The position numbers were made by a program, and so were the translations under genes. The notes under the pieces were generated by a model. That model saw only the letters and a program-made list of their open reading frames with translations. It was not told where the DNA came from and searched no databases. From positions 64,001-128,000 of the IMG/VR virus record IMGVR_UViG_3300037488_003551: a DNA stretch of 64,000 nt. The stretch is one strand, 5' to 3'. Source of the DNA: a virus. Positions 1 to 64,000 of this stretch are shown here, piece by piece (positions within the stretch are counted from its first letter, which is position 1; every line of letters starts with the position of its first letter).

Positions 1-6
1 CTCTAA

Positions 7-83
7 GAATTCCCATCCACCCTCTCGACGAAAGCTTGGGCAGCAACCTCGTCTTGTAGAGGGTGGATGGGAGTTCTTTTTTT
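7..83 (+). terminator. Long hairpin with U-tail (intrinsic terminator or 3' end of a structured RNA)
   Basis: 19-bp stem 7-25/58-76 (one G.U), inner helix GACGA/TCGTC, followed by T7. Confidence 0.7.
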
Positions 84-116
84 GTGTTTGCTAATAGACA
101 CCAAAGGAGGCAAAAC

Positions 117-314
117 ATGACCCTATTCGAAGCTCTGAAATACGTAGTGCGGGGTACACTGATGTTCTTTCTCGCGGATGAGTGCTCGTCCAAAACGCAC
201 TCGAGGAAAGAACGGAGGAGGGAAAACTGGGCAGAGCATAAACAAAAAGGATACCAAACACACATCTACACCAACCGGATAAGAATCAACCGAATAAAGA
301 TCAACAAGGTGTAA
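117..314 (+). CDS. Small hypothetical protein, MTLFEALK family
   Basis: AGGAGG RBS before ATG117; N-terminus paralogous to 1096..1236. Confidence 0.6.
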   Translation: MTLFEALKYVVRGTLMFFLADECSSKTHSRKERRRENWAEHKQKGYQTHIYTNRIRINRIKINKV

Positions 315-319
315 AACGA

Positions 320-595
320 ATGAAAACCCTGACATTTTTTGTAACCAAACCCAGCACCCTCACGCGCGAGGGATACGTCATACCGGCATCCACCGTTCGG
401 TATGGCTGCTGGTGTAAACGCACTGAGACTAACCTCATCCAGCTGGCGCACCTAACACCCGGCGACATCATTTTGGATGAGGAAGGGCAGACAGTGAAAA
501 TCACACCGAACGGCATTCTCATAACTGAAGGCGCTGTGACGAAGTATGAGATTGATGTGGAACCTTTTCACCTAAAAGAGAAAGAGAAAGAATAG
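320..595 (+). CDS. Hypothetical protein
   Basis: 91-aa ORF tightly packed in + strand run. Confidence 0.65.
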   Translation: MKTLTFFVTKPSTLTREGYVIPASTVRYGCWCKRTETNLIQLAHLTPGDIILDEEGQTVKITPNGILITEGAVTKYEIDVEPFHLKEKEKE

Positions 596-599
596 ACAA

Positions 600-1079
600 A
601 TGGCTAACAACTACACGCAGTTTAGTGAGGGTATGTTTGAAAACCTCACGGCGGAAGAAGAGGCTTGGATAACGGAGGTTCTCAAGGAAAAGGACACGGA
701 GAAAGTTCAAGACCTCTTGGGAGACGTTCAGTTCGACGCTGAGATGTGGCCGGGGTTCCAATTCGAAATCGAGGAGGAAAAGAGATTTAGTGGGAGCGAA
801 AAAGAAGAAGTGGTACGGTATCTCTGGCTCTACTCGGACGAATATGTCTGCAGCGATAACGTCATCGCTTTCCTCCAGTCATTCATCCGTAAGTTTCGAC
901 CAAATGCGATAGTTTCTTTCACCTGGGCGGAGTACTGCTCCAAGCTTCGCATAGGTGAATTTGGCGGCGGTTGGGGCGTAATCACCGCAGAGAAATACGA
1001 GACAGGCTCTGCCCATGGGGAGGCGGCGCGCATCACGGAGGAGCTTAGTGCCGGCGGCAAGAAAAGCGCGCACTACTAA
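600..1079 (+). CDS. Phage hypothetical protein (MANNYTQFS...GEFGGG type)
   Basis: 159-aa ORF, packed spacing. Confidence 0.75.
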   Translation: MANNYTQFSEGMFENLTAEEEAWITEVLKEKDTEKVQDLLGDVQFDAEMWPGFQFEIEEEKRFSGSEKEEVVRYLWLYSDEYVCSDNVIAFLQSFIRKFRPNAIVSFTWAEYCSKLRIGEFGGGWGVITAEKYETGSAHGEAARITEELSAGGKKSAHY

Positions 1080-1095
1080 GAGAAAGGAGGGGAAC

Positions 1096-1236
1096 ATGAC
1101 CCTATTTGAGGCGCTGAAATTGATAGTCCTCGGTGCTCTTCTGCTTTTCTTGGCGACGAAATGCGTGGGGAAAGACCACTTCAAAGCCGAGAGGTTGAGG
1201 GCTACTTCGACCGATGTGACCCCTAAGTCGCCGTGA
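1096..1236 (+). CDS. Small membrane peptide, MTLFEALK family
   Basis: AAGGAGG RBS; hydrophobic LIVLGALLLFLA segment; paralog of 117..314. Confidence 0.6.
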   Translation: MTLFEALKLIVLGALLLFLATKCVGKDHFKAERLRATSTDVTPKSP

Positions 1237-1343
1237 TAAAAAGAGAAGTTTTTTAGGGTTTTCGCAAGAATTCTCTTTACAAAGGCGCGAACCTGCTACA
1301 TTCATGTATTAGAAGCTTTTGCAAAAAAGCAAGGAGGCCCGCT

Positions 1344-1526
1344 ATGTCGCAAACGATACTCGCTTCTCCCAACCGCCGTGTATGGGGCGTCTTCAATTCG
1401 CCGAAAGATGCACGCGAATTCCAAGAGGCCAAGCCAGGTTGGACTGAAGAAGCGTTGCGTTGTAAAAAGTGTGGACTTTTACTTGAGGTCGTTGACGGTT
1501 TACCCCATAAATGTCCACATTTCTAG
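1344..1526 (+). CDS. Small Zn-ribbon-like protein
   Basis: AAGGAGG RBS; CKKC...CPH at C-terminus. Confidence 0.6.
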   Translation: MSQTILASPNRRVWGVFNSPKDAREFQEAKPGWTEEALRCKKCGLLLEVVDGLPHKCPHF

Positions 1527-1544
1527 CTTTTCTAGCCTTTTGCT

Positions 1545-1609
1545 CCACGCACACCATTTAGTAGTTGCGCCTTTCACCTAAAGGTGGGCGTGGAGCCTCT
1601 TCCCTTTTC
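1545..1609 (+). terminator. Hairpin with pyrimidine tail upstream of the HNH gene
   Basis: GCTCCACGC/GCGTGGAGC 9-bp stem with inner CCTTT/AAAGG helix, then CTCTTCCCTTTT. Confidence 0.45.
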
Positions 1610-1647
1610 TAAGCCTATCTTCTAGTCTCGCATACTAAGGACTATCT

Positions 1648-2349
1648 ATGGAAAAACACAATGAACCAATTGAAGAGCAGTTGAAACGTCTTTCGAAGCT
1701 CAACCCGGATACGGGTTGTTTCGTCTGGATTGGGAGTAGAAGTGGGAGGTATGGAGCGGTACGAATACCGCCAAACAGACAGGAAAAAGCGCATATAGTC
1801 GCATGGGAATGTATCTACGGTCCGCGCCCAGAAGGATTTATAATACAGCATACGTGCCGGAACCCACTTTGCGTCAACATCCGCCATCTGGTTCTATTTA
1901 AGAGTTCAGGGGTAGATTCTAGAGACGATATTAAACGGCAATTAGACCGCCTAAAAAGAAGAATAATTATTAATCCTAAAACAGGTTGTTGGGAATGGCA
2001 AGGTTCTACAGCTAAAGGATACGGACGATTACGCGTCGGGAAGCGTTACGTTCTTGCGCATCGCCTAATGTGGGAGTGCGTATACGGAGAGACTAATAAC
2101 CTTCACATTCTTCATAAGTGTGACAATCGAAGTTGCATATGCCCGAGTCATCTATTCTTAGGTACAAATGCCGATAATATGCGAGATAAAGTACTCAAAG
2201 ATCGAGCAGGTATTAAATTAAATATAAAAGAAGTTAAAGATATCCGTACGAGCAAGCTCGCGCCCAAAGACTTAGCAAAAAAATACGGAGTAAGACTTGA
2301 TACTATCTATCGAATCTTGAACCGCGAAACCTGGAAACACATCGAATAA
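1648..2349 (+). CDS. Free-standing HNH homing endonuclease, tandem HNH_3-type domains plus C-terminal HTH
   Basis: Two CxxW.G...YG...AH..W...YG...H.C.N..C....HL repeats; second followed by GTNADNMRD; C-terminal LAKKYGV..TIYRI. Confidence 0.9.
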   Translation: MEKHNEPIEEQLKRLSKLNPDTGCFVWIGSRSGRYGAVRIPPNRQEKAHIVAWECIYGPRPEGFIIQHTCRNPLCVNIRHLVLFKSSGVDSRDDIKRQLDRLKRRIIINPKTGCWEWQGSTAKGYGRLRVGKRYVLAHRLMWECVYGETNNLHILHKCDNRSCICPSHLFLGTNADNMRDKVLKDRAGIKLNIKEVKDIRTSKLAPKDLAKKYGVRLDTIYRILNRETWKHIE

Positions 2350-2404
2350 CTTTTTAGAGTACAGTCCCCACTTGCGGAGAATACCGCCGCGAGTACGGGG
2401 ACAC

Positions 2405-2426
2405 GAAGGGCTTCAAGCCCTTTTTT
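2405..2426 (+). terminator. Intrinsic terminator (copy 1 of duplicated terminator-promoter cassette)
   Basis: AAGGGC-TTCAA-GCCCTT followed by T-run. Confidence 0.75.
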
Positions 2427-2432
2427 GATCTC

Positions 2433-2459
2433 AAAAACCAGGGCTATTTTTGGTAAAAG
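2433..2459 (+). promoter_or_regulatory. Putative phage promoter AAAAY-N12-TGGTANAAG
   Basis: Motif recurs at 2742-2767, 50939-50965 and 57590-57614 (minus); core also at 19294-19302; always just upstream of a gene or RNA. Confidence 0.55.
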
Positions 2460-2464
2460 AATAT

Positions 2465-2733
2465 GGAGAAGAACTTCGGTTCTTCACCCACCGGGTAGCA
2501 CGTGAAAACGTGACTATCCGCTCCCCCTCTTCAGAGGGGGTAAAAACCACTAGGCTCTGTTAGACCCTCCCACTGGGGTCAAAGGTTCAGTGGGCGGCAA
2601 TTGAGGCATGCCGTTAGCCTCCACCGTTCGGGGAGTTAGTCTTCATCTCCCAATAAAAAAAGGACATCCTCTATCCCTGCGTTGGCTCGATGGGATACGA
2701 GAGGAACTAGAAGGGCTGCAAAGCCTTTCTTTT
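2465..2733 (+). ncRNA. Candidate ~265-nt multi-hairpin ncRNA
   Basis: At least 7 consecutive hairpins (including a cUUCGg loop and a GAAA-containing loop) between a promoter motif and a terminator; no convincing ORF start. Confidence 0.55.
2710..2733 (+). terminator. Intrinsic terminator (copy 2)
   Basis: GAAGGGCT-GCAA-AGCCTTTC followed by TTTT. Confidence 0.7.
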
Positions 2734-2741
2734 GATCCCAC

Positions 2742-2767
2742 AAAATCAGGGCCGTTTTTGGTAGAAG
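2742..2767 (+). promoter_or_regulatory. Putative phage promoter (copy 2)
   Basis: AAAATCAGGGCCGTTTTTGGTAGAAG, near-identical to 2433-2459. Confidence 0.55.
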
Positions 2768-2814
2768 TCATTGTCGTCTATTTCGAACACAAACCAACCA
2801 AGGAGACTAAGCAC

Positions 2815-3051
2815 ATGGACCAATCAGACAAAGACCAGCCCTTAAATATTAAAATACCAATATCCCTAATACATAAGTTGGAACAGAAAAAAGTCGATCT
2901 GCGTGTGCATACAAACAAAAATATTTCTCGAAAGGAACTCGTTATAGTTCTTTTAGAACATGGACTTGAGCATTACGAACTCACGGATATTGCCCACGAT
3001 GTTAGCCTTCTCCGCTTACTAGAGAAGATGGAGGATGAATCCAATGTCTAA
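2815..3051 (+). CDS. Ribbon-helix-helix-like DNA-binding protein
   Basis: AAGGAG RBS at ATG2815 (true start inside ORF 2608); LNIKIP..L..KL...ISRKELV..LL pattern. Confidence 0.6.
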   Translation: MDQSDKDQPLNIKIPISLIHKLEQKKVDLRVHTNKNISRKELVIVLLEHGLEHYELTDIAHDVSLLRLLEKMEDESNV

Positions 3052-3274
3052 AACCCTAGGTTATCACAGAAACATGTGCGCAGTAGTTTTTGGAGAAGAC
3101 AGCCCTGCCACGAAATATTTGGACGAGAAAATAGCCAAGCTCGGAGAGGATGAAGAGGTAGTTATTAACGAGGGGCAGCTCATCTTCATGTTGCAAGAGC
3201 TGCATTTTGGTGGGGAGAAAACTGACTTTTTAAAGAAGAAAGAAGGAGAACCCAATGACAATCTGGCTGACTAA
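3044..3274 (+). CDS. Hypothetical protein
   Basis: GGAGG RBS; overlaps previous stop. Confidence 0.65.
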   Translation: MSKTLGYHRNMCAVVFGEDSPATKYLDEKIAKLGEDEEVVINEGQLIFMLQELHFGGEKTDFLKKKEGEPNDNLAD

Positions 3275-3551
3275 AACAGGCGAGTCCATCGAATTCAAAG
3301 ACCTCACCGACCAACATCTTCTCAACATCAAAAAGCATCTGGAGAAAAAAGAAGCAACCGAGTCCAGCATGTACTTCGCCGTGAAGCTCGAAGTCTTCGT
3401 GCGGCAGCATTCCAGTGCCTATCCGTTCATTAACGAGTTGGTAGACCTGCTGCGGGATTACGTGCATGCCGCTACGTCGGAGGCATCATATGAGTGGGAC
3501 CCCCACCAATATATTCTCGAGGACCTTAATGGTCTTGGACAGGAATGGTAG
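3255..3551 (+). CDS. Hypothetical protein (W.TK.G..I...DLTD.HL.NI motif)
   Basis: AAGGAG RBS; 98 aa. Confidence 0.7.
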   Translation: MTIWLTKTGESIEFKDLTDQHLLNIKKHLEKKEATESSMYFAVKLEVFVRQHSSAYPFINELVDLLRDYVHAATSEASYEWDPHQYILEDLNGLGQEW

Positions 3552-3554
3552 TAA

Positions 3555-4100
3555 ATGAACATCTATGAGACTTGGACTAAAGACGACCAACGCGTCGTCA
3601 TCCTTTACGACGAAGACGCAGAGAATCCACGAGAATGGTATTCTGATAGAAGTACGCTCGTCACAAAACATCGTCGTTATAAGCTGGGCGACCGGGAACC
3701 GCTCAGCGATACCGAGTACGGCGAACGATGCAACGATGAGAAGTTGGTGGTGCTCCCCGTGTACATGTACGAACATTCGAGTATTGCACTATCGACGGGT
3801 CCCTTTTCATGTCCTTGGGACAGCGGGCAATTAGGGTTCATCTACGCGAAAATTGAGGAGGGGCAAAAGCACGAAGATGTAGCGAAGCAGCTGGAGCAAG
3901 AGGTTAAAATCTATGGCGCCTTCCTAGGGGGCGAGGTCTTCTGTTTCAATCGAGAACGCAAGAAGACCTGTCCCACTTGTGAGCACACCACCTGGGAACA
4001 TATCGATAGCTGTGGCGGCTATATAGACTACCCTGAGAAGAGTAACATATACGAAGACGCTTTCCCCGAAGGAAAGGAAGGATGGGAACTAAGCACCTGA
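3555..4100 (+). CDS. Phage hypothetical protein (NPREW...YMYEHS...FSCPWDSGQ type)
   Basis: 181-aa ORF with motif-rich sequence. Confidence 0.75.
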   Translation: MNIYETWTKDDQRVVILYDEDAENPREWYSDRSTLVTKHRRYKLGDREPLSDTEYGERCNDEKLVVLPVYMYEHSSIALSTGPFSCPWDSGQLGFIYAKIEEGQKHEDVAKQLEQEVKIYGAFLGGEVFCFNRERKKTCPTCEHTTWEHIDSCGGYIDYPEKSNIYEDAFPEGKEGWELST

Positions 4101-4558
4101 TTGACTGGGACTCCGTTCCTTTAGGCTTGGAACCCGACCATATCGTCGCAAAACGGTTAGGATGCCGCCCTTCTTGGGTCAGTGATAACCGGCGAAAGCG
4201 CGGCATTCCTTCTCCCGAAAAAGAAGCACAAAAATTTAAAGTGGGCGCCGTTGCCACCTACGAGCAGCAGTGGCGATACAAAGAGCAATGGGAGCAATTC
4301 CCTTTAACAACAGAGACACTGTGTCGACAGTGCGAGGAGGATTTCTATTTAGATAAGCAGCGGGGGATAGGCAGACTCCGGGTAATTGAGCGCCGCGATA
4401 CGGACCAAGGAGTCTATTGCCTAAGTCATTACGCAGCCCTACCTCTCTGCGCGTGCTGTGAGCGCGACTTCGCACCCCGAGAAAATAGCCTGTGCGAGAG
4501 CTGCTGTAACAAATTCGGACAACAGATGGCAAAGTCTTATATGGAGCTGGAGGAGTGA
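4082..4558 (+). CDS. HTH plus Cys-rich Zn-finger protein
   Basis: LG.EPD..VA.RLG....V...R...GI HTH; CRQC, CACC and CESC motifs. Confidence 0.65.
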   Translation: MGTKHLIDWDSVPLGLEPDHIVAKRLGCRPSWVSDNRRKRGIPSPEKEAQKFKVGAVATYEQQWRYKEQWEQFPLTTETLCRQCEEDFYLDKQRGIGRLRVIERRDTDQGVYCLSHYAALPLCACCERDFAPRENSLCESCCNKFGQQMAKSYMELEE

Positions 4559-4875
4559 TGCGCATAAACAGGGAGGATATTCTCAGGTATATAACGGACT
4601 ATTATCAGCTGGAAAAATACATAGCACCCTACTTGGTAGATAAAGGATTCTACTATCATGGCTTCTGGGTTTTCATCTGGGTCTCGACGGAGATACACGA
4701 ATTCTTTCAAGAGTGGCTAAACGAGCATTTTTACTATATGGTACAATCCAATCTAAAGGGTTCAGTTTGGACGGGCACCACCATCCATTTTGGGGAGAGT
4801 GCCTGGGTAGAGAAAAACAAAAGCATAAGGGATTGGGGAGAAAAGCATGGGTATCAATTCTTCAACGAAAACTAA
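4555..4875 (+). CDS. Hypothetical protein
   Basis: Start overlaps previous stop. Confidence 0.6.
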   Translation: MMRINREDILRYITDYYQLEKYIAPYLVDKGFYYHGFWVFIWVSTEIHEFFQEWLNEHFYYMVQSNLKGSVWTGTTIHFGESAWVEKNKSIRDWGEKHGYQFFNEN

Positions 4876-5128
4876 ACTCATCGAGAATCTTCGACACGTG
4901 ATAGCGTTACGTAGAAAGCAGATAGTACTTCTGGAACAGCGGCTAAAATGGGCTGAGGCTTTTGTTAATAAAATTTCAGGCGGAACGGATACTTTATCCG
5001 AGGCAGAAAAAATCAGCCTCAGAAAAGTGGGATTCATTCTATTTGAATCACCTTTCGATTTAGACAAAATGGAAAAGGTAGAAAAGGAACTGAAGGAGCA
5101 AAATGGCGACCTACGGCGAGGTACGTGA
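4847..5128 (+). CDS. Hypothetical protein, paralog of N-terminus of 5282..5854
   Basis: LRHVIALRRKQ...LKWAE vs IRDLITLRKEQ...LHWVE. Confidence 0.65.
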   Translation: MGINSSTKTKLIENLRHVIALRRKQIVLLEQRLKWAEAFVNKISGGTDTLSEAEKISLRKVGFILFESPFDLDKMEKVEKELKEQNGDLRRGT

Positions 5129-5285
5129 AGTCCTTAAAACGCTAGACCACTGCATAACAAAAAGTGAGAAGTTCGGCGCCCGAATGGCGCTCTGGCGACA
5201 CGTCGACGAGACGGATATCCAAACGCTAGATAGACTCCTTGATGAATTGCGGGTATTAAGAGCAGGGAAAGAAGTGTGCAAATGA
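5103..5285 (+). CDS. Hypothetical protein
   Basis: AAGGAG RBS; 60 aa. Confidence 0.6.
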   Translation: MATYGEVREVLKTLDHCITKSEKFGARMALWRHVDETDIQTLDRLLDELRVLRAGKEVCK

Positions 5286-5854
5286 AACCTATCAAGAGTC
5301 TCGTCGCAACTATTCGTGACCTTATAACGCTTCGAAAGGAACAGCTCTCATCCCTGCATGTCATGCTGCACTGGGTCGAGGTCGAGCTCAATAAGGTCGT
5401 ATCAAAGTTGGATAACGCCGCCTTGATGTTGGACTCCAGGCTGGACGACGAGACCAAGGGGCGCTTGAAGATGCTCGTCTCCGCGTTGGAGATGTCCCCC
5501 ATCGACATGAAGCGGGTTGACGAGTTCGAGGCCCTGCTCAATAAGAAGACGGTAGAGATTCCGTCTATCCCGCCTTCCCTGGCGACACCCTCGACAGCGC
5601 CTCCACCCCCTGCTCGCATCATGCAGGCCGGCGAAGCCGTCAAGCGCTTTGGTAACACGCTTATCGGCCAGGTCATCCAGACAGAGGCCATGGGTCATTA
5701 TCCAGGCGGCCCTGCCATCGTATCGCAAATCAATCCCGACATCGGCGCCCCGGACATCGTCCTGAACGTGAAGAGCCCCGCCTATGACAACGGGCGCGAG
5801 ATTGGGATTTTTGAGGATGAGAATATCGGAGTAGAGGAGAAGAAAAATGATTGA
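5282..5854 (+). CDS. Two-domain hypothetical protein with Pro-rich linker
   Basis: N-domain like 4847 product, C-domain like 16426 product. Confidence 0.7.
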   Translation: MKPIKSLVATIRDLITLRKEQLSSLHVMLHWVEVELNKVVSKLDNAALMLDSRLDDETKGRLKMLVSALEMSPIDMKRVDEFEALLNKKTVEIPSIPPSLATPSTAPPPPARIMQAGEAVKRFGNTLIGQVIQTEAMGHYPGGPAIVSQINPDIGAPDIVLNVKSPAYDNGREIGIFEDENIGVEEKKND

Positions 5855-6443
5855 GTACAAGAGTAAATTAGTGAGATTGGTTGTAGCTATTAGCGACGAA
5901 GATACACAGGTCATGGCGTATCAATTACAGAAAAATCATGATCCTCGTGAATTCAAAAGATTACAACTAGACCTTTCGGATAAGCATGAAGGTTCAGCTT
6001 ATGACTTTTTAGATGTAAAAAATTGGTATGGTAGCAGGGACGTGTCTGATAACGATGAACTCTGGTATATCGAAGGATATCATTCTGGTGTTGAGCCGGA
6101 AAACGAAGACGAAGAAGAGGCGTTGTACGAGAGTAAAGCCGCTGACAGTAAATTCGAAATAACGCTTCGAGAGCCTCTTAACTTGAAAACCTATATAAAG
6201 CATTGGGTTATTCCTTTTGCCTTAAAAGACCATCAGATGATGCTGTTGATGGCAACAGATTGTTTACAGGCCTTTGCGTCACTTACCCATGCTTTGAGTC
6301 AATTATGGGAAAGTGAAAATCCCGCAGCAAAAACATTTGCATACGTCTTATCTACGTTGATTAAGAGAGCCATTAAAACCAAGAGTGGAATGACTTCTTT
6401 GGATTTTTGTTCGGTCTATATAGATAAAACACCTGAGGATTAG
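5847..6443 (+). CDS. Hypothetical protein
   Basis: 198 aa, GAGGAG RBS. Confidence 0.7.
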   Translation: MIEYKSKLVRLVVAISDEDTQVMAYQLQKNHDPREFKRLQLDLSDKHEGSAYDFLDVKNWYGSRDVSDNDELWYIEGYHSGVEPENEDEEEALYESKAADSKFEITLREPLNLKTYIKHWVIPFALKDHQMMLLMATDCLQAFASLTHALSQLWESENPAAKTFAYVLSTLIKRAIKTKSGMTSLDFCSVYIDKTPED

Positions 6444-6710
6444 ATGGTCACATTCTTCACCTGCGCCTGGTTCGCCGTCCTCACCATCTTCGGGCTGCGT
6501 CATCTTATAGGACCAGACGACGATAACGAAGGGGCTAATTTTCATGTGAGAGCGCTCCCCAATAAACACGAGCTCGAGCTCCGAGTCACAGTCTCCAAAA
6601 CAGATGGGCGGTCGTGGCGCGTCGTCCATCGTTTCAACGAAGAAGAAATTAAACAGATTATAAGAGTTTGCTACGAGAGCATCGACGTCATGCCTAAGAG
6701 GGTGAAATGA
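6444..6710 (+). CDS. Membrane-anchored hypothetical protein
   Basis: N-terminal hydrophobic helix. Confidence 0.6.
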   Translation: MVTFFTCAWFAVLTIFGLRHLIGPDDDNEGANFHVRALPNKHELELRVTVSKTDGRSWRVVHRFNEEEIKQIIRVCYESIDVMPKRVK

Positions 6711-6946
6711 AAGGCATCTGGTATTCATCCAACGGTCGGGGGTGCGAGCACTGGTTCTTATATACCGAGCGAGCTAATAGAGCAGGCTGGGAAGCCATCA
6801 GCCGCTGTGGTATGACCTATGCTCTTCCCTCTCTTTTAAAAGATAAGTTCGAATGGCGCGAAGCACATCTACATGCGCCCCGTATTGAGGGGCGGCTTTG
6901 TGGGACGTGTTTGAAGCTGAAGAAGAAAGATAAGGAGGAGAAATGA
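6707..6946 (+). CDS. Small Cys/His Zn-binding protein
   Basis: H...CG...CGTC pattern; ATGA overlaps. Confidence 0.65.
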   Translation: MKGIWYSSNGRGCEHWFLYTERANRAGWEAISRCGMTYALPSLLKDKFEWREAHLHAPRIEGRLCGTCLKLKKKDKEEK

Positions 6947-7557
6947 AAGCGAAAGAATTAGCTGAGCTTCTTTTGGAACGCCCAGAAAAAGAAATCACGG
7001 TATCAGTTGATATCTCAAAAGGAGAAGACGATGCTGAACTGCGTGCCTTCGGAGATGATATTATCGAGGTAATGCATACCACGAGTGAGACTGTTTTAAT
7101 CTGTACAGGTAAAACAAATCAGGAGTTAGTCGAAGGATATGACAAGCGGATGTTGGCTGACTTGAAAAAAATGTGGTCAGAAGCGTGCGAAATTGCGCGT
7201 ACGCATTGCCCTGTCGACGTAGGAAGAAGCCACCTGAAAGATGGTATCCCTAAGCTCGCAAAACGCGCAGCCGATGCCGAAGCTGAACGGGATAAGTTAT
7301 TAGAACAGATTGATGCGTATAGAGCTGACCGACGTGGACTAGAGCCTCTTCATTGGGCATTCGCTGAGTACGATAATATGAGACCATTACGGCCAAACTT
7401 GAACGAAAAATCTTATGAAGAATTGATGAAAAAGATAGATACGAAAATCGTCGAAGAACTAACGATAGCGTCTATCGTTGCAAAGAATGAGGAGCTCAAA
7501 GAACGCGTGGAGGTTTTGGAGATGGCGGTCGAATACCTGAACGGAGAAAAGAAATGA
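6943..7557 (+). CDS. Hypothetical coiled-coil protein
   Basis: AAGGAGGAG RBS; 204 aa. Confidence 0.7.
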   Translation: MKAKELAELLLERPEKEITVSVDISKGEDDAELRAFGDDIIEVMHTTSETVLICTGKTNQELVEGYDKRMLADLKKMWSEACEIARTHCPVDVGRSHLKDGIPKLAKRAADAEAERDKLLEQIDAYRADRRGLEPLHWAFAEYDNMRPLRPNLNEKSYEELMKKIDTKIVEELTIASIVAKNEELKERVEVLEMAVEYLNGEKK

Positions 7558-7838
7558 AAATCGGAGAACTAGCAGACCTGCTGCGCGAGCTCGATATATT
7601 CACGGAACGTTATATAGACCAAAGAGATTGGATTGGGCGTTTTGAAGCCCGGGGAGAAACGACAAAAGTTGAGGAGCAAAAGCTACGCATCGAGGAAATC
7701 AAGCAGAAAATTATGACGCTGCGGGATAAAGAGCTGACGCCTATGACGGAGATGCGAGAGGCATCGGCACGTAATCCGGCCGAAGAGCAGATACCCCTGG
7801 AGATTTGGAATTTGGCGCTAACTACAAAGGAGAACTAA
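7554..7838 (+). CDS. Hypothetical protein
   Basis: ATGA overlap. Confidence 0.65.
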   Translation: MKIGELADLLRELDIFTERYIDQRDWIGRFEARGETTKVEEQKLRIEEIKQKIMTLRDKELTPMTEMREASARNPAEEQIPLEIWNLALTTKEN

Positions 7839-7842
7839 AGAA

Positions 7843-8073
7843 ATGAACGAGATACTCGATAGAATCGCATCCCTAGAAGCTGACCTCACACACGCGTACC
7901 TTCTTAGGAAGGAATTAGAACGACGGCTAGAAGAGAAAGGAATCGAGCTACTGAGATACAAACAAACACTGGCCAAGATTTTGAATATGTCCCTGACCTA
8001 CACAGGAATTGAGGAGATGGATAAAATCAGCGAATTCATTAAAGAGTTCGTGGAGAAAGAGGTACGTGGATGA
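7843..8073 (+). CDS. Hypothetical protein, MNEILDRIA family
   Basis: First 27 nt identical to start of 8070 gene. Confidence 0.65.
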   Translation: MNEILDRIASLEADLTHAYLLRKELERRLEEKGIELLRYKQTLAKILNMSLTYTGIEEMDKISEFIKEFVEKEVRG

Positions 8074-8594
8074 ACGAGATACTCGATAGAATCGCAGCGG
8101 CCCTCGAGAAGCAAACTGAGCTACTCGCTAAAAGTGTCGCGCTGCAAGAAGAGGGGTGCGTAAGAAGTCGGGAGATGCAAGCGCTCAATTACGAACATAC
8201 CCTGCTTTCTATAGAGCGGCATCACCTTCTGCGAATGCGTGAATTCTTGGCGCTCTTTGCCTATGCGGGAGCAGAGCGCTCGACCATATTCCCCGTTGTC
8301 TCGGCGGCCTACGAAAAATGGAAACTAGCCGTTGAAGATATCAGTCCTGAGGCAAATATTGGTTTTAATGTTATCGAGCGTATTTATCAAAACGACCTGA
8401 GACAAGTTCAACAAGAAATCTTAAAACGTATCGAGGCTGGAACTACGGAGGGCCTTTCTAGAGACTTAGTTGCAGCCCTTGAAGTCGTCAACAACTTTTT
8501 GCACAAGAAGGAAGAGGTTCCCGCGGAAGAGGACGAGGATGAAGATGAGGACGAGGACGAAGGCCCGGACGACCCCAAAAAAGCGTCGTTCTGA
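8070..8594 (+). CDS. Hypothetical protein, MNEILDRIA family, acidic C-terminal tail
   Basis: EEDEDEDEDEDE tract. Confidence 0.7.
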   Translation: MNEILDRIAAALEKQTELLAKSVALQEEGCVRSREMQALNYEHTLLSIERHHLLRMREFLALFAYAGAERSTIFPVVSAAYEKWKLAVEDISPEANIGFNVIERIYQNDLRQVQQEILKRIEAGTTEGLSRDLVAALEVVNNFLHKKEEVPAEEDEDEDEDEDEGPDDPKKASF

Positions 8595-8651
8595 TTTACT
8601 CCTGCCCTTTTAACAAACAACCCAAAATCTAGATTCGAGGAGGACACAAAA

Positions 8652-9047
8652 ATGTATTGTGACGGATACCCTGCATTCAAAATGGGACGACTGGTAGACA
8701 ACAAGCTCTATTACTGCGATGATTATGGCATGGAATTGAAGGAGGCGAAATGTTGGCGGACCGATATCCAATGTCACAAGTACTGCGTCTTGTTTAACGA
8801 CGGTACTAAGTATTTCTACTGTGATAATAAGCCCTCGGCCAAGAGCTGGCTGGCGGATTTCAAAGATAAGCAGAAGCAGATAGAGGATGAAAAGAAATTG
8901 TGCGAACAGAAAGAAGCAAAAATCGAGAGCCTTCACTCTGAACTCATAAAGTTGAGGGAAGAAAATTCTAAAATGAAATACGCTCTATCCGCAACTCTGA
9001 CTGAAAAGAAGTTGCGCAAAACGCGTGAAAAGAAGGTCAAAGAATAG
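8652..9047 (+). CDS. Hypothetical protein
   Basis: GAGGAGG RBS; coiled-coil C-terminus. Confidence 0.7.
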   Translation: MYCDGYPAFKMGRLVDNKLYYCDDYGMELKEAKCWRTDIQCHKYCVLFNDGTKYFYCDNKPSAKSWLADFKDKQKQIEDEKKLCEQKEAKIESLHSELIKLREENSKMKYALSATLTEKKLRKTREKKVKE

Positions 9048-9482
9048 ATGAATTGGTACCTCCTCATAGGCCTCGGCCTCCTCGCTTGGCTCACCCAGAA
9101 CGTCACGCACGAGCTCTCCCACCTCTGGTCCGGCTGGTTGTGGGAGGGCCGGCGCCCCAAGAAGCTCATCCCCTGGCCCCACATGTACGAGAAGCGCCTC
9201 TACTGGGCGCGCTACGATAGCGGTCCACCTACCAAGAATGGCACCCCGCGGCACCGCTACAGCGCCCCAATCCGCTGGGCCTGCGTCCAGTTCTGTGTGA
9301 GCGTCTCGCTGTTCTGCGTCTTGATAATTCGTCAAGACGAGGGCTGGGCCTACTTCCTACCTTTTCTTCTCGCTCCTCTAATAGATTCAAGTGTTTGGAT
9401 GTGGGGGTACTTGAGAAATAGGCCGGGCACGGACGGGGCATGTTGGCGAGAACAGCGTCGAATTGATAGGAGAATTTATTGA
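9048..9482 (+). CDS. Membrane protein with HExxH motif (possible intramembrane metallopeptidase)
   Basis: TM helix followed by THELSH; further hydrophobic segments. Confidence 0.55.
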   Translation: MNWYLLIGLGLLAWLTQNVTHELSHLWSGWLWEGRRPKKLIPWPHMYEKRLYWARYDSGPPTKNGTPRHRYSAPIRWACVQFCVSVSLFCVLIIRQDEGWAYFLPFLLAPLIDSSVWMWGYLRNRPGTDGACWREQRRIDRRIY

Positions 9483-9587
9483 TAATTTAGTAAATAGTTG
9501 ACGGATTATTAAGAGTAATTTGGAGTAAATTCTGAGAAAATGCAATGTACCGGCAATCGAAGCGTAGGTCAAGAGAGGACGAATTCG

Positions 9588-9980
9588 ATGAGAATCTGCA
9601 AGTTCTGCCGAACGGAATTCGGAGAAGCCCACCACGACCTCAACATCTGTTCAGGGTGCTGGGAGAAGAATATCACAAACCTGACTCTGACCGAGTATCC
9701 CTGCTCAAACAATGCTTGCGTCTTCACCCATGAGGGCGGGGAGGGCACGGCCAGGGGGTGCAACTGTTTGACCGATTTCCCCATGGCCGATGAAGTTCGG
9801 CGAGCTCTGCGCCAGGAGATTCGACTGAGCGGTATGCGCGCCACAAAAAACGGGCGCCGGCAAGCTATTAAATGGTTCGAGAAAGCTATCGAGGACCACC
9901 TCTGGAAGTCCGATGGAGTAGATGATAATATCCAAAAACAAATGGAGTACATTCTCGTACGAATGAAGATGGAGATATAA
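9588..9980 (+). CDS. Cys-rich hypothetical protein
   Basis: CKFC...CSGC...C.NNAC...GCNC. Confidence 0.6.
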   Translation: MRICKFCRTEFGEAHHDLNICSGCWEKNITNLTLTEYPCSNNACVFTHEGGEGTARGCNCLTDFPMADEVRRALRQEIRLSGMRATKNGRRQAIKWFEKAIEDHLWKSDGVDDNIQKQMEYILVRMKMEI

Positions 9981-9982
9981 CT

Positions 9983-10267
9983 GTGCTAAAAGAGATTTTG
10001 TTCGTGGTATGTGGATTGCTTTTTATTGGATTTATCGCAATCTGGAAAGAGCGCAATGAAGAAGTAACAGAGCTCGAGGATGCTCTTTCGAAAGAAAGAG
10101 TGGGGGATATTGGGTATAAAGAAAAGCTAGACAAAGCTCAGGCTGAGATCGGCGCGCTCAAAGCCGAGATTGAAAAGTCCACGGCTGTACTGCAGCAGTG
10201 TGTAAAAGAAGTAGAGACATGCAGCTCTATTGAATATGCTAGCCGAGCGTTGAGAATAAAGAGGTAA
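9983..10267 (+). CDS. Membrane-anchored coiled-coil protein
   Basis: N-terminal TM helix then heptad-like region. Confidence 0.6.
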   Translation: MLKEILFVVCGLLFIGFIAIWKERNEEVTELEDALSKERVGDIGYKEKLDKAQAEIGALKAEIEKSTAVLQQCVKEVETCSSIEYASRALRIKR

Positions 10268-10740
10268 TGTCGATGTACACCCGCGTCAAACCTGGCTCTC
10301 CTTGGTGGTGGTGGTTTTCCATCAATGGTAGACACGAGGTCTATCGCATCGTTCGAGATGGGAGCGGGGGCCTATGGGTCAACGATAATGGAGAAGGCTG
10401 TGCCCTCAAGGAATTCCGGGGTAAACCCATCGAGCCCGTGCGGCCGGCACAAGAGGTCGACACCCACGAGACCCTCTGCATGACCGCGGAAGAGCTTGCG
10501 AGCATGACGGGGGAATCCATCTTCTACATGGTCCAGCAGCAACGCACAGTTAAAGTAGAAGACCATGTCTTTTTCGATGTCTGGGCGGCAGTCCAACCCT
10601 TCTTCACTTTCAATGCCGCGGAAAAGTACATCCGTGACCATAACGCAGACCTACAAAATCCACGTGTCGTCGAGATGAGCGCCGAGGATAATCCAGAGTG
10701 GCGCGTGATTCAAAAGCTGTTCTTTAAAACCCAGGGCTAA
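10267..10740 (+). CDS. Hypothetical protein
   Basis: TAATG overlap; 157 aa. Confidence 0.7.
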   Translation: MSMYTRVKPGSPWWWWFSINGRHEVYRIVRDGSGGLWVNDNGEGCALKEFRGKPIEPVRPAQEVDTHETLCMTAEELASMTGESIFYMVQQQRTVKVEDHVFFDVWAAVQPFFTFNAAEKYIRDHNADLQNPRVVEMSAEDNPEWRVIQKLFFKTQG

Positions 10741-10762
10741 TAACAGAGAAAGAGGAAGAGTA

Positions 10763-11050
10763 ATGAGAGTCCTATTAATCTGGGAAATGATTCCCGAAAG
10801 CGCCGAAGCCTATGTCATCCAAGACCCCACGCAAGAGCAGCTGGATACGTTGCTCGCAGCGAATGAAACGTATATCGGTACCGACGATGATGACGCCGCT
10901 GCACTGATTATCAGTACTGCTATTGGGGACAAAGCGGATGCCGACCCCTATATCGACGAGAAATGGCATGCCATCTGGGAAAAATGCCGCGTCGAGTTCC
11001 CTGTGAAAGGTCCCATTGATTGGGTCGTGATTACAGGGTGTGCACTATGA
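10763..11050 (+). CDS. Hypothetical protein, paralog of 13092..13418
   Basis: Shared M.VLL.W...D.T..Q...L..A.E...I..A.GDK...W..IW. Confidence 0.7.
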   Translation: MRVLLIWEMIPESAEAYVIQDPTQEQLDTLLAANETYIGTDDDDAAALIISTAIGDKADADPYIDEKWHAIWEKCRVEFPVKGPIDWVVITGCAL

Positions 11051-11068
11051 CTAACGTAGAAAAAGGAG

Positions 11069-11380
11069 ATGGCACCCAGATACAAGAGTACACAACACCT
11101 TGTATCGGGTGCGGTTGACTTCTGTTGTAGAAAAAGTCTGTGTTGGATGGGAAAGAAAGACCCGGAAGATAAACACTGCTGTTATCTTTTATGGGATGGA
11201 GGGAAGTGGCGCTGTGAGCTCATTCTAAGAAGTAAAACAATTGGGAAAGCGCTCTACGCAGGAGAAGGCTGCTGTGCGGACCTGAATACCTATTTCCGTT
11301 ATAAAATAGTTCCCACCCCAAAAGACCTTGCGAACGAAAATGCTTTTCTGTGTGATTTGAAAAAGAGAAGGAAGAAGTAA
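11069..11380 (+). CDS. Cys-rich hypothetical protein
   Basis: AAGGAG RBS; FCCRKSLC...C.YL.W.G..W.C...GEGCC. Confidence 0.6.
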   Translation: MAPRYKSTQHLVSGAVDFCCRKSLCWMGKKDPEDKHCCYLLWDGGKWRCELILRSKTIGKALYAGEGCCADLNTYFRYKIVPTPKDLANENAFLCDLKKRRKK

Positions 11381-11381
11381 A

Positions 11382-11762
11382 ATGCGACTCCCAAAAGTAA
11401 CTGGCTACAATGGCCAGTACGATAAGCTTATTGAGAACGACCCGTTCGGGGGCACCGTCTTCTGGTCTCCCGGAGATATGACACAGTACTGCCTGGTCGC
11501 GCGCCGGCTGGAGTACGACGAGGCTCGAAGTTTGAGCGCTAGCCCGGGTTCCATGATAGTCTCCATGAGCACTGACCAAGAGAAGTGGACGACGGTTATC
11601 ATGGTCGAAGGGAATCTCTACCATTTGGATTACTTCATGGGCAAGGTCCATCACGGAGGGCCAAGCGTCTACACGATGACCGCGTACACGGCGCTTTTGA
11701 ATATGGTGCTGGGAAATGAATCCTACGGAGAAAACCTAGCCAAAAAGCTCCTAAAGAGGTAA
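11382..11762 (+). CDS. Hypothetical protein
   Basis: 126 aa, packed. Confidence 0.7.
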   Translation: MRLPKVTGYNGQYDKLIENDPFGGTVFWSPGDMTQYCLVARRLEYDEARSLSASPGSMIVSMSTDQEKWTTVIMVEGNLYHLDYFMGKVHHGGPSVYTMTAYTALLNMVLGNESYGENLAKKLLKR

Positions 11763-11766
11763 CGTA

Positions 11767-12120
11767 ATGGGTACACCGATACCTACGGATACCGTTTTGG
11801 CAGTCTCACAGGCGCGACAGAAACCGCTCTCTACCCCACCCAAAGGACCAGCGGGTCCCATCCTCTTTCAAGTCGAAACCATAGGTATCGGCCTATCTAT
11901 CGCCACCTCTGTCATCTGCTCCATGCTCGCCGGGGTAGTCCTGGGCTTCATCTTCGGAATGAACGTCCAGGGCTGCCCCGAGCTCTACTCTCGAAAAATC
12001 TTGGCGGACAAGTGCGTTTGCACCGATGGTCTGTGTGGCCTGTTCGCCCTTATTTCACAAGACGATGGCACACGCTTTTGGGCAGATACAAAAGCTGCCT
12101 GTAAGAAGGAACCAGAATGA
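11767..12120 (+). CDS. Membrane protein
   Basis: Central TM segment; GAGG RBS. Confidence 0.6.
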   Translation: MGTPIPTDTVLAVSQARQKPLSTPPKGPAGPILFQVETIGIGLSIATSVICSMLAGVVLGFIFGMNVQGCPELYSRKILADKCVCTDGLCGLFALISQDDGTRFWADTKAACKKEPE

Positions 12121-12515
12121 AATTTGTTTGGACGCTTGCTCTTTCTCTCGCTTGCGCCTTCGGGCTTAACAGCTGCGGAGCGCCCCAGGACTCGAAGAAG
12201 AAAGAGGAGAAGGTCATCATCGACCAGATCGGACCTATCTTCGTGTTCTGTATTTACGGGGTGAGGTACGGCTCGTATGGCCAATTCGCTGATAAGTACC
12301 TCGCTCCGCTCATGGGAACCGACGGCTGGCCGCTGCCCTGCAAGAACCCGACCCCCGAGAACTGCGAGAAAAAACTGCTCGCATGTCAAGTAGACTGCCT
12401 GGCCGACCAGTCCACCCTCCGCGAGCTCGAGGAGTGCGAAGGCCTGGATGCGTTCATCGACAAGTGCATCGGCGGGGACGGGACGAATGTGAAGCCTGAC
12501 CCCCATGGTAAGTAA
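12117..12515 (+). CDS. Putative lipoprotein/exported Cys-rich protein
   Basis: MK + hydrophobic signal ending LNSC (lipobox-like). Confidence 0.55.
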   Translation: MKFVWTLALSLACAFGLNSCGAPQDSKKKEEKVIIDQIGPIFVFCIYGVRYGSYGQFADKYLAPLMGTDGWPLPCKNPTPENCEKKLLACQVDCLADQSTLRELEECEGLDAFIDKCIGGDGTNVKPDPHGK

Positions 12516-12849
12516 AAAAAAGACGGAAGAGGTGGAGGTGGATGACGACCCCGAGGGAGAAATCATCCTCCTCCGCGACGACCGAAAAAAGACGCTATTC
12601 CGGCTACGAAGAATTTTTGAGACAAAGATGCAGCAGCTCGAAATCGTGTGCGCGCTTTTAAGAAGCGTGGGTCAGCAGCTTACGGTTTGGGAAAAGAATG
12701 AAAAGGTTCCTTTAAGAAAAAAGGACTGTTGGTTTTTAATGCAAACCCTAATGCATTTTTCAACGCAAAGAGAACATTCAGACCTATTGCAAAAAGAATG
12801 GGCTAAGAGGTTCTCTGGCAGTACACTGGAGGTAAAGGCAAAACAGTAG
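12505..12849 (+). CDS. Hypothetical protein
   Basis: 114 aa. Confidence 0.65.
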   Translation: MVSKKKTEEVEVDDDPEGEIILLRDDRKKTLFRLRRIFETKMQQLEIVCALLRSVGQQLTVWEKNEKVPLRKKDCWFLMQTLMHFSTQREHSDLLQKEWAKRFSGSTLEVKAKQ

Positions 12850-12860
12850 GGAGGTGGTCG

Positions 12861-13079
12861 ATGGAAGGACACATTTGGGGATTGAATGAGCTCCGAGGAT
12901 GTCGCGAAGAATATACGCCCGCCCATGAAAAGATTCTGGCTGTCCCTAAAAACTTCATAAAGCAACCCGTTATGGTCAGCGAGGGGGATATGGTATCATG
13001 GCATGGACTATGGCATCGTGTCTGTCGAGTGGACTACGACGAGGCGCGCGAGGAGCTCGTCATGATCCTTGCGCACTAA
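12861..13079 (+). CDS. Hypothetical protein
   Basis: GGGAGGT RBS. Confidence 0.65.
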   Translation: MEGHIWGLNELRGCREEYTPAHEKILAVPKNFIKQPVMVSEGDMVSWHGLWHRVCRVDYDEAREELVMILAH

Positions 13080-13091
13080 AAAGGAAAACAA

Positions 13092-13418
13092 ATGAGCGTC
13101 CTTTTAGTGTGGGTGAAATTTTCTGAACCGCATTGGCTCTTCGAGCTCGAGGATTTAACTGAAAAGCAGGTGCGGGTACTCAAAGAAGCCACGGAAGCTT
13201 TTGTGACTAACGAAGACCGCACGGAGCATTCGGCCACCCACAAAATAGCGGAGGCTGTTGGGGATAAGAAAAGAGATGTAGCTGACCCTGAATGGGATTC
13301 CATTTGGGTTAATAGTAAGATAATAACAAGAATGAAAAATCCAAGCACAGGTATATTCTGCTGTGGTTGGGGAGAAGAAACCGATCCAAAAGAACAGGAA
13401 AAAGTGTGTCATGTCTGA
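13092..13418 (+). CDS. Hypothetical protein, paralog of 10763..11050
   Basis: AAGGA RBS; shared motifs. Confidence 0.7.
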   Translation: MSVLLVWVKFSEPHWLFELEDLTEKQVRVLKEATEAFVTNEDRTEHSATHKIAEAVGDKKRDVADPEWDSIWVNSKIITRMKNPSTGIFCCGWGEETDPKEQEKVCHV

Positions 13419-13890
13419 CGAAATTATTACCACGAACACGGGCGTCAAAATCAATATCACCGCGGCTATCAAGGACCAGGCAGACGCGGAGCAGACCCTC
13501 TGTATTCTCTGCAACCACATCGATGAAATCGATGCTGCGCACAAAAAAGAAGTGGCGGAATTCAAGAAGGTGGCGGCTGAGAATGGAAGAAGGCTCGAGA
13601 GCTGTGAGCTCGAGGTTACACGGCACCTGAAAAGAGCGCTTGAGGAAATCTCTCTTAAGCTGCGGGCTGAGAGAAAAATAGAGCAGATGCAGAAGAAGCT
13701 CGAAGAAAACGAAGTCCGCAATCTTAAACAGAAGAAGCGTATTCAAGAGCTCGAGAATATCAATAGGACGATGAAGAGGTCTTCTGAAGAGACATTGGAG
13801 CAGATGAAGAAGAAGGTAGAGGAGGCGCTAATGCGCGTCGTAGCTAAAGAAAAGGCAGAGGACAACGCTGAGCCGGTAGTTCCAAAATGA
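13411..13890 (+). CDS. Coiled-coil protein
   Basis: E/K/R-rich heptads. Confidence 0.7.
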   Translation: MSDEIITTNTGVKINITAAIKDQADAEQTLCILCNHIDEIDAAHKKEVAEFKKVAAENGRRLESCELEVTRHLKRALEEISLKLRAERKIEQMQKKLEENEVRNLKQKKRIQELENINRTMKRSSEETLEQMKKKVEEALMRVVAKEKAEDNAEPVVPK

Positions 13891-14156
13891 AGGCACTCTC
13901 TTGGAGTTTAGCTTTAGCTGCGTTGGTTATTATTCCTCTCCTAATTGGAACGTGGGGGAAATCCAGTAACGCGAAAAAAGAAGAGACCATAATGGATTTT
14001 ACGCCCAAGAATAGAGCGCAGGTGGTTATCGATGATCAGGGAATCCTGGTCATCGGTTTCTGCTGGCAAGACCGCCCTTTCCTCGTCGCGACCCATAACA
14101 CTTTTGCCGGAGGCGGAGGCCTGCAGCTTTTGAAAGTAGAAGGGTGGTGTCAGTAA
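13887..14156 (+). CDS. Membrane-anchored hypothetical protein
   Basis: N-terminal TM helix. Confidence 0.6.
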   Translation: MKALSWSLALAALVIIPLLIGTWGKSSNAKKEETIMDFTPKNRAQVVIDDQGILVIGFCWQDRPFLVATHNTFAGGGGLQLLKVEGWCQ

Positions 14157-14509
14157 TGGAAGCTAAGGGAACAGAGGGGCGCAAGGTCCATCTCTATTTT
14201 ACCGACGAGAACGGTGAGTGGATGTGGGCCATTTGCATGCACGAGAATAGAGAATGGTGGCTCGATACGTATGACACGCACGATAATGCTGTGAGCCACT
14301 GCGAATCGATGCAATGGGAAATCGTAAGCAAGTCGTCAGCGGAGGGGTGGCACGGGAATGACCCCGAGGCTGCTTTTTCAGAACCCCGCTGCCCCTATTG
14401 TGGAACGGATAATCCAGCAAGAGCAGGCACCCTTTCTTGTCGGGGATGCTCTCGAACTTTTATAAGCTATGAGATACCTGCTGGGGTGGTTTACTGCACA
14501 CGTAAATAA
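14156..14509 (+). CDS. Hypothetical protein with C-terminal Zn ribbon
   Basis: CPYC...CRGC. Confidence 0.65.
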   Translation: MEAKGTEGRKVHLYFTDENGEWMWAICMHENREWWLDTYDTHDNAVSHCESMQWEIVSKSSAEGWHGNDPEAAFSEPRCPYCGTDNPARAGTLSCRGCSRTFISYEIPAGVVYCTRK

Positions 14510-14521
14510 GAAGGAGTTTTA

Positions 14522-14842
14522 ATGAAGGACTATGAAGCTCCAGGGACGTTTCGGTTGAAGCTGACCATGGAGGACATGCAGCTGACAGTGATGCGTTGTA
14601 TCCACGAGCATCTGACTGGGTTGGATGTAGAGATTAGCAAAGCTGTTAAAGAGATATGTACGCCTTCAAATATCATCGCTGAAATCAGACCCATAGCAGA
14701 GGAATGCTTACATCGAGCTCTAAAAGAAGAGATGGAAGCCTACTTTAAATACGGGCCTGGCAGGAAATCAATCAAGGCCGAGGTGTTCTCGTCTTTGGAT
14801 AGATTCTTTGCGAATCAAGTGGAGGATAAAGATGACCATTGA
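14522..14842 (+). CDS. Hypothetical protein
   Basis: AAGGAG RBS. Confidence 0.7.
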   Translation: MKDYEAPGTFRLKLTMEDMQLTVMRCIHEHLTGLDVEISKAVKEICTPSNIIAEIRPIAEECLHRALKEEMEAYFKYGPGRKSIKAEVFSSLDRFFANQVEDKDDH

Positions 14843-15404
14843 AAGATGTATCGAGTGCGAGAATCCCGTGGAAAGAACGGGTGAAGAGGCACTTTATATG
14901 GATGGCGAGGGTCCGCTTTGTGAGAAGTGCTTTGATTATAGCGCGCTGGAAGCGGAGCACCAAGAGGTCGTAGAAAAGCTCGAGGCCGAGGTGGAGCGGC
15001 TCAAGGAAGAAACGAAGCTCTTGCCGGAGCTCACTCGAAAGGCTGAGCGTTTTACAGAAATTTGGGACATCGCAACACAATCAAGAAGCGCAGATGCTGT
15101 ACAGTCGATGGAAGCTACATGGAGAAAATGGGAGCAGTTAAGGGCGGGAACCCATATACCCATGGAGCAGGCGTTGATTATGAAGATGGAGCTCGCGGCT
15201 GAGGTGGAGCGGCTCGAGGCGCACACCTGGGAGCAAGAGCGAGCGGCAGTGGTGGCGTTAGCAGCCGGGTGGATAGATGCTATGAGTCCAAGCCCTAATG
15301 AGCACAATCCGAGCATGTCCGCAAAATGTGAGGTTTTGTCAGAGCTTATTTGCATTATCGAACGCAGCGAGCACTGGCCGGAAGGAAGGAATAATCATGT
15401 CTGA
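14832..15404 (+). CDS. Modular protein: CIEC/CEKC Zn finger + AEVERL + HTWEQERAAVV + EHWPEG
   Basis: Modules shared with neighbours. Confidence 0.7.
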   Translation: MTIERCIECENPVERTGEEALYMDGEGPLCEKCFDYSALEAEHQEVVEKLEAEVERLKEETKLLPELTRKAERFTEIWDIATQSRSADAVQSMEATWRKWEQLRAGTHIPMEQALIMKMELAAEVERLEAHTWEQERAAVVALAAGWIDAMSPSPNEHNPSMSAKCEVLSELICIIERSEHWPEGRNNHV

Positions 15405-15672
15405 CACGCAGAATAATTACGGCGTTCAGATCGAGAAGTTGGAATGGAGGATTAGGGAATTAAGTAAAGAAGCAGAACACCTATCACAGATCGCCGCTCA
15501 TTATCTTGGTGAATCAACTGTATTGAGGGTTAAAGTGGCCGCGCTCGAGGCCGAGGTGGAGCGGCTCAAGAACCAAGTCAGTTTGGCAGCGTACGGTCTA
15601 GTTACAGAACCCGTCCAGTTGCCACATGACCACACCTGGAAGCAGAACGGGCGGCGGTGGTGGCGCGGATAA
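15397..15672 (+). CDS. Modular protein with frameshifted HTWEQERAAVV/EHWQEG tail
   Basis: LEAEVERL intact; CACACCTGGAAGCAGAACGGGCGGCGGTGGTG is the module with a 1-nt deletion. Confidence 0.6.
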   Translation: MSDTQNNYGVQIEKLEWRIRELSKEAEHLSQIAAHYLGESTVLRVKVAALEAEVERLKNQVSLAAYGLVTEPVQLPHDHTWKQNGRRWWRG

Positions 15673-15708
15673 ATCATATGGCGAGCACTGGCAGGAAGGA
15701 TGGGAGGG

Positions 15709-16170
15709 ATGAAGATTGAGAAGTGTATTGAATGTGATGAACCCACGGGTAGGGCAGGCAAGTGCGAGGAATCACTGTACGTGGAGGAGAGCGGGCCATT
15801 TTGCGAGGCATGTTTTAAGTGGAAGGCAGCACAGGTTGTCATGCCCACCGATTACGATAGGAGTATTCATTCGAATCCTGACGCGCAGGCGTGGGCTAAG
15901 TTTTTCTGCGAGACGTTTCCGGGGGCCGATGAGGCATTGATGATCGGATGGTTTGCCAATTCCATGATGGCTATGCACGATCATGTCAAAACAGAAGCCA
16001 AAGCCGAGGTGGAGCAGCTCAATGCCCACACCTGGGAGCAGGAGCGGGCGGCGGTGGTGAAGTGGCTAGGTAGTGCGAAAGACTCACATCCAGTTATCAT
16101 TAAGCTTCTGAGTTATGTGTTGGATTGCATTGAAAAGGGCGAGCACTGGCCGGAAGGCGAGAAGACATGA
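15709..16170 (+). CDS. Modular protein: CIEC Zn finger + DAQAWAKFF...GWFANSM domain + HTWEQERAAVV + EHWPEG
   Basis: GGGAGGG RBS; shared modules. Confidence 0.75.
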   Translation: MKIEKCIECDEPTGRAGKCEESLYVEESGPFCEACFKWKAAQVVMPTDYDRSIHSNPDAQAWAKFFCETFPGADEALMIGWFANSMMAMHDHVKTEAKAEVEQLNAHTWEQERAAVVKWLGSAKDSHPVIIKLLSYVLDCIEKGEHWPEGEKT

Positions 16171-16439
16171 CGTGTGAAATCGAAAAGGACAGGGAGTGGG
16201 TCGGACAATATGAATGTGCAACTCATGGGGTGTGGTACAGGGACAGCGACAAGAAGCCAAAGGAACTATGTCCAGTGGGGGAGGCCGAGGCGGAGGTCGC
16301 TCGGCTCAATGCCCACACCTGGCAACAGGAGCGGGCGGCGGTGGTGAAGTGGCTGCGCGGAGCGGGATGGATGGCAAACCCTAGGGACATCGAAACCGGG
16401 GAGCACTGGCAGGAAGGAGGAACAAATGCTAGCAAGTAA
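16167..16439 (+). CDS. Modular protein: C..H...CP domain + HTWQQERAAVV + EHWQEG
   Basis: ATGA overlap; shared modules. Confidence 0.7.
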   Translation: MTCEIEKDREWVGQYECATHGVWYRDSDKKPKELCPVGEAEAEVARLNAHTWQQERAAVVKWLRGAGWMANPRDIETGEHWQEGGTNASK

Positions 16440-16686
16440 ATTTGTTGAAATTTATGGAAATGAATTGATTGGAAAATGGGTAAATACCGAGAAAATGGGT
16501 TTGTTCCCTGGTGGACGAGCAATAGTTATTGATCTCGGTACAGACCCTAATGCCCCTGAGATTGTTATGAATGTTAAGGCCGATAATTGGCACGAAGAAA
16601 TAGGGGTATTTGACCATGAGGAAATAAACTTCTGGCCGGAAGGAGGGGCACCATTACTGACGATGAGTCAAATCTTAATACAATAG
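16426..16686 (+). CDS. Hypothetical protein, paralog of the C-domain of 5282..5854, ends in WPEG
   Basis: GN.LIG....TE.MG..PGG.AIV...D..AP.IV.NVK....EIG.F. Confidence 0.7.
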   Translation: MLASKFVEIYGNELIGKWVNTEKMGLFPGGRAIVIDLGTDPNAPEIVMNVKADNWHEEIGVFDHEEINFWPEGGAPLLTMSQILIQ

Positions 16687-16856
16687 AAGACTGTCTGCGG
16701 TTGTTTATTACAGGTGTGTATGAAGCATACGCACAGAATGGGATAGTTTTCAAATCATTAGATGATATGGAGACATCTCTTCGATGTCACGGATGGATTC
16801 CCAACAACGCACCTCTAGTGTTTTCTAAAAGCAAGTTGCTTGGGAGGGAGGGATGA
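16653..16856 (+). CDS. 67-aa ORF starting at ATT (non-canonical start or start-codon mutant)
   Basis: AGGAGGGG RBS then CACC-ATT; open to a TGA overlapping ATG16853. Confidence 0.4.
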   Translation: MTDDESNLNTIEDCLRLFITGVYEAYAQNGIVFKSLDDMETSLRCHGWIPNNAPLVFSKSKLLGREG

Positions 16857-17059
16857 CCTATAACACTAATACAAATAAAACACCGTGCACGTCTTGCGGT
16901 CGAGGTGACATCGAGGGCCAATGGTGGTCCTTATCGGGATATTCTACAGGCGATAGGTTGGTGTCGGGTTATTACTGTCCGAAATGCGCTCACAAAGTTT
17001 TTGATGAACGAAAAAAATATGATGACGAAAGGCGCTGCCTGGAAGGAGAAAAGCACTGA
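16853..17059 (+). CDS. Small Zn-finger protein
   Basis: CTSC...CPKC; GGGAGGG RBS. Confidence 0.65.
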   Translation: MTYNTNTNKTPCTSCGRGDIEGQWWSLSGYSTGDRLVSGYYCPKCAHKVFDERKKYDDERRCLEGEKH

Positions 17060-17060
17060 C

Positions 17061-17426
17061 ATGGATGAGTTAAAACCGTGCCCATTTTGTGGCTGTACTC
17101 AAGTTCTCGTATCACAACGAGATGGTGTGCCTTTAATTGCGTGCAATGAGTGCTGGGGAGAAAACCGGACGATTAAAGCTTGGAACCGGCGTGAAGAGGT
17201 CACAGCGCTAGAGGCCGAGGTGGAGCGGCTCAAGGCCAACTGGTTGGGAGCTTTTCTAGGCGTGGTAACAGCCGCCATGTTTGCGATGCTCAGCTGGGTC
17301 GCACTCCATAATCCAAATGGGTCACAATCTCTAATCGGCATGGTGTACGGTGTGGTGATGGCTATAGTGGTATCGCTGCTTCCGTGTGCAGTGTCCCTGT
17401 TGCAAGGGGAAAGGGTATGTAGTTGA
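17061..17426 (+). CDS. Lar-family restriction-alleviation-like Zn finger fused to LEAEVERL linker and two TM helices
   Basis: ELKPCPFCG...CNEC...AWNRR. Confidence 0.7.
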   Translation: MDELKPCPFCGCTQVLVSQRDGVPLIACNECWGENRTIKAWNRREEVTALEAEVERLKANWLGAFLGVVTAAMFAMLSWVALHNPNGSQSLIGMVYGVVMAIVVSLLPCAVSLLQGERVCS

Positions 17427-17728
17427 CGATGGAAAGAAGAAAACTGGAAATAGAACTGGACAGAGAAATAGCTGAAGAGAACGACAAAGTCTGGGAGATG
17501 CAGCATAGCCGCACGTTGGATAAGCTCCAGCGCATGGCTTTTATGTACATCCAGAGGGTCACGACGCTGCTCGAAATACTGCACAAAGTCGACCAGCTCC
17601 TCATGGTGAACAGGTCAAAGAAAGAAATCACACGCGCAGAGGCAGCGCTCTATATGCGGGCGTTTTCACTGTTCACACTCGCTGAAGAGAACATGGAGAA
17701 GGTCGAGGAAGAATTGAAAAGGAGATGA
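17423..17728 (+). CDS. Hypothetical coiled-coil protein
   Basis: 101 aa. Confidence 0.65.
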   Translation: MTMERRKLEIELDREIAEENDKVWEMQHSRTLDKLQRMAFMYIQRVTTLLEILHKVDQLLMVNRSKKEITRAEAALYMRAFSLFTLAEENMEKVEEELKRR

Positions 17729-17731
17729 GAT

Positions 17732-18061
17732 GTGGCATTCAAAACCCTAGAAGAATATCAGCAGCGCGTTGTCGCACTCCACAAGCAAATCCGGCCCTTT
17801 GTAGACAGTAGCCACCTCGATGCCAGTGAATTCATCGTCCGCTTTACTCCGGGTGCCAGCCATAAGATGTTTCTCGACCTTTTAGAGGACGAGATTTGCT
17901 TGGTGAGTGTCTACGGGGAAGATAGGGGTATTGGCACGTACTATAAAGATGAACACGTCTTTTTTGCGGGTGGGGGAAGTCCGAGAGTTTGGCCTATGGG
18001 GAAGGCGCAGAAGATAAGAGAGTGGTTTAAAAAGAACGCTCCCGAAGTGAAGTTGTGGTGA
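17732..18061 (+). CDS. Hypothetical protein, FFAGGG family
   Basis: Paralog of 18067 and, more distantly, 19328. Confidence 0.7.
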   Translation: MAFKTLEEYQQRVVALHKQIRPFVDSSHLDASEFIVRFTPGASHKMFLDLLEDEICLVSVYGEDRGIGTYYKDEHVFFAGGGSPRVWPMGKAQKIREWFKKNAPEVKLW

Positions 18062-18066
18062 GAGGG

Positions 18067-18384
18067 ATGAGAATTTATGGGTCGATAGAAGAGTACCGGG
18101 CGTGTGTTGAGACCTATTACAAACAAATAGGGCCGTATGTCCGCCACGCCCACTTATCTGAAAGCCCTCTCTTCGTCGTATTTCTCCCGGGGGACATGGG
18201 AAAAACCTGGCTAAAGCTTTTAGCGAAAGATATTTGTTTGGTTGTTGATTATGGGGGGATAGAGAATGAACGTCTTTCCTATTCGTTCTTCGCTGGCGGA
18301 GGCGCTAAAGAAGTTTGGACTCGGCAGGAGCGTCACAAAATACGTCGATGGTTTGTGGAGCGGGCGCCGGATGTGAGGCTTTGA
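18067..18384 (+). CDS. Hypothetical protein, FFAGGG family
   Basis: EEY...V....KQI.P.V...HL...ICLV..YG...FFAGGG...VW...KIR.WF. Confidence 0.7.
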   Translation: MRIYGSIEEYRACVETYYKQIGPYVRHAHLSESPLFVVFLPGDMGKTWLKLLAKDICLVVDYGGIENERLSYSFFAGGGAKEVWTRQERHKIRRWFVERAPDVRL

Positions 18385-18435
18385 GGAGAAAAAGGATGAT
18401 TATGGTGATCATCTCTTAAATAGGAGAAAAGTGGA

Positions 18436-19224
18436 ATGAGTACAGAAATCGTAGTTCAAGAGTACATGTTCGAAAATTTGGCAGTACGCATTGGAATGTT
18501 CAACGGCGAGCCTTGGTGGGTGGCAAAGGATGTGATGGCGGCCCTAGGGTATGCGGAGAACAGCGACGTAAGCAGCATAACATCGAAGGTCCCCGAGGAG
18601 TGGAAGGGTCACAAACGGTTTGGGACCCTTGGCGGAGTACAGGAAATGATTGCACTTTCCGAGCAAGGCCTTTACCACTTCGTCGCCCGAAGCGACAAAC
18701 CGGCAGCTCTCCCCTTCCAAAAGTGGGTGGCCGGCGAGGTCCTCCCCTCCATCCGCAAAACGGGCTCCTACGGCATCCAAAAGAAGACGCCCGCCGAGAT
18801 GTTGCTCGACTCCGTGCAGATGCTCGTAGACCAAGAGAAAAAGCAGCGAGAGCACGATACGCGCCTCGTCCGCCTTGAAAAACTCGAGGAACAACGCATC
18901 CATGCGACTGTCAAAATGATGGATGAATTCCCCGTCCCAGCTGAACGCGTAGAAGAAGTCTCTGACCGGGCCATGGTCAATCGCGTGGTGCGCAACGCCG
19001 TCTATCGAAGCACAGGCCTTCGCCACAGCGATGCGTTTGCGCGGCTATATCGAGAATTCAGAGACAGGACCGGCATCGACCTCTCGGCTCGAGCTCGCAA
19101 TCGCAAACTGAAAAATGCCCTGGATGCGGCAGAAGCCGATGGTCTCATGGCCAGGCTTTACGCGGTGGCCTACGAAATCTTCGAAGTCCTGCCTATTCCC
19201 ACTGAATGGTCTGAAGAAAATTAA
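18436..19224 (+). CDS. BRO-N domain phage antirepressor-like protein
   Basis: GEPWWVAKDV..ALGY...TLGGVQ...SEQGLY...RSDKP.A..FQKWV..EVLPSIRKTGSY. Confidence 0.9.
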   Translation: MSTEIVVQEYMFENLAVRIGMFNGEPWWVAKDVMAALGYAENSDVSSITSKVPEEWKGHKRFGTLGGVQEMIALSEQGLYHFVARSDKPAALPFQKWVAGEVLPSIRKTGSYGIQKKTPAEMLLDSVQMLVDQEKKQREHDTRLVRLEKLEEQRIHATVKMMDEFPVPAERVEEVSDRAMVNRVVRNAVYRSTGLRHSDAFARLYREFRDRTGIDLSARARNRKLKNALDAAEADGLMARLYAVAYEIFEVLPIPTEWSEEN

Positions 19225-19239
19225 TCCCGTTTAAAAGAA

Positions 19240-19282
19240 GAAGAGCGCCTACGTGAGATAATCACGTGGGCGTTCTTTTTTT
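19240..19282 (+). terminator. Intrinsic terminator
   Basis: AAGAGCGCCTACGTGA/TCACGTGGGCGTTCTT stem followed by T-run. Confidence 0.8.
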
Positions 19283-19293
19283 GACGCCATCCT

Positions 19294-19302
19294 TGGTATA
19301 AG
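19294..19302 (+). promoter_or_regulatory. TGGTATAAG promoter motif
   Basis: Immediately after a terminator and before a new gene run. Confidence 0.5.
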
Positions 19303-19327
19303 AGGGGGACAGAAAAGAAGGTTTGGT

Positions 19328-19672
19328 GTGACTTATTCCGAACAGGTGAAGGTCTTCGAAAAAAGGATAGCGCCTTTTATCAGCGGGGCCTCGGATGGAA
19401 TCGAATACGCCGGCTTTATCTGCTCGGTCTACCACTTTTTAAGCGAGGCCACACGACGGGAATGGGACTGGATTGGGCGGAAAAAGGTCGTGGTGCTCGG
19501 CTCCGGGGGGCCTAAGAGCCTCGTGATTGGGCGAGGGTGGGATAGGGGTAAGTGGCATAGCCCTGACCCTATAAGCCGCGTAAAAGAGTGGTCCAGGCAC
19601 TACTGCCCGGGGATGATGGAGGAGAAGGAATGGACACTGGACGGACTGAGAATGAAGAGTCGGGGAGGCTGA
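19328..19672 (+). CDS. Hypothetical protein, distant FFAGGG family member
   Basis: Y..QV..F.K.IAPF...W....P. Confidence 0.6.
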   Translation: MTYSEQVKVFEKRIAPFISGASDGIEYAGFICSVYHFLSEATRREWDWIGRKKVVVLGSGGPKSLVIGRGWDRGKWHSPDPISRVKEWSRHYCPGMMEEKEWTLDGLRMKSRGG

Positions 19673-19962
19673 GAAAAGCTCTGGGGGTGCTGAGGGAGCT
19701 GGCCTACCTGTACGAAAGTCGAGCAGACGATATGGGGAACTACAAAGGGTATCAAGGGCCTATCTGGCGCACCAACATCATCTGCGTGTCAGAAGAGGCG
19801 GGAGAGGCGCTGAGGGGGTTGTTAGAAGAGTGTGGGGTAGAGGCTGAGGTAAAAAATGAGTCCGCTTTTGGGGGCCGGCTCGTCGTCATGAGCGTGGAGC
19901 TTATAAATGCGGAAGTAGAGCAGATTCGGAGTGAAAGTTTGGAGGCAGGAGGTGTGGCGTGA
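19630..19962 (+). CDS. Hypothetical protein, divergent MTPFE family
   Basis: GGAGAAGGA RBS; V.EEA...L..LL pattern. Confidence 0.55.
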   Translation: MDTGRTENEESGRLRKALGVLRELAYLYESRADDMGNYKGYQGPIWRTNIICVSEEAGEALRGLLEECGVEAEVKNESAFGGRLVVMSVELINAEVEQIRSESLEAGGVA

Positions 19963-20234
19963 CACCCTTCGAAGAAATCATGGTGGTCTACAAGCAGGTG
20001 ATGATGCTTCTCAACCATGCGAGACACAGCTGCACGGTCTGGGAAGCAGACCTGGGTGGAAACAACTACGTGGGTACGTGGGTCGCAGTAACTCTTGAGG
20101 CAGAACGGGTAATAATTGAGTTGATACGAACAAAAACAAAGGCTGCAGTGTACGCCATAGAGTGTGACCTGCGTGTGAGTTGCCCTGTCACCAATGAAGA
20201 AAGTAGGAAGGTACGACGAATGAAGGAATTTTGA
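19959..20234 (+). CDS. Hypothetical protein, MTPFE family
   Basis: Tandem paralog. Confidence 0.7.
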   Translation: MTPFEEIMVVYKQVMMLLNHARHSCTVWEADLGGNNYVGTWVAVTLEAERVIIELIRTKTKAAVYAIECDLRVSCPVTNEESRKVRRMKEF

Positions 20235-20237
20235 AAG

Positions 20238-20543
20238 ATGACGCCCTTTGAAAAGGTTCTGGAAGTTGCGAAACAGGCGTCGATGCTGATTGAAGAAGCG
20301 CACCATGACTGGACTTATCCCACGGCAAGCTCTATCCACCATTACGCGATATACAAAACTGTTTATGTGTACGAAGGGTCGTACGTGGGCGTTACAGAAA
20401 AAGCAGCGCGGATGCTGCTCAATCTTTTTAAGGAAGTGGCGGATGTCAGATATTCACGCTTGGACCGCGTGGTAACTGTGTCGTGCTGTCTAAGTAGAGA
20501 AGGAAGAGACCGAGTCGAGGAGTTATGGAGGAAGGATGAATGA
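20238..20543 (+). CDS. Hypothetical protein, MTPFE family
   Basis: Tandem paralog. Confidence 0.7.
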   Translation: MTPFEKVLEVAKQASMLIEEAHHDWTYPTASSIHHYAIYKTVYVYEGSYVGVTEKAARMLLNLFKEVADVRYSRLDRVVTVSCCLSREGRDRVEELWRKDE

Positions 20544-20809
20544 CACCTTTTGAAAAGGTTCTGGGGACTCTCAAACAAGCGTCAGTACTCGTCGAAAAAG
20601 TAAAGCATGGATGGGCGGTTCCACCTGGACGGCCAAAATACGTATACGTGGGCTCCGTATTAGGCGTGACACGCGAAGCCGCCCTGGAACTAAAAGAGCT
20701 GTTAGCAGACGAGCGTATTAGGGTCTGCCTATCTAGCCGCACTATGAGTATCGAGTGCGTTTTAACTGGAATGGAGATGTTGGTACTAGAGAGGATGAGA
20801 ATAGAGTGA
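20540..20809 (+). CDS. Hypothetical protein, MTPFE family
   Basis: Tandem paralog. Confidence 0.7.
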   Translation: MTPFEKVLGTLKQASVLVEKVKHGWAVPPGRPKYVYVGSVLGVTREAALELKELLADERIRVCLSSRTMSIECVLTGMEMLVLERMRIE

Positions 20810-21081
20810 CGCCTTTTGAAAAGGTTATGGGAGTTTATAAGAAGGCTGAGATGCTCATCGAGAGCGTTCATCATAACTGGCATTACTCGCGGGACGGGGG
20901 AGGCGCCATCTATTCGGGTAGCTACACAGGACTGACATGTGATGTGGCGCACGAATTATGGGCGCTATTCAAAGAAGCAGGAGCCTGGACTTGGATTTCA
21001 GCCCGTATCGTGTCCGTGGAGTGCCCCATCACCGACGACGAAAAGGTATGGGTGAATAAGAAGCGAGGTTATAGGGGATGA
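20806..21081 (+). CDS. Hypothetical protein, MTPFE family
   Basis: GTG start at 20806 gives MTPFEKV. Confidence 0.7.
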   Translation: MTPFEKVMGVYKKAEMLIESVHHNWHYSRDGGGAIYSGSYTGLTCDVAHELWALFKEAGAWTWISARIVSVECPITDDEKVWVNKKRGYRG

Positions 21082-21494
21082 GACGAAGAAGAAGGCACAA
21101 AATAAATCGATGCATCTTGAAACCCACCGAAGACCAGCTGGAAGCGGCTTACTACGCGGTCAAGGGCTGGGCGAAACAGCATGGGGCCTTAATTGAAAAT
21201 GCTTCGGAGAAAGACTTTTGGATGGACGTTACGGATGGACATGGAATTTTAAGTATCTACTGGCCTAGGCTCAGCACGCTAGAAACAGCGCAATTTGCTT
21301 TTGAAAATAGGAAAGGCCGTGTGTTTGCGTTCCAAGACGCCACACAGCGAACACGAGCTCAAGAGATTATGAATATGGGAATCGTGCTCGATGTCTGGGG
21401 CGTGTCCCGTAAGAACGCTAAGAGGTATGTGGAGTACCGGAGGTGGCTGAAGGTCGAGCGAAAGTACTTGAGATGGGTGCGGAGACATTTTTAG
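21078..21494 (+). CDS. Basic hypothetical protein
   Basis: 138 aa, ATGA overlap. Confidence 0.65.
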   Translation: MRRRRRHKINRCILKPTEDQLEAAYYAVKGWAKQHGALIENASEKDFWMDVTDGHGILSIYWPRLSTLETAQFAFENRKGRVFAFQDATQRTRAQEIMNMGIVLDVWGVSRKNAKRYVEYRRWLKVERKYLRWVRRHF

Positions 21495-21532
21495 GGATAG
21501 ATTAAACAATCACGGAAGAAGAGGTAGGTTTC

Positions 21533-22366
21533 ATGCAACATGCAATTGAACAACGTTGGCACGCGGTGATTCGGTTTTCTGAAGAGTTCACTCGAGTGAT
21601 GAAAGATGGAGGGTTTACAGGTAATTATAAAGATATAAAAGAACGAGGAGTATACTATCGCGAGTTTGAAATGACAGACGATAAAGTACTGAAGAAGAAG
21701 CTGCAGTTAATACATCAAAAAATACGTATCCCAAATTTTAGTGTTGATAGTAGAGTAGGATTTCAACTTACATATACTGAGAGATACCATAAAATAGCCT
21801 ATGCAAGAGATGATGGTCATAGGGTAGGAAACATGATTCCTGAAGTGTTCCTTGTAAGCTTAAACCCTTCCATATCAGCAGAAGAGTCAATGGCACTCAT
21901 AGCACAAAGGTCATTGGGTTACTATACGCATTTCAACTATAAATGCCAGACAACACTAGAACACTGCATGGAAGTACTACAAGAAGATAAACACAGAACA
22001 GCACAAGATGAGAAGATGGATAGAACAATGTGTGAAAGAGAAATAGACCGACACACACTTGAAAAGAGAGTGTTGAGAATCACCTGCACTGACCCGCAGC
22101 ACTTTCCGCAGCTCCAAAAGGTTCAGGATGTCCCCGGGGTCGAGGAGGTGACGCCGGAGTCCGCTACTACTATGAAGGTCAAGCTCTCCGTCTTCGGGGC
22201 GGAAAAAGAGCTACGGGAAACGACTGAGTGGTACTACGACGGGCACCAATGTATTCAAAAGGCAGAAGTTTCGTCTATAGATATAATAGACGATAGTCGA
22301 GAGGAGAGTCCCAAAATGGTGGAGATGACCGAGGCAGAAATCTGGGGGTGGGAGCCCGACGCGTAA
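21533..22366 (+). CDS. Hypothetical protein
   Basis: 277-aa ORF, GAGG RBS. Confidence 0.7.
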   Translation: MQHAIEQRWHAVIRFSEEFTRVMKDGGFTGNYKDIKERGVYYREFEMTDDKVLKKKLQLIHQKIRIPNFSVDSRVGFQLTYTERYHKIAYARDDGHRVGNMIPEVFLVSLNPSISAEESMALIAQRSLGYYTHFNYKCQTTLEHCMEVLQEDKHRTAQDEKMDRTMCEREIDRHTLEKRVLRITCTDPQHFPQLQKVQDVPGVEEVTPESATTMKVKLSVFGAEKELRETTEWYYDGHQCIQKAEVSSIDIIDDSREESPKMVEMTEAEIWGWEPDA

Positions 22367-22782
22367 ACCATACAAAAGGAGGGTATGGGAGGGTTCGCAG
22401 CGCTTACGGGAAAGGGGAGATGCTGCTTGAGAATATTCGGCCTAAAAGACAAATGAAAATCAATACTTAAGTATAATTTCCAGATATAAGACTTTTTCCA
22501 AGATACATAAACAACGTCAATTAGGATTTACCATATGAAAATTATCTGTTGTTAATTCTGGATTGTCTAACCCAACTTAAAAGGGCTATGCGACCCCCAT
22601 CCCCGACTCAAAAGGGTGGTGCTTGTACTTACTCCTGAGAAACAGGGAGGAGCACGCAGCATCTTTTGTGTTTAGAAAGTAGTGGATATCTTTAAATTTT
22701 TTAGTTGAAAAATGAGTATCAAATTCTCATCCGTTAAAAAATAAAAAAATATAAAGTCGGCGTAAAAATAGCTTAAATGGGT

Positions 22783-22857
22783 GTCTCTTCTCTTCTCTTC
22801 TTTTCTTTCTAACTCTTTCTAATGATTAAAGAATAAGAGAAGAGAAGAGAAGGGGAC
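22783..22857. repeat. Inverted (CTCTT)n/(AAGAG)n polypyrimidine-polypurine repeat
   Basis: About 18-22 bp arms around a 30-nt AT-rich spacer. Confidence 0.8.
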
Positions 22858-23279
22858 GGGTGGTGGACACAACATATCCACGAACTCCGGATGCTTTTGG
22901 ATGTGTCATTTACGCGGACGTGAGATTCAGGGGTACTTCGTAAAGCGACGTAGGCTTAATACGTGGGGGAAGAGTGTATCAGGTGTTTATACTCATTTAT
23001 AGAGAATCTGGAAGAGATGGGTGAGTTCGGCGAAAACTGCGTTCGCTCGTGTGTAAATGAGCAGTCCGAAGGCAGAAAGTTCCTGCGGAGACTATTCTTT
23101 AGCGATATATTTTGCGCGGAATCCTTGATATTTAAGGCTTTTATCCTCCGGCATACGCTTTATTATTTCTTTGTAGCACTTTTTTCCGTAAACATTCCTG
23201 TTTTTATTTCTCTAGCTTTTTAAATCTAGGACTATACTTATTTTATTTCCTTTCATTTGTATTCGCATACTTAGGTCTC

Positions 23280-23309
23280 TTGACCTCCCTCCCTCGAGTG
23301 TGGTACTCT
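23280..23309 (+). promoter_or_regulatory. Sigma70-like promoter
   Basis: TTGACC-N18-(TGG)TACTCT. Confidence 0.5.
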
Positions 23310-23328
23310 CTCAGGAGAAAGTACAAGC

Positions 23329-23508
23329 ATGACCCTTTTCTACCAACTATATCGGGCGAAAGGCTCAATTTTCTCAGCCTCACTAATTCCATATTTTTAT
23401 GGAAAATATTTTGGTGTGTGCTTTGTGTGTCTTTATCTTACTTTTACTTACTTTAACTTACCTGTTTTTAGGTTTAAATATCCAAAACTGTCCCCTAACC
23501 CCGTTTAA
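23329..23508 (+). CDS. 59-aa hydrophobic peptide (MTLFYQ...)
   Basis: AGGAG RBS after promoter; stop precedes RBS of next gene. Confidence 0.4.
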   Translation: MTLFYQLYRAKGSIFSASLIPYFYGKYFGVCFVCLYLTFTYFNLPVFRFKYPKLSPNPV

Positions 23509-23519
23509 GAGGTGTTTAT

Positions 23520-26500
23520 ATGTCGTACGAAAACGCACAGAATCCTACAGATGTCCCCGATTCCTCCTCGGCTGCCGCCCTATCGGACGCAGTAGACCTT
23601 GTTCTTGATCAAGACTTGATTCTTTCGCGGCAAGGTCAGAACCTTTCTGTAAGCCCGCCTAGCGCTCTTCCCTGCCCCGAGGGTCCCGAGATGCCACCCC
23701 TCGACCTTGAGGGCGTTCACGTGGCGCCTGGAGTGCTCTTGCGGAAGCCGCGCTTGCCGGCGGTGCGCCTCGATGCCGCTCAGTATCTGACCTTTCCCGA
23801 AGAATGCGCAACCCCTTTCACTCTTCTAGCTCGAGAGGTAACGCATCAGTGCCCGACTATCTCGCGAGATACCTATCACCAATTAAGCCTATACCGGTCT
23901 TTTAAGCCGGTAGAACTGGGTAGCCTTCTTTCGTACGACGCAGGTTGTTTTGTATCTTTGGCGCATGCTATTATTAAAGAAGATGGCAATGTGCATAAGT
24001 TTGCCCTAGATACGCAAGCTACGCACTATGATTGGTTACGCATTTCTGCTACAAAGTTCGTAAGACTTCTTCTTCACCCTGAGACATCCCTACCCACTTT
24101 TGTAGATAATAGCCTATCATATTTTGATGGTTCTTTAAATGGTATATCTTCTTCTGAATTTCCTTCTGAATTTCCTTCTGGTCTCCTATCCTTAGATGCT
24201 CTTTACCGCGTCTTTTTCTTAGATAGGGCATTACCTTACTATGTCTATTTATATGCAATGGATATTCGAGGCGAAAGGGCGATGCTTAAGGCTGATGAAC
24301 TTGCCTTTATTTCTACGTTTGATTATTATACTTTTGTAGCGGCTATTACGTATCTAGGAAGTCTTTTATTAATGGCAGCAGAAGGTTTTAGCCGTATTCT
24401 TTATGAGGGTGTTCGTTGGATGCTTTTGCGCGCTTATTGTAATTTAGGTATTTTAGAATGGACAATCGTAAAAGCCCACTTATCTAAGGACAATCCAGAC
24501 TATAGCCGAATTGTTTTTTCTGGTATGTTGTCTCCTTCTGAACGATTTAACTCCAAGGATACTACATGTGATTCTTATGCGCAATATGGGTGGGAATCTT
24601 TTCGCCGTACATCCAATGCGCCATTTTACTTAGCATCGATAACTCAGATTGCATTCTTTAATTCACATAGATATGAGTCAAGTGATAGATTATTTGATTT
24701 ACAAGACCGTTGTTTAAGTGGAGGATATGTTCCCTACAAATCAACAACTCTAAAACGAAAGATTAGTGAGGAGCATTACAGAAAGAAAGATTTAAAGCGC
24801 TTCTGTACTTATGCTTTAGAAGAAGAAGAATGCATCTTTTGTCGTATTCCTATCACCGAAGATAACACACTAGATATAGCACACGAATTATATTTTCTGT
24901 TTGAATTATTAGGTATTAATAAGCAGGATTTTGGTGGTACTAAGTATTTACCGTACTTTTTACAGAAAACTAAATTAGAAGAAGTACGCTCTTCTAATCC
25001 AACTTCCAATTTAATTCCTTCTTCTTTGTGTTTTCCTTTACCACCTAATTTGGGTATAAATCGTTTCAAATCGGAACCTATTTATCGCTTTGACTTTGCT
25101 CGATATTTACAAGTACGCTATTCTATAACGTTTAATCCCTTTATCTTGGACACTATTCCGCGTCTTATTTACCGTAGTATCTTTGATGAGCAAGCAAATA
25201 CTTTAACACCAATAGCTCAACTTCGCGATGAATATTCAAAGTTAAATGTCTTATATGAAGATAGTCTTGCTAATAAAAAGTATGATATTAGCAAAGGTGC
25301 CTCGGATGAAGCTGCCCGAAAATTAATGCAAGGGGAGGCTAAAATAGAATTATCTGATCTCGAAAACAAAATTAAAGAATCATTACTTGAATTATTTTCA
25401 ACTATTTTAGCTAATCAATTAGATTTAGAATCTTATCGCACTAGTAAATTAAATAAAGAGGACCTTATCTCTTTGATAACTTCGTCCAATTCTTTGAAAT
25501 CATGGGAGATTTATTTATCGCTTGAAGACTTAACACAGATGTCAACTGTTATTCATAGTTCTTATTCTAATCCTTCTCCTAAAGCAATTATAGCTAAGAC
25601 TAAAGCGTTATCTATAGTCGTACCTGACTCTATTTCTGATACAGTTTATTTACCTCGACCAAATGTTAATCATCCTGATGCCATGTTCTTTGCGCTTAAG
25701 GTTCCACCCGTGAGTGCTGAAACAATGATTGTTACTTCTTTCAAAAATATTCTTTACGCTGGTTTTTCGGGTGTATTACAAGGCATTATATCTAGAACTA
25801 TTGAAAATGATGAGCTTACAAAACCTAAGACACGTACTTATAAAGTTTATCCTTACACTTTTGTACCGTTAGCTACGCTTTGTGGGAATAGAGGTTTAAT
25901 GCAAAGCTTGGGAGAGTACATCGATATGCCAACCATTATTGATATTTATCAGAATTTACAGTTAGAATATCCTCAAACAGATATTTTTGCTTTAGCGTGT
26001 CGCATGGGAATAACTCCATATTGGATGGAGCAGCATTTAGGGTCGACAAACGCTAAGCATTATTTTGAGCTAAGCAGTAGGATTCGAATGAATCCTATTG
26101 TCATGGAACAGTTGGCTTCTATTTACTCTATTCCAATCCCGGATCATATTCCTACTTTAACCGTTGCGGATTATGACCGCATACGTAATTCAGGTCGAGT
26201 TTTAAATTATGTCCCACGCTTTACGGATATCAATGACCAATATATTCGCAAATTGTTTTCGCCCGATATGACTAAGGCAGACAAGAAGTGCCTTCTCGAC
26301 AATTGTAAAGGCCACACCTGGAAATCCATCGAAGCCCGTGCTAGAGTCATATCCAAGAAGATGCTCGAAGAAGAACGAGTCTTCAACATCAACATCCTCC
26401 CTGTCCGCAACTATACAGCCAAGACGAGAGAGCTCTTGGAGCGCAACTTCAACACTGCTTTGAACGTTGACCACCGCCTCAAAGTGGACGATACTAAGAA

Positions 26501-26558
26501 GACTGAAGCCGCGTTAAGAAAGAAATACTTGACGCCCCGTCCTCGGAGGCCGCTATGA
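23520..26558 (+). CDS. Large (1012 aa) orphan protein with possible C-terminal Myb/SANT-like HTH
   Basis: GAGGTG RBS; RFTDINDQYIR...HTWKSIEARA motif; CIFC...LDIAH internally. Confidence 0.75.
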   Translation: MSYENAQNPTDVPDSSSAAALSDAVDLVLDQDLILSRQGQNLSVSPPSALPCPEGPEMPPLDLEGVHVAPGVLLRKPRLPAVRLDAAQYLTFPEECATPFTLLAREVTHQCPTISRDTYHQLSLYRSFKPVELGSLLSYDAGCFVSLAHAIIKEDGNVHKFALDTQATHYDWLRISATKFVRLLLHPETSLPTFVDNSLSYFDGSLNGISSSEFPSEFPSGLLSLDALYRVFFLDRALPYYVYLYAMDIRGERAMLKADELAFISTFDYYTFVAAITYLGSLLLMAAEGFSRILYEGVRWMLLRAYCNLGILEWTIVKAHLSKDNPDYSRIVFSGMLSPSERFNSKDTTCDSYAQYGWESFRRTSNAPFYLASITQIAFFNSHRYESSDRLFDLQDRCLSGGYVPYKSTTLKRKISEEHYRKKDLKRFCTYALEEEECIFCRIPITEDNTLDIAHELYFLFELLGINKQDFGGTKYLPYFLQKTKLEEVRSSNPTSNLIPSSLCFPLPPNLGINRFKSEPIYRFDFARYLQVRYSITFNPFILDTIPRLIYRSIFDEQANTLTPIAQLRDEYSKLNVLYEDSLANKKYDISKGASDEAARKLMQGEAKIELSDLENKIKESLLELFSTILANQLDLESYRTSKLNKEDLISLITSSNSLKSWEIYLSLEDLTQMSTVIHSSYSNPSPKAIIAKTKALSIVVPDSISDTVYLPRPNVNHPDAMFFALKVPPVSAETMIVTSFKNILYAGFSGVLQGIISRTIENDELTKPKTRTYKVYPYTFVPLATLCGNRGLMQSLGEYIDMPTIIDIYQNLQLEYPQTDIFALACRMGITPYWMEQHLGSTNAKHYFELSSRIRMNPIVMEQLASIYSIPIPDHIPTLTVADYDRIRNSGRVLNYVPRFTDINDQYIRKLFSPDMTKADKKCLLDNCKGHTWKSIEARARVISKKMLEEERVFNINILPVRNYTAKTRELLERNFNTALNVDHRLKVDDTKKTEAALRKKYLTPRPRRPL

Positions 26559-26902
26559 GTAAGAAGCCTGTAACAGAGAAACCTTCTACGGAAAAGCCCC
26601 TTGTTAGAGTCAACACTAAAACGTTTGTGGATACGGGTTTGGTGTGGCTAATTAATCGTTTCCTCCACTTGTACGGCTTTGCCATTGCATACGACATGAA
26701 CGAGGAGACGGGTGAATGTTCAGACTTCTACGTCTGCCGCACTATCTTCCGAGGATTCGAGGAGCCTTTTGACAGCGAGGGTTACGAGAGGGTGGCTCGG
26801 TACATGAAGGAAAACGCTGCCGAGCTCTATACCGAGGCTGAGTACCCCGTCGCCGCAGACTTCGTTCACCGCGGCTCCAGAGACGCTCTCCTTCCTCGTT
26901 GA
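26555..26902 (+). CDS. Phage hypothetical protein (TGLVWLINRFLH...FRGF type)
   Basis: GGAGG RBS; ATGA overlap. Confidence 0.75.
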   Translation: MSKKPVTEKPSTEKPLVRVNTKTFVDTGLVWLINRFLHLYGFAIAYDMNEETGECSDFYVCRTIFRGFEEPFDSEGYERVARYMKENAAELYTEAEYPVAADFVHRGSRDALLPR

Positions 26903-26928
26903 CGTCTCGGGGGTACCTCTGGTAGGCT
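26899..26928 (+). promoter_or_regulatory. Sigma70-like promoter
   Basis: TTGACG-N18-(TGG)TAGGCT. Confidence 0.5.
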
Positions 26929-26934
26929 CTCTCT

Positions 26935-27087
26935 AACATGGTCCAAGTTCGGCGGCTGCTGCCGGCTCTAGTAATGGTTCTAGGGCTTGCAGCAGCTGCA
27001 TTTTTCTCGTATGCTTTAGGTAGCTCGAGTTACCTCGGGTCAGCGCTCTTCAGACTCCCCCCCGGTCTGCTGAGCGCTTTTTTTCTT
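26935..27087 (+). ncRNA. Candidate three-hairpin small RNA ending in a terminator
   Basis: Long GCGGCTGCTGC/GCAGCAGCTGC hairpin, AGGTAGC/GTTACCT hairpin, AGCGCTC...GAGCGCT + T-run; alternative is the 95-aa ORF 26938..27225. Confidence 0.4.
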
Positions 27088-27275
27088 GCGTCATCACTCG
27101 TCTACGCTTATAGTGAGTTTCTCGGAAGCTCTCCTGTGTTGGTTGTCATTGTCCGTCCATTCTCTCCGCCAGTCCCAATGGATTCACCCGCTGCTCCTAA
27201 CCAGTGGGTGAGTTCTATTTTTTGATTCTAGAATCTCGTATTCCCCTATACTTCTCGTAGAAATGGAGACTCGCC

Positions 27276-28325
27276 GTGTCCAAACCCTATCGTGAACGCG
27301 CAGAGCTTTTTGCCCAAAACCCTCAAGGGCGTATTTACGGCGGCTTTTATCCGGGGCAAGGCTTTGGGACGTTTGGTGGAGGGGTAGACTCTGGAGAAGA
27401 CCCACAGGAAGCCGCAGCACGTGAGTTTCAAGAGGAGTCGGGTTATCCCGTATCCAACGTGCGCCCAGCCCCTGTCGACCCCTACGTCGAGGATTGGAAG
27501 CCTCTATCGAAGAAGCCTGAGTACGCTAACGACCCCAAGTTCCAAGAACGTTTTAAGAAGTTCAAGGGTTCACGTACTCATTATTATTTAGGGGATATTG
27601 CTGGAAAGCGTAAATCTAAAGGTTCAAACGACTCGGCCTATCCTTTTGAGTCTGTCCGATTTCGCGCAGCACCAACTGTTATCTCCAAGCATGAGAAAGA
27701 TTTGCAGTCGGTTACTGACCCTATAGATGTCGCACGATTACAGCAGCGTTTGGCTGTGTTGCGAAGTCTTCAAGGGACTACAAAAGAAGCGGAGGTTTTA
27801 CCCGTGAGCGTTTTTTCAGCGGCAGGATATCAGGCTGCTTTTGAGAAGTTGGCGCTTCCTCGCTGGGAGCAGATGGCTAGGAAGTTCCCGGAGATATTGG
27901 AGGGCAAGGATCTCCTAAAGTATCGACTGCGCAGTTACTTACAGGCAAAGGATAAATGGAATACGTTATATCCTCGTACTCCGACTAGAGACGCACGTGC
28001 TATGTATGACAGGGATTTCTTTCCTAAAGACATACGTGACTTTAATAGGGGACTTAACTCTGACGACCTATTTAATCTGCGTGGGCGAAGCCAAATAGCT
28101 CCATTAAAGTATCCCTATCCTGAATTAAAAAATACACCTTTTCAGGAACGGGCATTAGAGGCGTATAAGAAGCTCCCACTCGAGGCGGGTGGTCTTACGC
28201 GGAAAGAGCGTGTACGGGAACTCTGGAAGCGGGATAAGCCTATTAGTTCTATAAGGGATAAAGCATTATACCAACCAGAAAGTGATTTTGTTCGCGCTAC
28301 TCGACCTATAATGTCCACGTTATAG
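27276..28325 (+). CDS. NUDIX hydrolase fused via KEA/KLA motifs to an unknown domain
   Basis: Nudix box GGGVDSGEDPQEAAAREFQEESGY. Confidence 0.85.
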   Translation: MSKPYRERAELFAQNPQGRIYGGFYPGQGFGTFGGGVDSGEDPQEAAAREFQEESGYPVSNVRPAPVDPYVEDWKPLSKKPEYANDPKFQERFKKFKGSRTHYYLGDIAGKRKSKGSNDSAYPFESVRFRAAPTVISKHEKDLQSVTDPIDVARLQQRLAVLRSLQGTTKEAEVLPVSVFSAAGYQAAFEKLALPRWEQMARKFPEILEGKDLLKYRLRSYLQAKDKWNTLYPRTPTRDARAMYDRDFFPKDIRDFNRGLNSDDLFNLRGRSQIAPLKYPYPELKNTPFQERALEAYKKLPLEAGGLTRKERVRELWKRDKPISSIRDKALYQPESDFVRATRPIMSTL

Positions 28326-28358
28326 GGCAATGTAAAATTAGTGCGGAGGTACGTAGAT

Positions 28359-29279
28359 ATGCCCTTCAAATCCAAATCTCAGCAGAGATTCATGTTCGCC
28401 TCCGAGGCTGAGGGCGAGCTTCCCAAAGGTACGGCTAAGCGCTGGGCGAATGAAACAGAGAAAAAGAAGGGCGGCATCGAAGCGCTGCCGGAGAAGGTGA
28501 AGCCTTCTAAGAAGACGGCAAGCGCTATTGCTGGGGTTATTTTGGAAAAGCGTGGGGATGCTGCTGGCCGTGATTACGCGGAAGAACCAGAAGAGCTTCT
28601 ACTTCAACGGCGTGCTGCAGCAAAGAATTTAATGTTATACTATTTAAATAATTCGAATTCTTTTCAGCAAAAAAAGGATGGAGTAACAGACATATATTCG
28701 CAGCAGCTACCAGAAGAGCTACATACACAGGTTCGAGAGGCTTTTAAGGGGTATAGACCCTTTCCACGTAAGGAGGCTAGTGTTCAAATGGCTAATCGTA
28801 TCGGAGCTTTGTCCAGTTTTGTGAAGAATGCAGCGAATCCTTTTTATGATGACGGCAGGCAATCGGAGCGTCTCGACCCCAAAACAGTAGGTCTTTTGAG
28901 CGCGTTACCGATTGATGTCCTAGGTCCCATAGCGTCAGGATTGGGCGCACCTAAGGGCAGAGGTGCAGCGGCCGTTGGTGGAAATATTGTCGGTCAACTA
29001 GGAGGCGCTGCATTAGGAGCAGGAGCAGGCGTAGGGTTGGGTTCTCTAGGTGCTCTCCTAGGAATTAAAGACCCAGAACTTCTCCAGGGTATATTAGGTG
29101 GCGCTGGTCTTCTTGCAGGAAAAGGTATCGGAGGTGGCTATGGTTATCATTTAGCCACTAAAGATGCGGTTAGAAAAGAGGCCGCTTGCGCTTCGAGCCC
29201 ATCCTCTTCTAAGCCCAAAAAAATGAAGAAATCTCCAAAAGAGATTGCGAATAAAGTTTGGACATCCAAAAAAAAATGA
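28359..29279 (+). CDS. KxA-motif, Gly-zipper putative virion internal protein
   Basis: MPFKSKSQQRFMFA N-terminus; KTA/KEA/KNA motifs; GxxxG hydrophobic segment. Confidence 0.7.
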   Translation: MPFKSKSQQRFMFASEAEGELPKGTAKRWANETEKKKGGIEALPEKVKPSKKTASAIAGVILEKRGDAAGRDYAEEPEELLLQRRAAAKNLMLYYLNNSNSFQQKKDGVTDIYSQQLPEELHTQVREAFKGYRPFPRKEASVQMANRIGALSSFVKNAANPFYDDGRQSERLDPKTVGLLSALPIDVLGPIASGLGAPKGRGAAAVGGNIVGQLGGAALGAGAGVGLGSLGALLGIKDPELLQGILGGAGLLAGKGIGGGYGYHLATKDAVRKEAACASSPSSSKPKKMKKSPKEIANKVWTSKKK

Positions 29280-30223
29280 AAAATTCAATTGAAAAAATTG
29301 CTGCGCGTGTATTGGAAAAACAAGAGATAACTAAAGCTCTCCCAAGCGCGACTAAATACGATGAGTCTCGTACGAAATTACCCCTTGGCACGATGGCGGG
29401 TACAGTAGGTGCTGGTTTCTTAGGTAATTTGGCGGTTGCACGCCATATAATGCCCGACTGGCTTCCTCCTGGGGAGGATATGCTACCAGATATGGAATTT
29501 GATATGCCGGATGGTTCTAAATGGTCACCCCCAAAAAAGACATATCCGACAGAGATAGACCAAAAACATTTATATGATTCTTTAGATGAGTCTATGTGGT
29601 CTAAGCATGTAGGTGGCAAGCCCGTGCTACATCATAGAGATCCTCTATTCCAAGGAACGAGGGGTCCTTATTCCATGAATCTTAATGATTTACCTGAAGT
29701 GGTGCGTGACTCGATGCGTGATACTGCGAAATTTGATGTGGATAAACCTTATGTGTATGTTCCACGTACATCATCACCGGAGATATTAGCGCATGAACTC
29801 GGTCACAGTTTGGAGTCTAGGCCGTTGCACTATGCGCGTATGCTAGGCGGAATTACGATGTCAAAGCCCTGGGCTATTCCTGCAAATATTGCTTCTGTTC
29901 TTGCATATAGAGCGGACAAAAAACATCCAGGATTAAGTGATGCTACCGTATATGGGTTAGGCGGAGCAGGGGCTTTAGGATTGGGTGCAACCTTAGGCAA
30001 TGAATTTGGTGCTAGTCTTAAAGGGTATAAATTGATGAAGCAGGTAGGTTTGAAACCGCGAGTTGGAAAAGCTTTTATTCCTAATTTGTCATATCTCACA
30101 ATGGGAGCTTTAATGAACGGCATCCCGATGACATTAGCAGCTAAGAGATTCATAGACAATAGAAAGCGTGATTCTTTAGAGCGTGCAGCACAGGCTCCTA
30201 CTCCGGGACTATTGCGTAAGTAA
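29276..30223 (+). CDS. Membrane-associated HExxH zinc metallopeptidase with KIA motif
   Basis: ILAHELGH plus downstream NEFGAS..G; hydrophobic Gly-rich helices. Confidence 0.75.
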   Translation: MKNSIEKIAARVLEKQEITKALPSATKYDESRTKLPLGTMAGTVGAGFLGNLAVARHIMPDWLPPGEDMLPDMEFDMPDGSKWSPPKKTYPTEIDQKHLYDSLDESMWSKHVGGKPVLHHRDPLFQGTRGPYSMNLNDLPEVVRDSMRDTAKFDVDKPYVYVPRTSSPEILAHELGHSLESRPLHYARMLGGITMSKPWAIPANIASVLAYRADKKHPGLSDATVYGLGGAGALGLGATLGNEFGASLKGYKLMKQVGLKPRVGKAFIPNLSYLTMGALMNGIPMTLAAKRFIDNRKRDSLERAAQAPTPGLLRK

Positions 30224-30243
30224 AAAAGAAAGGAGGCTTTATA

Positions 30244-31734
30244 GTGGACAATTCTATGCTCGACAAAGCCCTCGGCTTCATTTCGTCTGTGCAAGATGCG
30301 CGTAAAGAGGGCCGAGATGAGCTCATGCGAACTATTCTCCCTGAGGTGTTGCAGCCTGAGGAATTAAAACAGGCTGCTGCCCCTATGAAGGAGGAAGCCT
30401 CCAAGACGCTCCATGCGCCTAAGTACGACAGGCGTATGAAGTTCAACACTGCCCTCGAGCGAAGTCAGAACAAGGCGACAAGCGAGGAGCCAGTACGGGC
30501 TGAAGAAGACCCGGCGTGGTTGAAGGAGGCAGCGGAGAAGGTTGCTATTTCGGAAGGACTTGCTATCAGAGCTCTTACACGTGCGACGGAGGGTGCTACT
30601 GATGCGGCATCTGCTTTTAAAGCAATAAATAAATACCCGCGTATTAATTTACGAGCCCAAGGTGTAACGGACCCTACGATAAGGCGAGAAGCCTTACCAT
30701 ATTTTAAGGAGTATACTGAAGCCGCTTCGCAGGTTGCTAATCCAGCAGCACTTACACCAGAAATGTCTGAAAGTCTTTTTTCTCGTCTATTTTCGTCTCA
30801 AAATAGATTGGGAGAAATTCTTGGCAAGCAAGCTGGTGATCCAGATTTTGATGGCATCACGGGAAGAGAAGGCGTGGTCACAGTTGAGGATGAGCTCGAG
30901 CGCACGCCTCCGCTGCCTATCGAAGAGCCAATGGAATATGACGTGGCGAATAAGCCTGTAATGCAGAAGTTGGCTCTTGCTGACCCCCCCCCAGTAAATA
31001 AAGGAATTTTCGAAGTAGCTGAACCTACAGCATCAGAAAAAGCTCTACCTATCGTAGGTGGCCTAAGCGCGGGTATCCTCCCCCTGACTGGAGCTTTTTT
31101 TAATCCAAATCCTTCGCTGAAATCTTTAGGAGTCGCAGGATTGGCTAGCGCTGGATTCGGGTTGGGAACTTACGGCCTCTTGCGGCATAGACAGAATAAG
31201 CATCGAGAACAAGCTCAGAAATTCGTTGATCGCCTTAATGCTGTGGCACGTTCTCCCATGGAAGATTTTGCGAGAGCTGAAATTGAGAATGTAAATAAGA
31301 CCGCCGCTTATCCCGAGGATGAGTCTTTCACTCAGCGTCATCCCTGGGTTCTTCCTGCGGGCGTAGGCCTTCTTGGGGCGGCAGCGGGGGCAATTCCAGG
31401 AGGACTTTTAGGCGGAAGGCACGCAGTAAAATCTGTTACGAAGCGTTATAATAAACGCTTGGCGGACCTAGGTACTGAATTCTCAGATGCTACTAACATC
31501 TACGGAGGAGCGGCTGCAGGTAAAGCAACATCTAAAGCTAAACTAGATGAATTAGAGCGTGCTGCACGCGACGCGGAAAAGGCTTTCGCCAAAGCTACCG
31601 AAAACAAACCCGACCTCGGGTATCACAAAGCTTTAGGCCATGTCGGCGGCGGCACCCTCGGGGGCCTCACGGGCGGTTCCCTTGGCGTGCTCGGGGGCTT
31701 AGCTGCCAACAAGCCCCAGCCCTGGGAACAGTAG
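30244..31734 (+). CDS. KxA-motif, Gly-zipper putative virion internal polyprotein
   Basis: KQA, KEA, KVA, KQA, KLA, KTA separating segments; several GxxxG helices. Confidence 0.7.
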   Translation: MDNSMLDKALGFISSVQDARKEGRDELMRTILPEVLQPEELKQAAAPMKEEASKTLHAPKYDRRMKFNTALERSQNKATSEEPVRAEEDPAWLKEAAEKVAISEGLAIRALTRATEGATDAASAFKAINKYPRINLRAQGVTDPTIRREALPYFKEYTEAASQVANPAALTPEMSESLFSRLFSSQNRLGEILGKQAGDPDFDGITGREGVVTVEDELERTPPLPIEEPMEYDVANKPVMQKLALADPPPVNKGIFEVAEPTASEKALPIVGGLSAGILPLTGAFFNPNPSLKSLGVAGLASAGFGLGTYGLLRHRQNKHREQAQKFVDRLNAVARSPMEDFARAEIENVNKTAAYPEDESFTQRHPWVLPAGVGLLGAAAGAIPGGLLGGRHAVKSVTKRYNKRLADLGTEFSDATNIYGGAAAGKATSKAKLDELERAARDAEKAFAKATENKPDLGYHKALGHVGGGTLGGLTGGSLGVLGGLAANKPQPWEQ

Positions 31735-31801
31735 ACGCTCACCACTCCCTTCTCCTATAATTCTCCAGCACTATTCGTTTTCTAAGAGGAGGCGTCCGCC
31801 G

Positions 31802-32671
31802 ATGTCGAATAAGATTGACCTTTCAGGCGGGTTCAATCGCTTGAAGCCCCATAACATTGCGGAAACCAAGAACGCAATGTTTGCTCATGCGAAGACCTAC
31901 GCGAACCGCACAGCCCGGGAGGCGGATGCCACGCTCACCGCGGACGATATAAATACCGTCGCTATCCAAACTAACGAAAAGTCGATGTGGCTTTTGACAG
32001 CGAATGGTCCTCCTCCAGTGTGGGTAGAGCTCCCCGTGGCCTATGTCGCTCCCACGTTTTCAGCGTTTGCTATCGCAACCCAGACTACGCCACTCGAGGT
32101 CGGGGACACGATTGCTGCCGCCAGGACGTTTACCTGGACAACGACTACACCCACTAGTCTCGAGGCAAATTCGATAGACCTCGCTGACACAACCCTCGGT
32201 CTTTCTATCGCTACGGGTTTAGCAGACGACGGCACGCAAGCCACAGCCTATCCCGCAGCTCCAATTCAAAAGACCTCGGCTCTCTCACACGTTTTTGGGG
32301 TACGGGGTTACACGAGCCGCGGGTCTTCGATTATTCGAAGCTACACTGTGTCTTGGTATTGGAGACGCTTTTCGGGCACGAGTGCTTTGACCAGTCTCAA
32401 TGAAGTGCAGGTTGAGGCGCTTACAACGAGTGCTTTGGCCAGTGGATTTGCCGGCACCTATGTCCTCGGGGCGAACGATTACAAGTACATCTGTTACGCC
32501 GCAGCTCTCGGCACAGCCACATCTTTCGTAGATGCGGGAACAGGTTTTGCTGTTGCGATGAATGCTCCGGACACGGTCTCTCTGACCAATGCTTTTGGAC
32601 AAACGACCAACTATAACGTGCATCGGACGACCAACACAATCGTGTCGGCCATTAACATCGTGGTGGCGTAA
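31802..32671 (+). CDS. Putative tail/virion structural protein (Thr/Ala-rich, beta-rich)
   Basis: GAGGAGG RBS; first gene of fibre cluster. Confidence 0.65.
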   Translation: MSNKIDLSGGFNRLKPHNIAETKNAMFAHAKTYANRTAREADATLTADDINTVAIQTNEKSMWLLTANGPPPVWVELPVAYVAPTFSAFAIATQTTPLEVGDTIAAARTFTWTTTTPTSLEANSIDLADTTLGLSIATGLADDGTQATAYPAAPIQKTSALSHVFGVRGYTSRGSSIIRSYTVSWYWRRFSGTSALTSLNEVQVEALTTSALASGFAGTYVLGANDYKYICYAAALGTATSFVDAGTGFAVAMNAPDTVSLTNAFGQTTNYNVHRTTNTIVSAINIVVA

Positions 32672-35600
32672 TGACAGCAATACCCGGAAGCGTTCGTGTA
32701 ACAGGTTTTCTCGCTCCCTCGGATTCGGCTGATACCTACGCGGTCACGGATGACACGTACCATCGAGGCGGTTTTCGTCCAGTTGCTGATGCGGCTGCGC
32801 GCGATGCGATAACAGAAGGCCGGCGCAAGGTCGGCATGCTCGTTTACTGCATCGCTGAGGACAAGTATTACCAGTGCACGGTTGCGACGACGCCTCCTAC
32901 TTGGGCAGAGGCTGCTTTTGGTGGTGATACCCGAGAGGGCGTTTGCGAGTTGGTCACTGCCAATCGTATGGTTCTCCCAGCGGACAACCGCCTTTTCCTA
33001 GAGTCCGATGCTGCAGGCAGCTCTGTAACGCCTATCGGAATGACGATTGACCAGGCCCCCTTTGTTCTTTTGGATGATGAAGGCTGGCAGGTCACGTTTA
33101 AAGTTGGTATGAACGACGATGGTGACCCCGTCCCTGTTTTTGCGGCCTGCTCTACAAGCGAGATGTCCATCGATGATGCGACGTTCATCCAGACGCTTTA
33201 TAGCGCGCAGCTGGGTGATTATCTAACCGTCCGGTATGCGTATGCTGGAGCTCGTCGTGGACGTTTTCTCGTTGTGGGCGGTAAGGGCACGTGGACGGAT
33301 GACCTAGGCGGCGTCCATGTTTTTGGCAGCTCGGGAGCTATTAACGTTGCTACGACCATGTATGTCGATGGCACGGCCGGCGACGACGGCAACGATGGTC
33401 TCGCGTGGCTTACCGCGAAAAAGACCTTCGGCTTTCTCATTGCTGGCGCGACCGATGCCATTTCGCACGAGATCAATGCCGTACTGACCATCAACTTCCG
33501 CAACGACATCCGAGCTCGAGACGCCAACGGGCATCTTGTCCTAAAAGGGTTCTACGGCACAGGACGAATTGATTTTGTCGGCACGCTCACTGCGGTTGAG
33601 ACTTTCACGGCGACCACTTACGAGAATGACCCCGCAGTACGTAGCTCTCGAGTCTGGATTCAGGACGGCACCAAGTCATGGACTCCAGGGCAATGGCGGC
33701 GGCACTTCGTCGGCTTGGCTCCTGGCTCGGCTTCCTACCCTGTTTATGACAACGATGCGACCACACTCAACCTTGCGCTGCACGCGAGTCTCGTAGGAGC
33801 GCCAGCAGGAACGATCTACAAAGCGCCTGAGTTGCTGGAGGAGTTGGAATCCGACCCTGGCGTCAAGTACGACTTCGGCACATTTCCATCGATATATTTT
33901 GGCATAAGGAATTGCGGAGTGCCTGTGGCCATAAGCAACCTCTGGGTTGATGAGGCGATGTCGTCAAACGACGGGCCTGTCTTCAGAGATTGCTATGAAG
34001 TGAACCTGTACCGGGTGGCGTTCACAACGATGTCCACTTCCTACATAACTTCCATCAATCACTTCGGCTGCTACTACAATCTGTCGAACAACAGCTACGT
34101 TCTTGACGGGTACAGCTATTCGAGCTTTTCGAACTGCGCGCTTCATTCCCTGGATGACACTGGCTGGGGCTACAACTCATACGGTCACTCTTCGGCATAT
34201 TTCTACCACTGCATCTTCAGCCGACAACTGTTCGGCGTGTACCTCTCGCACTTCGGTGCTGTTCTATTTCAAGAGGGAGTCTATTTTGAAGACTGCGATC
34301 TCGGTGTCGGGACAGCAGGTGGAGTTGTCGAGCTTGTGCATCCCGGTGGGGTTACGCCGCAGGTGCGGTTTGATACATGCGACAAGGCAATTCAGGGCAC
34401 CGGCTTATTGTTGCGCCTGGACTCGACAGAGGTTGCTGTTTGGGACGTCGGCACGGAGATCGTGTTCGGCACAGATGACGAGGGCACATTCGCGGAGCTG
34501 TCCGCGAAGACGCTCAAAGGTCGCGCGGGTTTGAATGTCATCTATTCCAATGTGGACTTCGACCTCAACGTTCCCAACGAGTATGACAACACGACTTCGG
34601 AGCTCTACGCTGTTAATTATCAGGATGCCATCGACGAGGTTGCAGCTGCAGGCGGTAAAGGAACCTATCTCGCTACGTTCACAGAGACAAACATAGACCT
34701 TGTCGACGATACTGATTTTACGGCAATAGAACTAAGCAGTTTCTGGACTGAGGGTATGGGTTATACGCTCGAGATTACTCCAACGTCCGCCACAGGAAAT
34801 TTGACGGTCATTCTTTATCAGGATGCAGCACGTCTAGTCCCTGTGTACATGTTGATTTCAGATTTGAGTGACGCAGATACTTGGCGTTCTTCTGAGGCTT
34901 TTGGTTTTGAGCTCGAGACAGCGGGCACCCTTTATGGAACAGCTTTTGTTTCAGGGGCAGAGCCCGGTAAGGTTTTTAGTATCAGCCTTTCGACTGTAGT
35001 CGTGCAGCCTGTTGATCCACCAGAGCCTCTCACGGGTCCTTATGGAGACGGCATCGAGGACGATGGTGGCGGCCTGCCCCGCATCGCGTTCCCGAGCGAT
35101 GGTGGGTTTGCTTTTGTGAGCCATAAGCTCGAGCTCAAGCCCGACATCACAGCGGATGTGTACCCGACCCTGACCGCCGCGGGCGTCGCTATTACGGGCG
35201 CGGTCACGACGACCACAGATGAGGACGTGCCGGCCAAGAAGCGATTCACCGCTGTGGGTATGGACTACCTCGCCGCGAACGGTCCTCCGGTAGCTGGGAC
35301 GTACCTGGCAGGGCATGAGGTCCTCGACCTCTCGGGAGTCAAGTGGCGCTGCATTTCAGACGGTACACCGGGCACGTGGGTATTGGTGGACTTCGTTGCG
35401 GATGATGTCGCTGACTATGAGACGGCGCTACTTACTCCAGGAGATTCTGAGGTCGTTGAAATTCTAACGACTGGTGATGTTGGCTATTTTCAGCATATTC
35501 AAATTTGGGGAGTTGTAGCTACAGCAGCTGAGTACTCGAGCGAGTTCCGTGCGCGCATCTATCAAACCTCGAATATTTTAGGGCGGGAGATGGTTTGGCA

Positions 35601-35997
35601 GGGTGTCGGTACCGTGCGTCAATCTTATTTGACGGTACTTCTTCCCGCTGCTACTGCGTCTGCCACCGTAGATAATGAAGATGTTTTTGATACGGATGAA
35701 GCCTGCGTGGTCTTTGAAGATAATACGCGTTACGAATTAGCACGTATAAACAGCAGAAGTACCGCGACGGTTTCTTTTGATGAGGTTTTAGTGGACCCTT
35801 CATCCTGGGCAATCAACACATTAGTTTGTAGCTCTGCTCAGTTTGACATGGTTCCTTTCAGGAATACAGACGGGACTCCGGCGAATCGCCGTCGAGCATT
35901 TTTGCATATTCGAAATGATAGCGCGGGAAATGAAGTGGTATTTTTTATCCGCGTTATGCCTATGAGTACGGGCATTATTGGGGGAGGTTTGGCATGA
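32671..35997 (+). CDS. Tail fibre/spike protein with beta-helix module
   Basis: YVDGTAGDDGNDGLAWLTAKKT and EYDNTTS..A.NYQDAIDEV repeats; RRKVGMLVY motif. Confidence 0.75.
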   Translation: MTAIPGSVRVTGFLAPSDSADTYAVTDDTYHRGGFRPVADAAARDAITEGRRKVGMLVYCIAEDKYYQCTVATTPPTWAEAAFGGDTREGVCELVTANRMVLPADNRLFLESDAAGSSVTPIGMTIDQAPFVLLDDEGWQVTFKVGMNDDGDPVPVFAACSTSEMSIDDATFIQTLYSAQLGDYLTVRYAYAGARRGRFLVVGGKGTWTDDLGGVHVFGSSGAINVATTMYVDGTAGDDGNDGLAWLTAKKTFGFLIAGATDAISHEINAVLTINFRNDIRARDANGHLVLKGFYGTGRIDFVGTLTAVETFTATTYENDPAVRSSRVWIQDGTKSWTPGQWRRHFVGLAPGSASYPVYDNDATTLNLALHASLVGAPAGTIYKAPELLEELESDPGVKYDFGTFPSIYFGIRNCGVPVAISNLWVDEAMSSNDGPVFRDCYEVNLYRVAFTTMSTSYITSINHFGCYYNLSNNSYVLDGYSYSSFSNCALHSLDDTGWGYNSYGHSSAYFYHCIFSRQLFGVYLSHFGAVLFQEGVYFEDCDLGVGTAGGVVELVHPGGVTPQVRFDTCDKAIQGTGLLLRLDSTEVAVWDVGTEIVFGTDDEGTFAELSAKTLKGRAGLNVIYSNVDFDLNVPNEYDNTTSELYAVNYQDAIDEVAAAGGKGTYLATFTETNIDLVDDTDFTAIELSSFWTEGMGYTLEITPTSATGNLTVILYQDAARLVPVYMLISDLSDADTWRSSEAFGFELETAGTLYGTAFVSGAEPGKVFSISLSTVVVQPVDPPEPLTGPYGDGIEDDGGGLPRIAFPSDGGFAFVSHKLELKPDITADVYPTLTAAGVAITGAVTTTTDEDVPAKKRFTAVGMDYLAANGPPVAGTYLAGHEVLDLSGVKWRCISDGTPGTWVLVDFVADDVADYETALLTPGDSEVVEILTTGDVGYFQHIQIWGVVATAAEYSSEFRARIYQTSNILGREMVWQGVGTVRQSYLTVLLPAATASATVDNEDVFDTDEACVVFEDNTRYELARINSRSTATVSFDEVLVDPSSWAINTLVCSSAQFDMVPFRNTDGTPANRRRAFLHIRNDSAGNEVVFFIRVMPMSTGIIGGGLA

Positions 35998-37361
35998 GAG
36001 GGACTTTGGTAGGAACAGGCGAACAAGCTATTCTTAATCTCAAGCCTGCTTTATATTGGGATGCTCGAATGGCTCAACATGCTATTGGTCCTTCCAGGTA
36101 TGGAACTTCCCTAATACCTATAGAAGTCTATGAAACTACGAGCCAGGTTAGCACAGCACAGTGGCTGACGATGCGTGACGATAAGCGCATGGGATTCATG
36201 AAAAATGGCATCGATACAAATGCCGGAAAAGATGAATGCTTAGGTTCTGTCGGAGCTTTCTACGCTTCCACTACGAATTATTTTACAGCTTATACTACTT
36301 CTAAGTATGGCTTTGCGGTTGTTACTCCAACTGACCCTTCACAGCTCACGGAAGATGCTGCTGAATTCCCGGATGTCGTCCGTGACCCCGCTATTGCAAC
36401 GAGTCGTTATCGTATCTTTCTCGATACGTCTATAGATGCAGTAAACGATTGTGTGATGGAGAAATCACAGACTCGTAGTAGTACGTTTGTTCGTACTTTC
36501 CAGGTTCTTGTGCGTAATACAAACGGTTCCACTGACCCAAGTAGTCTCATAGAATTGGGTTGGAATAGTACAGCGGGGACACGGACTACTGTCGCAACTC
36601 AGTTTCGATATCTAGGATTTAATGGGTGGTATGCGGCAAGTATTCTAGTAGAGGCAGGCGGCACAACGGGATATCTTTCAATAAAGGCGACTGCTGATAC
36701 GGCTGTTTGGGAGATAGCTCTTCCACTCTGGTTTACTTCAACGGCGTCAATAGAGCGTATTACTCGTTCAGGTTTTTCGGCTGTGAGCGGTGCACGTTAT
36801 AAGTACGCGGTTAGAACGCCAGCTGACCTCGTTTTAAGGTCTAATGGCTGGCTGGCGATGAGTATCGTTCTCCCTGATAGGTCCGTGAGTAATGGGCATA
36901 CGGATAATCTTGGGAATGCTAACTATAGATTCATGGGTCTATTTGATTTATCGGCTAGTACATGGAGGCTTAGGGCTTCTATGAGTGATACGTATGACCG
37001 AGTAGTTGTTACGCTCGGAGACACAAGCGGGACTAATTTTGCATTCTTAGACGGTCCATCTGATTGGGATGATTTCGCCGGGTTGGGGATTGTTGCAACG
37101 TGGTATACATCGAACGAAAGTACTTTCGCAGCTCTTTATGTCAACGGAGTACGGATGGATTCTATTCAAGATCCATTGACTTGGTACCCACAAATAGGAC
37201 CAGTTGGAAAAATAATAATCGGTAACAGCGCAGAAGATGGCACTTCTGCGGAGACCTTTATTTCGCGGGTAGCTTTCGGGAACAATCGTTTGCACCGGTC
37301 AACAGCTAGGATGCTCTCAAATCATATGTATAAGTTAGCGCGAGGAAAAAATCCAATATGA
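35994..37361 (+). CDS. Tail protein with C-terminal LamG/concanavalin-like domain
   Basis: IVATW...ALYVNG...IIIGN...ISRVAF pattern. Confidence 0.6.
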   Translation: MRGTLVGTGEQAILNLKPALYWDARMAQHAIGPSRYGTSLIPIEVYETTSQVSTAQWLTMRDDKRMGFMKNGIDTNAGKDECLGSVGAFYASTTNYFTAYTTSKYGFAVVTPTDPSQLTEDAAEFPDVVRDPAIATSRYRIFLDTSIDAVNDCVMEKSQTRSSTFVRTFQVLVRNTNGSTDPSSLIELGWNSTAGTRTTVATQFRYLGFNGWYAASILVEAGGTTGYLSIKATADTAVWEIALPLWFTSTASIERITRSGFSAVSGARYKYAVRTPADLVLRSNGWLAMSIVLPDRSVSNGHTDNLGNANYRFMGLFDLSASTWRLRASMSDTYDRVVVTLGDTSGTNFAFLDGPSDWDDFAGLGIVATWYTSNESTFAALYVNGVRMDSIQDPLTWYPQIGPVGKIIIGNSAEDGTSAETFISRVAFGNNRLHRSTARMLSNHMYKLARGKNPI

Positions 37362-40300
37362 AAAAACTTACGTTTGAACAAATGGCCTTTTCGCGTGCGT
37401 CAGACGCTTGGTGTCCAGTTACGGGTAGAGCGTACGGCCCTAATATCCCGCGTGTTCATTCTGAGAGAATTCTTGCCAGCGTTGGAAATGCGAAGATTTA
37501 TAATCGCTTTTCGGAGAGTCAGGGCTTCGTACGTTATAGCGATGAACCCGGATGTTATGATCGTCCTGGAGAGCAGACACACGTATTTACGGAGCAAATT
37601 CTTTACTTAGAATCCTCTCTTTCAGCTATTCCTACGTTTAGCCGTGGACCTTGTGGGGATGGGTTATCACAAGATGGACGCCCTCTCGAGGTTTTTACTG
37701 TTGGAACAACCGGTCCCAGCGCTGAGTGGTTCCTTATTGATACCTTGATTCACGGCAATGAACCCGACGGTATTCTAGGAACGTTTGCGGCATTTGTTAC
37801 GCTTGCATGGCACGAGGATTTTGCCCCGCTACGTGACCAATATAGCCTCGCTCTCATGCCTTGCTGTAATCCAGATGGTTATTATATCGGACAGCGCAAT
37901 CTCAATCTTTTAGGCCCTCATCCGAGTGGTACTCCGACGGGTATTAACTTGAATCGAGTGTGGCCTTGGTTTTGGGATGAGTTTATCCCTACGGACGGGG
38001 AGTCAAAAGGCGATGTACCTATAACTTGCACGTTGGAATCTATTGCTATGGAAGCGTGGCGGGCTCCATTAGGCGTCCCGAAGAAGATAGCGTGGGCACT
38101 CGACCAGCATGCTACAGCCGGCGACGGCGCTCGATACGCTTCAAGAGATAGGTGCTTCCGTAATATCGACGAAGATGAGATGGAAAAGATTTGGGCAGAC
38201 TGGACGTTGCTTCGTCTGCTGCGTTCTATCCAAGCAAAGCGCGTGCACGAAGGTCCTAATCCAGACCTTTGGATTAACTACTTCCGGTCTCGGTGGAGGC
38301 CACATTGGCATTCGTACCTTTCGACACTTTCCAAAAATGGCAACGGAGGAATTCCGTGCTGCTCTTTTGTGGGCGAGCATAATAAGGTCTCTAGTCAGGT
38401 TGTCACGTCTGATTTGGAAACGTATAAGTCCGCATCTGACTTCAATTTCGATCATATCATCGCGCTGGCTCTTGTGGCGCAAGGCGGTATTACCGAGCGT
38501 AAGGCGGCCGTTTTTGTTGAGCACGAGGTTGGAGATAACCAAGTCCTGAACTCTGATTTTGCTCAGTGGAATTCACTTGATGCTGAATATCGTCCCAGTT
38601 GGTGGAGCTTGGGGCGCGCAGACCTTTTAGCATCAGAGCGTGCGGAAAGACACATGGAGGGTAATGGGCGTCCCGCGCGCTTGCAGGTAGATGTTTTAAT
38701 GGAGATTGAGGAACCCAACTACTGCGATAGTGTAGGTGGAAACGACATAGTGCTCGCGCACGGCGTTACAACTTCAGCTGTTATTTGTGCGAGAGCTCCG
38801 GCTGAAATAGGTATAGGAGTCCTCGCTGTCTATTCGTGGAATTTTGAATTAGACCCAGTAAAACTATTTGAAGAATCGTATCTAGCCGACCAACATAAAC
38901 AATGGAGGTTAGGTAAGTCGAGCGTCACTAGTGCCATTTATTTGGTCGGCTTAGGTGAGCGTACGGCTCCGTTGGATGCGGTCTTTACCAAGCACACATT
39001 GAGTGCAGGTGTATGGTCAGAGACAGTTCTCGTTACCCACACCGATTCTTTAGAAGATGCGGGTGCGTGTTTAGACCATGCCAATGGGAATCTCTATATC
39101 TTCGGAGGGCGCGGAAGTGCAACCTCCTCTTTAAAAGTTTATAAAGCAGATTGTACTGCTGAGACTTTTACGGAAGTAGGTACAGATCTCTGGGCTTCTG
39201 GTCGATACGGGATGGGTTCCTGTTTCTGTTCGGGCGGTGATTTGGGCGGGATGATTGTTTTAATAGGTGGAAATAATGATGGAGAGCTTGGTCTAGTTGT
39301 TTCAGTTTTTGACACGAGCGATAATTCTCTTGATTCGTATTTAGTTGACCCAGGGGATTCTGGCCTTGATCCACCGTCTATTATGCATTGTGCATGTGTG
39401 TATAATGGATATGATACGATATGGTTCTATGGCGGGGAATCGATAACGGGAGCGTTAATTTACCCTTCAGCCTATTCTATAACATGGAATGGGACTGGAT
39501 TCGACCCAATAGAGATTCACATGCTTGCGGCAGGTCTTTCGGATGATGGTGACCCTGAAGACTTTGCGGGTGATGAGGACTGGATTCGCCCGTTCCGCTA
39601 TTGGCGAGGGGTACGCGCGCGTGACCCGGATACCGGTCATTACGTGCACATGTTATGGGGAGGACTCGAGCGTCTATCTGATGGGACCGACGAGACCGAC
39701 CTTACCTTTCGCCGTGGCTTCTATACACACTATCTCGACACAGCAGAGATGGGTCGACCTTCGGATTATAACTTTGGTTACCTACGTTATAATACGCATT
39801 TTGATGTGCCAGTAAATGCGAAGATGGCTGTTTCTTGGAGTATGCGAGCTGACACGGTGGATGACGATACGCAGTCTGCAGCTTATGCGCGACTCAATAA
39901 CGCCCCAGGCGATAGTATCCTTGGAATTTTGACGACTCGTCGCGTACGAACATATTACATGCATCCTCCGCAATGGTGGTGGCGTGAGAATGCGAGTATT
40001 GATTGTCAGATGAAGCAGCCTTTGGATACCGAGGATGAATTACGTACGTACATTCGCGGTTATAGACAGGGCCAAGAACTTTTAACAGATGCTCCGATGG
40101 TACAGATGGATACGCTATGGCCGTCTTCTTGGAGTCCATTTGGAGTGACACGAGCTGTTGAGACTGCGACTTGGGCTAATACGTTGGACCCTCGGTGGTG
40201 CAGAGTGCAAATTGATTGGCTTCCGAGTGCACCGTTTATGGCAATGACGAATGACGTCAAGCTCGTGACTATTGGAGGAGACGAGGGTGGTCATATCGAG

Positions 40301-41368
40301 CTGTGGGCTGTAAACCCTGGAGATAATCAGCGAGAATACAATCGTAGGAATGTAGTTGGACCGTCCGAACCCGTTTTCAGGCTAAGACAAATTGTCGGGG
40401 AATCCCTAGAAGAATTAGATATCCCCTGTTATTGGGGTGGACATATCCGAGATATCGCAATAGGTAGGTTTGATTCTCCCATACAGTTTGAGCTGTGGAA
40501 TCATTCGGATTACGGCAGTGGTCTTGTAGTTCGTAATGGTTGGGCCGAAGGATGGATTCGCATTTCTAATAAAACCAACCTCGCGGAGTGGGTTACTCTA
40601 GGTGGAGTAGTTGTTCATGGTGGAGGTTGGTGGGGAGAACCCCAAATGCTCGAGATGGATAGGGTTTGGCGTAATAAATACGTTGAGACTTCTTTTCCGC
40701 AGGGTGCGCTTCACATAGGAGATCGCGATCCGACATCAGGCCAGGTCTCTTCTCGTGGCGTGTTTCGTTATAGCGATACTTTTAATCGGGTAGATGACTT
40801 TAACTTGGGAAACGACTGGCTTGTTATGCATCAGACGGGGAATGGTTGGAATGTTTCTTCTAATAAGGCTCGGTGTGAACAGGTTGGTTGGGAGAGGTGG
40901 ATTGCATATCCATATCTCCGAGATTGTTCAATCCTAGCAGAAGTAGAAGTTCCCAGCGGTGGTAAAGTTGGACTTTTCACTCGTTTGAATTGGACGTTAG
41001 CTTCCGGTACGTATCCCCATGGGTACTGCGGGCATCTTGATTGTACAGGCGCTACGACGGGTAATCTTATCATCACTCGGCACTACGTATTCGGAGAACT
41101 TGAAGAGGGTACAGAGGTGCTAGCTACGCAGGCAGTGACGTATAATGCGGGAACGGAGGTCACGCTCGAGCTTGCAGCTCTGGGGAGTGCTATCACTCTT
41201 ACGATGAGTGGCGCACATACTGGAACGGTAACTGTTTCAGACGTGGACCATATTTTGCCTGGTGCGTTTGGCTTATTCGGAGAATCGTCGGGCGTTGGAG
41301 CGTATGTGTGGGCAAACAATGTGCGCGCGAGCGTACCAGCAGGCATTAAGTTGCGTATTACGGAGTAG
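37358..41368 (+). CDS. M14 zinc carboxypeptidase + Kelch propeller + beta-sandwich tail-associated protein
   Basis: IHGNE, NPDG, INLNR, LDQH motifs; LYIFGG, IVLIGG, IWFYGG, MLWGG repeats; DTFNR...LGNDW C-domain. Confidence 0.8.
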   Translation: MKKLTFEQMAFSRASDAWCPVTGRAYGPNIPRVHSERILASVGNAKIYNRFSESQGFVRYSDEPGCYDRPGEQTHVFTEQILYLESSLSAIPTFSRGPCGDGLSQDGRPLEVFTVGTTGPSAEWFLIDTLIHGNEPDGILGTFAAFVTLAWHEDFAPLRDQYSLALMPCCNPDGYYIGQRNLNLLGPHPSGTPTGINLNRVWPWFWDEFIPTDGESKGDVPITCTLESIAMEAWRAPLGVPKKIAWALDQHATAGDGARYASRDRCFRNIDEDEMEKIWADWTLLRLLRSIQAKRVHEGPNPDLWINYFRSRWRPHWHSYLSTLSKNGNGGIPCCSFVGEHNKVSSQVVTSDLETYKSASDFNFDHIIALALVAQGGITERKAAVFVEHEVGDNQVLNSDFAQWNSLDAEYRPSWWSLGRADLLASERAERHMEGNGRPARLQVDVLMEIEEPNYCDSVGGNDIVLAHGVTTSAVICARAPAEIGIGVLAVYSWNFELDPVKLFEESYLADQHKQWRLGKSSVTSAIYLVGLGERTAPLDAVFTKHTLSAGVWSETVLVTHTDSLEDAGACLDHANGNLYIFGGRGSATSSLKVYKADCTAETFTEVGTDLWASGRYGMGSCFCSGGDLGGMIVLIGGNNDGELGLVVSVFDTSDNSLDSYLVDPGDSGLDPPSIMHCACVYNGYDTIWFYGGESITGALIYPSAYSITWNGTGFDPIEIHMLAAGLSDDGDPEDFAGDEDWIRPFRYWRGVRARDPDTGHYVHMLWGGLERLSDGTDETDLTFRRGFYTHYLDTAEMGRPSDYNFGYLRYNTHFDVPVNAKMAVSWSMRADTVDDDTQSAAYARLNNAPGDSILGILTTRRVRTYYMHPPQWWWRENASIDCQMKQPLDTEDELRTYIRGYRQGQELLTDAPMVQMDTLWPSSWSPFGVTRAVETATWANTLDPRWCRVQIDWLPSAPFMAMTNDVKLVTIGGDEGGHIELWAVNPGDNQREYNRRNVVGPSEPVFRLRQIVGESLEELDIPCYWGGHIRDIAIGRFDSPIQFELWNHSDYGSGLVVRNGWAEGWIRISNKTNLAEWVTLGGVVVHGGGWWGEPQMLEMDRVWRNKYVETSFPQGALHIGDRDPTSGQVSSRGVFRYSDTFNRVDDFNLGNDWLVMHQTGNGWNVSSNKARCEQVGWERWIAYPYLRDCSILAEVEVPSGGKVGLFTRLNWTLASGTYPHGYCGHLDCTGATTGNLIITRHYVFGELEEGTEVLATQAVTYNAGTEVTLELAALGSAITLTMSGAHTGTVTVSDVDHILPGAFGLFGESSGVGAYVWANNVRASVPAGIKLRITE

Positions 41369-41371
41369 CTA

Positions 41372-41764
41372 ATGGATGTCTCAAATGCTTTGACCCCTAT
41401 CCGAGGAGACGCGCGTTACGTCAAGAAACTCTTTAATCATGAGGATTTTTTTGATAACACGACAAACATTATTACACTGGGGTCATCCACAGATTTCGAG
41501 CATTTTGAAATCGAGTATGTCCTCCAACTCCCGGTCTCTGGGCGGTCGCATCATGGGATTATTTCTGTGGCGATACTGAGTACGTCTTCAGCTGAAATCG
41601 CTAATCATACCTACGAGTTCCCAGACAGTGAATTGGAAATCGAGACGCTTACTTATTCTGTAAACGTAAACGTTGGTATCGTACAATTGAGAGTATCTGT
41701 TGCAAGTGTCGGGGAGAACCCGACGTTCAACTACCGCATCGCCGCCATTTCGGCCGCGGATTAG
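41372..41764 (+). CDS. Hypothetical structural protein
   Basis: GGAG RBS; within tail cluster. Confidence 0.65.
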   Translation: MDVSNALTPIRGDARYVKKLFNHEDFFDNTTNIITLGSSTDFEHFEIEYVLQLPVSGRSHHGIISVAILSTSSAEIANHTYEFPDSELEIETLTYSVNVNVGIVQLRVSVASVGENPTFNYRIAAISAAD

Positions 41765-41776
41765 GAGAGACGAAGA

Positions 41777-42589
41777 ATGGCGACCAAAAATTATGGACTG
41801 GTTGGCCTTGGTGGCAATGTAGAGTTGAGCAAGGGTGGAGCTCGAATCAAGAATACAGCCGGCGTGGTCGAGGCGCGCAACAATGCGGACAGCGCATACG
41901 CGGTCGTTCGCGGTGACCATCCTGTCGGCTTGAATGACTTTGTAACTCTCCAGTATCTCAAGACAAAAGGCGATGTTGTCGTTATTGGGCAGATTCACGG
42001 CGGAGCTCCTCCCGCCGCGGGTTCTGCCGGTCGCGTGTACGTGTGCACGACAACGGGTGGCGGTTATACGATCAACCATCTGTATTTCGATAACGGAGTT
42101 TCTTGGGAAGATGTTGGGCCGGCTGAAGGCCAAACGATGGCGGTTACAGATGCTCTGGCAGGCGGAGCTGTCGCGTTTCTTGCGGACACGACTTATATCT
42201 GGAATGCGGATGCTACCGTTTGGGTTAACATCGGCCCATCCACCGTTACGGAATCGAAGCACGTCCTCAAGCGGTCGGCGGATATCGCGTACACCGATAC
42301 GGGTGTCGTGAATATCGGTGCCGCTGTTTCAGGGAATGGGCGTGTGTCAGGGGTTTGGATAAATGTAACGCAAATTTTCAATGGGGTGGCTCCCACGCTC
42401 ACGGTTGGTGACGCAGGAGATGCCGACCGTTTCGTTGCGACAACCGAAGTCGACCTGAAGACCGTGGGTCTGTACAAGATGGACGCCTCCCATTTGTTCA
42501 GCATCTCGACACAGGTTTACGCGACCGTGGTTCCTGACTCGAGTACGACTGGCGCCGCCAATATCACGCTGTACTACGCTGAAGCCTAG
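41777..42589 (+). CDS. Putative structural/decoration protein
   Basis: AGGAG RBS; V.Q.FNG...TLTVGD.GD.DRF beta-sandwich. Confidence 0.7.
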   Translation: MATKNYGLVGLGGNVELSKGGARIKNTAGVVEARNNADSAYAVVRGDHPVGLNDFVTLQYLKTKGDVVVIGQIHGGAPPAAGSAGRVYVCTTTGGGYTINHLYFDNGVSWEDVGPAEGQTMAVTDALAGGAVAFLADTTYIWNADATVWVNIGPSTVTESKHVLKRSADIAYTDTGVVNIGAAVSGNGRVSGVWINVTQIFNGVAPTLTVGDAGDADRFVATTEVDLKTVGLYKMDASHLFSISTQVYATVVPDSSTTGAANITLYYAEA

Positions 42590-42717
42590 AACTCGACCTA
42601 TTATTTCTACGACGCTGCTTTGCCTGTAACGGTACTGGTATCGTTAGGAGCTCGCCCGATGCGTGAGTTCCTACAGGTTTGGCAGTTTAAAAGTCCGCCG
42701 AAGACAGCAGGTGTAAC

Positions 42718-45700
42718 GTGGGATTCAAGTACGGAAATCTCGAAGGTACTCGTAAGCCTTTTCATATTGGTATTGGTACACAGGACGCGAGCGCGCAGCT
42801 GCAGGCCGATGCGACTGACAAGGGATTCCTCCCTCCCCGAATGACGACGGCTCAGAGAGCAGCCATCGTGGCCCCTGCTGAGGGCCTGTTGGTCTTCGAT
42901 ACGGATTTCGACGAGTACTACGTCTTCAAGTCTGCGAGCTGGAAGCAGCTGAGCGGGGTCCACGTGGGCGACCTCGCCTACTACGTGGACGGAACGAGTG
43001 GCAGTGACGCCAATGGCGGCACGGGCTGGGGAGACGCCAAGAAGACCTTCACGTTCATCCGTGAGACCTCGAAGGAAATCCCCCGAGTCATCATCGGCAA
43101 CCTGACCCTCAACGTGCGAGGGGTGGTTTGCTCGACGGATAATGTCCACAACTTGAATATTAAATCGTTCGTAGTGAGCGGCGGCATTTACGTTGCAGGC
43201 GAGATGACGGACGTGCACACAGGCCTAGCAGTCGTAGGCTTCGAGAATACGACGTCTGTCATTTCGCATCATAGCTACATCACGACTCCGGGTGAGGGTT
43301 GGGTCGCGGGGGACTTCAAAGGTTTCTACGTCATCATCACGGCTGGTACGGGCGCGGGCTCGACCTATTATCCGATTCTCGATAATACGGACGAGAGGTT
43401 GGAGCTCATTAATCTCCCAGACCTCTCAGTGACGAGCGTCTATTCGATTGTTTCCCCGTCAGAGATTCGTGGAGCTCTGGTTGCAGACCCGAGCACCTTG
43501 ATTGCGTACGTGGATGAGTTCCTTGAGGAGCAGGATAATAACGCGGCATATCTGCGTTTTAGTAAGTTGCTTATTACAGCGAATGACTCATTAACACCTG
43601 CTAACTATATTCGAGTAGGGAGTAGGTCCTCTATATCCCAAACAGATTGGTATAACTGTTCTATTAATTCTACATTTCAACAAGTTGAAAGTGGCGGACA
43701 CTATTTTCATTATTGTTGGGCCAGTTTAGATAATTACAGACTATGGACCTCGAGTGGTGGGGCTATTGGAAGTGGAGCTTTGGTTATTTATAGTTCTGTC
43801 TTTTACGCGTCGGGGACTACAGGGGGTGGTATTAAATATTATATGACACCTTTAGCGATATCACTGAGCCGTTTTAAAGGACAAGACCTCGCCATTGGTT
43901 ATTACGGCGCCACATACATTGAACTTTATGATTTATTTTTCGATAGCTGTAATATCGGATTAAGCGTATCTTGTTCGTCTGTTTACGTAGACGGTCAGCA
44001 TCGTTTTAAAGATACGCTTACAGCTATTTCTGTTTTAGGCGGACAACTTGTTTCTGCCGATAGCGCCACATACCTAACTGATACGGTAACGACCGAAATC
44101 TCGTTAGGTGGCGGAGAGACCTATGACTTCGCGGATATCGGTACGAAGAATATCTCGAATGCGGCGATGGGTTCTTCTGTCGTTGTTTTTAATTGGACAA
44201 CGGGACTCGTAGACCATGTCGAAGAGTACGATGGTACTACCTCGGGTCTTGTCGCAACCAAGTATCAAACAGCTATTGATGAACTAGCAGCGAATCAAGA
44301 GTCCGAAGCTATTACCTCTCCACTTACGATGTACGTGGATGGAACGACTGGCGATGACGCGAATGACGGCTTAGCGTGGGGCACAGCAAAAAAGACTTTG
44401 GGATTTCTTGTTGCAGGGCAAACCGATGCGCTGCCTAGAGAGATTAACGCCGCAGTTACCATCAATATTCGTAATGATATAAGGGCTAGAAGTAACTCTG
44501 TTCCGCCTTTATCTGTGAGAGATTTTTATGGTTCTGGTTCAATTACTCTGACAGGAGTTCTTACGTCGGTTGAAACTTTTACAGCTTCCACATATGAAAA
44601 TGATTTAAGTGTAAGAAAATCTCGATTATGGATTACGGACGGAACTAAGTCCTGGACTTCGAATCAATGGAGAAGGCACTTTGTAGATATTGGTAGTGGC
44701 TATTATTATCCAGTACGAGGTAATACGGGGACTAAACTTAATTTATGTAGTATTCAGTCTATTACAGGGACTCCCGCAGGTACAATATATTCAGCGCCTG
44801 AAATTCTCACTGAAGTTGTAACTAATCCGGGCACCAAGTACGATTTTGCACATCCGGGCTCCTTTAATGTTAGACAAAATACTATATCAATCTTTATAAA
44901 TAATTTGTGGTTTGATGAGTATTCCTACGTAGATTCTATGTTTGAGATAGTACGTTGTAATAGGGTAGAGCTTATTCGCGTAGCATTGGCTGATTTACTT
45001 TTAGAGTCATGTGATTTTGTATCCATAGTTTCTTGTTATTCGGACCTAACTGAATCTAAATATTCTCTCTTCGAGCACGCACATGTAGAAATTTTTTATT
45101 CTGTTATTGATAGTACGGATTCCACTGGGTATGGTATTTATTTTAATGGAGAAGTTCTGTTAAGGTTATATTCCACTTGGATGGGTAATCAGATTACAGG
45201 ATATTGGTTAGGGGCAAGTTCTCATATTTGGTTGTACGAAGGCGTCTATTTAGAAAATATTACTGACGGTATACTCCTATTTGATTCTACTTTTCACTAC
45301 GAAAACGGTGGAGTAAATGCAATACGTTTTGATACTGTAACGAAGGCTTTTAGTGGTTCTGGAGATATTATCGTATCTCAGGGACCAGAATTTTTAGGAT
45401 GGGACGTAACACAAGATATTGCCTTTTCGGCTGTAGACACTGGAACATTTGCGGAGTTAGATGCAGGTACTTTATCTAGTAGGGGTAATATCTCAATTAC
45501 TTATTTGGATGCTGATTATAGAGCGGTAGTGCTTCCAGAATACGACAACACGACCTCGGGCCTGGCGGCCACACGCTACCAGACCGCCATCGACGAGCTC
45601 GCCAACCGGGTTATTGTCGCGGACGAGACCTACTACGTTGACGGCACGAGCGGTGACGATGCTGCTGACGGGCTCGGATGGGGCACGGCGAAGAAGACCT

Positions 45701-45810
45701 TCGCGTTCCTGCGCACGGCCTATGGCGAGGTGCGTCCGCTCGTGACCTTCCGCGTGTACGCGCGAGGGACGGTGCTTTCCGTAGACAACGTGGGGCATCT
45801 TATGCCTTGA
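42718..45810 (+). CDS. Tail fibre protein with tandem beta-helix modules, third module truncated
   Basis: KGFLPPRMTT.QR.AI..PA.GL N-terminus; three YVDGT.G.D...G..W..AKKT units. Confidence 0.75.
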   Translation: MGFKYGNLEGTRKPFHIGIGTQDASAQLQADATDKGFLPPRMTTAQRAAIVAPAEGLLVFDTDFDEYYVFKSASWKQLSGVHVGDLAYYVDGTSGSDANGGTGWGDAKKTFTFIRETSKEIPRVIIGNLTLNVRGVVCSTDNVHNLNIKSFVVSGGIYVAGEMTDVHTGLAVVGFENTTSVISHHSYITTPGEGWVAGDFKGFYVIITAGTGAGSTYYPILDNTDERLELINLPDLSVTSVYSIVSPSEIRGALVADPSTLIAYVDEFLEEQDNNAAYLRFSKLLITANDSLTPANYIRVGSRSSISQTDWYNCSINSTFQQVESGGHYFHYCWASLDNYRLWTSSGGAIGSGALVIYSSVFYASGTTGGGIKYYMTPLAISLSRFKGQDLAIGYYGATYIELYDLFFDSCNIGLSVSCSSVYVDGQHRFKDTLTAISVLGGQLVSADSATYLTDTVTTEISLGGGETYDFADIGTKNISNAAMGSSVVVFNWTTGLVDHVEEYDGTTSGLVATKYQTAIDELAANQESEAITSPLTMYVDGTTGDDANDGLAWGTAKKTLGFLVAGQTDALPREINAAVTINIRNDIRARSNSVPPLSVRDFYGSGSITLTGVLTSVETFTASTYENDLSVRKSRLWITDGTKSWTSNQWRRHFVDIGSGYYYPVRGNTGTKLNLCSIQSITGTPAGTIYSAPEILTEVVTNPGTKYDFAHPGSFNVRQNTISIFINNLWFDEYSYVDSMFEIVRCNRVELIRVALADLLLESCDFVSIVSCYSDLTESKYSLFEHAHVEIFYSVIDSTDSTGYGIYFNGEVLLRLYSTWMGNQITGYWLGASSHIWLYEGVYLENITDGILLFDSTFHYENGGVNAIRFDTVTKAFSGSGDIIVSQGPEFLGWDVTQDIAFSAVDTGTFAELDAGTLSSRGNISITYLDADYRAVVLPEYDNTTSGLAATRYQTAIDELANRVIVADETYYVDGTSGDDAADGLGWGTAKKTFAFLRTAYGEVRPLVTFRVYARGTVLSVDNVGHLMP

Positions 45811-48200
45811 CTGAGGCGACTTCAGCTGTAAACCGTTTCTTTAATTTCTTTATATACGGTACGGCTGACATGCATACGCCTGTGTACTGTTTTGCGGAAA
45901 CCGTAACATCAACGGTTGCGACTAATAACGGATATAATAATGCGACAGCTGCGCGTGCGATTCCATTTCCGGCTCTTTCCGCTTTCAATTTATCTCCAGA
46001 ACTTAAGCCTTTATACCGTTTAATTGTGCGCGCAGACGGGCAGGTTCAGGCCATTACAAGTGCGGATGATTATCGTTTGGTATCGTCATTGCCCCTATCT
46101 GCGGGTATTACAGGTACTACGGCTTCTTCTGTCTCGTTCACGCCCGCGGGGGATATAGCTTCTTCAAACGTGCAGCTTGCGCTCGAGGAGCTCGACGCGG
46201 AGAAGGCTGCTCTTTCAGCTATTCCTGCGTTCGAGGCCTCTACGGCGAACATTCTCATGGACGGTACGGTCAGCGTGGGCGACACAACAGTCGTCCCTAG
46301 GTCGAACCACCGACATCCTACGGATACGACGCGCCTCGCGGCCACGCGCGGCAATTGGAAAGCTTTTCACAGTAATGGATCGGGTGTGTTTTCTGAAATA
46401 GCGCTCGGCGCAGCTGGCACAGTGCTCAAGGGCAATGGAGTTGCAGCGGCACCTTCTTTTGGTGCTGTGGGTGCGGTGTTCCCCGTTTTCAACGTTAAAG
46501 ACTACGGCGCGATTGGTAACGGGGTGGCGGATGATACGACGGCAATTCGCAATACACTCACTGCGGTGGGGGCGTCGGGTGAGCGTGGTTCGACTGTTTA
46601 TTTCCCCGGTGGCATTTATGTGACCACAGGTACTATCACGGTGAACGACACCGCGTTGACCTTCCGTGGCCCAGGTATGGGCGCGGCCTTGATCAACCCG
46701 ACGAGCACGAACATTCCGGTCTTCCAGCTCACGGCCGGCAACGAGTTCATCACGTTCCGCGATCTGGATATTGGAACCATCACAGCACAGGTCGCGGGCT
46801 CGAGCTTCATCGACACCAACGGCGCGCATAACGTGCTGATCGACCGCGTCAATATGTTCGGCTGGTTCTATGGCATCTACATCCGCGGCGCGTCCGGCAA
46901 GGTCACTGTGAGCAACGTTCAGCTCAAGGACGGCGTGGCGACTACCGGGGTGGGCGTCTACATCGACAACAGCACGGCGACGGACGTGAACCTTGGCCCG
47001 TGGGTCATGGTGACAAACGCGACCGGCGCAAAGCCTTTGGCGGGGGTCCTGATCAAGGCCTGCGGCGGGTTCAGCCTGAACAACGTCACGGTTAATAACA
47101 CGACGCATGGCATTCAACTTTATCCAAGCAGTGGCGCCTTAGTGCAATACGGGCGTATAACGGACTGCGTCTTCGACCTTACTGGGACAAATGGTGCCTA
47201 CATTTACACGCCGACACAGGCGTCTCCAGGTCAGGTGCGCAGCATCAAGTTCATCGGATGCTTATTCAGTAATGCCAATGTGGCTGGCATCGGCTACGGC
47301 GTCACGTTGGAAGGCGCGAGTAATGGCGTGATGGATGATGTGTCGTTTGATTCCTGCCGCATCTTTGGGAACGGCCGGCACGGCATCAACTATCTATTCG
47401 GCAGCAACATCCGCGTCAATGGCTCGACGATCTCGGGCAATTCGGCTGCGTCTTCTAATACATATGATGGTATCTCTGTTGCGGCTAATCTTTCAGACTT
47501 TGAAATCTTAAGTAATCGCATTGGCCAGTCGGGACCAGCTGCTAATACGCAACGTTATGCGGTCAATATTGCCGCGGGCACCTCGGACCGTTATCAGATT
47601 GTGGGTAACGATGTCGGGTTGAACAATACTGCGCCGTACATCCTCGACGGCGGCACAGGCGTCTTCAAACGCATTCTGCAGAACGGCAACGCGATGCCAA
47701 TCTCGCATATGCCCGCGCTGTCTGCGGCCGTGCAATCTCTTTCGGTTGCAGCCAATCTTTTAACGGGTTCTCGTATAAGTCTTCCAGTGAACAGTTTGCT
47801 CGTGGGTACGCGGTTCTGTTGGGAGATCGTATTGACCAAGACGGCGGCGGGCACGGCGACGTGGGAACTCCAGGTGAAGTTTGGTGTCAATGGAACGACT
47901 GCAGACGCGGCCATCGCCTCGTGGACAAGCGGTACTAACACGGCGGCTATTGACCAGTGCCGCTTGCGAATTGTGTGCGACATCCTCACGCTGGGGGCCT
48001 CGGCTACGGCACGATGCAACGCGTTTTATTGTCAGACGTTGACGAGTGTGACCGGGCTCGGTCGTATTAATGGTGCGCCGAGCTCTACGGCAACGTTCAA
48101 CTCGGCATCGAGTCCGGCCTTTATTCACATCGGTGTGACGCCTGGCACGAGTGCTGTCATGACGTCGATGTGCGAAGCGCAGATTATCGGCGCTGGCTGA
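45801..48200 (+). CDS. Tail spike with pectate-lyase-3-like beta helix; N-terminus apparently missing
   Basis: FNVKDYGAIGNGVADDTTAI...VYFPGG.Y motif; frame open from 45678 but natural-looking sequence starts near 45801 with no RBS/ATG. Confidence 0.7.
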   Translation, partial: YALTEATSAVNRFFNFFIYGTADMHTPVYCFAETVTSTVATNNGYNNATAARAIPFPALSAFNLSPELKPLYRLIVRADGQVQAITSADDYRLVSSLPLSAGITGTTASSVSFTPAGDIASSNVQLALEELDAEKAALSAIPAFEASTANILMDGTVSVGDTTVVPRSNHRHPTDTTRLAATRGNWKAFHSNGSGVFSEIALGAAGTVLKGNGVAAAPSFGAVGAVFPVFNVKDYGAIGNGVADDTTAIRNTLTAVGASGERGSTVYFPGGIYVTTGTITVNDTALTFRGPGMGAALINPTSTNIPVFQLTAGNEFITFRDLDIGTITAQVAGSSFIDTNGAHNVLIDRVNMFGWFYGIYIRGASGKVTVSNVQLKDGVATTGVGVYIDNSTATDVNLGPWVMVTNATGAKPLAGVLIKACGGFSLNNVTVNNTTHGIQLYPSSGALVQYGRITDCVFDLTGTNGAYIYTPTQASPGQVRSIKFIGCLFSNANVAGIGYGVTLEGASNGVMDDVSFDSCRIFGNGRHGINYLFGSNIRVNGSTISGNSAASSNTYDGISVAANLSDFEILSNRIGQSGPAANTQRYAVNIAAGTSDRYQIVGNDVGLNNTAPYILDGGTGVFKRILQNGNAMPISHMPALSAAVQSLSVAANLLTGSRISLPVNSLLVGTRFCWEIVLTKTAAGTATWELQVKFGVNGTTADAAIASWTSGTNTAAIDQCRLRIVCDILTLGASATARCNAFYCQTLTSVTGLGRINGAPSSTATFNSASSPAFIHIGVTPGTSAVMTSMCEAQIIGAG

Positions 48201-48255
48201 TCCTATAAAGCTGGAGATTAGATGGGGGGATGGGGGAGTTAGAGGAGAACTAACT

Positions 48256-50088
48256 TCAGATTTGGCGTCCGATTACGAACACATCAATTTCGAGTGTGCC
48301 CGCGCCGGTCTCGGCGGTCTCCACGTTGACGTACAGCGTGGCGTTGCCAGCCACGGGGACTGCGTGTGCGGGGAGAGGGAACATGCGTGCGGTATCGACA
48401 GCACCGATGCTTGTGAGGGCGATGGCGGCTGCGATTTGCGCGCCGTCCGCGGCGGTACCGATGTTGATGGTTCCATCGGCATTGACTGCGCCTACGTTCA
48501 CCGAGCTCTTGATCATGACGTGCGTGGCGAGGAAGCGTTTTCCTACCAGACCGTTCAGAGCTCCGCTGTGCTCGTGTTCATCGGTCTTCATGTCGAGACC
48601 AGTGACGCTCATGAAGACGTGGTCGTCTGCGATGGCGGCCAAGGTGGTCGCTTGAGCTGCCGTCATGAAGCCCGAGCTCACGCCCGCGACCACGTCGGAA
48701 TGCAGTGTCCCACCGAGCTGATTCCCGTGCGCGTGCACGTGATCATCGGGAGAGGGAACGATGCTTGTTCCGGCTGCTGCGACACCAACGGCGGCGGCAG
48801 TGGCCGCGGAAGCAACGGGCACTGCTCTGGCGAGGGTTTTCCAGCGACCTACCGCGACGCACTGGAATGTCACGCTGGCGTAGTTCTTATTGATGGCGAT
48901 GGGAGCGTTCACACCATCGATGGTGTCCGTTGCGTTCGGTGTGATGGTAATGGCATTGGCGCCAGCTCCACCTGTGACGTCGCTGACGGTGATTTTTCGT
49001 CCAGCCATAATGGCGGTCGCGGCCGGAAGTGCCATCGCAGAGGGGCCAGCGATGGTTGCGGTGTCGACGAAGTTCACTGAGTCGCCCGCGGGAACCACGA
49101 TGGGAGTGACGGATGCAACCTGAACGGTTTCTTTGTCCCCGAGGGTTGCCCAGGTGGCGCCGGTCCAGACGATGACATCGCCGGCTTGGAAGGTGAGGCC
49201 GGTGTTGGTGTAGGTCGCGCCTGCGTTGTCGACGGTGTAGGCGGTGACCCGATAGGTGTAACCGCGCTTGACGAGAGCGACGAGGGGGAAGTCTGTTGAG
49301 AGGGCAATGGTTCCCATCTCGAGCATGGCGTTTGCGTTGCTGAGAACGACCCAGCCCGAGGTGCGCCAGACGATCATGTCGCCGAGGAGGAAAGCTTGTC
49401 CGGTATTCGTCTTGGTGGCGTCGTTGTCGGTGACTGCCGCGGTGCAGTAATAGGCGTAGCCGTCACGAACGCCTGTGGTGGCGGTAGCGACTGGGGGTGG
49501 GAAGTCCGAGGCGATTGCGATGCTGCCCTTGAGTTGGAAGGGTCCGGTGAGTGTTTTGCCTAGGCGTACCCAGGTAGAACCATCCCACACGATTTCTTCG
49601 CTAGGCGTAAAAACAAGACCTGTATTCGTGTAGGTCGCGCCCGCGTTGTCCGTCACGTCTGCGGTGATGGTGTAGAGCCATCCGGACAGAACGTTGGCGA
49701 TAAGTGGAAAGCTGGTGTTTACAGCGATAGAGCCCTTATAGAGGAAGGGACTGGGCATCGCTGTAATTGAGAGCTGCAGCGCCGTGATGTCTTTTCGGAA
49801 AGAATTGAGCAGTGCCCAATCCGACCGATTGTAAGTCGTGTTGGGACCAGAGGTGCTGTCTGTTCCGGTTGGAGTCACCTCGATAAGCGCGACGGTGCAG
49901 AGACCAGCCGCTCGATAGGCCTCGATTTTGGTGCTGATTCGATGCCAGATATCCCAGTCGCACGTGAAGGTCTTCGACCCGTTTGCGGGGACGGTCTTAG
50001 AGAAGATTCCGTGAACGGGATGAGGGTCCTGAATAACCAGTGGACCGCCCAGGGAAGTAATGGTAACGGATAACTGCATGCGTTTCAT
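48256..50088 (-). CDS. Fibre/decoration-like repeat protein on the opposite strand
   Basis: Three ~65-aa repeats KGSIA...DFP...G..Y..TA.VTDN....TNTG..F...D.IVW; AAAGG RBS. Confidence 0.7.
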   Translation of the reverse strand: MKRMQLSVTITSLGGPLVIQDPHPVHGIFSKTVPANGSKTFTCDWDIWHRISTKIEAYRAAGLCTVALIEVTPTGTDSTSGPNTTYNRSDWALLNSFRKDITALQLSITAMPSPFLYKGSIAVNTSFPLIANVLSGWLYTITADVTDNAGATYTNTGLVFTPSEEIVWDGSTWVRLGKTLTGPFQLKGSIAIASDFPPPVATATTGVRDGYAYYCTAAVTDNDATKTNTGQAFLLGDMIVWRTSGWVVLSNANAMLEMGTIALSTDFPLVALVKRGYTYRVTAYTVDNAGATYTNTGLTFQAGDVIVWTGATWATLGDKETVQVASVTPIVVPAGDSVNFVDTATIAGPSAMALPAATAIMAGRKITVSDVTGGAGANAITITPNATDTIDGVNAPIAINKNYASVTFQCVAVGRWKTLARAVPVASAATAAAVGVAAAGTSIVPSPDDHVHAHGNQLGGTLHSDVVAGVSSGFMTAAQATTLAAIADDHVFMSVTGLDMKTDEHEHSGALNGLVGKRFLATHVMIKSSVNVGAVNADGTINIGTAADGAQIAAAIALTSIGAVDTARMFPLPAHAVPVAGNATLYVNVETAETGAGTLEIDVFVIGRQI

Positions 50089-50174
50089 CCTTTGTTGCAG
50101 GGGCGGCCATTGGCCCCACCTTGTTGCTTCATTCCTCCAAAATATACTATCATTTGCAAGAAGCGAGGTGTCAT

Positions 50175-50750
50175 ATGCGAGTTACCTATGCGGGCGAAGC
50201 AGTAGTTGACCAATTTTCGGTGTGGAATGAAGCTGGAACTGCCAAAGTCTCTGGGCTCGTGACTTTTACGAAGCTCTCCTGGAAAAATGCAGTATCGCAG
50301 GTGATGACAATTGCCATTACGGAAATTGGAACTACTCCGGGCGAGTACATGATGGTTTTTACGCCTCCTTCAACGGGTTTCTGGAAAGTGGAGGTGACCG
50401 AGCCTTCATCTGGAGACGTTTTTACGAGTTTTTACGATGTGCAGTTGCGACCATATCGTTTGAGGATGTCCGCAGTCGATAATCGCACAAACGTCCGTTT
50501 CGCTATTTGGGCTGAAAATGAAGATGGTACACGTGCGAATGGATTCACGACGGTCAGCGCCTCTATCCTCGAACCAGACGGTACGCTAGTGGATAATATG
50601 GGGTCTGCGACTCCTACGAGTGACGGTGTATCTATATTCCTAGCGGATAGCACGGACGTGCCCTCGGGCGCGGAGTATATCGTCAAGGTTATTGGTACGC
50701 AGGGAGCTCTAACCTGGACGTATAACATCGGTTTTGCGAAGGTAGCATAG
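50175..50750 (+). CDS. Putative Ig-like structural protein
   Basis: GAGGTG RBS; EIGTTPGEY..FTP...G.W. Confidence 0.65.
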   Translation: MRVTYAGEAVVDQFSVWNEAGTAKVSGLVTFTKLSWKNAVSQVMTIAITEIGTTPGEYMMVFTPPSTGFWKVEVTEPSSGDVFTSFYDVQLRPYRLRMSAVDNRTNVRFAIWAENEDGTRANGFTTVSASILEPDGTLVDNMGSATPTSDGVSIFLADSTDVPSGAEYIVKVIGTQGALTWTYNIGFAKVA

Positions 50751-50758
50751 AAGGGCAA

Positions 50759-50938
50759 ATGCCCAAATTCCTAACAGCCCAGCAGCTATTTGAAGTCCTC
50801 CGAGTTCTTCCGGAAGAAGACCGCAAGCGGATGCGTGTCGTTGTCTCGGACGTAAACGATGAGCGGTCGGAAATTGATGATTATTTTCTTTGTATAAACC
50901 GAATTATTTTACACGTAAAACATTCTTTTAACAGCTAG
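50759..50938 (+). CDS. 59-aa hypothetical protein
   Basis: AAGGG RBS; MPKFLTAQQLFEVL... Confidence 0.5.
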   Translation: MPKFLTAQQLFEVLRVLPEEDRKRMRVVVSDVNDERSEIDDYFLCINRIILHVKHSFNS

Positions 50939-50965
50939 AAAATTCCCTTTAAATCGTGGTACAAG
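50939..50965 (+). promoter_or_regulatory. AAAAT-N13-TGGTACAAG promoter motif
   Basis: Upstream of DHH gene. Confidence 0.5.
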
Positions 50966-51022
50966 AAGACGATCCACAAGGTGTGGTTCATTGATTTTTT
51001 GTTATCCCATCAAGGAGGGAAG

Positions 51023-51991
51023 ATGACGCTTCGCATCCTGCACCACAACGATCCGGATGGTTATGCTTCGGCTTATATTGTTTTTGATTTTGCTCTGAAA
51101 TCTGAGCTCGTGAATCTTGTTTCCGAGATTAAATTCCATTCGATGGCTTATGGGCAGCCTGTTCCGGTTGAGATTGATTATTCTCAAGACCGTGTAATCA
51201 TGGTCGATTTTTCCCTGCAGCCACTCCGTGCCATGGAAGAATTCGCGGCTCGATTTCCAGTAGGGCAATTCATTTGGATTGACCATCACCAGACCTCGAT
51301 TGACATGGAAGAGCTTTCTTCTTTTGGGTTGAAAGACATCCCAGGCATACGAGAGGTTTCGGATAAGAAGGGCAGACCTACCGCAGCCTGTGAGCTCACG
51401 TGGCAGTTCTTTTTTCCAGGAGAAGATTTGCCTCCAGGAATCGAAATGCTAGGGGGATGGGATACTTGGAGATACGTCAAAGAGGAAGATTCTCGTTCCA
51501 AGTTCTTTATCCAGTACTGCAATTCTATAAACTGCACACCGTATTCACAAGAAGGTCAAACATTTTGGGAGAATATTTTACTCGCTAACGACAACCCTCA
51601 CGATTGGCTTTATGAGAATGTTTTAAGGGAAGGTGAGGCTATTGACCGTTTTCGTACGAATGACAACGTGAAGCGCATCAAGGGCTCGGGTTTTGCAGGA
51701 AAGTTTGGTGGGTACTCAGCTATCATGGTAAACGACGCGGGAGGGTCTCTTCTTTTCGAAGGGTTCAAGCCGGCGCCGTCTGAAGTGGATTTGATGGTGG
51801 CGTTCAAGTTCACAAAGAACGGGTATTTCACTGTGAGCTTGTACAGCGTGCAGGAGCACATCGACTGTGGAGCCATCGCGAAGAAGCTCGGGGAAGCGGG
51901 TCCTATCCCTTCTGGTGGTGGTCACAAGGGCGCGGCTGGGTTTCAGTGTAATTGGTCGTATTTAGAGTCTATCATCGAAAGGAATGTGTGA
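51023..51991 (+). CDS. DHH/DHHA1 family phosphoesterase (NrnB/oligoribonuclease-like)
   Basis: HHNDPDG, VDFS, IDHH, GGGHKGAAGF. Confidence 0.9.
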   Translation: MTLRILHHNDPDGYASAYIVFDFALKSELVNLVSEIKFHSMAYGQPVPVEIDYSQDRVIMVDFSLQPLRAMEEFAARFPVGQFIWIDHHQTSIDMEELSSFGLKDIPGIREVSDKKGRPTAACELTWQFFFPGEDLPPGIEMLGGWDTWRYVKEEDSRSKFFIQYCNSINCTPYSQEGQTFWENILLANDNPHDWLYENVLREGEAIDRFRTNDNVKRIKGSGFAGKFGGYSAIMVNDAGGSLLFEGFKPAPSEVDLMVAFKFTKNGYFTVSLYSVQEHIDCGAIAKKLGEAGPIPSGGGHKGAAGFQCNWSYLESIIERNV

Positions 51992-51993
51992 GG

Positions 51994-52341
51994 ATGTCAA
52001 GAGTTAAGATTAAACCAAAAGCATCAGTACGTAGTGTGACGCGCGACGCCGAGAAGTACCTCGAGGAGCTCCAGGGGATTAACGAGCGCCTGAAACAGGC
52101 TAACAACCAGCTCGCGCAAGCGCACGTGGCCATGCACGGGTGGGTGAAGGTCTTGGAGGAGCGAGTGGTGAAGCTAGAGGCGCACCTGGGCCTCCTTCCG
52201 AAGCCGGAAGTTCTTGCTGAGCCAGTTGCGGGTGAGGCTCTTGAAGGGCCACGCGTAGAAGTAAGCGCGCCCGGAGAGACCCTGGACGTAGTCCTCTATA
52301 CACCCGGCATAATCCAAACCCAGGCCGTCGATAGCCAGTAG
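51994..52341 (+). CDS. Coiled-coil hypothetical protein
   Basis: 115 aa; overlaps the convergent gene end. Confidence 0.5.
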   Translation: MSRVKIKPKASVRSVTRDAEKYLEELQGINERLKQANNQLAQAHVAMHGWVKVLEERVVKLEAHLGLLPKPEVLAEPVAGEALEGPRVEVSAPGETLDVVLYTPGIIQTQAVDSQ

Positions 52342-52713
52342 TTCTTCGAGAACGGCATTTCTTTCTACGCGATATCTCCCGTAAGCAAAGAGGATGGGGA
52401 AGGGAAGAAAGAGGTAGATAATTAATCCAAATACGAGGCCGAAGCGTTTGAAGAACTTTAGGTGTTCGGCCTCGTGTTTGAGCGTAACATAGGTAGTTTC
52501 CAGAGGTGTTTCGTTGTAATCCCAATTGCTAGGCATGTAGATGAGTTTACCTAGAGTGCTTGCACGTTTTAAAAAGTTATTATCACTGCTAGAGGTTAGG
52601 TCATTCCAGATATCGTTTATAACGTGGCACCAACCATTTATATTTTTCTTTCGTACGACGCCTGCATCGATGAGCTTGTCACAAAAATTACGCATAACTT
52701 CTTTGGAGACCAT
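52174..52713 (-). CDS. Membrane HExxH metallopeptidase-like protein
   Basis: TLKHEAEH followed by TM segment and R...E..A; AAGGAG RBS. Confidence 0.7.
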   Translation of the reverse strand: MVSKEVMRNFCDKLIDAGVVRKKNINGWCHVINDIWNDLTSSSDNNFLKRASTLGKLIYMPSNWDYNETPLETTYVTLKHEAEHLKFFKRFGLVFGLIIYLFLPFPILFAYGRYRVERNAVLEELLAIDGLGLDYAGCIEDYVQGLSGRAYFYAWPFKSLTRNWLSKNFRLRKEAQVRL

Positions 52714-52914
52714 TCCGAGCTCCTTTTGAACGTGATAGGGTGCCGTGTGTAAAGTTTAGGACGAATAGGAGATGTGTCGATGTTTGGGAAGAGTGGGACG
52801 ACCTATGAAGCTACTTTTGATGTGGTAAATCCGCAATTCTGAATGAATTAATTCGGGAGGCCTTTGGAAATGTCAAAGATGAGCCCAAGAATGAGCCGCA
52901 TAATGGAGGACCGT

Positions 52915-53352
52915 ATGTTGAAAAAGATATACCTAACGGATAGTTTACAGCTACAAAATATTGTTAAGCCTGCAGACGGGCAAGAGGCGGTCATGTATAT
53001 CGTGAGTTCAATAACGGGTGCTTTTGCCTGTAGCTTGTTAGGTGCGGTGGTATGGGATTCGCATATACATGCTCCTGAAATCGCGACGGTTATTTCTACC
53101 GTTTCGAAACAGAATGTCTCGTCGAGAAAGAAACCCCTTCCTCTTCTCAAAGAAGGTGAAGGATATTTATCCGTTACAGCTAAACCCGAGTCGGACCCGG
53201 AGGCTCCATTGGAAGTGGACTGGCATTTAGTCGTACTGGCCTACGCGGAGATGCCCGACAGCAAGACTGAGGAAGAAGATGAAGAGTCCTTATTGGATTG
53301 TTCGTCGTGTGAGAGCGCGTCTCGGTGTTTTAAGTCGGATATTGAGGCGTAG
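52915..53352 (+). CDS. Hypothetical protein
   Basis: GGAGG RBS before MLKKIY; CSSC...C tail. Confidence 0.5.
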   Translation: MLKKIYLTDSLQLQNIVKPADGQEAVMYIVSSITGAFACSLLGAVVWDSHIHAPEIATVISTVSKQNVSSRKKPLPLLKEGEGYLSVTAKPESDPEAPLEVDWHLVVLAYAEMPDSKTEEEDEESLLDCSSCESASRCFKSDIEA

Positions 53353-53376
53353 AAAGGTTGGCACAAGTATCTTTAG

Positions 53377-53739
53377 CTAAATTCCAGGAGTCTCTTCTTT
53401 TTTAGGAGAGGCTTCTTTTTTGCCCAGGCCGATATCTCTCAGCATCTGCGTCTTCAGTTCGTCCGTGATATTTCCTCCGAGGAGCGCCATCCCGCGCGTG
53501 TAGATGTCTTGCTTGGCCTGCGTCGAGTTGAAGGCCAGGGCGATGGAGGCCATCGAGAAAATGGTCACGACGAGGACGGCGGCGTGTGCCCATTCGAGCG
53601 TGCGCGTGACGTAGAGGATGTAGATGATGATAGCGAAAAAAAAGATTTCCATGAGCAAGAAAGCGAGGAACTTCTTGCTACGGTGCCAGGCCTTCTCGAG
53701 TACGTCGAGAATAGATTTGGTTTCATGGGGTGACATCAA
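53377..53739 (-). CDS. Two-TM membrane protein (holin candidate)
   Basis: Two hydrophobic helices, charged C-tail; same strand as the transglycosylase. Confidence 0.55.
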   Translation of the reverse strand: MMSPHETKSILDVLEKAWHRSKKFLAFLLMEIFFFAIIIYILYVTRTLEWAHAAVLVVTIFSMASIALAFNSTQAKQDIYTRGMALLGGNITDELKTQMLRDIGLGKKEASPKKEETPGI

Positions 53740-54356
53740 ACACCTCGTATTGTTTTCTCTTCTTGTGATTTAGGCGCCAGGAGGTCCTTGAGGCTATTCA
53801 CGGGAATGCACTCGGCGCACTTGGGTTCGATGAGCTCGATGCTCTCTTCCTTCTCATTTAGCCGATAGGAGCGCTCCTTGAGGTTCAGGCCGTACTTGAC
53901 CGCGGCCTTTTGGAAGCGGTCGTGCTCGAGCTGGTTGTAGTTCAGCTCTAGCTGCTGGAGCTGCGCGCTCAGACTTGATGCTTCGAGAGCCATGCCCTCG
54001 AGCTGTTGTGTCATGGCCACGAGCTCTTCATCGTCCTGGAAGCGCACGGCTGTCCGGACGCTGAGGTTGTTCGAACAGTGGATGTCCGCCATGATGCAGG
54101 CCTTCGTGCCGGCCGTGAGACGGTCTACCTCCTCCACGTTGCGCCTGTCGAGTTCCTGGCGCAGGGCAAGGTCCAGTTGCTTCGTGAGAGTAACCATGGG
54201 GCAGCTGTGGAGCTGCTGAAGGATGGCGGTCCCCTCCTTGGTAGGAGGGAGCGGGTTGAGCTTGGTTCTGTCGATAGCAGTGCGCTTCTCCGGGGGCACG
54301 CGCTGCGCGTGATGGAGCTGTCCCAATTGCATGCGGCGTTCGAGGTCTGGGTGCAT
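53736..54356 (-). CDS. Hypothetical coiled-coil protein
   Basis: AAAGGA RBS; 206 aa. Confidence 0.7.
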   Translation of the reverse strand: MHPDLERRMQLGQLHHAQRVPPEKRTAIDRTKLNPLPPTKEGTAILQQLHSCPMVTLTKQLDLALRQELDRRNVEEVDRLTAGTKACIMADIHCSNNLSVRTAVRFQDDEELVAMTQQLEGMALEASSLSAQLQQLELNYNQLEHDRFQKAAVKYGLNLKERSYRLNEKEESIELIEPKCAECIPVNSLKDLLAPKSQEEKTIRGV

Positions 54357-54369
54357 TTGAAAATCCTTT

Positions 54370-54777
54370 CTAATCTCGGTTTTTTAGAGTTGCCATTCGG
54401 TACATCATGATTCGGTTGGGACAGGAAAAGGCAGACTGCGTGTCGATTACGCAAAAGTTTTTATTGAGAGATATGTTAGAGGGAGATGTATGTGTCGTAG
54501 CTGTCTTAAATCCAAAGCCTTCGTAAAAGACTACTGCGTCTAGTATCCAATCCTCAATAACGACACTTATTATCGTTGGGAGTGGTTCTACGCAGGTAAT
54601 ATCTACTAGTTGCCAATAATGTTGAGATGTCGGCATTCGCATGAGAGAGGCAGCGCGCCCAATTAACGTGCGATCCTCTCGGTGGATTAAAATTCGCCTC
54701 TCAATCCCATCTGCGAGTTCATTTTCCTGTTTTTGAATGAGTCCGGGAATGGGCTCGAAAGGAAAATCATCATCCAT
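54370..54777 (-). CDS. Divergent GNAT-fold protein
   Basis: V.E....AV.FYEGFGF motif. Confidence 0.45.
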   Translation of the reverse strand: MDDDFPFEPIPGLIQKQENELADGIERRILIHREDRTLIGRAASLMRMPTSQHYWQLVDITCVEPLPTIISVVIEDWILDAVVFYEGFGFKTATTHTSPSNISLNKNFCVIDTQSAFSCPNRIMMYRMATLKNRD

Positions 54778-55423
54778 GATTCGGCTCCGGGATAATGGAG
54801 TTCAAATGCTGCTCCATCCGAGAGAGGATATTGAATACTTGAGCTGCTAATTGGTCCATGCTCCCATCGTTATACAGGGTGTGTTCGATGTGTTCAAGAG
54901 GGATAAGACTTTGAGACGTTTCACTCGAGTGTTGTCTCTGTTTTTCGGACATATCTGCCGATGTCTTGGGATTTTCTTTTGTTATTCTGATTACGTGTCC
55001 TCCGGGGATGGCTGCAATTGCTTCTGCCTCGTTTGGAAAGCGAATATCGCCAATAGCTATACGAGGTGGATGCATTTGAGTGGTGAGAGCCTCCACAAGG
55101 CCGAGGGGGTCGAGGCCGGTTGTTACGTAAGTGTTGAGCCTGTGCATAAAAAGTCGCACCCAGATATCGGGGTCATAGGTTCTTGCAAAATCTGTTCCTA
55201 GGTGCTGCATCATCGCTCTAAAATGAGCATTCTTTTTTTCACTAGGTCCAAACAAAACGTCGAATGGGATATCGAACCACCTATGAAGTGTCAGCTTTAG
55301 GTCGTCTGCGAAATTGAAGTTTACGAATCCGTAGCGATATTCGAGAATTTGAGCAACAGTTGATTTGCCTACGCCCGCGCTACCGACGATACCTACGACA
55401 GTACAGTTATTCAGAGAATACAT
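54770..55423 (-). CDS. Deoxynucleoside monophosphate kinase (T4 gp1-like)
   Basis: GIVGSAGVGKST; FADDLK; R.MMQ.LGTD.AR; DIRFPNEA; HSSE. Confidence 0.9.
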   Translation of the reverse strand: MYSLNNCTVVGIVGSAGVGKSTVAQILEYRYGFVNFNFADDLKLTLHRWFDIPFDVLFGPSEKKNAHFRAMMQHLGTDFARTYDPDIWVRLFMHRLNTYVTTGLDPLGLVEALTTQMHPPRIAIGDIRFPNEAEAIAAIPGGHVIRITKENPKTSADMSEKQRQHSSETSQSLIPLEHIEHTLYNDGSMDQLAAQVFNILSRMEQHLNSIIPEPNHG

Positions 55424-55470
55424 GTGCACCTGCTTTTGTGATACAGAGAGTCTAGCATATCTCTAGGACC

Positions 55471-55653
55471 AAAAAAAGAGCCCTCGCTCTTCTTCCACCC
55501 TGAGAGTTATTCGGCCAGAGAGCTCGGGTCGAGAAGCCGCACGGCGGCGAGGACCGAGCTATCGGTTGAACACTCTAAACACTATTGAACGTTTTAATAC
55601 TGCTGTAACAGCAGCTTGCGTTTTAAAAACGCTGCGTGGAAGAAGAGGAGGGC
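55471..55653. ncRNA. Candidate ~175-nt multibranch structured RNA
   Basis: 18-bp closing stem 55480-55498/55636-55653 enclosing one long and three short hairpins. Confidence 0.55.
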
Positions 55654-55663
55654 ACAAGGACTT

Positions 55664-56275
55664 TTAACCCCCGTAATCGGTAGTGGAAAGAGCTTCTACT
55701 TCTTTCTCTATTTTTTTCCATTGCCGCATACGGTAGGCGATTTTACTTCGAGTAGTTTTAGATGTGGATACGCAGAAACCTCGTGTCGCGTAAGCGGTGA
55801 GAGACTTTTCCCATGATTTACAAACTGGTAAATAGTGAGCAAGCCATTTTGCACCGCATTCGAGTTGTCCGGGGACGGTTGCTAGGTCGCAGTTTCGAGC
55901 GGCAATTCCGTGTACTTGTGTGAGGCCCACTTCTCCTAGTTTTCCGAGAGCTGTCATCTCGAAGGTGCTCTCGTTATAGACGATTGTCGTCAGAAGGAGA
56001 GGTGGAATCCCATGCGTTTGAGAAGCCTCGACAATGGCTTTTGCCATATCGATGCGAACCTCGGAGTCTCGTGACAGGATCTTTCCGGGTTCTGCGCGCA
56101 TGAAATACTTGATTGCAAGGTCCACGGAGCGTACTTCTTCGTCGAAGCTTTTAGGGAGTTGCTCTGCGGGCTCTGCGGCGGTGGCATCCCTGCTCGATAA
56201 AAGCAGCATCACCATTAGCGTCGTTTTAGCCAGGCGCATCGTTCTGTTATGTCCTTTCCGCGCGTGATTGCGCAT
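55664..56275 (-). CDS. SLT-family lytic transglycosylase with signal peptide
   Basis: I.YNEST catalytic Glu motif, GEVGLTQV, L.AY; hydrophobic N-terminus (start may be 56239). Confidence 0.85.
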   Translation of the reverse strand: MRNHARKGHNRTMRLAKTTLMVMLLLSSRDATAAEPAEQLPKSFDEEVRSVDLAIKYFMRAEPGKILSRDSEVRIDMAKAIVEASQTHGIPPLLLTTIVYNESTFEMTALGKLGEVGLTQVHGIAARNCDLATVPGQLECGAKWLAHYLPVCKSWEKSLTAYATRGFCVSTSKTTRSKIAYRMRQWKKIEKEVEALSTTDYGG

Positions 56276-56314
56276 GTGGTAGTTTAGGATGTTGGTTGTA
56301 TCACAAACAACATC

Positions 56315-56510
56315 GTTCCGACTTTATTTTATACGTTCTACAAAACTGATAGAAGGAGCTTTTTGGATAATCATATAGATTACCGTAGCCCCTTCGTGTT
56401 TGTTTCCTGCTTCCTCGTTTTAAGTTTCGTTTTAGTCGGTTTCCGAATTGAAGACCGAATAACACCAGAGCTCGAAACTCCACAGGCTGTTACCGCTGAA
56501 CTAGCGGCCA
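56315..56510 (-). ncRNA. Putative TnpB omega/reRNA (scaffold plus ~19-nt guide)
   Basis: Overlaps tnpB 3' end: GCC.CTAGTTC.GCGG.AACAGCCTGTGGAG...GAAGCAGGAA...TTTTGTAGAACG then TATAAAATAAAGTCGGAAC and a hairpin. Confidence 0.65.
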
Positions 56511-57582
56511 AATTTTGCAGATTTAGGGCTGCGTTTATATCTCGGTGTGCTGCATATGCACATGTAGGACAAATAAATATCTTATCTCGTTTAAATTCTT
56601 CATGTATTTCCCCACAGTTGGAACAAGTTTTTGATGAGGGATAGAATCTATTAGCAATTACAATTGTAGTCCCCGTTAAGGCAGCTTTATATGTTAATTG
56701 ACGTCTAAATTCATAGAATCCTAAGGAAGAAATTGCGGGTGCGAAGGACCTATTAGCCAGCATTCCACGTACATTTAAGTCTTCGATACCTAAAATTGCG
56801 TAGGTAGATGTAAGATTTTTAGTTAGCTTGTGCAGACAGTCGGTACGTAGACAAAAGATTCTATAATGCTGGTTTCTTAGTTTGTTCAGAGCCTTTAGTT
56901 TATTATTAGAGCCCTTTTTCTTCCGCGAGAATTGACGATTTAAACGAGCTAGTTTTTTGAGTTCTAGAGATAAGCTAGGAGGTTTGAGTATTATTTCGCC
57001 TGTTGAAATCGTTGCAAGATGCGTAATACCTAAATCTATACCCGCTATTCCGTGGTTATTGTGAGTAGCTCGGTTATAGGACTCAGGTAATTTTACTAGT
57101 ATGCTCACAAACCAAAATTCAGCCTTTCTAGAAATGGTTGCGGAGAGCATCTTTCCGTTAAAGCGTAAGGCTTCGAACATTCGTATTTTCCCTATTTTAG
57201 GTAATTTTATGTAATTATTTTCAACTTTAAAAGTACCGGGTCCAGTATCGGCTCGGAATGAGTCGTGTACGCCCTTGCGTTTAAATCTAGGATACTGACT
57301 TTGCTTCTTAAAAAAGCGGTTAAAAGCTTGTCCTAGATTTAATATTGCATATTGAGGAGCAGCTTTTGTTACGTTCTTCATCCAAGGAAATTGTATTTTT
57401 TTAATTTTGTTTAATTCTCGCAGTAGTCCCAGCGCTGTTGTGCTGAGACCTTTTGCATGATTATTGTTCCATTCCTCCAGTCCCCAATTATAAGCTTTGC
57501 GGGCTACCCCGCAGGCTTGTATCATGTATGTTTTTTGAATGTTATTAGGATTGAGGCGTATCTTATGGGCTAAGATTGGCAT
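56380..57582 (-). CDS. tnpB: RNA-guided endonuclease TnpB (IS607/IS200-IS605 superfamily), no transposase
   Basis: N-terminal AHKIRLNP...ACGVAR.AYNW; RuvC GIDLG, IEDL, HRDINAA; CSNC/CPTC Zn ribbon. Confidence 0.93.
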   Translation of the reverse strand: MPILAHKIRLNPNNIQKTYMIQACGVARKAYNWGLEEWNNNHAKGLSTTALGLLRELNKIKKIQFPWMKNVTKAAPQYAILNLGQAFNRFFKKQSQYPRFKRKGVHDSFRADTGPGTFKVENNYIKLPKIGKIRMFEALRFNGKMLSATISRKAEFWFVSILVKLPESYNRATHNNHGIAGIDLGITHLATISTGEIILKPPSLSLELKKLARLNRQFSRKKKGSNNKLKALNKLRNQHYRIFCLRTDCLHKLTKNLTSTYAILGIEDLNVRGMLANRSFAPAISSLGFYEFRRQLTYKAALTGTTIVIANRFYPSSKTCSNCGEIHEEFKRDKIFICPTCAYAAHRDINAALNLQNLAASSAVTACGVSSSGVIRSSIRKPTKTKLKTRKQETNTKGLR

Positions 57583-57589
57583 GTCAGAC

Positions 57590-57614
57590 CTTATACCATT
57601 TTATTTAGGATTTT
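57590..57614 (-). promoter_or_regulatory. AAAAT-N11-TGGTATAAG promoter motif 7 nt before the tnpB ATG
   Basis: Minus strand GAAAATCCTAAATAAAATGGTATAAGGTCTGAC-ATG. Confidence 0.55.
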
Positions 57615-57949
57615 CGCAATTCTTCTTTGAACCACTCCCAGCACTTTTTAGTGAGTTCGTCATACGCGGGGGTCCCGCCATTTGTTGGCGGATAAAAATG
57701 TCGAATGCTGCAACTTTCGATATACATCCCTGCTGCAATTTCCTCAGGAGTTAATCCGTGGTCGTTTGCATAGGAGATATAGACTTTATTTATATAGTGC
57801 GTAAAAGTACTTACGCGTTTAAAAAACTCTGCGCGTGCAGCTTCTTCGCGCGCCTGCTCGACTTTTTCTTTATCGAGTTCGACCTTTGTACCTACAGGGA
57901 CTTTTTTAAATCCCCCTTTGCCGTCGTAGACGTTTATGGTGTCTGTCAT
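57605..57949 (-). CDS. Hypothetical protein
   Basis: ATGA overlap with upstream gene. Confidence 0.65.
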   Translation of the reverse strand: MTDTINVYDGKGGFKKVPVGTKVELDKEKVEQAREEAARAEFFKRVSTFTHYINKVYISYANDHGLTPEEIAAGMYIESCSIRHFYPPTNGGTPAYDELTKKCWEWFKEELRKS

Positions 57950-58203
57950 TTCGTCTTCCCTCGGTGTTTTCCGCAATGTTTGCGTACTTCATTAGCCATC
58001 ACGATTTCGATTTTGTGGACGGCGTTCTCTCGGAACTCGACCTTAGCTCTGGGCGGATAAACCGGATTTCCCGGCTTGTTTTCCGCGAAAATGGAGCGGT
58101 CGAGACAGTATCCTTGAATCAAGGTCTTTCTTTGTCCGTTTTTGAGTCCTCTTTCGAGTGCCCAATAGTGTTCACAGGTTCCACAGGGTTTTAGATTTTC
58201 CAC
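57946..58203 (-). CDS. Small Cys-rich protein
   Basis: CGTCEHY...GYC...C. Confidence 0.65.
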   Translation of the reverse strand: MENLKPCGTCEHYWALERGLKNGQRKTLIQGYCLDRSIFAENKPGNPVYPPRAKVEFRENAVHKIEIVMANEVRKHCGKHRGKTK

Positions 58204-58204
58204 G

Positions 58205-58645
58205 TTAGGCCCTTTCGACGATGGTTATACCGTATTTTTTCAATAATACGTGTGGTCCCAGCCCTTGAATAGCGAAACCGAGGCGGCGATAGGCTGATTC
58301 GGGTGATTTGTCTTCTCCAACATAGATAGAGAGCATTTTAGGGCCGTAACGCAGGATAACGAAGCCTTCCTCGGGTTCTTCGGGAGAAGATGGGAGAGCG
58401 GCAACTCCGCGAGTAGCCATTTTCTGTTTATCGCGTCCTTCGAGTATGTGAAAAAAGTCTAAAAGTCGTTCTCCCGCGGCTTTTGCAGTTTCTGTTTCTT
58501 TTATGTAGATGGTATATCGTCCTCCGTCTAGTATGATGGAGGGAGGTTGTATTTTAGGGGCTTCGGTATCCACACCTTCATCGTACACGGACTTGAAATT
58601 GGGCTTTTTTTTGATTTCCTCTTTTACAAAAGGATTACGAATCAT
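58205..58645 (-). CDS. Hypothetical protein
   Basis: ATGA overlap. Confidence 0.65.
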   Translation of the reverse strand: MIRNPFVKEEIKKKPNFKSVYDEGVDTEAPKIQPPSIILDGGRYTIYIKETETAKAAGERLLDFFHILEGRDKQKMATRGVAALPSSPEEPEEGFVILRYGPKMLSIYVGEDKSPESAYRRLGFAIQGLGPHVLLKKYGITIVERA

Positions 58646-59007
58646 TTTAGCACCTTTGAGGCGAGTTTGACCGTCCAATGGTTTGATAGTTGCTGCACTC
58701 TTCCGGGTATTTCAACTTTTGAGAGTTGTTTCGGGACATATATTGTGACTGGAGGTACACAGGCAGCCGGATTAGGAATGAATTTGGATATAAACATGCG
58801 TTCGTAGAGGCGTTGAAGTGCAGCGCGCGTTGCGATGGCGGGGTCCGAGTGCACAGCCTGGGCGGTCGCGGGTAAGAGGCGCCGTATTTCCCATGATTCA
58901 CGTTTTACGTACTTCTCAGGGATATTATCCGAGGCTTCTGCTGCAACGGCTACTGCTATTGTTCTATTCCCGGAGGTCGCTGTGTGTATTCCGATGTAGT
59001 AGCGCAT
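58642..59007 (-). CDS. Degenerate RNase HII-like fold protein
   Basis: YYIGIHTATSG...IAVAVAA echoes the RNase HII GIDEAG.G...VAAV strand without the acidic residues. Confidence 0.35.
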   Translation of the reverse strand: MRYYIGIHTATSGNRTIAVAVAAEASDNIPEKYVKRESWEIRRLLPATAQAVHSDPAIATRAALQRLYERMFISKFIPNPAACVPPVTIYVPKQLSKVEIPGRVQQLSNHWTVKLASKVLK

Positions 59008-59024
59008 GCGTTGATGTTAGCACA

Positions 59025-59065
59025 AAAAGAAAAAGCCTGAAAAGGTGTCTTTCCAGGCTTTTTCC
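59025..59065 (-). terminator. Intrinsic terminator
   Basis: AAAAAGCCTGGAAAG/CTTTTCAGGCTTTTT then CTTTTT on minus strand. Confidence 0.75.
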
Positions 59066-59082
59066 GTTACAGGGTCCGCTTA

Positions 59083-59592
59083 TCAGTTGTAGGCGCGTTT
59101 CGGGGGTCGGATGGTTCCTTTTGGACTTTGAACAGCTAGCGCAGCTTTTTGCATGGGTGGTCGTCCTCTCCTCTTCGGAGCTTCGTCGACCTCTACCGCC
59201 TGGGTAGTGGGCTTACGACTGCGCTTTGGCGGCTCTTCTGCCACGTCGAGCTTCGAAAGGGGAGGACGCCCTCGTCTTTTAGGCTCTTCGACCGCTTCAA
59301 CCTGTGCCACGGGCTTACGCCCACGTCTTTTAGGCTCTTCGACCACTTCAACCTGTGCCGCGGGCTGACGTCCACGCTTTTGAGACACTGGAGCTGGCAC
59401 TGGCTTTCCCTTTTGCACCTTCTGCGGTTCTGAAGCAGAGCGTGCAATAGGCATTTGGGCTGCCAAAAGGATTTTGGTCAGCTTGGTTCTCGTACCACAG
59501 GCTTTGCACGTCCCGTACTCGCCCGGGAGGGCCACGACTCGTTCCGTGCATTTCGGGCAAGAGAAGATTTTGGAACCTTTGGGACGGGGCAT
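59083..59592 (-). CDS. Zn-ribbon plus tandem AT-hook-like repeat DNA-binding protein
   Basis: CPKC...CKAC; five ~17-aa repeats with KRRGRPP/KRRGRKP. Confidence 0.75.
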   Translation of the reverse strand: MPRPKGSKIFSCPKCTERVVALPGEYGTCKACGTRTKLTKILLAAQMPIARSASEPQKVQKGKPVPAPVSQKRGRQPAAQVEVVEEPKRRGRKPVAQVEAVEEPKRRGRPPLSKLDVAEEPPKRSRKPTTQAVEVDEAPKRRGRPPMQKAALAVQSPKGTIRPPKRAYN

Positions 59593-59607
59593 CTCAGACT
59601 CCTTAGG

Positions 59608-61884
59608 TTATGCGCTCTTTAATTTGTTAAAGAGCGTTATCGTTTTCTTTAGTAGAGTACAGGCATAATCCTGGCTGTCAATAAGTATTAAGCCTAAAGA
59701 ACGATAAATTTTCATTCCGTAACCCATAGGAGACTTTTCCTTCTGAAAATTTATGTTCTTCATATGGGCTTTGTGCCGTATAAGATTGGACGTTCCCGTC
59801 CAAAAACGGCTATCCAAAATGGCAACGACTCCTAGGTCGGTTTGAGACCGTATTAGGCGTCCAGCCCCTTGGCGTACGGCTTCGAGCATGATGGGAACGG
59901 ATACTTCCATGAAGGAATTCGATCCAGCACGCGCGGTAAGAGCGCGGATGATTGGGTCGTCTGGTACGGGGAAAGGAAGTTTTGGGATAATCACCAGGCG
60001 TAGTTTGCTACCTTGGATATCGACCCCTTCCCAGAAGCTCTTGAGGCCATAGAGCATGGAATTAGGGGTTTGGTGATACTGTTTGGTCAGCGCGTCGGCT
60101 GTTATCCCGTCGCTTTGGGTAAGGACTGGGATGCCAGCTTCTTCTAAACGTCTTCGAGTTCGGTTAGCGACCTCTCGTAGGTCTTTGGCCGAAGAAAACA
60201 GGACGAATCCATCGCCAACGCTAGCTGTGGCGAGCGCTACGATTTCGTTTGCGATGTCGTCGTACCATTCGAAAAAGCCTCCCTTGGCGGGAATCGTATC
60301 CATGCGCGGAATATAGAGGCGAGCTGCTTTTCGATAGTCAAAGGGACTACCTACGACTTTTTCGACAACGTCGTCCTCCAGGCGATTATACCCAAGCGAT
60401 GCGCGCATGTAGGAGAAGTCGTTTCCATTTTGTGCGAGCGTAGCACTCGTGATGACGATGTGTTTGAAGTGTTTGTTTAGGGCTGGGCGGATAAGAGTTC
60501 CAACATCTACGGGAATAAGGCTGAGCCCTCGAGGGTCCAGTGCGGCTGTTTTGGTAGTGTAAAAATCCTCGGTACGAGCCTCTGTTAGGAATGAATTCAG
60601 TCGTTTGAGTTTGTTGATGAGGCGTGCGCGAATGGTGCAACCCTTCGGATTTTCCTCAAAGACTTCTTCTGTTATTGGTATACTTTCTAAGTACGTTGTT
60701 ACGCTGGAAATTCTAGTTACGAGCTGCGCATCAACTCCTAGGTCTTCTACGTACTTATTTATTTCAGCTAGTACTACAGGTGCAAAGTTATATTTATGGT
60801 CGTCGTTATCTGTAAAATTAGGAATTTCATTGAATGTAGGTCTGCTTACTGTATTTGCTATGTCTAGACGGTCTTTTAAATTTTTAGCTAATATATCTAG
60901 TTCTTCAGCTAATGGATGGTATGTAGCGTATCCTAGTCCCTCAGAACCCAGGAGCAGGAGGTCGGTACGCTGTAACTCGCTCGAAATTCCACCTAGATAT
61001 CCAGGAGATATTGTTGCTTGAAATGCGCTGCGTAGCGATGCCACCGCTTGGTGTGCTTCATCCATAACTAAAAACTTAAAAGCACGCTTTCCAAGACCGT
61101 CATCGAGTATTCCAGGAAAACGCAAGAAGGTTCCGAAGTAGTGGTAATTAGTAATGATTATGCGCGCTTTACGTGCGTTTTTTCCATAGCAATCATACTT
61201 ACAAACGCCAGGTTTTGGACAATTATCGGTTGAGATTTTTCCCCACCATTTGGCTTCGATATGTGCAGGCCAATTATCGAGGTCCGCAGGGCGTCCCTTG
61301 TACTTTTCTAAGAATGCGTCGAAATGTCCTTTGTAATTGTCAGGTACTTCTTTTCGTAGCTCCGGGCATGCGTAGTTGTTGCGGCCTTTGAGAAGGGCGT
61401 AGGAGATTCCGGTTTCCCCGTCGGCTCCAAGCGCTTCCAATATCTTCGGAAAATCGCGTGTGAGCTGTTTTTGTAGGGCTTTGTTTGATGTGATGATGAT
61501 GGCTCGAGCTGTACGGTCTTTTAAGAGCTCGAGGATAACAGGGATGATGTAGGCGTAACTTTTTCCAACGCCGGTTCCTCCTTCGATAAAGGTGACACTT
61601 TTGGGTTCGGCAAATTGCATGTCGATTGTGTTTGCATACTCGAGCTGTGCGGGTCTCCTTTCCTTGACGAGATTGCCTACTCCAATTTCTAGGAGGTCCG
61701 CCCCTGTCTTGGACAGGAGCTCACCGCAGAAGGTGCAGGGCATTTTGTTGGGGTCTTTGTCGGCATCGTACTCGACATCATAAGTGAGCCGGTAGATACC
61801 ACAGTTCGGGTTCTTACAGAGCATGTAGGGGTCCCTCCGAATTTTGATACGAGTCCCGGGTTTTTTGGGAATAGCTAGAGGCAT
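59608..61884 (-). CDS. dinG: DinG/XPD-family ATP-dependent helicase with N-terminal Zn ribbon
   Basis: RPAQ Q-motif, GGTGVGKS, Cys cluster, DEAH, SATL, FWEGVD, QGAGRLIRS. Confidence 0.9.
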   Translation of the reverse strand: MPLAIPKKPGTRIKIRRDPYMLCKNPNCGIYRLTYDVEYDADKDPNKMPCTFCGELLSKTGADLLEIGVGNLVKERRPAQLEYANTIDMQFAEPKSVTFIEGGTGVGKSYAYIIPVILELLKDRTARAIIITSNKALQKQLTRDFPKILEALGADGETGISYALLKGRNNYACPELRKEVPDNYKGHFDAFLEKYKGRPADLDNWPAHIEAKWWGKISTDNCPKPGVCKYDCYGKNARKARIIITNYHYFGTFLRFPGILDDGLGKRAFKFLVMDEAHQAVASLRSAFQATISPGYLGGISSELQRTDLLLLGSEGLGYATYHPLAEELDILAKNLKDRLDIANTVSRPTFNEIPNFTDNDDHKYNFAPVVLAEINKYVEDLGVDAQLVTRISSVTTYLESIPITEEVFEENPKGCTIRARLINKLKRLNSFLTEARTEDFYTTKTAALDPRGLSLIPVDVGTLIRPALNKHFKHIVITSATLAQNGNDFSYMRASLGYNRLEDDVVEKVVGSPFDYRKAARLYIPRMDTIPAKGGFFEWYDDIANEIVALATASVGDGFVLFSSAKDLREVANRTRRRLEEAGIPVLTQSDGITADALTKQYHQTPNSMLYGLKSFWEGVDIQGSKLRLVIIPKLPFPVPDDPIIRALTARAGSNSFMEVSVPIMLEAVRQGAGRLIRSQTDLGVVAILDSRFWTGTSNLIRHKAHMKNINFQKEKSPMGYGMKIYRSLGLILIDSQDYACTLLKKTITLFNKLKSA

Positions 61885-62021
61885 TTCCTGGAACCGTATT
61901 CTTTGTTTCCAACCATAATTGATTGGTGCCTGAAGAATACGCGCAGAAATTAAGTTTGTAAAGCTCGTTCTTTTACCAGAAAAAGTGTGATATTCTCACT
62001 CGAAAATAGGAGGTCTCTAAT

Positions 62022-62600
62022 ATGTCAGACATGCCCCGAATCGGTGAAGAAGGATTTATTGGAACGACTGCAAAGGCCGCGAAGATTGAGGAAACTCTTT
62101 CAATCATGTCCGAGAAGCAGCCCACGGAGAAAAAACTCACGGAAGAGGAGCAGTACGTAAAAGGTCTCGAGGAGGCTGGCATCTCGGTCGCGCAGGCGCG
62201 GGTCATTATGGAAGCCATGTTCGTAAACGGCTTTTACGAGGAGGAAATTTACCTCGGCGCTAATACGTACGTGACGCTGCGCAGTCGTCAGTACTTTGAT
62301 ACGATTCGCGCAAATCGTAAGCTCGAGGCCGACCGCGTTGAGTACGTGGCATCGATTCAAAACGTCGTAAATAGTTACAACACGGCGGCATCACTCGTAA
62401 AATACGCGAATCGGGATTTTAGCGTTTCGAAGCCACATGACGATGTGGACCAGCAGGTTATCGAGGATTCGTTCACGAAGCGGTTGGACTTCTTGGAGCG
62501 CTTGCCCACGCAGGTCACCATTAAGCTCATGCAGAAGACTTTCGAGTTCGATAAGAAGCTCATGGCTGTCTTTTCGGACGGAGCCCCCCAGGATTTTTAA
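62022..62600 (+). CDS. Tail assembly chaperone (gpG-like)
   Basis: AGGAGG RBS; ends ...QDF* on a slippery site, directly upstream of a tape-measure-like gene. Confidence 0.7.
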   Translation: MSDMPRIGEEGFIGTTAKAAKIEETLSIMSEKQPTEKKLTEEEQYVKGLEEAGISVAQARVIMEAMFVNGFYEEEIYLGANTYVTLRSRQYFDTIRANRKLEADRVEYVASIQNVVNSYNTAASLVKYANRDFSVSKPHDDVDQQVIEDSFTKRLDFLERLPTQVTIKLMQKTFEFDKKLMAVFSDGAPQDF

Positions 62601-62655
62601 ATACGGCGGCGGGGCAAGTTCGAGCTTATGCCTACACGCATAACGCCCCGCTGCC
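62591..62655 (+). other. Programmed -1 ribosomal frameshift signal
   Basis: G GAT TTT heptamer at the stop, 7-nt spacer, 11-bp stem 62605-62615/62645-62655. Confidence 0.75.
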
Positions 62656-62947
62656 CGAGACCGGGTCGTTTCATGAGCAAGTTCTTGCGGAGTCGATTCT
62701 CCGTGAGAGAAACTTGCAGTTTGCGAGCGTGGGCTTGATTGCGCGCTTGATTGGGTTGATGGGTGGCATCCCCGATAAAGTCTTGCAGCTCCACATGGAT
62801 CTGTTTAAGGAAGAGCTCTACCAGTTACGCTATAATAGTAAATACGTATCTGCGACTGAGCGTTGGCGAAAGATGATGCGAGACAAGGCACAGCACGAGG
62901 CTCGGCTCATGGAACGAGTTGCTAACATGACGTCTGACGAGGGCTAA
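62597..62947 (+). CDS. gpT-like extension reached by -1 frameshift
   Basis: -1 frame open from 62555 to 62947, no RBS-linked start. Confidence 0.7.
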   Translation, partial: LNTAAGQVRAYAYTHNAPLPETGSFHEQVLAESILRERNLQFASVGLIARLIGLMGGIPDKVLQLHMDLFKEELYQLRYNSKYVSATERWRKMMRDKAQHEARLMERVANMTSDEG

Positions 62948-62956
62948 AAACAGAAG

Positions 62957-64000
62957 ATGGCTGATAATAGCGGTTACAACTCGATGCAGGCAAACCTGGG
63001 CTTGATTCCGGGCGCGGGTCCGCAGGTCCAAGTGAAATCTCCCGCGCAGGCTGCAGCTGAGTTGTCGCAGCAGGCCTCGATGCAGATGCAGCAGGCGCAG
63101 CAGATGATGCCTGTCGTGCGTTCGAATACTGCTTCGTTTTCTTTCGGTCAGCAGTATCAGCAGCAGTTCCAGGCGGCGCAAGCGCAGTCGAACATGAACC
63201 CCTACGCCGCGGGGATGTTCGGGTCTTTCACTCAGCCTTCGGCTCTGCCTTCTCCGTTGATGATGACGCCGGCAAGCACCGGGAACTTTCGCCCACCCAT
63301 GCCTTTTGGCAGCGGGGCGGGGGGTTCTCCGATGTCGCCGATGGCGGTTATGCCGATGTTCCAGACGCCATTTACGCCCCAGCTTCCGACACCGAGCTTC
63401 CGTACTCCCTGGGAGCAGGAGATACAGCAGCGCGAGCTCCGGGCTGACCAGCTGTACTCCATGACGTCGCAGGCGCCGCGGTTCGGCGGTATGGCGGCGG
63501 GGTATGGGATAGGTGCGATGGCAGGGGCGGCGGCCGGCAGTCGGTTCGGGGCGGTCGGGCGCGGTGCGGGCGCGGTGCTCGGAGGTCTGCTCGCGCACTA
63601 CTCGGGGTTCTCCGAGGGCATGGGCGCGGCGGGGATGATGCCGTTTCGTCCTGGGCGTGAGGGACACGAGATGGGCCTTTCTGCCCAGCGAATGTCCCAA
63701 GATTGGGTAGTAGGAGGTCCGAACCTTCACGAGCTCGGGCGGGGGCTTAGCCGGGGCTCTTCGATGGCGCTGGGTACCGGCATCCAGCGCATGGCTGAGT
63801 CGCAGAGCTTCAAGGCCGAGACCGGGGGCATGTTCAATCGTCACGACCTGATGCAGATTATGCAAAAATCTGGTCAGGCCGGCATGATGGATATGGACCA
63901 AGGTGTTGGTCGGATTCAGCAGCAACTTCGGGATGTTAGTCGGACGGTGAGGCGCTTTATGGAGCTCACCAACGACCCCGATGTGACGAGTGTAATTAAA
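62957..64000 (+). CDS. Tape-measure-like protein, N-terminal part (runs off window)
   Basis: ATG62957 open to the window end; Met/Gln/Ala/Gly-rich with GxxxG segments; follows the chaperone pair. Confidence 0.7.
   Translation, partial: MADNSGYNSMQANLGLIPGAGPQVQVKSPAQAAAELSQQASMQMQQAQQMMPVVRSNTASFSFGQQYQQQFQAAQAQSNMNPYAAGMFGSFTQPSALPSPLMMTPASTGNFRPPMPFGSGAGGSPMSPMAVMPMFQTPFTPQLPTPSFRTPWEQEIQQRELRADQLYSMTSQAPRFGGMAAGYGIGAMAGAAAGSRFGAVGRGAGAVLGGLLAHYSGFSEGMGAAGMMPFRPGREGHEMGLSAQRMSQDWVVGGPNLHELGRGLSRGSSMALGTGIQRMAESQSFKAETGGMFNRHDLMQIMQKSGQAGMMDMDQGVGRIQQQLRDVSRTVRRFMELTNDPDVTSVIK

Follow-up and report, generated by a model that had tools for sequence, protein, structure and literature searches.

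A solitary tnpB gene of a phage genome from IMG/VR (record IMGVR_UViG_3300037488_003551) was found to lie in a short insert, which is present or absent at one and the same intergenic site in closely related phage contigs, and whose predicted guide matches the uninterrupted site of several of the latter. The analysis suggests, with a probability that we put at roughly 60%, that this tnpB-only derivative of an IS607 element is an RNA-guided homing element acting between phages, so that the cassette would probably pass from one phage to another on co-infection, in the manner of a homing gene. A reading made from the sequence alone had proposed homing into relatives that lack tnpB, and two observations now favour it: empty alleles with the exact target exist, and the left flank of the insert carries a patch that resembles a co-conversion tract.

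TnpB is the ancestor of Cas12. In its known natural role, established experimentally, it brings back a transposon that the transposon's own transposase has excised. Transposase-less tnpB genes are common in phage genomes. To our knowledge, an engineered plasmid population is the only setting in which TnpB alone has been shown to drive spread from genome to genome, and the phage case has been proposed only in theory. A 2026 review likewise treats non-restorative homing into co-infecting phages and plasmids as theoretical, and cites the spread of an IS605 element in a plasmid population (PMC13565253). In the literature searched, tnpB genes of phages are mentioned, and no documented natural tnpB+ and tnpB- phage alleles were found. 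The locus described here is a concrete natural test case, with a defined 1262-bp cassette, its guide, susceptible alleles and candidate resistant alleles, and suggests how transposase-less tnpB genes of phages persist.

The window, i.e., the whole stretch of DNA that was analysed, comprises 64,000 nucleotides (positions 64,001 to 128,000) of the virus record, which is 172,892 bp long (about 173 kb) and estimated to be 97% complete. The features discussed are collected in Table 1.

Table 1. Features of the tnpB locus, in coordinates of the window.
Feature	Position	Strand	Description
Lytic transglycosylase (SLT) gene, right flank	55664-56239	minus	Pfam SLT, E = 3e-7
Hairpin GATGTTG...CAACATC	56288-56314	minus	In the 5' UTR of the SLT gene, ancestral to the insertion; outside the insert
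Predicted 20-nt guide, TATAAAATAAAGTCGGAACG	56314-56333	minus	Right-flank sequence adjoining the scaffold; start uncertain by 1 nt
Scaffold 3' flank	56334-56403	minus	Closing stem, long hairpin (56352-56395) and tail AGAACG (56339-56334); from fold and covariation
RAGATH-18-like core of the omega/reRNA	56404-56486	minus	Within the last ~35 codons of tnpB; Rfam RF03064
tnpB	56380-57582	minus	400 aa, predicted catalytically intact; Pfam HTH_OrfB_IS605, OrfB_IS605, Cas12f1-like_TNB
Left end, TATAAGGTCTGAC	57583-57595	minus	13 nt; remakes a -10-like TATAAG after TGG; SD-like TAAGG
TGG	57596-57598	minus	End of the left flank; candidate end of the TAM; TGn of the extended -10 promoter; junction as fixed by the empty alleles
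Divergent left-flank patch	57600-57794	minus	195 nt, spanning -199 to -5 relative to the junction; candidate tract of co-conversion
Upstream phage gene, left flank	57605-57949	minus	114 aa; ORF and gene calls

Natural empty alleles define the insert and carry its predicted target

Homologues of the 114-aa protein encoded upstream of tnpB (70-97% identity), which gave no match to Pfam or PHROG, mark the orthologous site in relatives. Every contig with such a homologue has the SLT gene next to it, after a gap of about 100 nt without tnpB. The site is polymorphic for the presence of the gene, with six tnpB+ contigs as compared to about 20 empty ones. All of the more distant relatives (70-77% nucleotide identity) are empty and show 10-11 mismatches to the guide, and the insertion is thus the derived state. 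When positions 57595-56334 were removed in silico, the window aligned without gaps to three empty contigs, L104, L105 and L106, with about 97.5-97.8% identity over 9-12 kb; gap-free alignments across the virtual excision were also obtained in the larger set of L007, L104-L108 and L110 (96.3-98.5% identity, 2-12 kb). The empty allele, for which the sequence-only reading had advised a search among related phages, is therefore found in nature, with L104-L106 among its carriers. One scan of metagenomes yielded one further empty allele.

These natural alleles set the limits of the insert at 57595-56334 (1262 bp). A 6-bp repeat, GTATAA, is found at both junctions (57596-57591 and 56334-56329), as had been noticed beforehand, and occurs once in the empty site; for this reason the crossover point may lie anywhere within it, and any dinucleotide inside GTATAA is compatible with the junctions. 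The empty site of L104-L106 reads ...TTTATGG followed by TATAAAATAAAGTCGGAACG (that is, ...CTTTATGG + TATAAAATAAAGTCGGAACG), and so joins a G-rich TAM to a guide match of 20 nucleotides out of 20. This is exactly what excision between the two repeats had been predicted to produce, a GG-type TAM with a perfect target. As judged from the sequence only, the target is the empty allele and the insertion breaks it, given that ATGG stands before the 20 matching nucleotides in L104-L106 and the resident copy has ACG before them. The other empty alleles are not identical to the guide: its position 3 differs in L007, L109, L110 and L107/108, and in L107/108 TAM position -1 differs as well. Position 3 is C in L007, L109 and L107, and L107 has A at TAM position -1.

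The six tnpB+ contigs are near-clonal (99.4-100% identical), with no SNP from 55640 to 58083. A difference among them between a 153-aa and a 206-aa gene was considered and dropped, because the DNA is identical and the gene calls alone differ. The samples of the tnpB+ and tnpB- contigs are neighbours by accession number, and the contigs may thus stem from the same studies. Among cultured phages no close relative was found, megablast giving no match and tblastn with the flanking proteins either no match or remote ones only; pattern scans of IMG/VR with single proteins found nothing. The GC content of the element is 38.8%, as compared to 49.9% of the genome, and falls in the lowest 2% of genome windows, which marks the cassette as foreign.

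An intact TnpB in what is probably a reduced IS607 element

Alignment and structure comparison showed that TnpB retains D183, E267 and D348 of the RuvC site, all three acidic residues having already been recognised in the sequence-only reading, as well as the CxxC...CxxC zinc finger formed by C320, C323, C338 and C341. The protein aligns over its full length to solved TnpB structures (E = 7e-46 with respect to ISDra2 TnpB) and keeps all the invariant columns of a 31-member clade alignment made with its nearest relatives, the nearest proteins being only about 53% identical to it. Of the closest relatives, several are likewise solitary, in surroundings that resemble phage genomes.

The absence of tnpA, also remarked on earlier, holds for the locus and across the whole genome, in which neither a Resolvase (serine recombinase) nor a Y1_Tnp match was found, and tnpB is present in a single copy in this 97%-complete genome. 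Among 85 viral loci with relatives of this TnpB, 27 have an IS607-type serine-recombinase tnpA, whole or decayed, directly upstream. On the basis of these loci and of a sub-threshold RAGATH-18 match (see below), the best reading is that the element belongs to the IS607 family and would have been reduced to tnpB and a RAGATH-18-type guide RNA. IS607 loci without TnpA are about 20% of the total (PMC11061315). The ends of the element share no terminal direct or inverted repeat of at least 8 nt, in line with the IS607 family.

The stop codon of the upstream gene (57607-57605) is followed by 22 nt, ATAAAATGGTATAAGGTCTGAC, and then by the ATG of tnpB at 57582. The lack of room for a transposon left end had been pointed out in the sequence-only reading. 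The left end is indeed only 13 nt long, but is not unique in this, the same spacing being seen in an element shared by two relatives, L025 and L026. The two copies of this tnpB-only element, 1246 bp long and 98% identical, are embedded in unrelated sequence; GG is found at either end, and the ATG follows the left GG after 13 nt. Mobility is thus compatible with a short left end, and tnpB-only elements of this kind do move, presumably by means of a transposase acting in trans.

The predicted guide RNA and the proposed discrimination between target and self

The segment 56486-56404 matches Rfam RF03064 (RAGATH-18) with 23.6 bits and E = 0.055, under the gathering threshold. At the gathering threshold, no match was obtained in the window or in 19 relatives, among which were bona fide IS607 elements of cultured phages. 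Experiments have identified RAGATH-18 as the core of the guide RNAs of IS607 elements (PMC11061315). In an alignment with 17-18 relatives, compensatory changes were observed in 18 of the 25 predicted pairs of the scaffold. The closing stem (56399-56403 with 56340-56344) shows from 3 to 10 such changes in each of its pairs, and is perfectly paired in the window. The tail, ...TTTTGTAGAACG, ends at 56334 and is followed by TATAAAATAAAGTCGGAAC (56333-56315). It is conserved in relatives as ..GGAGAACG(G) or ..GGAACGG and reads ..GTAGAACG(T) in the window; the second G is missing also in L019 and L023. From core to tail the RNA measures 70 nt, as compared to 73 nt in L025, whose end is known from two insertions; the 3' flanking motif is 64 nt in ISFba1 and about 60 nt family-wide (PMC11061315). 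Considering the covariation, the conserved ...GAACG tail and the length match to L025 and ISFba1, the predicted end of the scaffold is placed at 56334, give or take 1 nt.

The scaffold end, the sequence after it and the hairpin are all present where the sequence-only reading had located them. Its start of the guide, directly after the scaffold, is also retained, but with an ambiguity of 1 nt, since homology with the ..GAACGG relatives gives a start at 56332. Within its own genome the guide has one full match, namely its own locus, which is preceded by ACG and not by TGG. The best of the other GG-flanked sites pairs with 6 nt before the first mismatch (13/16 overall), and the site at 19294 with 5 nt.

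The left flank ends with TGG, whereas the right end of the element reads ..GAACGT and not ..CGG, as in relatives and in published IS607 elements. By homology to the ..GAACGG relatives, GT is the candidate crossover dinucleotide, which would make TGGT the TAM and 56332 the start of the guide. The TAM may therefore be framed either as ATGG or as TGGT, both of which fit the empty alleles. In the frame originally adopted, the target context is ATGG and that of the resident copy is AACG; in the GT frame, TGGT is opposed to ACGT, with a G/C difference at -3. In the IS607 element of C. botulinum, where the TAM is TGGG and the scaffold ends with UCGG, it is the G at -3 that separates target from self (PMC10690162). 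A GG TAM of IS607 type, as initially supposed, agrees with both the relatives and the published systems. With TGG(T)ATAAGG..., the left junction has no more than 5 nt in common with the guide, and should escape cleavage.

A divergent patch adjoins the left junction

The left flank is nearly identical to L104-L106 from -200 to about -1750, and between -199 and -5 it shows 21 mismatches. The segment from -25 to -5 (11/21 mismatches) is the most divergent stretch of 21 nt in the 12-kb comparison. The changes are mostly synonymous and the last codons of the upstream gene are preserved (E-L-R/K-K-S-stop), which indicates that the patch comes from a diverged homologue and is not random sequence. A patch boundary would come to lie this close to the junction (5 nt) by chance with a probability of about 0.02. 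On the right flank there are no mismatches with respect to L104-L106 for at least 1.5 kb (more than 3.5 kb in L104), and hence no conversion signal.

The patch resembles a co-conversion tract. In the simplest scenario, the cassette and about 200 nt of its left flank passed to an L104-like phage from a more distant one, which already had the cassette at the same site. In scans of viral contigs, neither the junction and patch sequences nor a donor lineage with the patch were found. Should TnpB cut the target at its distal end, to the right of the insertion point, conversion on one side only is what one would predict, given that the left break end would first have to lose about 20 nt in order to pair with the left flank of the donor. 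Phages of this group are mosaic throughout, and the left patch could also have arisen by ordinary recombination.

The insertion site fits a promoter

At the intergenic site GGTAnAA is invariant in all relatives, and the surrounding bases vary. The motif TGGTANAAG occurs six times in the window as compared to 1.66 expected, a modest enrichment (3 of 100 shuffles reach 6), and all six copies lie upstream of a co-oriented ORF. The site fits a putative extended -10 promoter (TGn + TAnAAT) of the SLT gene, in which the element sits between TGn and the -10 hexamer. The first bases of the element, TATAAG, remake the promoter motif before tnpB (TGGTATAAG at 57598-57590); the SLT gene retains the hexamer and loses the TG. 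The arrangement of motif and ATG, which had been interpreted as leaderless-type spacing, is correct. However, TAAGG in the 13-nt left end lies 6 nt before the ATG and resembles a ribosome-binding site, so that a read-through transcript could serve for translation just as plausibly as a leaderless one.

The hairpin that follows the scaffold (27 nt; 7+4 bp, -10 kcal/mol, z = -1.5) is not significant when taken alone. It is identical in the empty alleles, a single arm change in L109 preserving a G-U pair. The idea of a guide bounded by a hairpin thus stands as a juxtaposition, but the hairpin predates the insertion, and its presence in empty alleles rules it out as a feature of the cassette. No U-tract comes after it, as would be the case in a typical terminator; a fortuitous effect of the hairpin might be to restrict the trimming of the guide at its 3' end.

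The combination of promoter and target could have a further consequence. The TGn would serve as the TAM, the element would restore its own -10 sequence while the promoters of relatives are cut, and rivals would escape through changes at the n of TGn or at the third base of the hexamer. Such a self-sufficient, RNA-guided gene drive in natural phages, in need of no transposase, is a tentative proposal, to which we give slightly less than even odds.

Proposed mechanism and alternative explanations

The homing cycle may be envisaged as follows. Transcription of tnpB would start from the rebuilt TGGTATAAG promoter, result from read-through of the upstream gene, or both, and TnpB would trim its own transcript to a guide RNA whose last ~20 nt derive from the right flank. 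In a cell co-infected by a relative lacking tnpB, the complex would recognise (A)TGG(T) + TATAAAATAAAG... and cut, and repair of the break from the tnpB+ genome would copy in the cassette and some of its left flank. The resident copy would be spared because it has ACG(T) in place of TGG(T) before the same 20 nt. As to the first arrival of the element, which is more uncertain, a circular intermediate probably integrated at a GTATAA look-alike, with a transposase supplied in trans.

A less eventful history is that the element is an inert passenger, inserted once in IS607 fashion by a host transposase and kept by descent and ordinary recombination, with TnpB either not made or without effect on inheritance. 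The target match alone is no proof to the contrary, since any TnpB guide matches its own empty site by construction. Moreover, tnpB+ is seen in a single near-clonal background and not in several, and, phages being mosaic everywhere, ordinary recombination could have made the left patch. We nevertheless regard this explanation as rather unlikely, though it has to be taken seriously: the nuclease, the zinc finger and the guide-RNA structure are all intact, the patch at the junction implies homologous exchange with a diverged donor that had the cassette at the same site, and susceptible empty alleles come from samples whose accession numbers are close to those of the tnpB+ contigs. The same patch bears on the possibility that TnpB is mainly a weapon, which destroys co-infecting relatives without tnpB, conversion being rare or irrelevant. 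The logic of the target would be identical to that of homing, and protein homing endonucleases of phages have been described to kill in this way (PMC13565253). The changes at guide position 3 and TAM position -1 of the empty alleles could then be escape variants. They may equally be neutral, because both positions are the least constrained of the TGnTAnAAT promoter, and the patch indicates copying and not killing alone; competition as the main role is accordingly held to be improbable.

Two further roles for TnpB appear still weaker. If a host IS607 transposase still moved the element, TnpB might only restore the vacated donor site, as in bacterial IS607 and IS605 elements. The GTATAA repeat could indeed be the product of a single crossover between a circular intermediate (..GAAC-GTATAA-GG..) and the target, and L025/L026 show that tnpB-only relatives reach new sites. 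On the other hand, the phage has no transposase, all contigs have one copy at one site and the core dinucleotide is apparently not GG, which makes this role very improbable. Finally, the sequence-only reading had raised the possibility that TnpB, binding through the seed only, represses TGGTATAA promoters, considering that the TAM plus the first five guide nucleotides equal the recurrent TGGTATAA motif; TnpB-derived repressors (TldR) do exist in bacteria. This suggestion was not supported, and we assign it hardly any weight. No GG site of the genome pairs beyond 5-6 nt (6 nt at the best one, 5 nt at 19294), whereas single mismatches at guide positions 1-13 abolish cleavage by ISFba1 (PMC11061315); the RuvC residues are intact, while TldRs are nuclease-dead; and the match to the motif is wholly explained by the landing site of the element. 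In view of the intact RuvC site, of the mismatch sensitivity of ISFba1 and of the lack of another long guide match, seed-only repression was set aside. Homing between phages is retained as the preferred reading.

Comparison with known systems

The TnpB described here belongs to the same protein family as IS607 TnpB of the C. botulinum IStron and of ISFba1, and shares with them a RAGATH-18-like core, a 3' flank of 60-70 nt, a guide of about 20 nt supplied by the right flank and a G-rich TAM at the end of the left flank. As in the C. botulinum IS607 element, the element's own copy would be guarded by a C in place of G at -3. Differently from the IStron and ISFba1, tnpA is missing from both element and genome, the left end measures just 13 nt, the right end is ..CGT and not ..CGG, and the RNA core lies within the tnpB coding region instead of after it. 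In addition, the replicon is a phage, and the empty site is found in other phage genomes and not on a sister chromosome. With TldR proteins the locus has in common a TnpB-derived, guide-RNA-using protein and a target that overlaps a promoter; unlike them, it shows no sign of domestication, its RuvC triad is intact and the sole long match of its guide is the empty insertion site.

A closer parallel in terms of behaviour is offered by the free-standing homing endonucleases Seg and Mob of phage T4, which are responsible for intronless homing and marker exclusion. Here too, a nuclease gene stands between two conserved phage genes, some close relatives having it and others not, and its target lies in the allele that lacks it; flanking sequence has apparently travelled along with it. 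The difference is that recognition would be carried out by an RNA guide and a short TAM and not by a protein, and that self and non-self would be set by the insertion itself and not by substitutions in nearby genes. The locus also resembles the 'transposon non-restorative homing' proposed for OMEGA systems, in which the orthologous empty site on another replicon is cut and the element is copied in without TnpA (PMC13565253). In that proposal the phage case is theoretical, whereas natural tnpB+ and tnpB- phage alleles, known from their sequences, are documented here.

Solitary tnpB genes in viral contigs

The same tnpB-only element was found in two unrelated viral contigs, L025 and L026, where GG stands at each of its ends, 13 nt separate GG from the ATG, and the two tnpB copies differ at 22 positions across the 1188-nt gene. 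The finding provides direct evidence that elements shaped in this way and lacking a transposase reach new sites. In six other viral loci (L032, L033, L046, L059, L061, and L090), the serine-recombinase (IS607) gene upstream of an intact tnpB is reduced to fragments, which suggests that tnpA has decayed repeatedly in viral copies.

The closest relatives of the window TnpB are likewise solitary and lie in phage-like surroundings. Among their neighbours are DnaB, a sigma-70 region 4 protein and an AcrVA2-like protein, along with a fused RNA polymerase subunit gene of the kind that characterises jumbo phages.

Sequence features and variation in the window

The final ~35 codons of the window tnpB double as a RAGATH-18-like RNA core. 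For this reason, the conserved C-terminal tail of this TnpB clade (AASSAVTACG..SSG...KQE) may be shaped mainly by RNA constraints.

All six TGGTANAAG sites in the window are located upstream of an ORF in the same orientation, often with an A-tract 10–25 nt upstream; TGGTANAAG may represent the main promoter type of the window phage.

SNPs between the near-identical contigs (99.4–100%) are densely clustered, and the clusters are separated by SNP-free kilobases, a pattern indicating that co-circulating variants recombine often. Between the 146-aa and 114-aa genes, an 81–85-aa gene is called in the relatives L008, L107 and L110; the same 255-nt gap carries no such call in the window's lineage.

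Coordinates of the features described
Feature	Location
tnpB-only element, 1246 bp	L025:2983-4228; L026:2983-4228
Closest TnpB relatives (~52% identical)	L017:3214-4410; L018:3001-4176; contig of P0041
Final ~35 codons of tnpB, overlapping the RAGATH-18-like core	window 56380-56486 (-)
TGGTANAAG sites	window 2451, 2759, 19294, 50957, 57598(-), 61978(-)
Dense SNP patches	window 59385-59797; 59965-60768; 50688-52297
255-nt gap	window 57950-58204 (-)
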